42,602 bases of DNA from the NCBI GenBank assembly GCA_045837725.1, contig JBEWZL010000184.1:496001-538602 (forward strand). The letters run 5' to 3'. The notes under the pieces are model-generated. The model did not search any database, was not told the DNA's origin, and saw only the letters and a program-made list of their open reading frames with translations. This document shows, piece after piece, positions 1-42,602 of the stretch. The position numbers and the translations under genes were made by a program. Position 1 is the stretch's first letter. Each line of letters opens with the position of its first letter. This DNA comes from Vermamoeba vermiformis. Taxonomy: Eukaryota.

Positions 1-23
1 AGGTCGTAAATAATCACCGCGAC

Positions 24-1400
24 ATGATGGCTAGTATTCCCGAAATTTTGGACTACTTCCACAACGAGGGTGGCGCGGTAAGTTGCCTCGATCCAAATTA
101 CGAAATTTCCAGAATTTCAAATAATTAGGCCGCCTAAATATCTTTATGCATTATTTATGCTATTTTCGAGATTAATAGTCGCTCACGAAGTTATTTCTAA
201 TTTTTTTTGCAATTTAGAAACCAGCGCCTTTGCCCCGTTTCGAGCTCCCTCGCAAAGAAGGCGATGACTCGTGCGAGATTAATTCACTGCCCGCTGAAAT
301 CATCAAGGTCATCTTCTCGTTTGTTCCAAACTTGGAAGATATTTTCAACATGTGCTGCGTGTGTCGTCACTGGAACAAGTTGTTGCCAAACGACAACCAC
401 TTCATGCTGTTCTGGAAGAAGATATTCATGAAAACATTCCCTGAGCATCAAGTCGGCGTCAATATGCCTTGGAAGAACTTGTTGCAAACTCGTTTGCGAT
501 TGGAGAAGAATCGTGAGACACGCACCACTCAGATCTGCGAGAACGGTCTCAATGTAAGCACGGGCTATAGTCGCGTTGATATTATAACGGGCTAGTGTAG
601 TACTATATAAGGTATTAATATCAATATGAATGCAGGTTGACCAGTCGTACTTGAGTTTCCAAACATGGAAGGTCAACATTGCTGTTTGGAGTGGCAAGTG
701 GTACTACGAGTTGAAGCTCGGAACAATGACCACTGCACTGCAGATTGGCTGGCTTGGGTTGGGCTGCAAGGCCAAGCCTTTCGTAAGTACTCGCAGTGCA
801 CCCTTCTTTACGGCATCTTTTAACCGACGTGTGAATACAGGGCTGGACCATGACTGGTGTGGGTGACGACGAACACAGCTATTGTTGGGATCCGATCAGA
901 AAAGTGACGTTCTGGAACGAGAAAGAAGAGAAGATGGGCCAAGACACGTCACCCTGCAAAGAAGGCGACGTGGTTGGCGTTTGTGTCGATTTGGAGGCCA
1001 AGACCATTTCGTGGTATTACAACGGAGAGAAGGTCGGCACGTACGACGACATCAATGCTGACCTGCCCATTTACGCTGGCTTCACTGTGTACCCTCAAGA
1101 GGGCGCGACGGTGAAAGTAGCCGTCAAGACCGCTGACTTTGCGTAAGTCCAATACTTTTGGTTAATATTCTTAGGCTCACATTTGGATCTAGATACCCTG
1201 TGCCTGCCGGTTACAAGCCACTCGGCGAGGGCATTCATGATCAAGCGATTTTGGTCGAGTCCATTGTCAACAGAATCAGCTACGAGCAGTACTTTGGCCG
1301 CACTGAGCACATCCCCGCACAGCTCATAGAACGGCGCCAGAATTGGGACCTTTCTTCGTTCTCGGATGAACGTGCGATGAATTCTATTTTAAGTCAATAA
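24..1400 (+). CDS. F-box + SPRY domain protein (multi-exon)
   Basis: ATG 24; exon 1 ends at GTAAGT (78) and the acceptor at 217 is in frame with ORF 230. F-box-like INSLPAEIIKVIFSFV..IFNMCCVCRHWNKL. SPRY-like GKWYYELKL..LQIGW..GVGDDEHSY..GDVVGVCVDL..ISWYYNGE. Stop TAA 1400. Confidence 0.85.
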
Positions 1401-1593
1401 ATAGCCAGGCCTAGTAAGTTTCATTAGAAAATTGGTGCACATGGGCCACGTGCTCGTTGTGAATGTTTGGTTCCGTTGTTCCTCGTCAAAAATCAAATCT
1501 TATTTCAAATTTTAATTATTTTGATCAAGCGACAAGAAATTCATGATAGGTATGTTTCAGATCCACATTTTTTGAAGTGGTTCTAACACTTAG

Positions 1594-2918
1594 ATGTCAC
1601 AGAAGGATTGTCTCATGGAGGTTAATGAATCATATCAGAATCCGCTTTGTGTGCCAGAACTGATCGAATCCATAAGTTTTTACCTTCCGGCCCTGTTTAA
1701 TTTGGCTTCTGCTTCAAAATTGTACGTAAGATCAACATTAGTTTATGTCTTTTTCGCTGTTAAAATTGAAAAACAATTCAACCGGTTTTGTTTTGACAGA
1801 TCGAGATCCGTACTTTACCAAATATGACGAACCATATTGCATACTTAGTTTAATTATAGGCATAATCGCATTATACACTCGGCCAGCGTTTGGATCAGAA
1901 ACGGATTCAGAAAGGACTTAATCCTGCACAATAATCAGACTGACGACGTAGAGTGGCAAAAAAATATCAGAAATACTAGGAAAGCGACTTATCATCAAAC
2001 AACAGCGGCAGCTAGAGGTGCTTGAAATGGAATTTGGATCCGTTGTGTTAGTACTTCCTATATTCTACTGCTCAGTATTGATTTAAATACCTTCCTTAGA
2101 AAAGATATTGATTATGTCAATTTATATCCCTCTGTCAAGCTTAATAAGGAAGCGGGAGAAGCTTTGGCTCAGATCTGCGGCTACGCGTACAGCTTTCTAA
2201 CCGTTCATGAACTAGTAGATATTATTCGAATGACTAAAGACCAATTAAAAAGATGTAAGTATGAAAAAGCAATACTAAATATTTACAAGCTAAGAGCATT
2301 CGGTTGCAGATCCAGCGCTGAATTCTCTCAAAAGACGGAGGGAAGTTACCCTTAGCACTATGGATGGAGGAGGTTGGGATAAAAGAAAAGAGGAGCTTAC
2401 GGTCAATTGCACGATTAAAAGACCGTATGGCAAAACGAAATCAGGGTATATTTTCGACATCGCAGTGGGTGCGCCCAATAGTTGGTTTATGGAAGGACAT
2501 GTTTACAAAAATTTCAGCCAAAGTGGCAGAAAATCGATGACGTTTATTAATACAAATGCAGAGTACAGTGACGACGACAGATACGGCTTACACAGACATT
2601 TGTACTTCTTCATCGTAAGTCTAGATCCACTTCAAAAGCTATAACTGACAACATCTATAGTTCAATCATAGTGCTGATACCATCGAATTGTGCGGAGATT
2701 TGGCGGACTATATGGATGCCAACAAATTGAGCTATGCGAAGGCTGAAAAAAAGCTTCAGAGCCTGTTTGAAGATAATGACGGTGACGCTATAATGGAGGA
2801 TGAAAACAATTTTAAATTTATTCAAATATCGCATTATGATGATGGCTATGGAGCGGGATCAACTGTTTGTGGCAAAAAAGAGCCCCTCATTTTGTACAAC
2901 TTAAAACTTGGAATTTAA
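1594..2918 (+). CDS. Hypothetical protein with N-terminal F-box-like motif (multi-exon)
   Basis: PLCVPELIESISFYLPALFNLASASKL splices (GTACGT..TATAG) to HNRIIHSASVW. ORFs 2164, 2360 and 2688 are separated by GT-AG intron-like segments. No other domain recognised. Confidence 0.6.
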
Positions 2919-3093
2919 GATTAGATTTTGTTTGATTGCGAGTGCTATTTGTGATTATAAAATAAGGCTGCTAAATTTGCCAATAGATGACATTGCCTGT
3001 TTCGGCGTAGCAACAAAAAATCACGTGCGGAGGAAATTCGAACTGGAAAGAGAATGAAGCTTAATATTATTGTAATAACTAACGATAAACAAT

Positions 3094-4309
3094 ATGTCTG
3101 CACAAAAGAAAATCGCTTTCTTGGGTTTAGGTTTAATGGGACTGCCAATGGCGTCACATCTCGGTAAGGAAGCAATTGATCTGGCCTCTCGCCTTCTAAT
3201 AATTTTGAAAATTATTCAGTAAAAGGGGGTCATCACTTGACAGTGTGGAACAGAAGCCAGCCTTCGATAGATCAATTAGTAGAGGAAACAAAAAGTTTTT
3301 CGGGATCTGTCAAAGTCGCCAAGGCTCCCAAGTGCGTCATATCATTCACAGCTCTTCAATTTTACGTGCACCTAATTTTTTTACAAGGGAGGCAGCAGCC
3401 GAAGCGGAGTGCATAATTACAATGTTATTCGATGGCAAAGCGACGTTAGAAGCAGTCCAAGAAATGAATTTGAAGGATAAAACCTTAATAATGATGAGTA
3501 CTATATCATTGAAGGATAGTCAAGGTATTTTTCTCGCGCTTGTCAAAGAAAATTCGGCGATCCGCAACTTAATAATATTTTCTTGAAGACTAATAGCTTC
3601 TTTGTTAGAAATCTGCAAGGTTGCCGAGTCACAGGGTGGAAAATATATTGAAGCGCCTGTATTAGGCAATCGCAAAGTTGCTCAAGACGCGAAATTGCAA
3701 GTTCTCGCTGGCGCCAATGATTCGTCCTTAATTGAGCAGTGGAAGGACGTCCTTTCCTTATTCGGTGTTGTACGTAACCTAGGAGGAGTAGGCAAGGCAA
3801 TGATGACGAAACTTGCCATAAATCAAATGATCGCCGCAAATCTGGTTGCTTGGGCTAAGTAAGAATTCCACTACAGTCAATTTACGAAATACAAACTTGT
3901 TAAATATATGCGCATTAATATATTTTACAGCACCTATGCATTGATCTCCGAAGAAGGAGTCAATGAAGAAGAATTTATGAAAGTGGTAGCAAACGGCCCG
4001 GTCAATCTGCCTTATTACCACGTTTGGGGTCAAAAAATGAAGAGCCATAATTATAAAGAGAAATTATTTTCTGCATATGGCGTTCAGAAAGATGTTGGCC
4101 TTGTTTCTGAGGCCGCTGAAGGTCTCGGGTACGGATCGAGCGTAAAAAAAATTGCTGTTCCGCTCTAAAACTAATTTAAATGTTTTTTATATAGGCTCGA
4201 TACCGGTTTTCTCCAAGGCATGAAGCATATCATCGATAGTGCGGTTGAAAAAGGTCACGGCGATGATGACTTCGCATCCGTTTACGAAGGCGTGTTGAAA
4301 AAACAATAA
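3094..4309 (+). CDS. NAD(P)-dependent beta-hydroxyacid dehydrogenase (3-hydroxyisobutyrate DH / glyoxylate reductase family)
   Basis: MSAQKKIAFLGLGLMGLPMASHL Rossmann motif, VWNR, MSTIS, YIEAPVLG, catalytic-Lys region GKAMMTKLAINQM, KDVGL, and C-terminal GHGDDDFASVYE. Confidence 0.92.
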
Positions 4310-4811
4310 ACACCCGAAAGTCGCCTTTTTTTTTAGACTTAATTGTCTTACACGTGGTTTATTATCCGAATCGGCGCACATAATTGTTGTGTTTTTTTGT
4401 TTTTCTAAAATCTTTCGGAAATTTTCAGGCAACAAAAAGCGGGCAGCAATTTCGTAATTTATTTCAATTAATTCATAGTACAAGGTGCAATAGCTAATGG
4501 AATCGTAAGTTTGATCTTTACAAGGTTTAAAACGCCAAAATTCTAACGTTGCCATCTATTTACTGCAGAAACAAAGATCATTTGCAAGTTCAAAGGTACC
4601 CCAAATACTAATTTATTATTATTTTATTATAAAATCATTAGTTACGTGCAAAACGCAATAACCGTTAGGTTTCTGAAATTAATTTAATAAGTTGATTTTT
4701 GTTGATCCGCGACAGTTCGCTGGCCTGACTTGATAATAATCATGATAAAATAAGCGTAATTTTAACGCATATTTTAGCGACCTTGAAGGACACTCTGCGT
4801 TAAGCACTTCA

Positions 4812-6936
4812 ATGGGATTGCGCATCTCTCCGATGTTCGTGTAAGTACTCATGAAATCATCTTATGTATTATTCGCAAATTACTATAATGCAATTCAATG
4901 CGTATGTTGCGTAATTAGCTTCTTTAGTGAAAATTTTTATTTGTGAAATTTCCGAGTCTTACGAATCCGCAGTGGAGACGATAAAGTCGAGGTGGTCGCT
5001 ACAGTAGTTAGAGATATGAAAGTCAAAAAGAAGAAAGAATAAGAAAAAGAAGAAAAAGAACAAGAAAAAGTCCAAATCCAAGTCAAAGCGCTTGGCACGC
5101 AAACACGTCGTTGTGGCTTCAATTGAGGCCCACGAAGTGCTTGCAAATTCTAAAGCTGATATTTCCACCGACGAGACTAAGGCAGCCAAGCAAAAAGTAT
5201 TCGAAGCAACGAAAGCTGCTGGCGTACAGATCAACTTGATTTCGAATCCGGAAGCGATCGAGACGTTGTTGCAAAAAGAAGCCAAGACTACTACCACCGC
5301 TTTCTATCTCGTTAATTTGGGCACAGTCGTGGATAAATATTTCTTATGGATGAAGCACTTACCTCGTGCTGTTCCTCACTACGGTAAGTTCTTTTTGCAA
5401 ACCCGATCGGTCCGGGATGCGGCTAACATTTATTTTTTAGCCGTTAAATCGAACCCCGATATCAACATTGTACGCACATTGGCTCAGTTAGGCTGTGGCT
5501 TCGATTGCGCGAGCAAATCAGAAATTGAAGAAGTTTTGAGTATTGGTGTCAGCCCGGATCGCATCATTTTTGCCAACCCATGCAAGGGTCCAGGTAAGTC
5601 TACTCTACTATACATAATATATAGCCCAGGACTAATATGAATAAATATAATAGATCACATTAAGTACGCGAAGGACAATGGTGTGGATATGATGACATTC
5701 GACAACCGCGAAGAGATTGAAAAAATTCATCAATTGTTCCCTAATGCGCGCATGGTGCTGCGTATTTTGACCGATGACAGCCACTCGTCGTCACCACTTG
5801 GCACTAAGTTCGGTGCTCCTCCTGATGACTGTCCCAAGTTGATGGCTTTGTGCAAAGAAAAAGGCATTAACCTCGTTGGTATTAGGTTAGTCGTAAACAC
5901 GCCATCACGCACCCAATACTAACATTAGTATAGTTTCCACGTGGGTAGTGGCTGTTACTCCACTGCTGCCTACCAGGACGCGTTGAAACTCGCTCGCAAG
6001 ATGTTTGATTTGGCCGGCGATTACGGCTACAAATTGAAGCTTTTAGACATTGGCGGTGTAAGTACCCGTCAATAGCCGTCGCCTCGCAGATTCTTATCGT
6101 GTTGCAGGGCTGGCCTGGTGTTGAGACAGGTCCTGTCAGCTTCGCGGAGATTGCTACGGAGATCAGACCAACCATTGACGAGTTGTTCCCCAAAGAAGTC
6201 GAAGTCATCTCTGAGCCTGGCCGATACTTCTGCACTGCCTCGTACACACTGGCTGTGAACGTTATTGGTCGTCGAGAACGTTACATCAATCCGCACAACA
6301 CGACCACTATGAAAGCTGTTGATCAGGCCTCCGACGAAGACTCGGACTTGGAGTTGGAAAGTTTTGACGACGAGTCTGACTATGACGCTGACGAGAAGTT
6401 AGCGAAGAACGAACAGGCGTTGTCGCTGGAAAACATTGAGAAGAAGTTGCGAGCCAAGAAAGAGAAGAAATACAACCAAGCTATGAGCCCTAAAATCAGC
6501 GTTGAAAAAGTCGATAAGAAACCTGAACCCGAGGTCCAAGAAAAGCCACAAAAGGAAATCCTGTATTATTTATCCGATGGTATCTACGGCAGTTTCAACA
6601 ATATCGTAAGTGTCACATTGAAAATTTGGACTTTGACACGTGTCACTAACATCGCGTCATTAGATCTTCGACCACGCAGTGCCTCAGCCCCTCAAATTAG
6701 CCACCACTGACATTGAGAACGGTCAAATCGACGAGTCCAAGACGACAAACAAGAGCAGATTGTTCGGCCCTACTTGCGACAGTATTGACGTCATTTGCAA
6801 AGACATTGAGTTGCCTGATCTGCACGTGGGAGATTGGCTCTATTTCATGAACATGGGTGCCTACACCGTGGCTTCGTCGACCAAGTTCAACGGCTTTACT
6901 CCGCCCAACGCGAGATACATCATGACCCTTGAATAA
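4812..6936 (+). CDS. ODC1: Ornithine decarboxylase (fold-type III PLP enzyme); 5' end unresolved, see finding
   Basis: [16 protein letters not shown] (PLP Lys), [61 protein letters not shown] (catalytic Cys), NMGAYT. The main frame is open from 5020 but has no AUG before the conserved core. Confidence 0.93.
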
Positions 6937-7107
6937 ACATAATGTTCAATGCAAGTCTGTTACTCGGTGTGCGGCGTTGCTTAGCGGACTTAACTGCATC
7001 TCCGCGATTTAACTCTGGAAATTTCAGTCTGTAAATTCTTTTAAATCCTTTGTTTTAGTAATTCTTTTAATCTTTGTCAACCACATAAGACCACACCACC
7101 TCAGTTC

Positions 7108-7425
7108 ATGAGCTATTTCAACTTCGGAGTAAATCCGAAGGTCGCTAATATTGCCGGCACCTCTAGCGAAAGATACACCGATTGGCAATCGGACACTTGG
7201 ATCCAAGCATGGAGAAAGAGGACAGGAATAACCAATCCTCCCTGCTCCGTTCTTGGCTGCGGTGCTGCTGGCTCTCACGGAGCGCATGTCCAAATAAAAG
7301 ATGGACGGACTTCGGGAGAATGGGCGATTATTCCAATGTGTCCGTACCATAACAACCCCAACAATTTCGAGCATATGAAAACGAAGAAGGACACTCGTTT
7401 TGTTCTAGTTTCGGACATGCACTAA
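7108..7425 (+). CDS. Small intronless Cys/His protein, HNH-like (His-Me finger-like)
   Basis: 105-aa ATG ORF with pattern NIAGTS..W..AW..C-x4-C..GAHV..W.IIPMCPYHN. Confidence 0.7.
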   Translation: MSYFNFGVNPKVANIAGTSSERYTDWQSDTWIQAWRKRTGITNPPCSVLGCGAAGSHGAHVQIKDGRTSGEWAIIPMCPYHNNPNNFEHMKTKKDTRFVLVSDMH

Positions 7426-7608
7426 AGCAGGTCGAACCTAAATTCAAATTTGTGAATTGCTATCTTTGGAATAATTCGCTAATAAATAATAATTACAGAT
7501 AAATGTTCATACTATTAACTTTCAATTGAAACCTCACTCCAACAACAAGGAGGAAAATCTGCGGTTTTATAAAAATAGCGAGCACCAAAAAGAAAAGCAC
7601 ATCGCCCA

Positions 7609-10377
7609 ATGCTGACTAGACGCCTGATTGGCTTGTGGAGCAAATCTGCAACAAGTAGGCGGCAGACAAGCAATGTTATTGTCAGCAGATCTCTGTTACA
7701 AAGGTCAACTGCAAAAACAAGCTATTTAATACGAAAATATAGTAAAAAAATTGAAGAGGCTCCTAAGCAAGCGATATCACGAATTGAAGAGTTGCGATCT
7801 AATTTAAAAAAGTAAGAATAATTTTTAAAAATCAACAACTGACAGAATATTAAAACAAACTTATTATTTAACATTCAATAGATATTCTCAAGCATATTAT
7901 AATGAATCAAAATCTCTCGTCACGGATCAAGAGTATGACGCGTTGTTCAAAGAGTTACAACAATTAGAAGCTCAGTACCCTGTCTTAAAAACCAAAAATA
8001 CGCCAACTGAATCAGTGGGAGCAAAAGTAATAATATTAACCACTTATTTAGCGTAAAATCTTCTTTGCACTCACGATGAACTCATTCGGATCTGTTGATC
8101 AGGTTAAAGACGGCGTTGTTCATCGACGTCCAATGTTATCATTAAGCAACACATATAATGAAGAAGAAGTCATTAAATTCGACCAACGAATAGCAAAATT
8201 ATTAGAAGGCGAGGTAAGAATTTTGATTGAAAATACCACATCCGAAAATTAATTCTCTGTAGAAATACGAATATACGCTAGAAATGAAATATGATGGTGT
8301 AGCATTGAGCCTTATATACAACAAAGGAAAATTAGTACGAGCATTGACCCGTGGCGACGGAATTAAAGGCGAAGATGTGACCGAAAATGTTAAGCAGTTT
8401 GTCGATCTGCCCAAATCTTTGCAGACAGACCTCGCAAACATCGATATTGATAAGAAAATATTTGCAAAGCAACTTTTAGAGTCAGATTTTGAAATACGAG
8501 GAGAGGTCGTTTTGTCTAAAGAAGTTTTCAAGCGGATCAACGAAGAAGCGGAAAAACTAGGCCGAAGTCAGTTATTTGCAAACCCGCGGAATTTAGCGTC
8601 CGGAATAATTAACAGAAAATCGAGTAACGGCGCTGCAGAATCGAAAACATTGAAATACTATGAACATCACAAACTAAATTTTCACGCCTATTCGTTGCTT
8701 AGCGACGTTAAAGACCGAAGTAAGCTAATTTTATCAATTTTATTATAATACTAACTATATTTTATAGATCAAACTCAATCTGGAAATTTAAAGTTATTAA
8801 AATCGTTCGGATTTAATACGGACGAAAAATCAATGACGACAAATTCCATTGACAAAGTGATTGAATATACACAGCAATTAGAATCACAACGCGCATCATT
8901 GCCATATGAAATCGATGGTGTAGTCGTCAAAGTGAATAGTATCGAACAACAGGAATTCATCGGATCCACTTCGTCAGTACCGAGGTGGGCTATTGCGTAC
9001 AAATTTGACGCGATGAAAGCTGTCACTACTGTCCAAGACATTCAACTGCAAGTAAGTCACCATTACACCAAAATCACTTCGCTTAGTTTCGACATCAATA
9101 TTTTATTTTTATTCGAAATTAAGTATTTTGATTATTTGGAGATATTTCAGTGTATTTATATTAACCTTTGAAATAGGTAGGCAGAACTGGCAAAGTGACG
9201 CCGGTTGCAATTGTAGATCCGGTGCTTTTGTCCGGCATTTCAATCACAAGAGCTACATTGCATAACAGGCAATACATTGAAGAAAAAAACATTCGAATAG
9301 GATCGCAAGTGATTATAGAACGGTCAGCGGATGTTATTCCGAAGATTGTTGGTCGTGCCAGTGACGAAATTTCACCCCATGAAAGTAGGTACTTTGACGT
9401 CCGTTGACAGCATTACTAAATTAGGCATAGGCTCGAGTTTGCCGATAGATTGGCACACTTGCCCTTGTGAATTGAAGCAACCATTGGAAGAACGTGCTGG
9501 TTACGTGGATGTTTTTTGCACGTCGCCGCAATGTCCCGAACAACTCATGAACAGAATTCATTATTTTGCGGGCAAGAACGCGTTGAAAATTGACGGACTG
9601 GGCAAGAAGATTGTGCAACAACTCATCGACTGGAATTATGTGCAGTCTATTCCCGATATTTTTTCATTGCATCAATACCGTGAAGAAATGATTTCGCAGC
9701 CTGGTTGGGGTGAAAAAAGCGTCGATAATTTGCTACAAAATATCGAAAAAGTACCTAAAATGTTATTTTTGCTTTCAAGTCATTCTAACGAAATTTCGCA
9801 GGCGAAGCAAGAAGCTGATTGGCCGTCAATTATTACCGGATTAGGATTGCCGCATGTTGGCTACGAAGCAGCAAAGGCTCTTGCCGCGAAATTTCCCAAC
9901 GCTGAAGCACTGAAACAAGCAACAGCTGAGGAGATCATGGAGATTCAACGATTTGGACCGAACAACGCGCCGGCTATTGAGAATGCGCTAAAATCATCGC
10001 GCGTCGTTGAATTGATTGATAAATTAGCTGCAATTGGATTGGATGGCAAGACCAACAAACCAAATGACAATCAAAACAGTCAAAGTAGCGCGTTGAATTC
10101 TTCGAGTGCAGCTGTCACGAGTGAATGGCACGGCAAAAATTGGGTGTTTTCAGGCGCACTCGACACAATGTCACGTTCAGACGCAGGAAAAAAAGTCGAA
10201 AAGTATCTTGGAGGCACCGTCAAAACTACAGTGAGCAAAGGCTCAGTTCTCGTGACTGGTGCTAAAGCCGCTGAAGGTTCCACGTCAAAAGCTAAAAAAG
10301 CCCTTGAAATCGGAGCTACGGTGTTGAACGAGACTGAATTCTTGGAACTGTTGCGCAAATACGGCGCCGATTTATAA
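7609..10377 (+). CDS. ligA: NAD+-dependent DNA ligase (LigA family) with predicted organellar presequence, about 7 introns
   Basis: Domain Ia YYNESKSLVTDQEYD, HRRPMLSLSN, motif I EMKYDG, TRGDG..GEDVTEN, EIRGEV, FANPRN, YEIDGVVVKV, PRWAIAYKF, VGRTGKVTPVA, RATLHN, DVIPKI, Cys4 Zn finger, HhH (IDGLGKK, GLPHVG) and C-terminal BRCT (VFSGALDTMSR). Confidence 0.96.
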
Positions 10378-10454
10378 ATCATAACTTTGTAATATGCTAA
10401 ACTACATGTTGTACACCCAACTCAAATGCTGTATTTTAACTTTCGTTAGGAGGT

Positions 10455-13261
10455 CTAATTCGAAGGCGCAATCTCCATGACGTCAAACCAGACAGTGCCA
10501 GGACTCAGTACAATCCATCTGGGCCAGTAGCCGCCAGTGTTAGTGACTTGAATGGGCTGCACAGTGAATTTCTGCCAGTCTTTGGAGGTCGTGAAAACTT
10601 GGTTCACGAGGTACTTGCTGTTGCCGTCGGTCAAAATGTAGAACGCAACTTTGATGCCCGCACGATCCCCGCGCATGTAGAACGAGGTTTGATATGATTG
10701 GCCAGTTGTTAGCGTCACTCCGAACGCCTGAACATTGTAGTACTGGTACAAACCATTTGGCGCCAGATCTGTCAAACACATGAGCAACTTAACTCCTACA
10801 TCTGACAAAAAACTAAAGTATTATTAAATTGTTACCTGCACAGCTGTCATTAAAGCAATGAATTCTGAACGATTTCAATCCATCGACTGCCAATCGTGTG
10901 TCAGTGCCAAAACTGGACCACTGAGAGACGTAAAATCTAATCCGTGAATATTGTGTGGTGTTAGCCAAATATGGTAAGTACATCACGTGATTCAAATGAC
11001 GTACGAGAACGCATCAGGCTGGCTGACAGTCGGCGTCAATTCAAAGCTCGGATTGCGAATCAAATTCTTGGGGTTGTGATACAGCACGTGTTTCTTCAGT
11101 TCAATTCTGTACGCACGTGACGAATAGCCGTCGAGCACGTCGCTGAACACGCCGTTGGAGATGGTCACGGCTCTGTTTTGTTGGAACACTTCGATGCCGC
11201 GAGTCACACTGGGATCCAAATCCTGCAAACCAAAGTAAGCTATAATAAGGTTCACATAGCTTCATGTATCAACAAAACAAAGAATAAATTCCGGATTTGA
11301 CAGATCCAAATGCTGCTTTTTCATCCGTGAAATTTTTTTAGTCTCAGACAACATTTCCTAATTTGGACATACCTTAATCGTCACTTTGACGCTAGACACG
11401 GAATTTCTGCCGTTGATCATCACAACCATCAAATAATCCTGATGCACGTAAGCTTTGCCCTTGACATTCTTGTTCACTGAACCGTCGATCAGATCACGTG
11501 ACTCAATCGAAATTTCGTTGGCTTTCTTGTGCGACAAGAACCAGGGCGTCAATTCGACAACTTCTTCGGTCAATTGTCGACACTCAGCCCACATGCCCGT
11601 GAATGGAATTCCTTCAGTGAAATAAATTATTCCGCGCACGTCGTTGACCAGGGCCAAATACGTCATTGCACGTTGTTCCGCTGCGGTCGGCTGTCTGGTC
11701 CATTCTTCCGCTCCTCCGAAGGCTTGGGCCACCAACCACATCGGCTAAAGTACAATAATGAATTAGTCACTGTAGCGCATGGTGAATATTAATTCATTTG
11801 CAAATGATTATTATTGTATACCATTATTAACAGGTCAGCTTGCAATAAAATTTGCAAAACAAATAGAAATTTGTATCCGGTCAGGCAATTTAGCGTAATA
11901 TTTTTTCATTAGAAAGTGTTACTTCCATATAAGGCAATATTATGCGCGCAAGAAGGTGACTTACGAACTGATTCTGCGTTTGTGTCTTGTAGGCCGTGAA
12001 TCTGTTCCAGATGTCCATTGGTTCACCTTGACAATAGTCACAAGCATCAGAATCCTATAAACGGCTTAGTTATTATTGAAAATGATTAATATATAGGGAA
12101 TTATATAGAGTTGCTTACGGTGATGCCAATCGGGTACGGATCTGTCATTAAGACGTCGAGTGACTTGGTGTAGTTATTGATATTGTACAAACAGTTCAAC
12201 ACTAATATCACTGGATGATAAGGATCTAACTGCTTGATGAGATTATAAGACGAAACAATGTACTCGGGGGTGAATCCACTTCCATCGGGCTCATCTGAAA
12301 AATAATACGGTAAGATCGAACTTAAGCCTTTGCAAATATGCGTAGGTTAAACAATATAGTACCAGCAATATAATAAGCCATCAAAGCAGGATGATCTTTC
12401 ATGCCGTTCACGACTGCAGTAATATTGCCAAATTTTTGTTTCGAATCCTGGCTTTCAGTGATGTAAACCATGTCCAATATCATCTAAAGGCATCAAATAA
12501 ATTATTATACGAATATTAGATCAATTCCACGACGTACCTTAGTTCCTAATTTATGTGCTCGGTCAAAAAGTTGTCTGACGCCATCCAACGTTTGCAAAGG
12601 AGGTCTGTACGGCAAAGGTGCATTGAATCCGTTCGTAGCTTCAGTGCTGATAACGTCCCATAATTGAGGACGACCCCAATCGAAATAATAACCCATGGGC
12701 AGAATTGGCAAACCATTGTAAATGAATCCGTTGGACTTGTGATCAATCTAAATAATATAGGAGTTTAAATTAATTTTAAAATACCTTACTATAATATTTT
12801 ATAATATTTTTAAGGCCTACCTTGACAGAATTTGGCTTGTCAGGCCATCTGCTGATAGAAATATTTTTTTCTGCAATTAACTCGCCACTGCTAGTCTTGA
12901 TTTGACAATGTAATGTTGAATATTGTCCAAGAGGAAATTTCGTGACGTCAATAGTCAACTCGTGTCTGACACCCGTGGTAAGGCTCACGGGTGCAACAAT
13001 GTAAATAGAAACGTATTTTGCTTGGAATGTTACGGAGTCGCCATAATTAGGATCAATATTCACTAATAATTCTCCTTGTTTTTCTGAAGTAAATGGCTCG
13101 AGTGAAGGATTTACAACAAAATAATTATTTGGCAGATTTGCAAACTCTTCGCTGGTTCTGTTGAATGGATAATATGGTCTACCGCACCATAGTGGTACCG
13201 CATATATAGTACAAATAAAGCTGAATATACAGCAAATACTAATCAAACGAGTTGTGGTCAT
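10455..13261 (-). CDS. Secreted glycoside hydrolase-like (TIM barrel) protein with C-terminal CBM4/9-like module
   Basis: Signal peptide followed by WCGRPY; PILPMGYY; Y.ADEPDG; IKQLDPYHP; DVLMTDPYPIG; MWLVAQAFGG.EEW.R.PT..E; KNLIRNPSFE followed by a beta-sandwich tail. Confidence 0.75.
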
Positions 13262-13372
13262 TTGATCTGAAAACTTTCTAAATGTACTTCAAAAAAATCT
13301 TTTGCTTAAAAACTCCCATAGCGAACAAGCCAATAATATGACGTAATTGTATACACTCATTTATGTTAATAT

Positions 13373-14216
13373 TTAATACAATTTCAAATGGCCGGTGATC
13401 TTGTCTAACAAAGGCTTCGAGGCTAAAATAAAAAATATTGATAAATAATCGATTTAATTATTAATTTAATATTTAAGTACCTGGTCCCAAGGCAAGAACG
13501 GTCTTGCTACCACTCTTGATTTGAGTTCTGCCTGCATCCACCACCAAGTAAGTATTTACACCCATCTCTTTTGCTTTGCGCTCAAGACTCGTCCTATCGT
13601 CATATTAATACCACTGTAGTGTTATATATTAATAACGTACAATTCTTCTTCGTCTTTGGCCTTCAAAGTCACTTTCATTTGACCGTATTTGCTCCAAGTC
13701 GCCAAGCCCTTCAAATTTTTCTTGACTGCGCGTTGATATGCGCCTAATGTGGCATGAGAGCATTGAGCAGCTGCCTTGCCCGGACCCATTTTAAGGTCCA
13801 TACGCACGACTAAGACCTGCGTGCGTTTGAAAATTAACACGATGGTAAATCAATATATATTTATTCGGCTCCAGAATATTTTTTAAAATTAATATTAAGT
13901 ATTATCAACGTGCAAATATGTCATATAAATATAGTTGCTTATAAAATTAAATTTCTCGATTTTTTACCATTTTTAATTCTTCGTCTTCTGATTCAGATCC
14001 AGATGCCTCTTCACCAGAGCTCTCCTCTGATTCATCGCTCACATCCTCGTCGTTTTTATTTTTAGCCTGTTCTTTGGCCTTTAACAACTCTTTTTCCAGC
14101 TCTGCAGCCTTCAAATCCTTTGTGGGTCTTGTTTGACTTCCGCTCCTCCAATACGAGGCGACTACGAAGCCCAAACAGAAACTAGACACTAGGCCCGCAA
14201 TAGTTGATGGGTTCAT
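13373..14216 (-). CDS. PTH2: Peptidyl-tRNA hydrolase 2
   Basis: N-terminal TM segment and acidic linker, [60 protein letters not shown]-stop. Confidence 0.95.
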
Positions 14217-14368
14217 ATTGATGAATATCTGACAAAATGAATTTTTTTCCGATCGAACAAAAAACGATCCAAGGGGGCTTCCCAAACAACAATTAGAGGT
14301 CATATTTATGATGACTAATGAATAGTACGTCGATTACATTAATACAACATTTATTATAATACAACGCT

Positions 14369-15157
14369 TTATACAACTGATTTTATGCCGCGAGACACGT
14401 TCGATGGCATGAGCTTCGTGATTTGCTTAGGGCTGAATAATAAATCGTTAGATACTGACACATTGACTATATAACAATATATACTATAATATTGAAAATC
14501 GCACGACGGGTCCGTAAAGCAGTTAAATAGTTTTGTATTGGATGTACTTACTGTCCAAGCTTGCACTTCGGTCCATCGGGGCAGAAGCCTAATAAGTATG
14601 CTTCACATATTTCTCGCTTGACGTGCCTCTTGTTGCACTTGGGTCCATATTTACAGAATCCTTGATTGAAGTACGGGCATTCCGTGATCTTCGACTCGGG
14701 GTCAACGTGACGGAATTTGCATTTGGTTCTCATACATTTGCCTATTATGCAGTTAGTACGCGATATAATTACTATAGATATGAGCACTCATCGAGTTGCA
14801 ACGTACCTTCTAGAAAGAACTGACAGATCGGCATCTTAGAAGAGTCATAAACGTGTAAAAAATTACATTTATCTCCTTTCTTGCATAATCCGTTCAACCA
14901 ATGCTTGCAGACTACATCCTTTTTGCCTACGAGGTAAGATTCGTCTCTTTCTGAATCTATTATTTTCGAAAAAGTTAGAAAAATTCTAGGCCAATATTTA
15001 CTCGCCAAAATATTATTGCGCGACATAATTATAATTATTGAGGGTGCTTACCGAATATTTCCTCAAAATCAAATCGACTATCATAAGAGGAGTTATCGCC
15101 TTGCAAAACGTTATCAAAGTTAACCACGACGCGGCTCAGAAAATCTGTAGCAGCCAT
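14369..15157 (-). CDS. CPSF4: Cleavage and polyadenylation specificity factor 30 kDa subunit (CPSF30/Yth1)
   Basis: N-terminal [76 protein letters not shown]. Confidence 0.9.
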
Positions 15158-15361
15158 TTTATATACAGTTGTGGTATCTATGTTACAAATAATTGAAGGA
15201 ATAAGCTTGCCTTCCTTTCCCGCACAAACGGAGCGATCACGTGGATCTTCCTAAAAAGGCAAGTCATGCAACCACGCGCCTCGAAAACTACGCGGGTTAA
15301 AATACGACTTTCCGCTGCTCCTTATTGTTCTATTTATTTCTACTTATCATACACATTACAT

Positions 15362-15853
15362 ATGTTTTTATTAAAGTCCACGCAAAAGGTTGTCTCTCGT
15401 TTGGGTTCAACAGCCTCGAAGACATCCACAGCAACCCTATTCAGATCTTATCATGAACGCGTGATTGATCATTACAATAACCCCAGAAATGTTGGAACAT
15501 TGCCCAAAGACGATCCTAAAGTTGGCACGGGACTTGTTGGCGCCCCTGCTTGCGGAGATGTGATGAGACTTCAAATCCGCGTTAATGACAAAGGCATCGT
15601 TGAAGAAGCCAAATTCAAGACCTATGGATGCGGCTCTGCTATTGCCTCGAGCTCTCTGGCTTCAGAGTGGATTAAGGGCAAGCATGTCGACGAAGCAGTC
15701 CAGATCAAGAACACCGAGATTGCGAAGCATTTGTCTTTGCCTCCCGTGAAGCTGCATTGCTCTATGTTGGCTGAAGATGCTATTCGTGCAGCTATTGCTG
15801 ATTGGCAAAAGAAGCAACAGGTAGATGCCAAGCAAGCTGAACAGCAACAATAA
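15362..15853 (+). CDS. ISCU: Mitochondrial Fe-S cluster scaffold IscU/Isu1 (intronless)
   Basis: Presequence followed by YHERVIDHYNNPRNVG, GAPACGDVM, FKTYGCGSAIASSS, LPPVKLHCSMLAEDAI. The true start is probably ATG 15362. Confidence 0.97.
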   Translation: MFLLKSTQKVVSRLGSTASKTSTATLFRSYHERVIDHYNNPRNVGTLPKDDPKVGTGLVGAPACGDVMRLQIRVNDKGIVEEAKFKTYGCGSAIASSSLASEWIKGKHVDEAVQIKNTEIAKHLSLPPVKLHCSMLAEDAIRAAIADWQKKQQVDAKQAEQQQ

Positions 15854-16122
15854 TTTACCACGGTATTCTATTTTGTAAATATTAATTATTATTGTGGTAA
15901 TTTATTGCGTCTTTAATGGTGCTAGTGTTTAGCGCTATTAATTTTGATTGTAAAATAAATCCGAATTATTTCATAACAGGCTAGTCTTTCGAACCGTCAT
16001 CGCGGAGGCATGTCCTCTCGTATATTCAATAACAGGACAGCGTAGATATATTGCACAATACTATTTTATTACAATCTACAATACACGGTCCGGATTTCGG
16101 GATCGCAAATTTTACTGATTAG

Positions 16123-16439
16123 TTATTGCTCAAAGGCGGATTTTTTGTTTTGAAACTCGGAATTTTGATTACCTAACAATAGACATACTCGACGTTAGAA
16201 ATAAGTCCGAGGAAAGGCACCAAGATTTTTAGATCGAAGTTGGCACGAGGAAAATATCGTTACGTACCTGTCGGAGAGGCTTTTCTTCCCTTATTAATAT
16301 TGACCTTGAATTTATTCAATGCGTCCTTATTTTTCTCGCGTCGCGCCTCTGCTTCAAATTGCGCTGCTTTTTGTTTCGCTGTAGGCTCTTTCTCTGGCGG
16401 GTTTTCAAAGGCGGATCGCTTAGAGTTGAAGTCAGACAT
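16123..16439 (-). CDS. 73-aa two-exon microprotein with three [ST]-x7-FE-type motifs (absent from the ORF track)
   Basis: ATG 16439, intron 16267-16173 (GTACGT..TTAG) in phase, TAA 16123. Product MSDFNSKRSAFENPPEKEPTAKQKAAQFEAEARREKNKDALNKFKVNINKGRKASPTGNQNSEFQNKKSAFEQ. Confidence 0.8.
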
Positions 16440-16997
16440 ATCTGTTTATGATATAGTATTGAATAGATTTAGATGAAAAGCGCCGTTGGTCTCCTGAAGA
16501 TTTGTTTTTGGTTCTGGCCGATTCTCTTTTCAAACTCACAAGAGGACGGCACTACAGGCGTCTCTAACTCAAATTACACGCACAATTGAAGTGTATTGCG
16601 CAATGATCATACGTGATGCTTGCGCAAAGCTCCATCTCTCTAATCTGGTCCGCGTAAGTTATGTCAAAAAAATTTGAAGATAAATATTACTAAAATTTGC
16701 TGCAATAGTAATAATATAGTACTGGAAGGAACTTCATTGTGTAAAGTTTATTATTACGTTTTTTAAATTTAATCCGGGCCTGAAAAGTTCTGAACTGTTT
16801 ATTCGTTATCTATGAGCACAATTGTTTACAATACCTGCTAATGATAATAATGCCACCACTTCTGAGCCGAAACCAGACGAATCAGGCTAATTCACGCACG
16901 TTACTAAGAATAGCACGTCCCACCTTTTTAGGCAACAAACTCGGTGCAAAATGGCCGTCGATAGCGTAGTGGAGGTCAATAAGAACTAACTTCACGC

Positions 16998-19886
16998 ATG
17001 AGGGGCACAATTGTGATATATATCTTCGTATTATTTTTGTACATAGGTCGCTCGAGTGCGGATCTAATCGCCTCGAGTAAAGTCGAGCGGTGCGTATTAG
17101 ATGGCACCAATCAGAACCCCGATGATCAAGCCCTCAACTGCACCAAGAAGATGATTGTTTCAATCAGTTTAAATAGCGGTCAGGTACGTACCAAGTAGTA
17201 CAATCCACGCTCTCAAAACACATAACTTTTCTAAATACTTCTGATGATTAATGCAAAATAACCACTAAATTCAATCGTCATCAACATGTATAACATAATA
17301 ATATGCAAGTTGTTCTATTTAATCAATTAATATTATCCGTACATTTGGAATTTTCATGTGGAACTGGAAATCAAATCTCAATGTCGTTTCACTCGTGCCA
17401 CGTAATTACACGGATCATAATAAATGTTGATAGGGAGAAACAGAGGCGATTGAAGCAGTGGTCTCAACGACTACAGACGAGAATGGTGACTCGCAACAAT
17501 TAGAGTTCCCGTTCAAAATTCAGTTCGCGAAGACACAGACCTCGGTGCTCTATCCTGTCTATTACATACAAGTACGTACCAGTGAGTTGTTTTAACGAAC
17601 TTGGACTGACTATCCCTTGCGCGGTCAGAGTGTGAATGGCAATCCGAACGAAGCCATCGTATTCAAGGGCGTGAGTATCTTCGGCGGTGGATGTCAAGCA
17701 GGCAATTTAGAGCCCAATCCGACGTGTGGCTGGGCAGTGACAGCTTCAGGGGCCAAGATAGCATACAGCCAGGGCTACTGTTGCTCGTGTTCCCTCGCGC
17801 AAGTACTTGGTTTGAGCAACGATGGAACTCGTGCCAGTTTGAATTGCGAACTGTTTGGCGATCAAATGACAAGTGCTCATTGTCTGCGGTGGGGCGAGTA
17901 CTGGTACGATTTGTTTGGCATTCGCGAGTCACAGCTGGACTTCACGATACAACTGCGTGTCACGCGTCGCAGTATGGTCGGTGGATTCTTAACAACGAGC
18001 GAGGTAAGGCCCTCTAGAATGTCATAAAAGAGTCCTAACGCGTAGAATAGGAACTAATGAGGCTGTCACCTTCAGTGCGAGGAGCAGTTTCAAGCGAAAA
18101 AGACATTATGGCGTCACTCATTGGCGACTTCCAACCTTATCAGTACGCGTCGTAACGATATCTTTTAATGCTCTTCTAACCACGATCTATATTTAGAGAG
18201 GCGCCAGTGCTCTCAGAAAAGTATTTGGCCGTGCCTACTCAACCCGTGGCAGATCCACGTGTGACGGTAAGAAATTATTTAATTTAGCATTAGAACGTGC
18301 TAATATATAGGGCTAGGCTGGTTTATCCACTTGGATGTTCGTGGACAAGACTCAAGTCGACTTGTCAGGCTTGACGTGCAACAAGATTGGTGTCAGCTAC
18401 GAAGGATTTTATTCTGACAGCAACGCGTGTGCCAAGAAGCCAATGAGCTGCTTGAACAACCAATTGAATGACTTTTACAACGTGAGTAGATTTTTAACGA
18501 GATATTAGGTTGTCTAATCGTGGTATTTTTAGAGCGATGTTAAACTACAGCAGAGTGGTGTTGCTACAAACTATCTCATTTCGAGTTTCGGAAATTTCGC
18601 AACGACGTTAGACCCCCAAAACAACAGATACTTGGTACTGCAAGACAACACTGCACGAGCGAGCTTGATCACGCTAACTTTGAAGGCTGACGACATCCGT
18701 TACATTGTCAATAGGTACGCGTGTTATTGTTTATTATAACATGGCTAATAATCGTTTGTAGGAGTCCTGGTGAGATCTTATCGTTGTTGGTGAAAGATTT
18801 TGAAGCTTTGTCACGCAACGGACACGTGGAGATTGTCGTCGGCAACACGGGCTACATTGCCTCAGATTATTGGGTCTCAGTGACCAACTGCACTGAGGGC
18901 ATTCAACCCATTCCCGCACAGACAGCGACCATTGCTCCCTTGCAGAGCAGTGTGTTCAACTTTGATTTGTATGCCTCGAATGAGCTAGGCTCGATGAACC
19001 AGTGCGATGGTATGTGACAATTGTGGCATTGAATGATAGCTGACTTCATATGTAGCGGTGCTATATGATAGCCAGCACGAGGTGCTTCAAGTACTGCGCT
19101 TCAACTTCACCACGTTTGCCACGAACAAAACACGCGGCAATCAAGGTGGCGTGGAGTCACCTCTTGTCGAAACAGTAAGTTTGCTGTAACAAGCTTGCAC
19201 AGGGTGATTAACGTAAAATTAGGGCCTTGGTGACGGCAATAACTCGATCAATGATTGTGCCAAAATGTGCCCAAATTTGTAAGTACACGTGTTATTCGTT
19301 AGTCCTCGTGCTTACATTGTGTTGTAGCTACGACTTGCCATGCTTTGTGCTGAAGCAGTGCTGGGGCCTGTTAGTGACCTTCATCATCGTGTGCTTGGTC
19401 ATTCTTGCGCTGATCATTATTCTCATCAAGACCAAGTGTTGCAAAGGTCCCATTAAGAAGTGCATCCGCGTGTGCAAGTCCAAAGACGACAAGACTGACG
19501 CGAATGGACGCAAGCTCGGTCGATTGGAGCGTTTGAAAGTGAAGCTGCAGAAGCTTAGAACGAAGAAAGAGACGCGGCAAGTGCGCGAGGAGATCCGAAG
19601 AGAAGTGGCGGAACAACGACAGCCGCGCAGGCAAGTTGTGGATCCGACGTCGCGGCGCAGTATTGAAATGAACAGACTGTACCCAGTTGACTACGACTCA
19701 CCCCCCTCGCACATGCCTCCGCCACCGCCTGTTCCAGTACCGCGACCATTGCCCGCACCAATGCCATCACCGATACCTTCACCAATCGACTCGCCTGGCT
19801 CATCGCCTTCACGGCCATTAATTCCGCCACCAGTGCAAGCCAGAACTCCGCCTCCAGTACCCAGACGATTGTTCTATCCTAAATAA
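16998..19886 (+). CDS. HAP2: HAP2/GCS1 gamete fusogen (class II fusexin)
   Basis: Signal peptide; IASSKVERC..NCTKKMIV; NGNPNE; PTCGW..IAYSQGYCCSC; TRASLNC..SAHCLRW; CNKIGVSYEGF..C.KKPMSCLNNQL; NTGYIASDY.VSVTNC; TM followed by a Cys/basic and Pro-rich tail. Confidence 0.95.
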
Positions 19887-20021
19887 GGAAAAAGATTGCC
19901 AAATCAGGATTTTGAAACGAAAAAGCGCTGGATCGTGAAGCAAAAGGAGGCCTCGAGCTAATATAGCGCAAAAATAAGTTAATTTTTTAATAAATAATTT
20001 CACAAAAAAAGTTGTCTAAAT

Positions 20022-21620
<1,599 letters not shown>

Positions 21621-21970
21621 ATTATAGAATATTGTTTAATAGTATGATAATATAAGTTAAATTATTGATGAATCTGCTAACGACGGATTGGATTTTGGTC
21701 TGATTTTCTCGTACGCCGAACGTAATACTTTACAAATCTTATATACAAATGTGTACGAGACTGCAGTTCGCAAAATGAAAGAATTTTATTCAACAGAGAG
21801 GTTTAAAGATTCTGTGACACGTGATCTTTGTCCGCCAATTTTCACGTGTCGCTTTGGAGATTGCGTTTCGTATCTTCCGATATCATTTTTTCTACAACGA
21901 AAAAGCAGTGTATTATCAAGCTACTTCAGCTTCGTTTCATTATCAACAATTTAATAAACGACAGTTGAAG

Positions 21971-24900
21971 ATGGCGGATGACAAAACCAAGCGAGTTCGC
22001 CCAACAAGGCCTACCTCGAGTCGGCCTTCTATTGTAAAAAAAGCAGATGGAGCTCCTGCCAAGAAAGAACGGCCATTTGTTATGGAGACAATTCGTGTAT
22101 GAAATTTTAATTTAATTCAATTCGATAATTATCCAAATAATCCAATTATACCGAGTGCTTTGGTTGAGCATTATTATAACTTCAATACTATCGAATCGTA
22201 TTAATTAAAATTTAAATTATTGAATCGAAATTATTTTAGCTGGCACAAGACGAGATTGAAAAAGAGCTGAGAAATTTAGAAGCGCCGCAGAAAACCATGG
22301 TAATTACACGGCAAATGATCAGGAACAACCTTTATAATAATATTTTTAGACTGGCGCCATTGGAACCCTTCAAGAAGTCTACAGCGTTTTAGAAGCATCC
22401 AACATTACGGATCAGGTGCGTAACAACTGTGCATTAGCGATGTGATTCGGACTCACAATTGCTTATAGGATATTTGGGACGGTGCCGTTGAAGTGTACCC
22501 CATTATTAAGCACTTTAAAGATAAAATTAGCAGCGCTGGTACGTTGCAGATCCACTTCACAATAAGCGACTAACATACTATCTGCAGAGTTATATCCCGT
22601 CAACTGCATCAATTTCGTGTTTCCTAAGCGTCCTGAATTTGCATCAGTGCCTGAAGGCAACAAGACATATAAAATCGACAAGAATTTGCCTATTTATAAG
22701 GCAAGCCGCGTATACGGTATACTTAATAATAGCATTATTAACATTACTACAGGTCGTTGGTATGATTTGCAAGAAGTTAGGCATTGAGAACGCGAAGAAA
22801 TACACACTGTGCACGACACGAGGTTTCGTTCTGAACGACAAAGAGACACTTGCCTCGTACGGCTTGGGAAGTCTATTGAAGAATTGGCAGTTGAAGGTAG
22901 TCTTAAAGCGCGTTACTAATTTGGTAAGTGAGCCTTTTGTCTTTGCAAAACTTTACCCGAAGTGACACGTGTCATCAGAAACGAATCGAATCTTTGAAAG
23001 CGCGAGAAATTGTGCCGGATAGCCCGCCTACCGAACAAGAAAACAAAGACGCAAATCAACATTCTGCGAGAATCTCGTCGGCTAAAAAGTTGAAAGAAGC
23101 AAAGCTGACCAAGCGAAAACCAACTATCATTGCCAAGAAATCAAAGGACTCGCTCGATGACAAAGATGCTGTCACGAAGAAAGACAGTGGTTCTACTACC
23201 ACACCGGTGCTGTTCGTGTTTGACGAGTCATTCCCAGTGCGAACTCAACGCGCCATGATCAATCCTGCTTTGCCCACAGTCGAGGTATGGAACCTTATTA
23301 ATACGATAGGACGTGATATTAATGCACGTAAACAGGTTTTGACTGCCTTATGCAAAGCTCACAACGTTAAGAACCCCGACAAGTTCGCATTGGCCACCTT
23401 CAAGAATCTTATTCTCGACTACAAGTCACCGATGGAGGCCTATGGATTCGGCGTTAGATTCCAAGACTGGCAATTGCAAGTACTGCCAACTGAAAAGCTG
23501 GCCAAGATGCCTAATGCCCGTTTGATTGATCCGAAGTCTAAGTTCGGTTGGATGGACGTAAGTACTTAATTTGCTGGAAGCGTTGGACCTTTTGTAATCA
23601 TTCTCTATGACAGGTTGAAGAAGCTAACTTTGGCATTGATGAAGCTAAGGCTATCATTCTCGAGTTTGAGTCGCGCTTCCAGAAACTGAAAGCAAAAGAG
23701 TACGTTCATTTAACGCTTCCATAAAGCTCGTGTTAATAGTGCCTCCAGTTCTAAGAGTGGCAAGAAGAAATCAAAGAAAGAAGAAGAAGCTGAGAAAGAG
23801 AAGGCCACAGAGCTCGAAGCACAGTTGAAGAAGGTCAAGGCCGAGCTTGACTCCGCACAACTCGAGCGCAAAACACTGCGCGATCAAGTGACGCAAATGG
23901 CCGAGCAACAGAAGGCAGCGAGAGACACGCAAATTCAAGAAAAGAATAAGTTCGAGTCCCTGCAACTCGAGCGCGAAACATTGCTCGGTCAATTGACGAA
24001 ATTAGCGCAAGTTTTGAAGCAACAGAAAGAGTACTACGAGAAGCAAGTCAAAGCACTCGAACAGAGCTTGAGCGAGACGACGAGGCTGAAAGAAGAGGCT
24101 GGCAACAAGAAGGACAAAAAGTCTTGTAAGTTCCTCGCCGCACTGCCTAGTTAACTCATCTAATTTTTTTTGATAGCCAAACAAGATAACGAGCAACTGG
24201 TTCAATTGCAAGTCGCCTTAGAAAAGTCCAAGTTTGATATGGGTACGTTGTTGTATGATATTTAGGCTTGGTATTGATATACTTGGCAACAGAGTCCCTC
24301 AAGAACGAGATGGCTCACAAGAGCGAAACTTTGACCTCGGAAATTTCGAGTCTGAAGCAAGAATTGCAAGGTCTGCAAACGAAGTTAGACGCGAGCAACG
24401 CCAAGAAAGACGAGCTCGAGAACGAACTTGCAAACTTGAGCTCGAAGCTTGACACTTCTGCCCGTGAATTTGCTGATCTTCAAGTGCAGCTCGAGACTGA
24501 AAAGATGAAGCTCGAAGAACAAGAGAAGAAAACGGCTGAACTGCAAGCAAAGATTGACAGCGGAGAAGTGCCACCTCAAGTGTTGAAAAAATTGAAGTTG
24601 CAAATCAAGAAGAAGTTCGAAGTTAAGTTCGCCGAGTTGTCAAAACAAACGACAGCTTTGCGCGGTGAAAAATCTCAACTCGAAGATCAACTGCTTGAGA
24701 TGCGCCAAAAGACCCAGCTGATCCAGTGGGAAAAAGAACTCGCGGATAAACGATTGGACGAAACTAGCCGAGAGCACGAAGAAGTTCTTAATAGATTAAG
24801 AAAAGAAATGGCATTGCTCGAGAACAAATTGCGTGTTGAACAGTCAATGTCGAAGGTGAGCTTTTGTGCGATCTAGATCCAACCCTCGGTTACTAACTTA

Positions 24901-25637
24901 TTCCTTAGTCTGTTTCTGATATGGGAAGCTCCTCTGGATCTTTGTTGCCTCCACCTTCGCGTAATAATTTGCATACATTAGAGTTTCAACGGTAACACTA
25001 AATCGATTCTATAGCACCACAAGAAGAGCAACTTTCAGCTCCTCAAACTCCTCGCGATTCCACCGATGAGCTCACGTTATCTGACAATGCAGTGCCAGTA
25101 ACAGGAGGACCAGCTCCGCCACCACCCCCTCCACCTAGCCTTACTACATCGATGGTCAGTTCTTCAGTGGGAAGTGGATCCATTTCACCTCGCAGCGGAA
25201 TCAGTTCCGACGGCTTGGCACGTGCTGCTCAAGGCCTCAGACAGGCTGCACCCGTTGATAAGTACGTATCACTACGTTAGTGACGTTGTAAGCGCCAATC
25301 TAACCTTTGATCCAGGCCGTCCCCTGCTTCGAGCAGCGGATCCATCGTCACTGAAATTTTGAGCTTCGCAAAGACATCACTGAAGTCAGTCGTGAAAGAT
25401 GATAAAGCCCAAGAGCGGCAATTGACTCCGCTCGAATTGACACTGCAAAAGCGATTCATGGCCATGCAGAGCTTCGACGACGATGACGCTGAAGATCTCG
25501 ATCAATGGAGCGATGGCGAGAGCGAAAGCTTTGATAGCGACGATGAAGACGTGGATGTTGAAGACGTCAGTGCGGACGACATGAATGTCGATATCGCTGA
25601 ACAGGACGACGAGTTCTTCATGTTCTTGGAGATTTAG
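21971..25637 (+). CDS. Two ubiquitin-like repeats + long coiled coil + poly-Pro + WH2-like/central/acidic tail (candidate actin regulator)
   Basis: Repeats ICKKLGIENAKKYTL..LNDKETLASYGLG..WQLKV and LCKAHNVKNPDKFAL..LDYKSPMEAYGFG..WQLQV; E/K/Q/L heptads at 23.7-24.9 kb; PAPPPPPPP; acidic C-terminus containing Trp. Confidence 0.8.
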
Positions 25638-26208
25638 TCGAACTCGGTAATGTTTCATATATTCGATTTAGTAAAATACTTTAGACTAAAGACACAGGCT
25701 GCTATTGATTTGGTGTCAGATCCGCCGAAAAAAGTCGAGATCTGCCACAACATATGTTTTTCGGTAGCATCCAAAAATTAAAGTTTGCTATCTATAAAGT
25801 TCCAGTAGTATAGTAACGACGTGGATATGTAGGTGACTCCTGGTTAGTTGCTACTAGTTGACAAATTGAAGCGTCACTAACAAACAACATTTCAAAGGTA
25901 TAAGTATGCCGAGTGAGTGGATTGAATATCGCTTCGTACTGACGGTTGATAATTATTAGGATTCTGGATGGTTGCAACCGACGAATGCTTGGGGCAGCGG
26001 TGCTTCACGGCACTAGCGATACTTGGCAAGTAATTTCAATTAATGGCTAGAATTCTGTTAATCGTTTGGGTGGTATAGTATTTCTTTGTGCTGGCGCGAT
26101 GGTGGTTCACTGCTTCCCAAATCATCGAAACTTCCAAAAATAGAAAAACCCGCAAAAAGGCGTAGGAAATCTGTTCATTGCAATTTTAAGTTTTAATAGC
26201 AGCACAAC

Positions 26209-28714
26209 ATGGCTAAAAGGTTGTATATATTGCTAGCCGTCGCTTTAGTGTTGACTATCGGTGCGTACTGTCCAGAACTAATTTAAAAAATTGTTTCCAG
26301 ATCTAGTAATTTCGGTGTAATAATTGAAATATTATTTTCTAGGACGAGCGCAGCTATCTAAGACCTACACTAATTGCAAAATTATGTCGGACACGATGCC
26401 GTATTATTTTCACTGGACAATTACGGATACGTACATTGAGGTCGCAGTTCAAGCTCCTGCCAATCGTGGATGGATTGGCCTGGGCTTTCCTAAAGTAGGA
26501 ACGACGCAGAATTTCATGATCAGCGACGGCCTTGGTACAGATGCGGTGATCGGGTACCTTCAAGAGGACGATCCCAATTGCCCGCAAGGCTGCATTCGCG
26601 ATTATTGGTAAGAATGTCATTTAATCGGTATTTAATTATTGTATAAGTGGCCCCGATATTTATTCGAGCGCAATTCTTAAAAAATGGGATGCGCGACATG
26701 GATGCTCCCAAACGAAATTACCGTCCACTTTACCTGTTTTATAGCATTCAATAATTTACTTTAATTCTTAGGATCACTGTTCGTTCAAATCCGCCTCGCG
26801 ATTCTATCCAAAATGTAGAGTTTGTTGCCGCATCTCGCGACGCTTCTTCGGGTTTGGTCACTCTCGAATGGAGACGTCTTTTGACCACGAATGATACCAC
26901 TACAGACAGGGTACGTAATAATTGGATTTTTTTCGCAATTGGGAAAATCTCCGCTGCGGCGGTAAACGTACCAATTTTTAATGATTACCTTCGACAGATT
27001 ATTGATCCCACCGTCGAACGAAACGTCAATTTCGCATTTAATAGCGATGCCGATGCAGTAGCAAATAATGGTACTATTCTTAGGTACCACGGATCTAACA
27101 GAAGAGGTCTGTAATTTTTAAAAATGGGATAATTGAGTTTATAATTATAATGTTCTAATAATAGGCACTCTAACCATGAAACTTTCGGATCCGTGTAAGT
27201 AATCGAGGGATTACCCATGAATTCTTGTATTTTTACTAAACACTTTCTAAATTTAGCAACTTGTTCCACAACCCCTGTCATGCAGAATGCAGGCTCATTC
27301 ACGAACCCCGACCAAACTTACTATGCTGAATGGATGATTCAGAACGATGAAATTTCTGTCACCTTCAGAGGCAAAACACGCACCGGTAAGATCTGCCACC
27401 GATTCATACCTTTTGAATATGATTTAACGCTCGATACTAGGATGGGTTGGCTTTGCATTTGACGCTGACGGTTTGATGCCCGATCACGACAGCTACGTCG
27501 GCTGGGTCGACGGCAGTGGTACCGCGACTTTGACCGATCGTCACACCTCGGTGCGTGCTCAGCCCTTGACCGACGTCGAGTCTGGCGGCTCAAACGACAT
27601 TTTGTCGTTCAATGGCTCAGTCGTTACGATTGACGGCGCTGAGTGGCTCGAGTTTACGTTCAATCGCAAGCTCAATACAGGCGATCAGTACGACGTCGTC
27701 GTGGAGCCGGGCAAGCCTGGGCACCTGTTGTGGGCTATTGGTCCTGACAACGGCGTTGATTACGCTGCCGCCACTTTCCAATACGTACGTAGAAGACAGT
27801 CATAAACTCCTATTCTTACCTCTTCAATTGCAGCACAAAGCCAAGGGCAGCTACTCAGTCGATTTCTTCGGTGGTTCCGCAAATGCGAACACCAACACGA
27901 TCGATTTGCGACGCGTGCACGGCATGCTGATGATTACGGCGTGGTGCGCGTTGTTGTTCACTGGCTCGTTCTTCTCGCGCTACCTCAAAGTGCTCACGAC
28001 AGCTTGGTTCAAAATTCATGTGGCACTTCAAACTGTTGGTGTTGCAACGGTATTGACGGCATTTATTATCATCTTTGTGGCACGCGGTGGATTCACGTTG
28101 GGCGCGCATCAAGTGATCGGAATTATCATCTTTGGCTTGACTATGGCACAGCCGTTCATCGGTCTGATTGCCGACAGACTGTTCGATCCTAACCGCAGTA
28201 AGGTCCCGGCTCAAGATCAAGTAAGTCGTGCACGTTGAATAACAACTTGCTGATTCTATGGTGTTAGGTCCACTGGTGGGTTGGTCGTTTCTTGCTTTTA
28301 CTCGCGATTGTCAATATCTTCTTGGGCATTGATCGCCTGTTCCTCCAATCTACCGGTGCATACACATCGTACGGTCTATTCGCTGGCTGGACTGCACTTA
28401 CCTTCGCGATCTTGATCGCCAATGAAGTTCGCATCGGTGGTGCTGAAGAGAAGGACGTCATCAACCTTAACGGTGGTAGCGGTGGTAATGCTCAGCTCAT
28501 TAGTAAGTAATTTACACTACATGTTATTCAAGTGCACCAATTAATATCGGATTCAGACACAGATGAGAATAAGAAGAAAAAGAAAAATGCCCGTAGTTCC
28601 TTTATCGCTTGGATCATTCTTCAAGTATCGATTTTAGTTGCACTCTTGGTCATTGTTGGTATCAGCAATACTGACGGGACTAACGGATTTGTTACGTCTT
28701 CGGCTTCCCGTTAA
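26209..28714 (+). CDS. Two DOMON domains + cytochrome b561 (CYBDOM / ferric-chelate reductase-like)
   Basis: Signal peptide; GWIGLGF..M..DAVIG; GWVGFAL..MPDHDSYVGWV..FNRKLNTGD; b561 His ligands VHGMLM, WFKIHV, AHQVIG, VHWWVGR. Confidence 0.9.
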
Positions 28715-28831
28715 ATTTCATTTCAATCTTTGTAAAAAAACTAAATTTCTATCAACGTCACTATCAATTTACTAGCCACGACTTGTTTTGCGAGATTAAT
28801 TGGCTTGGTGGTGTAGCTACACGAAGTGCAT

Positions 28832-31800
28832 TTATTGCGCGTCTTGCGAGTGCAATATACTGTGAAAGTTTTGACAGATCGAGTGGAAAGTGAATGCAAT
28901 GTACCGATCCAAATCTTCCAGGAAATCGTCCAAGAAGTACGATACAATGGCTGATTCACTGAACAGTTTGTGCAGCTGTGATTTGATAATGACGTACGTG
29001 ATGCCGTCCCACAGCTCATCCGCACCACTGTTAAGCTGTTAGCAAGGTCGCTAGAGGTATAGAACTAATCTTACATAATCTTGCTCTGCGTGCTGTGAAT
29101 CAACTTTGAGGTCTCGAGCAGCACGGTGAACTTGCCGAACGGTGAAATCTCTGCTTGAATGTCTTGCAGCTTTTCGATTGGTGCACTCCACTTTTCGTTA
29201 AATTCGAGTTGCTGTGTGCGTGAAGAGTTAGTTCGGTCTCGCTGTCTTTAATTTCGCTTTAGGTACCTTGGGTAAGGGCCAGTCTGCGTTGTTTTCAATG
29301 TCTCTGTACAGTTCTTCGTCTTCGGCAAAAAACTACTGATACGTTAGTACTCGCGTGAATAGTACTCCTGTCTTGTTTACCTTTTCATAGAACATCGGAT
29401 AAACCACCTGATAGATTGGCGGGAAGATTTTCTCAAATAAATATTTTACAATAGTTAATTTGACTTCGTACGGCAACATTAATTGCCCTGGCGTGTAGCT
29501 CTCTGTATCAACGGGTCAGTTCTTATTCGAATATGGAAGTCACAGTTACATACGCAATATCTGCAGCACGAAGTATTTGATGCTCGCCACGGACTCGTCA
29601 AAGCTCTCTTCGGCCGAGTTTTTGAACTTGCTGTTGAACCACTCGCCAAAGGCTTCAATTTTATCGTCGTACGACCTGACCGAACATTAGTCGTCGTAAT
29701 ACTAGGCAACACCGGGGACTACTTACTTCAGATCGTTCTTCAGTGCCGCGTGACTGTCCACCAACAATCCGCTGTCCAGCTTGTTCGCCACCAGTTGGTT
29801 CGCGTTCTTGTCCGCGACACTTCCGAGAAGTGCTTGAAGCTCACTTTCGCGCTTTGGTTTGATTTTGTTTGCAATCCACTTGACCTGCGAGTTGCACGCG
29901 GGACAGTTGCTGCCCGTGATATAATCGCATGTGCGGCACAAGTGATCACATCTACACGAGTGTCAGTGCTGGTAACTACAACTTGCAATGATGCGTACCT
30001 TTCAATTTTTCTTTCACAAACAAAGCACAGTGATCGCGATCCAAGCCGTGCTTCTAGCTTCAAGCGTTCTTTGAGCGAAGAGAGTGACTTCTCGATTGCC
30101 ACCGCTTGATCTAATGATCGTAAAGTTAGCGAAATGAATGATCTTGGCGTTTGCTGTGACTTACCAAAACACTCTTTGCGCAGTTTGGTCACGTGTTCTA
30201 TAATCTCTTCGCGCATCCAAATGTAATTGCACAACTTGTCGTGACTGATCTTGAGGTCTAAATGATCTACTTGCGATATTGATTCGATTTCGAGTAGCTT
30301 CAGTTGTAGACGATCAGTGATGTAGGTCACTTTAGAGGGCGTTAAAAGGGCGGCAGAATGATCGGAAGTGAGAGCGAGACTTACCGAGATTCGGCCAATT
30401 ACCGAGCCAATCGCGCATGTACGACTTGAACTCTTTGCTCTCCGTGTTTTTCAGCTGCTCAACGACCCAGTCTAGCACTGCACGCTGAGTTTCTACGACA
30501 ATTATTGTTAGCAATAGACTCGAGTATTTTAACGCTACTTACCCTTAGCAGTTTGCGGCACGTTGAACTGCGAGACAATGTGCCAAATTCCTCCCGCCAC
30601 TCCGAGCACGGCAAACAACGCCACACCGCTCGTGAGAATGGTGGTGGTGATCAGACCCGCTGTGTACTGTGTTAGCAAAGCTCTCGTGTCAACAAAGTAA
30701 ATCTCGTACCTAAAAACACGCCACCCAGCGCAGCACTTCCCGCCAAGCTCGCAATGCCCATGCCGAGTGGCACGGCGGTCTTGACTTGCAGCGAGAGACT
30801 GGTCATGTCTTTTTCGAGATTGACGAACAACTCTGCTGCAGTCGGACTCCAGATCTGACGTGCGAACTCTGATTGCAACCTGTGCGAGAGTCAATATGAC
30901 ATTAAAGTATAATAGGAGTACGTACTCGGCGAGTTCTTTTTCAATCTTCGACGCCTCGTTCCACAGCCAGTGCGCGAACTTCAATTTCTTTTTGCGCACA
31001 AAGTCGAACAGCTGCTTCGATGACTCGCGTTCAAAGATGCGGAACAACAGCCGTTTGATTTCGTTCTCGTACGGCGTGAAATCTCTGCCCAGTACGCCTG
31101 CACATTAAACATTAGAAAACGGATTGTAGAAAGTTAATGAACGTACTTTGTTTGATGACTTTCTTCACGGTGTCGAGACTGAAAGATTTCTTTTGTTGCG
31201 GCGAGAACTTTGTGTTGAGTGTGGACAGTTGGTCGAAGCCGCCTGGCGCTGCAAAACTGGCTGAAAATTGCTCGATGTACGCGATGAATTGCTTTTCGAA
31301 TTTGAGCTCCAAATTCTATTCGTCCAAGCATTATTAGTACTAAGATTAATATATTAAAATTGTATTCGTACTTGTAATTTCGCGGCAGCAGCTCTTTGTA
31401 ATCGATGAATGTCGTTCGTTAGTTTCTTGGCGTGTTCTAAAAATAGCTTGGACGACGACGCGTGTGCTGCGTGAGTGGTGTCTTTTTTCAACGAAGACTT
31501 CAAGTGCATTGAAATCACCGAGGAAATGAACAAGTGTTGCGTCTTGATCAGCTCGAAAAATGAGTTCATGAACAGCGACAATTGGCCATAGACTTGGTGA
31601 CGCAATTTTGTGCCCAGGATCTGGCATTAATCATTAGTATCAAAAGCGCTAATAATAATAGCATTACCTTTTTAAAGTTCTCAAATGGCTCGTAGTTTTG
31701 TCGCTCTTTTCTAGCCTTGAGAACGCGACCGAGATTTAATTCGCAAATTATTGGTTCTTTTAATACGTCTTCGAATGCATCCTATTATAAAAATAATTAA

Positions 31801-33137
31801 TATACTGATCAATAATGTAATCAATTAATTTAGCTACCTTCAAGCGCCCTTTTGTTTTTTCAATTTCCACGCGATTGTCTTCAAATCCCTCTCGCAAGTT
31901 CAACACGAATACGACGTCGCTGCCGCAGACGATTTGATTTTTCAACATTAACACGTCTTCGTCCCATTTTTTCATCAATGTTTGAGGACCGAAGACGTAG
32001 AGAATCAACGCTGAACTTTGAACTGAGCCACGCGCACTAATGTTCAAAAATCTATTCTCTTTCGTGCCGGGACTGCATATTTATTGGTTAACAAAATTAA
32101 TTTTGCGATATTATTATGTTGCTTACCAATCAATTAACGCAATGCCTGAATGCTCGATCCCGAACAAAGGACGGCGTAATCGGACTTCGCGAATAAGAGG
32201 CACCTGTTTCGTATTAATAAATGTTGAAGCTATATCTAATTATAATATTACCTCGCGTATTCGCGGTGGTGAGTCAATAATCAACGGCAGTGTCTCGCGC
32301 AATTTGTCTTCGCGGATCCAAGGATTATTTACGAGCTCTGACAACGCTGTTTTGCGAGGCTCGTCATTGACTTCGAACGCGTCTAAATAACGGCAATTAA
32401 TTTTATTATCGAGCAGTATTTGGGGTAACTTACCGAATATCGACTGGATGTCGTCGGGAGTCTGCACGTCGTTCTCAAACAACACAAATCCCGCGCGATT
32501 GGTGTCCAAGTGCCCTGAATGCACGATGCAGGGACAGGTGGTGGTTGGATTGTACGCTGAAGGGAAAGGAAATGAACTTTCGTCGTCGTGTTCGTTCACC
32601 AAGCAATTGCCCAACGTGCTTTTGCCGGCCTTAGTCTCGCCGTACAATGAGATGAATAATATTGAATTTTTGACTTCGGCGAGTTGTTGGCGACAGTTAT
32701 TGACGATGCTTGCGAAAGGAGAGGTCGGATTTGAATTTAACAACGATTTTTCGATTTTACCAATTTCTTCTTGTTCCATAAATGTCTGATATATGCGAAT
32801 TAATATCGAAAGATTATTTGGAATCAGAATTACCTTTAAAACGGCTTGATAATCGTCATTTTCAAATAAAGAAATAAATCGCTCTTTTAACGCAAAAATA
32901 GTCCTTAAATCATCTTCTAAAATATTACTAATAATATGGTTAATATATAATTTATGATAAAGAATTATTTGAAATTATTTCAGTGGAAAATTCGATCTAA
33001 TGAATGAATTACTTTGTATTGCGGACACCACCGGGCTGCTCTGCTACGTTATTATTATTATCTGCCTTCAGCCAATCTTGCAGTAACTCGGCGTGGCTGC
33101 TTTGGCTCGAGCTGAGCGATCCTGAATCCCGCTCCAT
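28832..33137 (-). CDS. Dynamin-like GTPase + hydrophobic hairpin + C3HC4 RING + VPS9 domain protein (many exons)
   Basis: G1 LYGETKAGKST, switch I FPSAYNPTT, G3 IALIDCPG (spliced); Gly/Ala hydrophobic stretch at 30.6-30.8 kb; CFVC-x6-CDHLCRTC-x7-CPAC; SPFGKFTVLLETSKLI..GADELWDGITYVIIKS. Confidence 0.75.
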
Positions 33138-33276
33138 CCGTTCAATTTCAAATATCACAAAATACAAGGACCGTTATGTTATTTTGTTTTCATCGACGCT
33201 CGTGTTGTGTCTATAACGGGTTTTGAATTGAATGTCTGAAAAAAAAATGTAATCTTTCAGTCCTGAGAGCAGTGCA

Positions 33277-34850
33277 GGGAGGCGATTAACTTCTACGGGT
33301 TCGGTCAAAAAGGCGACCAAAAATTTCAAACCTACAACTTGTCGGGTTGTAGGTCTTTAAATGTCGGCTTTTTTTTAGTCGCCTTTTGTAGGTTTGAAAC
33401 TGGGAGGTAGAATGATGTCATCGGGAGAGTATATAAAAGGGTATTCGTTATATACAGCACTACGTGGAGTTCATTTCTTCGCGGATTTAAATCCGCCAAA
33501 AAAAGAGCGAATCTATGTGCCATGCTCCTACAATCTGTTCAAAGGCAATTATTTTATTGATCGTTCATCAAAAATTATTTCATTAATGGGAAGGCTGCTT
33601 TTGAAGTTGCTGTGATATAGATCCAGTTTGAAGCACCGTACACCAGCTTCGGGAACTTACTTAGCTGTAAAATTGCCTCAAATTGTGCACAGAAAATTTA
33701 TACAGCAGTTATTACATTAATATATCGTTTTTCTTTTGTTTGCACACAATATTGCGTTGTCTTTATCATCGTCATGACGCTCTTGCTTTTTCTTTGACAC
33801 GAGCAGCTTATAACGCTGCTTTTAATTATCAAAAGGGCATATTTTGTCTCTTAAATTCGTATTAGTTATGACACATTGTCACAATTGGGGCTGACTCGAT
33901 GTTTGAACGGATCCAGCGAAGTTAAACGCGCTCTTGCCATTACACTCGTGTAAATGAAATTCCACTCGTTAGACTGGCAGCTCTATTGCTTATAATTAGT
34001 AAAAAATTCTCTATAGGGAAATTTAAGTAAAAGAGGCTCACCGGTCTCGCCAATCTTGGATGTGGTTCGCAATCGAGATCCCACTTCCGTTCGCTCTGCA
34101 CCGCATCGATTTCCGCTAAACAGCTTCAATATTAAAGTTTTAATGAGTTTCATGAATTTCCTCGGATATAACTGTATTGATCATTGCTGAAAGTAAGGTA
34201 TAATGAAAAGTAAATTTCTTTCAGCAGAGATCGGCGAAGATGACCGGCCTTTTCCGTGTAGTAGCGCCTTTTGCAGCTAAAATGGTTTTTTAAATCGATT
34301 AAATTTTGTGTGCACTAGAATTCGCCTGAGAAAAGAGCTTAAGAGTACATTAGATCAAAAGAGAGAGTGGATCGTTAGATCGAAGCGCGTTTGTAGCTAA
34401 AATGGGTTTAAAGTAATTTATAATATTACAAAATATAAACTATCAATAAATATAATGCTTTAAATACCTTTCTTGGGAAATAAGCTAAGATCAGGCAGCG
34501 AATCTTGCATTTAAATTAGTTTACCCTTACCGGGGCATACTTCAAGCCTGCTGCAAGTATAATTAATACAATAAAATATAGTGGCACACGTTACGAACAG
34601 TATAGAAAAATCCTCGTTGATCAGACGGCATCGGCAATTTATTCCCAGGAACGCTGCTTAATCATGCAAGTGAATACTTTACTTCATCAGGTACGTGTTA
34701 AACAGGTGCATATTAAGAATTGGAATGTCGCCCAAGGTCGGTTTTTTGGAAGGTAGGCTCGGGGTGTTTTTGCCCGACAACCCGAAGAGTTGTAGGTCTG
34801 AAATTTTTGGTCGCCTTTTTGACCGAACCCGTAGAAGTCAATCGCCTCCC
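33277..34850. mobile_element. Non-autonomous DNA transposon, ~74-bp TIRs, 8-bp TSD
   Basis: TIRs 33277-33350 and 34777-34850 (GGGAGGCGATTRACTTCTACGGGTTCGGTCAAAAAGGCGACC..., 4 mismatches by eye). GCAGTGCA is duplicated at 33269-33276 and 34851-34858. No intact transposase ORF. Confidence 0.93.
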
Positions 34851-35078
34851 GCAGTGCAAAATCCAATATAATTATGCATTAGACAACACGTGTACGGTAA
34901 CTTTACTATTGAATGGAACGTTATAATTCTAAGGCTTGAAATATAGGACACAATGGGACTTCGACGTACACAAAAAAACTTAATTTAGCGTTTCACGTCA
35001 AATCAATCAACGCAAGTTCCATAGAAATGTTTACGCGGATTACTTTTATATGAATAATCTATATATGACCACGACTCA

Positions 35079-36589
35079 ATGGTACGTTCCCGAATTATAA
35101 ATCATTAATTTTAATTAACCGATAAATGGCCATTTGGTGTCTTTCCTTGGTAGAATAACCGTAAAACAAATTTGAATGCACGAAAAATATTAAGATTTAA
35201 ATAATGGAGGCTTAAACGCCGCTAAATTAATTTAAACTTTTTAAATCTGTTTTTCAATTAGCGGACACGAACTTAATTTCTAATATTTAGGCCAATCAAA
35301 TCGTGCAATTCATCGGATTATTCCTTCTAATAGCATTGGCTCAATCCTCAATTATAATCTACGGCGGTATCGCCGGCGATTCTTCGCTTCCCACTGCATG
35401 GAAGAACGGCGCTATTCTCAACAAGACTTTAAATGCGCTTCGCCCGGGAGACGAGTTTATTATTCCTGCTGGTAACAAATTCTACTTGGTCGGCGGAATT
35501 ATCGTGAAGGACATTTCGGATGTGGTCCTGCACTTCGACGGCTCCCTCATCTTCACCGACAATACAGACACGTGGCCCACGACTGCTACAGGTCAAGTGC
35601 TCGAGTGCTTATATTTTGAGAACATAAACAACGTCACCTTCACGTCGAGCAGCGTGGGATTGATTGACGGACAAGGCGAGGCCTGGTGGGGACTCCTGGG
35701 CTACGTGGAGTACTTGGAGAACAGACCGCGCTTGCTGAACATCGGTGGCTCGCGCAATCTTTTGCTCGAGAACTTGCTCTTCAAGAACTCGCCGTACTGG
35801 ACTGTTTGGATCCACGAGGTCGATGGTCTCGAAATCCGCAACTGCGAGATCTCTGCTCGTCGCAACAACTACGACGGTCATGACTGGTACAACTTGAGGT
35901 AAGATCGTGTTGTTGTCCACCGAGAATAGTTGAGCTAATTACTCGCCAGCGCATTTAACACCGATGGCTTCGATGTGACCGGCAAGAACGTTTGGATTCA
36001 CGACTGCACTATTTGGAACCAAGACGATTGCATTGCAGTTAAAGACGGCTCCGAGAACATGCTGTTTGAGCGCATTCACGCGAGTGGCCTCGGTCTCGTG
36101 ATTGGTTCTATTGGTGACTCCGTTGTGCGCAACATCACCTTCCGTGACTCGTACATGCACAAGACGTACAAGGGAATCTACGCCAAGTTCCGTGGCTCAG
36201 GCCTCATTCAAGACGTGACCTGGGAGAACGTGGTCATGTTCGAGCCTGAACAGTGGCCCATTTGGATTGGCCCTGCTCAACAAGCGGACAGCATCAACAT
36301 TTGCAAGGCTGATCCGTGCAGTCTGTGCTGGCCTGACATTCCATTTGCTCAGTGCAACATGCCCAATGATGCCAAATACATCAACATTACTTTGCGCAAC
36401 ATCACCGTGATCAATCCTTCAAGTGCTGGAGTTATTCTTGGCAGCGAGACTAATCCCATGCAGAATGTTACATTTGATGGAGTTGTAATGCAAAATGCTC
36501 CTGATAATTATTTTGTATGCAAAAATGTTGCCAATGGCATTGCTACTGGTGGCACTACTCCTGTTCCTAGTTGTTTCAAAAAGCAATAA
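35079..36589 (+). CDS. Secreted GH28 polygalacturonase-like glycosidase
   Basis: ATG-only first coding exon (donor GTACGT 35082, acceptor 35290); signal peptide; IDGQGEAWW, RPRLL, NSPYW, FNTDGFD, NQDDCIAVK, GLVIGSIG, NITF. Confidence 0.9.
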
Positions 36590-36619
36590 ATCTTAGTAAT
36601 TGACATATCTTTTGTATCT

Positions 36620-37060
36620 AGCCATTCCATGCTTGGCTTGGCTGGTGCTCAAACCTGCCACACAGATCTGACGCAAATTGTTAATAACGCTGAGGAAGTA
36701 TGGTAATAAATTATTGCAAAAACAATGATAGCGGCACACAAAAGCTTCACTTCCCTAGTGGTTGGCAAACAATCTCTTCACAGCACCTAGGACATCTTAG
36801 ACAAAAGCGTTATCCACTGAATCCATTCTGCAGATAATGGATCCCTTGGGTTTGGTGTCACTCCATTCTTCTCTCAATGATAAGGGTTCTCAGAGTGGAT
36901 AGTCACTGGTAGGAAACTTGGACTTTTCTCAGTTAGTTCATCAAGTTTAATACCTGTGAGATGCACAGTATTCAACTCAGGATTGAAAGACCAAAGGCAC
37001 GTCTTCAATGAAGCCAGGTATGTCATGTTAAGGCTGACCTAATTCGTTGACATGGGACAT
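36620..37060 (-). pseudogene. Probable decayed coding sequence of unknown family
   Basis: Protein-like frames (MSHVNELGQP*HDIPGFIEDVPLVFQS*VEY; EEWSDTKPKGSIICRMDSVDNAFV*DVLGAVKRLFANH*) interrupted by isolated stops; CpG-poor. Confidence 0.35.
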
Positions 37061-37559
37061 GGTCACCATAGTGGGGCTGAAATTCGGAAAAGTTGTTGTT
37101 AAATAAAAGCTGTCAAACAGTTGATTTACCAATTGTTTTAATTGTTAAGCTGCAAATGCCATTTGTTTTCTTTGGTTGATTAACATGTTGATTAATATAC
37201 CTTTGGGGTTAAGGTTAAAGGTTGAGGGGTGAAGAGTCCCTGCTTGTATGATGTAAAATAAATGAGTTAGTAGAAGTTTATTCTCAGTCAAAGCGTCTCC
37301 CACAGCCATCTGAACTTCGGATGGTCAAAAAGCAGCTATGAAAACCTGATAGCTAAGATTGTCAGGGGCATCTGAAATTCAGATGGTGTAAAATAGCCAT
37401 GAAAATCCAATTTTATATATACTAGGGGTTGACGGACATTTGGGTTATGGAAAAAATACTAAGTCGATCAATCAACACATGGGGTACCCTAGGATATTGC
37501 AATACGTAGCACAGGATTTAGGTAACAATGTCAAAGTTATTTCTCATAGCATTTTCCAC

Positions 37560-39320
37560 TAGAATGAGAACGACTCTGATGTCTCGATCCCTGCTAAATT
37601 AACACAGTGTGCCGAAAGTAAGTTTAAAGAATACAATGTATCAAATATAATGTACTGAAATCTTTTTTCTTCTAGTTTGAGCACAAGAGTGACTTAGCGG
37701 ATGTGGTGCACGGGCATCTTACCGGTGCTCAATTTCAAGAATAGTGCGAAGTGTACAAGTCGTTAGTACCAGAAAATTACTCTATTATACAGGGACTAAT
37801 ATGTTGTGGCGATAGCTAGGTTAGGATTGCTGACAGGACGAAGGGATGCGATACAACTATGAGCCGAACGCGATCTTCACGTGAATACAAAATTGATTGA
37901 TAGCGTAAGTTAACAATTTAGTATGAGTAATTAGCGAATACTAACTTATAATTGCTATAGAAACTGTTCAAACGATAGGCCAACGCGCTAAGGCTCGCGA
38001 CAGATCTGGTACGCTCTTTCCTCTCAAGTTTCTTAGAGACGTCGGCAGCCTAATTAACCATTTATTTGGTTAGAAGTAGCTCACGTACTTCAACTGAAGA
38101 GTAGATCCTGAGAACAAATTGATGGGTGAACCCAGAGTGCGCGTCTGCTCCGGTGTCTAATTTAGCTTAATGAACCAGTAAGTAGTATCTCGATTATACT
38201 ACGAAGTGACTAACGATAAATAGGCTTAACTGCCACGAAATTCGATCATGTTGTGCGGATGAACCAAGGGCAGAAAGGTTGGCTATGATTTCCTTTATTT
38301 TTTAAGCTTGTAATAATTCGTTACTCGATCAGGGTCAATTGAACGAGCGTTTGTTTTTCGATCGCAGATACGCACCAATGTCGGTTTGCCTCCACTACAC
38401 GACGAATGTCGTTTGTCCTCCCTGCAGGACGAATGTCGGTTGTCCTCCCTGCAGGACAAATGTTGGCTGTCCTCCCTGCACGACGAATGTCGGTTGTCCT
38501 GTGTCGGGCAGGCAAAACCTACTACTACGTTCTTTTCCTCTTGCTGCTCACCTGACGACCACAACCACACAACCCAATTATTTTTATTTTAGTGGTGGCT
38601 GCGATGGTAAGTTAGTTTAATTTTGCTTGGTTTATCCAGATTCCTCCTCTAACGTTGCTCCGTAGGGTGTAACTACACCGCGGTGATAGTCTTAGCAACG
38701 CGAATGACTTGCTACCATCCTAAACGAGGTAAGCCAATTTATTTTAATTTAATTTAAATTAATTTATTTTTACTTCGGTTCGATTCGAGCCTCTTTTTCT
38801 TACCATTTTACTTTCCCAGGTCCTCAAACGCACTGTTCGTATCTACGGTCATAGTAGACCAAATTCGTGGTTTCTCCTGAACAAGGTAATTTTTTTTTTT
38901 AATTCCAGATTTGGTGTGCGTATCCTAACTTGACGTTCAGCTTCCTTCTTCGTCTTTGTCTTAGTCCTGCAAGCCCTTAACGGTGTATTGCAGCATCGTT
39001 ACGATAGTTGGCACAGTCCCCAGCTCAATCATCTCAGGTAAGTCCGTTGTGTTCCCGATTCGATTCGGGTCATCCTTCTTTTCTGACTGTTTGAGTTTAA
39101 TTAGGGCCTCAAAACTATTGGTTGATCACTATGGTCAACATAGACAACCATTTGTGCATTGCCAAGCACGGATCGAACCTGCCAAGGCAATTTGGAATGG
39201 TAAGTTTATTTTACTTCGGATTTGATTGGTTGACTAACTCTGAGTTTAGCCCTCCCCGTCATTGTTGTACGCCAGCAGTGTTGTTCTTGATTGTTGCCTT
39301 TTGCGTTGTCTGCTGAGAAC
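37560..39320 (+). pseudogene. Decayed multi-exon gene(s) or spliced non-coding locus
   Basis: Regularly alternating YAG acceptors and GTAAGT/GTACG donors around more GC-rich blocks. Several blocks carry stops in the plausible frame. Confidence 0.4.
38372..38500. repeat. 27-bp minisatellite, about 5 copies
   Basis: Unit ASGACGAATGTCGGTTGTCCTCCCTGC at about 38372, 38399, 38426, 38453 and 38480. Confidence 0.92.
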
Positions 39321-39411
39321 TGAGGCTCCTGGTGATGGTGGGAGGCTCCTCTGTGCCTAGTCAAACCTTTTTTCAGCGTGGCTCGCACCATTCCCTCTGC
39401 TCTCAGTGTGC

Positions 39412-39990
39412 CACCGTCCAGTTATTGGACGGTTCCCTCCATAGCTCGACACCGTCCAATTATTGGACGCTGGCTCCATGCCTCAGCTCTGTGACGTCTT
39501 CAACGTGACACCGTCCAGTTATTGGACGCTCCTTTCAGTGCCGTGCCCTACGCAACACCGTCCAGTTATTTGCCCCGATGCAACACCGTCCAGTTATAGG
39601 ACGGTCCTTCTGTGGCGTCCATGACGCAACACCGTCCAGTTATTGGACGGTCTCCTCAGCGTGGCTTGCACCGTTCTTGCACTGCCCAACAGTTGGACGC
39701 TTAATTGGCGCATGGCTCGCACTGCCCAGCCTCTGGACGCTTTGCTAGCACTACACTCACTGCGGTGTGACTTGAACCGTCCAAGACTTGGACGCTTGGT
39801 GTTGCGTGGCTCGCACCTCCGGTTATTGGTGGTATCCTCTGCACCATGCCATCAGAGTGTCCCCACTGCTCTTAGCACGCCACCGTCCAGTTATTGGACG
39901 CCCTCTGTGCTATGCCTCAGCTCGACACCGTCCAGTTATTGGACGGTTCCCTCCGTGCCGTGCCTCAGCTTGACACTGTCCAGTTATTAT
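39412..39990. repeat. Array of about 13 palindromic 20-21-bp repeats with variable spacers
   Basis: CACCGTCCAGTTATTGGACG(G/C) at about 39412, 39450, 39509, 39556, 39584, 39630, 39881, 39926 and 39974, with degenerate copies at 39680, 39720, 39775 and 39814. Confidence 0.92.
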
Positions 39991-40249
39991 ATTATACTGG
40001 TAATAGGGCTAGGGCTGGGAGTTTTGAGGTCAGTTGGGCACGTACATAGGGCGTCCTCCATGGCGGACGCCCTCCCCCACAAGGACCAGTGAATACACAA
40101 GGTATCATCCGTGGAGGATGCCCTGCTGCTTGGATGGACTGAAAGTGTATCAAACAGGCTGCACTTGGTGAAAGAAACCTGTTTATTGCATTTTGGCTGC
40201 ATTACGTCTCTGTGTGTGTGTGTGCTACTAAGCATTAACAGAATAATGA

Positions 40250-40886
40250 CTATTGTAGTTTCTTGGGTACTGGCCATGCAGCTTTCTTGGCATAAGCAAG
40301 GATGTGGACAAAGCCTGATGACTGAGCAATGCTCAATGCATCTTCCAAGGGAACGTAAAGGTTGCAGTAGGCAAAGAGCAAGCATTCCAAGTGCCCTTGA
40401 GCAGCAGCCAAGTGACAGGTATTGTTGGTGGGCTGAAAGCGCAGGCCAGAGAGCTTGACCATTCCAGCAATGGATCCCAGCGAAGCAGCTCGATCCAACA
40501 AGTATTCGTCGCAGATATGTTTGCAATTGCGGCTGACAAGTCGTAGTGATCCAAGGCTCCATTGGCACCCACCAGGTGAAGAATCAAATGACTGACTCCA
40601 TAACAAGGCAATCCTGGGGAGGATTACCTGGCTTGGAATGATCGGCAACAAAGGCTACGAAAAGATGTTAAGAAGGTGTTTAAATAGGAGCTCCTATTAC
40701 CTGCTCGTACTTGCGGCGCTTGCTGGGTGCTGAGGGAATATTGTCAGTCGTGGATGCACGGTGGGGTCCAAGCAGTATGCGAGGTGCACCAGGGTCTCTG
40801 GGCGGGCTGTATTATGCATTAAATAATGTACAATTAGATAATTCAAGCACTTACATATTGGAGAAGAGCTTCAGGCGGCGGTCCAT
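40250..40886 (-). CDS. Small F-box-like + ankyrin-like repeat protein (3 exons)
   Basis: ATG 40886; introns 40854-40807 and 40700-40655 keep the frame. NLS-like PSKRRKY, F-box-like LRLVSRNCKHICDE, ankyrin-like NTCHLAAAQGHLECLLFAY. Confidence 0.7.
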
Positions 40887-41600
40887 TGTGTTGCTACGTT
40901 TTGGGAAAAACAAAAAATGAAAGCTTTGGAAACTCGTGTAGACCTATTGAGCAAGGTTAAATAATCAATTAATCACATTGCTTTCAGCGAAAGCTATCTG
41001 TTTGATACTTTAGAGTTTTAAACCTGTGGTTACAACTTGGGATTCAGGGCAAAATAGTTTTAGACTTGCCTGAATGCAAAATAATGATTAGAAATGCAAT
41101 GGGAATAAATATTGAAGTGTTATCAATTTTTTGATAGCGAGTTTGGTTGCAGATTCGGGATGAGAAAGTTCAAAGTACGTACACCCGAGCAAAAACGAAT
41201 AATCACGTTGCCGATGCAAAAAGCAGTCTGTTTAGTAGATATTCACCGTATTAGTAACTGTACTGAGTCATTATTAAGCCAAAAATTTTCGGATTCAGGA
41301 TCTGCTTCATTGCCCACATGTTAGTAGGCAATGAATATTGATGGGAGAAGCATAATAGTATTAATTACTGTCAACATAATATAATGAAGTGAAAAGAAGT
41401 GTTAAATTTGAAGGTTTTTAATCTTTGATCCAGCGTTGCCAGATTTAGAAACGAATTTGTGCAACCGAATAAAAATTTATTAAAAACAATTACCAATTGG
41501 CCTCAAAACAATTGACATTATAGAGTAAAAGTCGCTGATCATCACTATGTAATTACTTTTAATACTGGAAACCGCCGAACCGAGAAAAGTGCGTTCCAGT

Positions 41601-41733
41601 AAAATCCTCCCTCGCGGTTTTTGGGAGGATTTTCACCTGTGGCCGTTAGTATTTCTATCCCAGGATCCAATGCAGCCGCAACAGAGGGGCACAAAGGGTC
41701 AAAATCTCGTGGGGTGTAATTTACCACGAGATT
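41601..41733. repeat. Twin perfect inverted repeats (hairpins)
   Basis: AAAATCCTCCC-N11-GGGAGGATTTT at 41601-41633 and AATCTCGTGG-N11-CCACGAGATT at 41703-41733. Confidence 0.8.
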
Positions 41734-42208
41734 AAATAACCTAGCAGCAGACTAGAAAAACTTTTTTTCCAATGCAAGCCAGATTTAATTTTTTTTTTGG
41801 ATTTTGCGACTGGTAAGTCTTTTAATGATTAATTTCATATAAATTATGTTAGAATAGCATAAAAATAACATATTACACGTTAAAAAAATAAGAATATTGA
41901 TTTTCTATCAATTTTTGGTCCTGATCAATTTTTTGATCCGGGTCAAATCTGCAATTGTTGAAGTTGCAGACGTATTAAAATATATCCCTATAATATTTTA
42001 ATTACTTTTATTAATAGCAAACATCAATTAAGGCCGTAAAAGCAAAAAAGTTTTCGATTCGAGATACGGGATTGTTGGATTTGGCGGAATAACAACTGGT
42101 AAGTAACTCTCTATTCACCAATATGCATTACTAATTATATCAAGAGCGTATCTTAAATTGGTTGCCCACAATGAGCAAAGATCGGTGGTGGAAGTTGAAA
42201 AGTGTTAT

Positions 42209-42602
42209 TCAGGTGGCAATATCCATAGAGTCAACAGAGGACTCATCTTTTGACTTCTCCTCCGAGGAGCTGGAATGGTCACTGCTCTCACCGTAGTCTT
42301 GGTCATCGTCCTCCTCTTCTTCTTCCTCTTCTGATTCCTCATCCTCTTCATCATCTTCGGTGTCGCTTGCTCGCAAGGTTCTGAGTCGTCGTTCCTCCTC
42401 AGAGAAGGAGGCAAAGAGGTTGGCAATGGTATTGCGCAACCGCTGACGGCACCTATCATCGAAAGGCAAATCAGGGGCTTTATCCAGCAAAGCCTTATCA
42501 TCAGCTGTTAGGTACTGTTTAACCAGCCTGTTTTCCGTGAGCTCATCAACGCGTTTGGCAACCAAATTGAGCACTTCCACTCCATCTGGAAGCAGCTCAA
42601 CT
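42209..42602 (-). CDS. 3' end of a hypothetical protein with an acidic C-terminal tail (runs off the window)
   Basis: The frame is open to the window edge; a helical region is followed by a D/E/S-rich tail; stop at 42209. Confidence 0.65.
   Translation of the reverse strand, partial: VELLPDGVEVLNLVAKRVDELTENRLVKQYLTADDKALLDKAPDLPFDDRCRQRLRNTIANLFASFSEEERRLRTLRASDTEDDEEDEESEEEEEEEDDDQDYGESSDHSSSSEEKSKDESSVDSMDIAT

Follow-up and report, generated by a model that had tools for sequence, protein, structure and literature searches.

The activation of Rab GTPases and the dynamin-type remodelling of membranes are normally entrusted to separate, transiently recruited proteins. The known VPS9 proteins, such as Rabex-5, Vps9p and Arabidopsis VPS9a (1txu, 2ot3, 4n3z, 2efc), are soluble, and it is ubiquitin, lipids, Rabaptin or Ras that recruits them (see also the Vps9 survey PMC6032885). 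Among dynamin-like proteins (DLPs), the most relevant described forms are BDLP of Nostoc punctiforme (2j68/2j69/2w6d) and other bacterial DLPs (IniA, SynDLP, Campylobacter DLP1/2), along with the mitofusins/Fzo1 (5go4, 5goe, 6jfk, 9kfe), which are fusion-type proteins anchored in the membrane, their two hydrophobic helices being flanked on either side by a helical region.

Here, we describe a gene lying in a window of 42,602 nucleotides from the amoebozoan Vermamoeba vermiformis, whose product combines elements of these systems in a single chain. In order, it contains a disordered N-terminus, a BDLP/mitofusin-type GTPase, a helical stalk, a hydrophobic hairpin, return helices, a zinc module, a linker and a helical bundle with a VPS9 domain. 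The original prediction had arrived at a comparable layout, including a ubiquitin-ligase RING, and did not recognise the architecture; likewise, we found no description of a combination of a dynamin-like GTPase, a zinc module and a VPS9 domain in the literature searched. The single gene, the BDLP/mitofusin-type GTPase, the stalk, the hairpin and the VPS9 domain of that reading are retained below, whereas its ubiquitin-ligase RING is not supported in that form, though every feature that it listed (including a degenerate G4, a hairpin, a Cys module and the GAD motif) is present in the window protein, as are G1 and G3.

A spliced and expressed amoebozoan nuclear gene

The gene and all of its features discussed below lie on the minus strand. 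The coding span (28832..33137), which agrees exactly with that of the original prediction, runs from an ATG at 33137-33135 to a TAA stop at 28834-28832 and comprises 21 exons and 20 canonical GT-AG introns (85 nt for intron 1 and 46-56 nt for the others), which upon splicing yield an open frame of 1085 codons plus the stop and, thus, a 1085-aa product; the longest unspliced minus-strand ORF in the span is at most 244 codons. The introns (donor-acceptor) are at 33012-32928, 32833-32786, 32433-32383, 32251-32204 and 32126-32073 (introns 1-5), 31837-31782, 31667-31621, 31371-31316, 31146-31098 and 30925-30880 (6-10), 30709-30660, 30542-30493, 30384-30330, 30164-30111 and 29998-29952 (11-15), and 29726-29676, 29553-29503, 29380-29333, 29266-29212 and 29074-29028 (16-20), with the acceptor of intron 1 (32928) placed by comparison with the relative P0001. 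This relative, a single 1086-aa ORF, shares the start codon and first residues with the window product, is identical to it in 1017 of 1087 columns (93.6%) and aligns without gaps at all junctions.

Short environmental contigs (3396, 5201, 3412 and 3369 nt), which we read as spliced transcripts, carry four 1086-aa ORFs without interruption that are 93.6% identical to the spliced model and collinear with it. Further, spliced contigs from run X5 exactly reproduce 10 of the 20 introns, with CT..AC ends on the plus strand, and a genomic contig (L001) matches 20 of the 21 exons (exons 2-21) end to end. RNA-seq runs with the same species label hardly covered the gene and were treated as carrying no information. 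The transcript-like ORFs and the X5 splice joints bear out the predicted single minus-strand exon chain, and the locus is almost certainly one gene, encoding one protein that joins all the parts. That two adjacent genes or an assembly chimera had been mistaken for one has a negligible probability: the full-length ORFs are independent of each other, L001 and a second, independent genomic contig (L002) share the exon order of the window gene, and Trinity transcripts of Rhizamoeba saxonica show the same architecture, while no evidence supporting such an artefact was found.

Searches of 1.84 billion representatives recovered only 46 relatives, and every named one is from Amoebozoa. The family was not seen among the named proteins examined; in the 20 clusters that we looked up, a source name accompanies only transcript records from EukProt and a single MAG record. 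The architecture is conserved among amoebae at 20-30% identity: Pfam recovers Dynamin_N and VPS9 together in five of the 16 proteins scanned (P0012, P0013, P0014, P0015 and P0020), and also in P0069 and P0073. As P0022, P0047 and P0071 are without a Pfam VPS9 match at E<=0.01, the GEF part may be dispensable for some of the family. In comparison with L001, the window gene has an overall pN of 0.078 against a pS of 0.72, with pN values of 0.072 in the GTPase, 0.029 in the hairpin, 0.062 in the zinc module and 0.043 in the VPS9 domain. Apart from the linker, each domain has a pN/pS of roughly 0.1 or less, which points to strong purifying selection with every domain constrained.

The dynamin-like body and its membrane hairpin

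The N-terminal extension (residues 1-110; 32675..33137), which holds introns 1 and 2, begins with a predicted disordered segment (residues 1-41; AlphaFold2 pLDDT <50) followed by helices. It leads into a dynamin-type GTPase domain (residues 111-340; 31776..32674), delineated by a Pfam Dynamin_N match, the match to BDLP, the GTPase motifs and Foldseek. The Dynamin_N assignment survives profile searching, with 31.0 bits on P0001 (cutoff 27), 20 bits on one exon of the window and 45.9-48.7 bits in P0012, P0015 and P0073. By sequence, the best match is BDLP (E 6.2e-14 over ~400 residues); those to the mitofusins are far weaker (MFN2 5e-6, MFN1 2e-5, Fzo1 2e-3) and are confined to the P-loop region. 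By fold too, Foldseek aligns the model with the whole BDLP chain (2j69/2j68; E 3.2e-12, target TM 0.54-0.55, 777-803 columns), with Mfn1 returned at a target TM of 0.44-0.58 (0.43-0.58 for the mitofusins/Fzo1 as a group) and the Mx proteins among the weaker matches (4whj, E 3.3e-7, target TM 0.29). Together, these comparisons support a GTPase of the bacterial-dynamin/mitofusin type, as had been predicted. The neighbours in ESM Atlas feature space, bacterial dynamin-like clusters at 0.83-0.84, are a lead only.

The G1 (GETKAGKST, residues 122-130; 32641-32615) and the intron-split G3 (DCPGT, residues 259-263; 32131-32063) align with the corresponding BDLP motifs and are kept, respectively, in 5/5 and 7/8 of the family sequences covering the site; the G2 threonines (PTTTCP), encoded at 32548-32531, are likewise intact and aligned with BDLP. 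The guanine recognition motif, G4, takes the form [NT]KxD or NxxD. In the window protein it is NLRE (residues 318-321, within VLNLRE; 31900-31889), with a Glu in place of the Asp, where the aligned BDLP motif reads NAWD. Accordingly, the degenerate G4 had been correctly noted, and the Asp expected of the dynamin superfamily is absent here. While the Asn is retained in all eight family sequences covering the site, the Asp position is occupied by D in three, E in three and P or S in the other two. Since this residue is a Glu here and is unconserved in the family, guanine specificity or catalysis may differ.

The GTPase domain is followed by a helical middle region or stalk (residues 341-605; 30783..31775) that aligns to the BDLP trunk, with AlphaFold2 helices at 369-421, 431-482, 525-583 and 586-607 (pLDDT mostly 70-94, against a model mean of 74.6). 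Next comes a Gly/Ala-rich hydrophobic hairpin (residues 609-658; 30574..30773), the only stretch of its kind in the protein: the Kyte-Doolittle mean over 19 residues exceeds 1.4 only in windows starting at 609-643, with a maximum of 2.04. Its 50 residues suffice for two membrane helices, and the stretch is 98% identical to its counterpart in L001. Its position matches that of the BDLP paddle and the mitofusin transmembrane helices (PMC2862293, in the part available), and as an anchor, it would place all the soluble domains on one, cytosolic, side of the membrane. The helical segment that follows (residues 662-784, with AlphaFold2 helices at 668-783; 30037..30564), which by position would be the GED/HR2 equivalent, is 94% identical to L001 (pN 0.034) and, in P0001 numbering, features an invariant L738 and a nearly invariant C739. 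Thus, the models, Foldseek and the hairpin recover the middle helices, membrane element and return helices of the dynamins, including the stalk and the Gly/Ala hairpin of the original prediction.

The N-terminal two-thirds, therefore, have BDLP as the best match and share with it the order of GTPase, helical middle, membrane-binding element and return helices. However, the amoeba gene is eukaryotic and intron-rich, it has a 50-residue hairpin as membrane element where BDLP has a short paddle, and its product carries ~300 extra C-terminal residues with the zinc module and the VPS9 GEF. It is also distinct from the bacterial dynamins in scoring just 14-22 bits with the NCBIfam bacterial dynamin model (cutoff 1600). 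The mitofusins, in turn, lack both a GEF and a zinc module.

The zinc module and the C-terminal VPS9 tandem

The family's most conserved element is a compact putative zinc-binding module (residues 788-816; 29894..30027, split by intron 29998-29952) with the pattern C-x2-C-x6-C-x-H-x-C-x2-C-x7-C-P-x-C. Its candidate ligands, C788, C791, C798, H800, C802, C805, C813 and C816, follow the C-C-C-H-C-C-C-C order of the RING domain. The seven Cys and the Pro are invariant in 11/11 sequences and the His is present in 9/11; the motif is carried by 24 of the 73 proteins examined. In canonical RINGs, loop 1 spans 9-39 residues and the His is followed by x(2-3)-Cys, but both spacings are short here, with a six-residue loop 1 and His-x1-Cys in all 24 motif-bearing proteins. 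Pfam RING models gave no match to P0001 at E<=1; across the 11 aligned members, zf-C3HC4_3 was detected in two (best E 0.46) and DZR in three (best E 0.036). With the single-exon scan of the window included, the best E for zf-C3HC4_3 is 0.26-0.46, which is not significant. A profile of the module alone, searched against the PDB, retrieved XIAP (E 0.0048-0.007), cIAP2 (0.0073), TRIM34 (0.0055) and BARD1 (0.02), but also Spt4/RpoE'' ribbons (0.002-0.009) and one C2H2 protein (0.0034). The pLDDT of the module is 45-64 in both AlphaFold2 models, and Foldseek returned no RING for either.

The comparison with the IAP-type RINGs (XIAP, cIAP2; zf-C3HC4_3) cuts both ways. All eight ligands align in register, inclusive of CGHL and CPxC, and most family members possess a hydrophobic residue after the first Cys pair. 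In contrast, the alignment requires a five-residue deletion in loop 1 and a two-residue deletion between the His and the next Cys, and the Spt4/RpoE'' zinc ribbons match the second half of the module equally well. Hence, of the predicted short-looped C3HC4 RING, the eight ordered ligands and the short loops hold, whereas the profile matches (E ~0.005, with the two deletions) and the low-confidence models do not establish RING identity; with the Pfam RING models not significant, the attribution of ubiquitin-ligase activity is not supported as it was put. A Zn2Cys6 binuclear cluster was also considered. Its pattern is C-x2-C-x6-C-x(5-12)-C-x2-C-x(6-8)-C, whereas the middle spacing here is three residues and the eighth invariant ligand (in C-P-x-C) is foreign to that fold; nor is Zn_clus one of the seven families reported at E<=5 for P0001, and this candidate was rejected.

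Beyond the linker, a helical bundle (residues 869-985; 29182..29737), delineated by the Rabex-5 alignment and Foldseek (2ot3_A), precedes the VPS9 domain (residues 986-1085; 28835..29181). Pfam VPS9 reaches 46.5 bits on P0001 and, with the final exon of the window gene on its own, still 28.5 bits (cutoff 27), and is matched by 9/11 aligned family members at E<=5. The Pfam scores on exons and on P0001 indicate that both the Dynamin_N and VPS9 signals are more than chance. Profile positions 740-949 align to chain residues 25-245 of the Rabex-5 tandem with E ~1e-9, and Foldseek matches the region, whose VPS9 domain is modelled at a pLDDT of ~90 or higher, to the Rabex-5/Rab21 and AtVPS9a/Ara7 complexes with target TM scores of 0.62-0.67 (0.67 for 2ot3_A, with 234/253 residues). 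Within it, the Asp of the GAD motif (GADELWD, residues 1022-1028; 29026-29006) is kept in 10/10 and the conserved Tyr (28903-28901) in 9/10 family sequences, corresponding in the HMMER alignment to D313 and Y354 of Rabex-5. The position aligned to Rabex-5 Pro317, a residue that we take to be important, is an Asp in the window protein and a Pro in only 3/10 members. In Rabex-5, mutants of D313 and Y354 have kcat/KM lowered 28- and 17-fold, respectively, and anchoring a VPS9 domain to a membrane was enough to bring Rab5A to it (PMC3563681, in the part available). Taken together, profile, fold and catalytic residues argue for a genuine Rabex-5-like catalytic tandem of helical bundle and VPS9 domain, in line with the predicted VPS9-like end. 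Unlike the known VPS9 proteins, with which it shares the tandem and the catalytic Asp and Tyr, it is built into a predicted transmembrane dynamin-like protein and has the Pro317 equivalent replaced.

Proposed function and its alternatives

We tentatively propose that the protein is a membrane-anchored, fusion-type dynamin that may also load Rab5-family GTPases onto its own membrane. The hairpin would seat it in an organelle membrane, where the GTPase heads would pair in a GTP-dependent manner, in trans or in cis, like those of mitofusins, atlastins and BDLP, to tether and deform membranes; such a fusion-DLP mechanism has its basis in the available parts of PMC8565484 and PMC2862293. At the same membrane, the VPS9 tandem would act on a Rab5/21/22-type GTPase, replacing its GDP with GTP and thereby depositing the Rab on the membrane under remodelling. 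The zinc module, most probably derived from a RING by shortening and serving protein interaction or a ubiquitin-related role, would regulate the GTPase and the GEF. The outcome would be a coupling of dynamin-type tethering or fusion to a self-made Rab5 identity in one polypeptide. Because VPS9 substrates act there, the endosome, phagosome or macropinosome would be its most likely site. This organelle assignment is a guess, and in our judgement, a Gly/Ala-rich, moderately hydrophobic hairpin suits the mitochondrial outer membrane or the ER as well as the endosome.

Mitofusins are known to undergo ubiquitin-linked turnover, and an amoebozoan mitofusin analogue, seated in the outer membrane of mitochondria or in some other organelle outside the endosomal system, could account for the same parts: it would fuse or tether that organelle, its VPS9 domain would call Rab5-type GTPases (e.g., in quality control), and the zinc module would serve ubiquitin-linked turnover. 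We consider this unlikely. The layout of GTPase, helices, two hydrophobic helices and helices is indeed that of the mitofusins and BDLP (the available part of PMC2862293; target TM up to 0.58 for Mfn1), the character of the hairpin would fit, and a membrane-anchored VPS9 domain placed on mitochondria suffices to recruit Rab5A to them (PMC3563681, in the part available). However, BDLP outranks the mitofusins by sequence and fold, and endocytic membranes are the main site of action of the known VPS9 substrates; moreover, a separate Fzo1-like gene is listed for Dictyostelium (in the available part of PMC8565484), such that the mitofusin role may already be filled, though this concerns Dictyostelium only.

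A further possibility, also doubtful, is that the GTPase is a regulatory switch or scaffold, in which the DLP body, as it opens or pairs with the nucleotide state, gates the C-terminal GEF through autoinhibition and release, making the protein a membrane-resident, GTP-gated Rab5 GEF. The unconserved base-recognition Asp of G4 would agree with this, as would the large nucleotide- and lipid-dependent conformational changes of BDLP (PMC2862293, in the part available), but the strong purifying selection on G1-G3 and on the full BDLP-like stalk and hairpin suggests more than a simple switch would require. Numerous intracellular bacteria, as well as giant viruses, live in amoebae, and given the Mx proteins among the weaker fold matches, one might also envisage a cell-autonomous defence GTPase, which the original prediction had named beside phagosome/endosome fusion, akin to the GBPs, IRGs or Mx, that attacks pathogen vacuoles with the RING-like module adding ubiquitin. 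This is quite improbable, as the best matches are fusion-type DLPs rather than GBP/IRG/Mx, the predicted hairpin would anchor the protein permanently in a membrane, selection appears purifying rather than diversifying, and the RING function of the module is unproven; overall, nothing in the results argues in favour of defence.

Returning to the fusion-type dynamin with a resident GEF, a bolder form of this proposal, which we regard as rather speculative, would make the family a third kind of fusion dynamin anchored in eukaryotic membranes, alongside atlastin in the ER and mitofusin in mitochondria. Derived from a bacterial DLP, it would reside on amoeba endosomes, phagosomes or macropinosomes, tethering and fusing them and creating for itself the Rab5 domain by which they are defined, with a mini RING-like element as a ubiquitin or partner switch. 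If so, the cascade of Rab5 GEF, tether and fusion would be short-cut in a single polypeptide.

More generally, Rab activation and dynamin-type remodelling have here been joined in one predicted transmembrane polypeptide that strong purifying selection has preserved across deeply diverged amoebae (Tubulinea and Discosea-labelled records). If the proposed mechanism is right, the family would offer a candidate non-ER, non-mitochondrial fusion dynamin and a natural experiment on whether an anchored GEF suffices for organelle identity, for which Rabex-5 on mitochondria is the artificial precedent (PMC3563681, in the part available). It also offers, for study, a very small and strongly conserved zinc module. 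Finally, the protein concerns phagotrophic amoebae, in which Legionella-like bacteria and giant viruses manipulate the Rab5 step, the very step in which it would participate.

Gene structure and conservation of the single reading frame

The DNA of the window has a GC content of about 0.34-0.52 and is eukaryotic nuclear in character. All minus-strand open reading frames between positions 28832 and 33137 are short, the longest spanning 244 codons, and the introns that link them show GTAAGT/GTACGT-like donors, CTAAC-like branch sites, and AG acceptors. Removal of 20 GT-AG introns, the first of 85 nt and the rest of 46-56 nt, yields an open frame of 1085 codons running on the minus strand from the ATG at 33137 to the stop at 28834-28832; the acceptor of intron 1 (32928) was placed by comparison with P0001, a 1086-aa ORF. 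This protein, the sole long relative recovered by searching with the 244-codon frame, carries precomputed Pfam annotations for both Dynamin_N and VPS9, and it belongs to a 90% cluster that, besides fragments, comprises four full-length ORFs of 1086 aa, found on contigs of 3396, 5201, 3412, and 3369 nt. When the spliced model is aligned with P0001, 1017 of 1087 columns are identical and every exon junction is free of gaps. Since the genomic span covers 4306 nt and offers no read-through, we infer that the uninterrupted 1086-aa ORFs derive from spliced RNA.

Contigs from run X5, whose RNA status is a guess and whose organism label differs from that of the window, display 13 joints within the gene. 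Ten of these correspond exactly to introns 3, 4, 5, 6, 11, 12, 16, 17, 18, and 19; read on the plus strand, these have CT..AC ends, which are GT..AG on the minus strand. A further joint (31095>31145) is as long as intron 9 and is shifted by 2 bases, and two (30341>30415 and 30471>30548) contain replaced letters and have no clean fit to the gene model. Raw RNA-seq reads from runs X18-X20, which share the species label of the window, were near zero on the gene when mapped over 27800-34200, at 95-99% identity, and were counted as uninformative; none of the listed sources of this DNA is registered as RNA. Over 27800-28227, in the neighboring gene, the reads of these runs show 95-99% identity to the window with fixed differences at 27954, 28001, and 28004; the label of these runs probably stands for another strain or species.

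An orthologue is present on a 9690-nt genomic metagenome contig (L001), where 20 of the 21 exons are matched end to end at 59-100% identity; no synteny was found between the flanks of this contig and the window. Between the two genomes pS is 0.72, with synonymous sites near saturation, and pN is 0.078. By part, pN amounts to 0.072 in the GTPase, 0.096 in the stalk, 0.029 in the hairpin, 0.034 in the post-hairpin helices, 0.062 in the zinc module, 0.107 in the helical bundle, and 0.043 in the VPS9 domain, all of which are under constraint; the linker is the sole relaxed part (0.187). The alternative that two separate genes or an assembly chimera lie behind the architecture can thus be set aside, given the full-length ORFs, the exact X5 joints, and the matching exons of L001, and the single chain foreseen in the original prediction holds. 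The architecture is conserved across the family of this gene, and in close relatives the protein is presumably expressed as one spliced message.

The surrounding genes include a plus-strand one (27428-28678) that converges on the dynamin-VPS9 gene and encodes a DOMON domain (58.3 bits) and, after it, a hydrophobic part with several helices. Its GT..AG introns at 28221-28267 and 28503-28556 are confirmed by a spliced 803-nt X5 contig, with a depth far above that of the dynamin-VPS9 gene. Further away, a bacterial-type NAD-dependent DNA ligase (LigA; 8263-10377, plus strand) lies in a eukaryotic, apparently intron-split context; it matches Pfam DNA_ligase_aden with 114.5 bits, as well as HHH_2, and its best solved relative is the DNA ligase 1dgs (E 8e-22), the match extending to the BRCT end. 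The ordinary plus-strand neighbors are an ornithine/arginine decarboxylase (5020-6710), an ISCU-type NifU_N scaffold (15197-15853; 172 bits), and a glycoside hydrolase family 28 enzyme (35291-36589). Across the whole window, no Rfam model scored at or above its gathering threshold.

The GTPase, membrane hairpin, and VPS9 tandem

The Pfam profiles of both named domains accept P0001: Dynamin_N at 31.0 bits (cutoff 27; several distant relatives reach 40-49 bits) and VPS9 at 46.5 bits, with 28.5 bits for the last exon of the window gene by itself. With a profile built from 11 family members, the cyanobacterial dynamin-like protein BDLP is found at E 6.2e-14 over about 400 residues, whereas mitofusin-2 (5e-6), mitofusin-1 (2e-5), and Fzo1 (2e-3) are matched over the P-loop surroundings only. 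The full-length AlphaFold2 model (mean pLDDT 74.6, pTM 0.59), in which the GTPase and stalk mostly score 80-94, likewise has BDLP as its top Foldseek match, over the whole BDLP chain (E 3.2e-12, target TM 0.54-0.55), followed by IniA, SynDLP, and the Campylobacter DLP pair, and further by mitofusin-1, mitofusin-2, and Fzo1 (target TM 0.43-0.58), as well as fission dynamins. BDLP rather than a mitofusin is the best match by both profile E value and fold, and the mitofusin/bacterial-dynamin-like assignment, together with the helical stalk, is well founded. NCBIfam returned P-loop-level matches only, and the extra yield of word-based homologue searches was confined to bacterial-looking DLPs or exon fragments of close relatives. 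The G1, G2, and G3 motifs are intact, and G4 reads N-L-R-E. Among eight family sequences the Asn of G4 is invariant and the Asp position is variable, with D in three, E in three, and other residues in two; the motif was therefore correctly described as degenerate.

The sole strongly hydrophobic stretch of the protein (residues 609-658; Kyte-Doolittle maximum 2.04) is Gly/Ala-rich, as originally proposed for a membrane hairpin, has room for two helices, and is 98% identical in L001. It is flanked by a helical middle region (341-605) and a return helical region (662-784), in a position equivalent to that of the lipid-binding paddle in BDLP and of the transmembrane helices in mitofusins (PMC2862293). 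Its pLDDT in the AlphaFold2 models is below 50, and the ESM Atlas gave no usable match for residues 660-880. Such a hairpin would keep every soluble domain on the same side of the membrane.

The VPS9-like end is similarly substantiated. The family profile recovers the helical-bundle and VPS9 tandem of Rabex-5 (1txu, 2ot3, 4n3z) with E of about 1e-9 over about 210 positions, and Arabidopsis VPS9a with E 8e-9. A C-terminal AlphaFold2 model was built on P0005, a natural fragment equivalent to residues 462-1086 of P0001; the tandem in it has a pLDDT of at least 90 and matches the fold of Rab21-bound Rabex-5 (2ot3_A; E 2.1e-5, target TM 0.67) and of Ara7-bound AtVPS9a (target TM 0.62-0.67). The equivalent of Pro317, an important residue of Rabex-5, is Asp in the window product. 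Those of Rabex-5 D313 and Y354 are retained in 10 and 9 of 10 family sequences, respectively, and substitution of these two residues lowers kcat/KM 28- and 17-fold, and 117-fold when combined (PMC3563681).

The compact zinc module

Conservation within the family is highest in a zinc module, in which seven Cys and one Pro are common to all 11 aligned sequences at an overall identity of 19-31%. The pattern C-x2-C-x6-C-x3-C-x2-C-x(5-20)-C-x2-C occurs in 24 of the 73 collected proteins, which are all the family members that span the region. A His is found in 9 of the 11 sequences; the other two, P0014 and P0018, have Arg in its place and, as seen in no other member, a His within the final Cys pair (C-P-H-C). 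This may be a ligand swap, in which case ligand pairs three and four would share one zinc site, and as the two proteins are close relatives we count the His/Arg change as one event.

The ligand order is C3HC4, and in searches with a profile of the module by itself the RINGs of XIAP and cIAP2 come up at E 0.0048-0.0073, each of the eight ligands being in register. TRIM34, BARD1, TRIM32, AMFR, and CGRRF1 come next (E 0.0055-0.09). Against this, the alignment with XIAP and cIAP2 requires a deletion of 5 residues in loop 1 and of 2 residues after the His; the loops of the module, of 6 and 1 residues, fall outside the canonical RING ranges. Archaeal Spt4/RpoE'' zinc ribbons score equally well on its second half (0.002-0.009), and a C2H2 protein is matched at 0.0034. 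No Pfam RING model matches P0001 at E<=1; among the 11 members, zf-C3HC4_3 is found in two (best E 0.46) and a double zinc ribbon model in three (best E 0.036). The module has a pLDDT of 45-64 in the AlphaFold2 models, and Foldseek searches with both models returned no RING among their matches. Thus, the compact RING of the original prediction is unproven, and the element is better described as a RING-like, possibly RING-derived, compact zinc module. Zn2Cys6 is ruled out by spacing and profile. The CxHLCxxC of the module is only loosely like the CHPLCxCxxC of the VARP Zn-fingernail and lacks the Pro, and the fingernail is reported to be holozoan-specific (PMC7539009), which reduces this idea to no more than a lead.

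Phyletic distribution and a proposed mechanism

An HMMER search with P0001 against 1.84 billion representatives retrieved no more than 46 proteins at E<=0.001, of which 25 reached 1e-10 and 10 reached 1e-30 or better. Five of the 16 scanned proteins (P0012, P0013, P0014, P0015, and P0020) unite Dynamin_N and VPS9, with Dynamin_N of P0014 slightly below the cutoff at 26.1 bits. The same holds for P0069 and P0073, the VPS9 of the latter falling below the cutoff at 22.6 bits. P0022, P0047, and P0071 have Dynamin_N and the zinc motif with no Pfam VPS9 match. Source names, sought for 20 clusters, include the tubulineans Rhizamoeba saxonica and Echinamoeba exundans, fragments from Amoeba proteus and Stygamoeba regulata, and a 1228-aa record labeled as the discosean Mayorella sp. 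(taxid 242541). In a quick maximum-likelihood tree the sequences split deeply into two groups, on branches 1-3 changes per site in length. One cluster (P0034/P0071) is labeled 'MAG: hypothetical protein, partial [archaeon]' in NCBI, and its 1120-aa P0071 groups with the Mayorella-labeled sequence in this tree; the record reflects either the wrong binning of a eukaryotic contig or something more interesting.

A viral origin was dismissed, as pattern and tblastn scans of IMG/VR found no relatives; the fold matches in BFVD are giant-virus dynamins of the ordinary kind, 343-713 residues long and devoid of VPS9, with no fused form among them. A prokaryotic origin of the whole architecture was likewise set aside: scans of one genome for each GTDB species with a few degenerate peptide patterns, which distant relatives may escape, gave no relatives. 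As far as seen, the family is confined to Amoebozoa, and the relatives of the gene, together with its style of introns, point to an amoebozoan source for the window as well.

Full-text literature searches found no description of a dynamin-VPS9 fusion. The word dynamin is absent from the consulted parts of a Vps9 survey (PMC6032885), which records Vps9 proteins with an extra "P-loop NTPase" in individual taxa (Table S1); as its sampling included amoebozoan transcriptomes, Mayorella among them, it may already list a family member without comment. A term search of a survey of new dynamin-related proteins (PMC10280142) likewise met no mention of VPS9. The protein is a new, uncharacterized combination of known modules.

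The cellular roles put forward in the original prediction, phagosome or endosome fusion and cell-autonomous defence, stay hypothetical. The families involved suggest how these modules might cooperate. The hairpin would anchor the protein in an organelle membrane, and GTP binding would induce pairing of the G domains, as in atlastins, mitofusins, and BDLP (PMC8565484, PMC2862293), leading to membrane tethering or deformation. The anchored VPS9 tandem would load a Rab5/21/22-type GTPase onto the same membrane, a plausible step, since artificial anchoring of a VPS9 domain at mitochondria is enough to bring Rab5A there (PMC3563681). It is possible that the DLP part mainly gates the GEF rather than remodeling membranes, and a mitochondrial or other location is also possible. 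The coupling of a membrane-anchored dynamin-like GTPase to Rab loading would most likely operate in the endocytic or phagocytic system of these amoebae.
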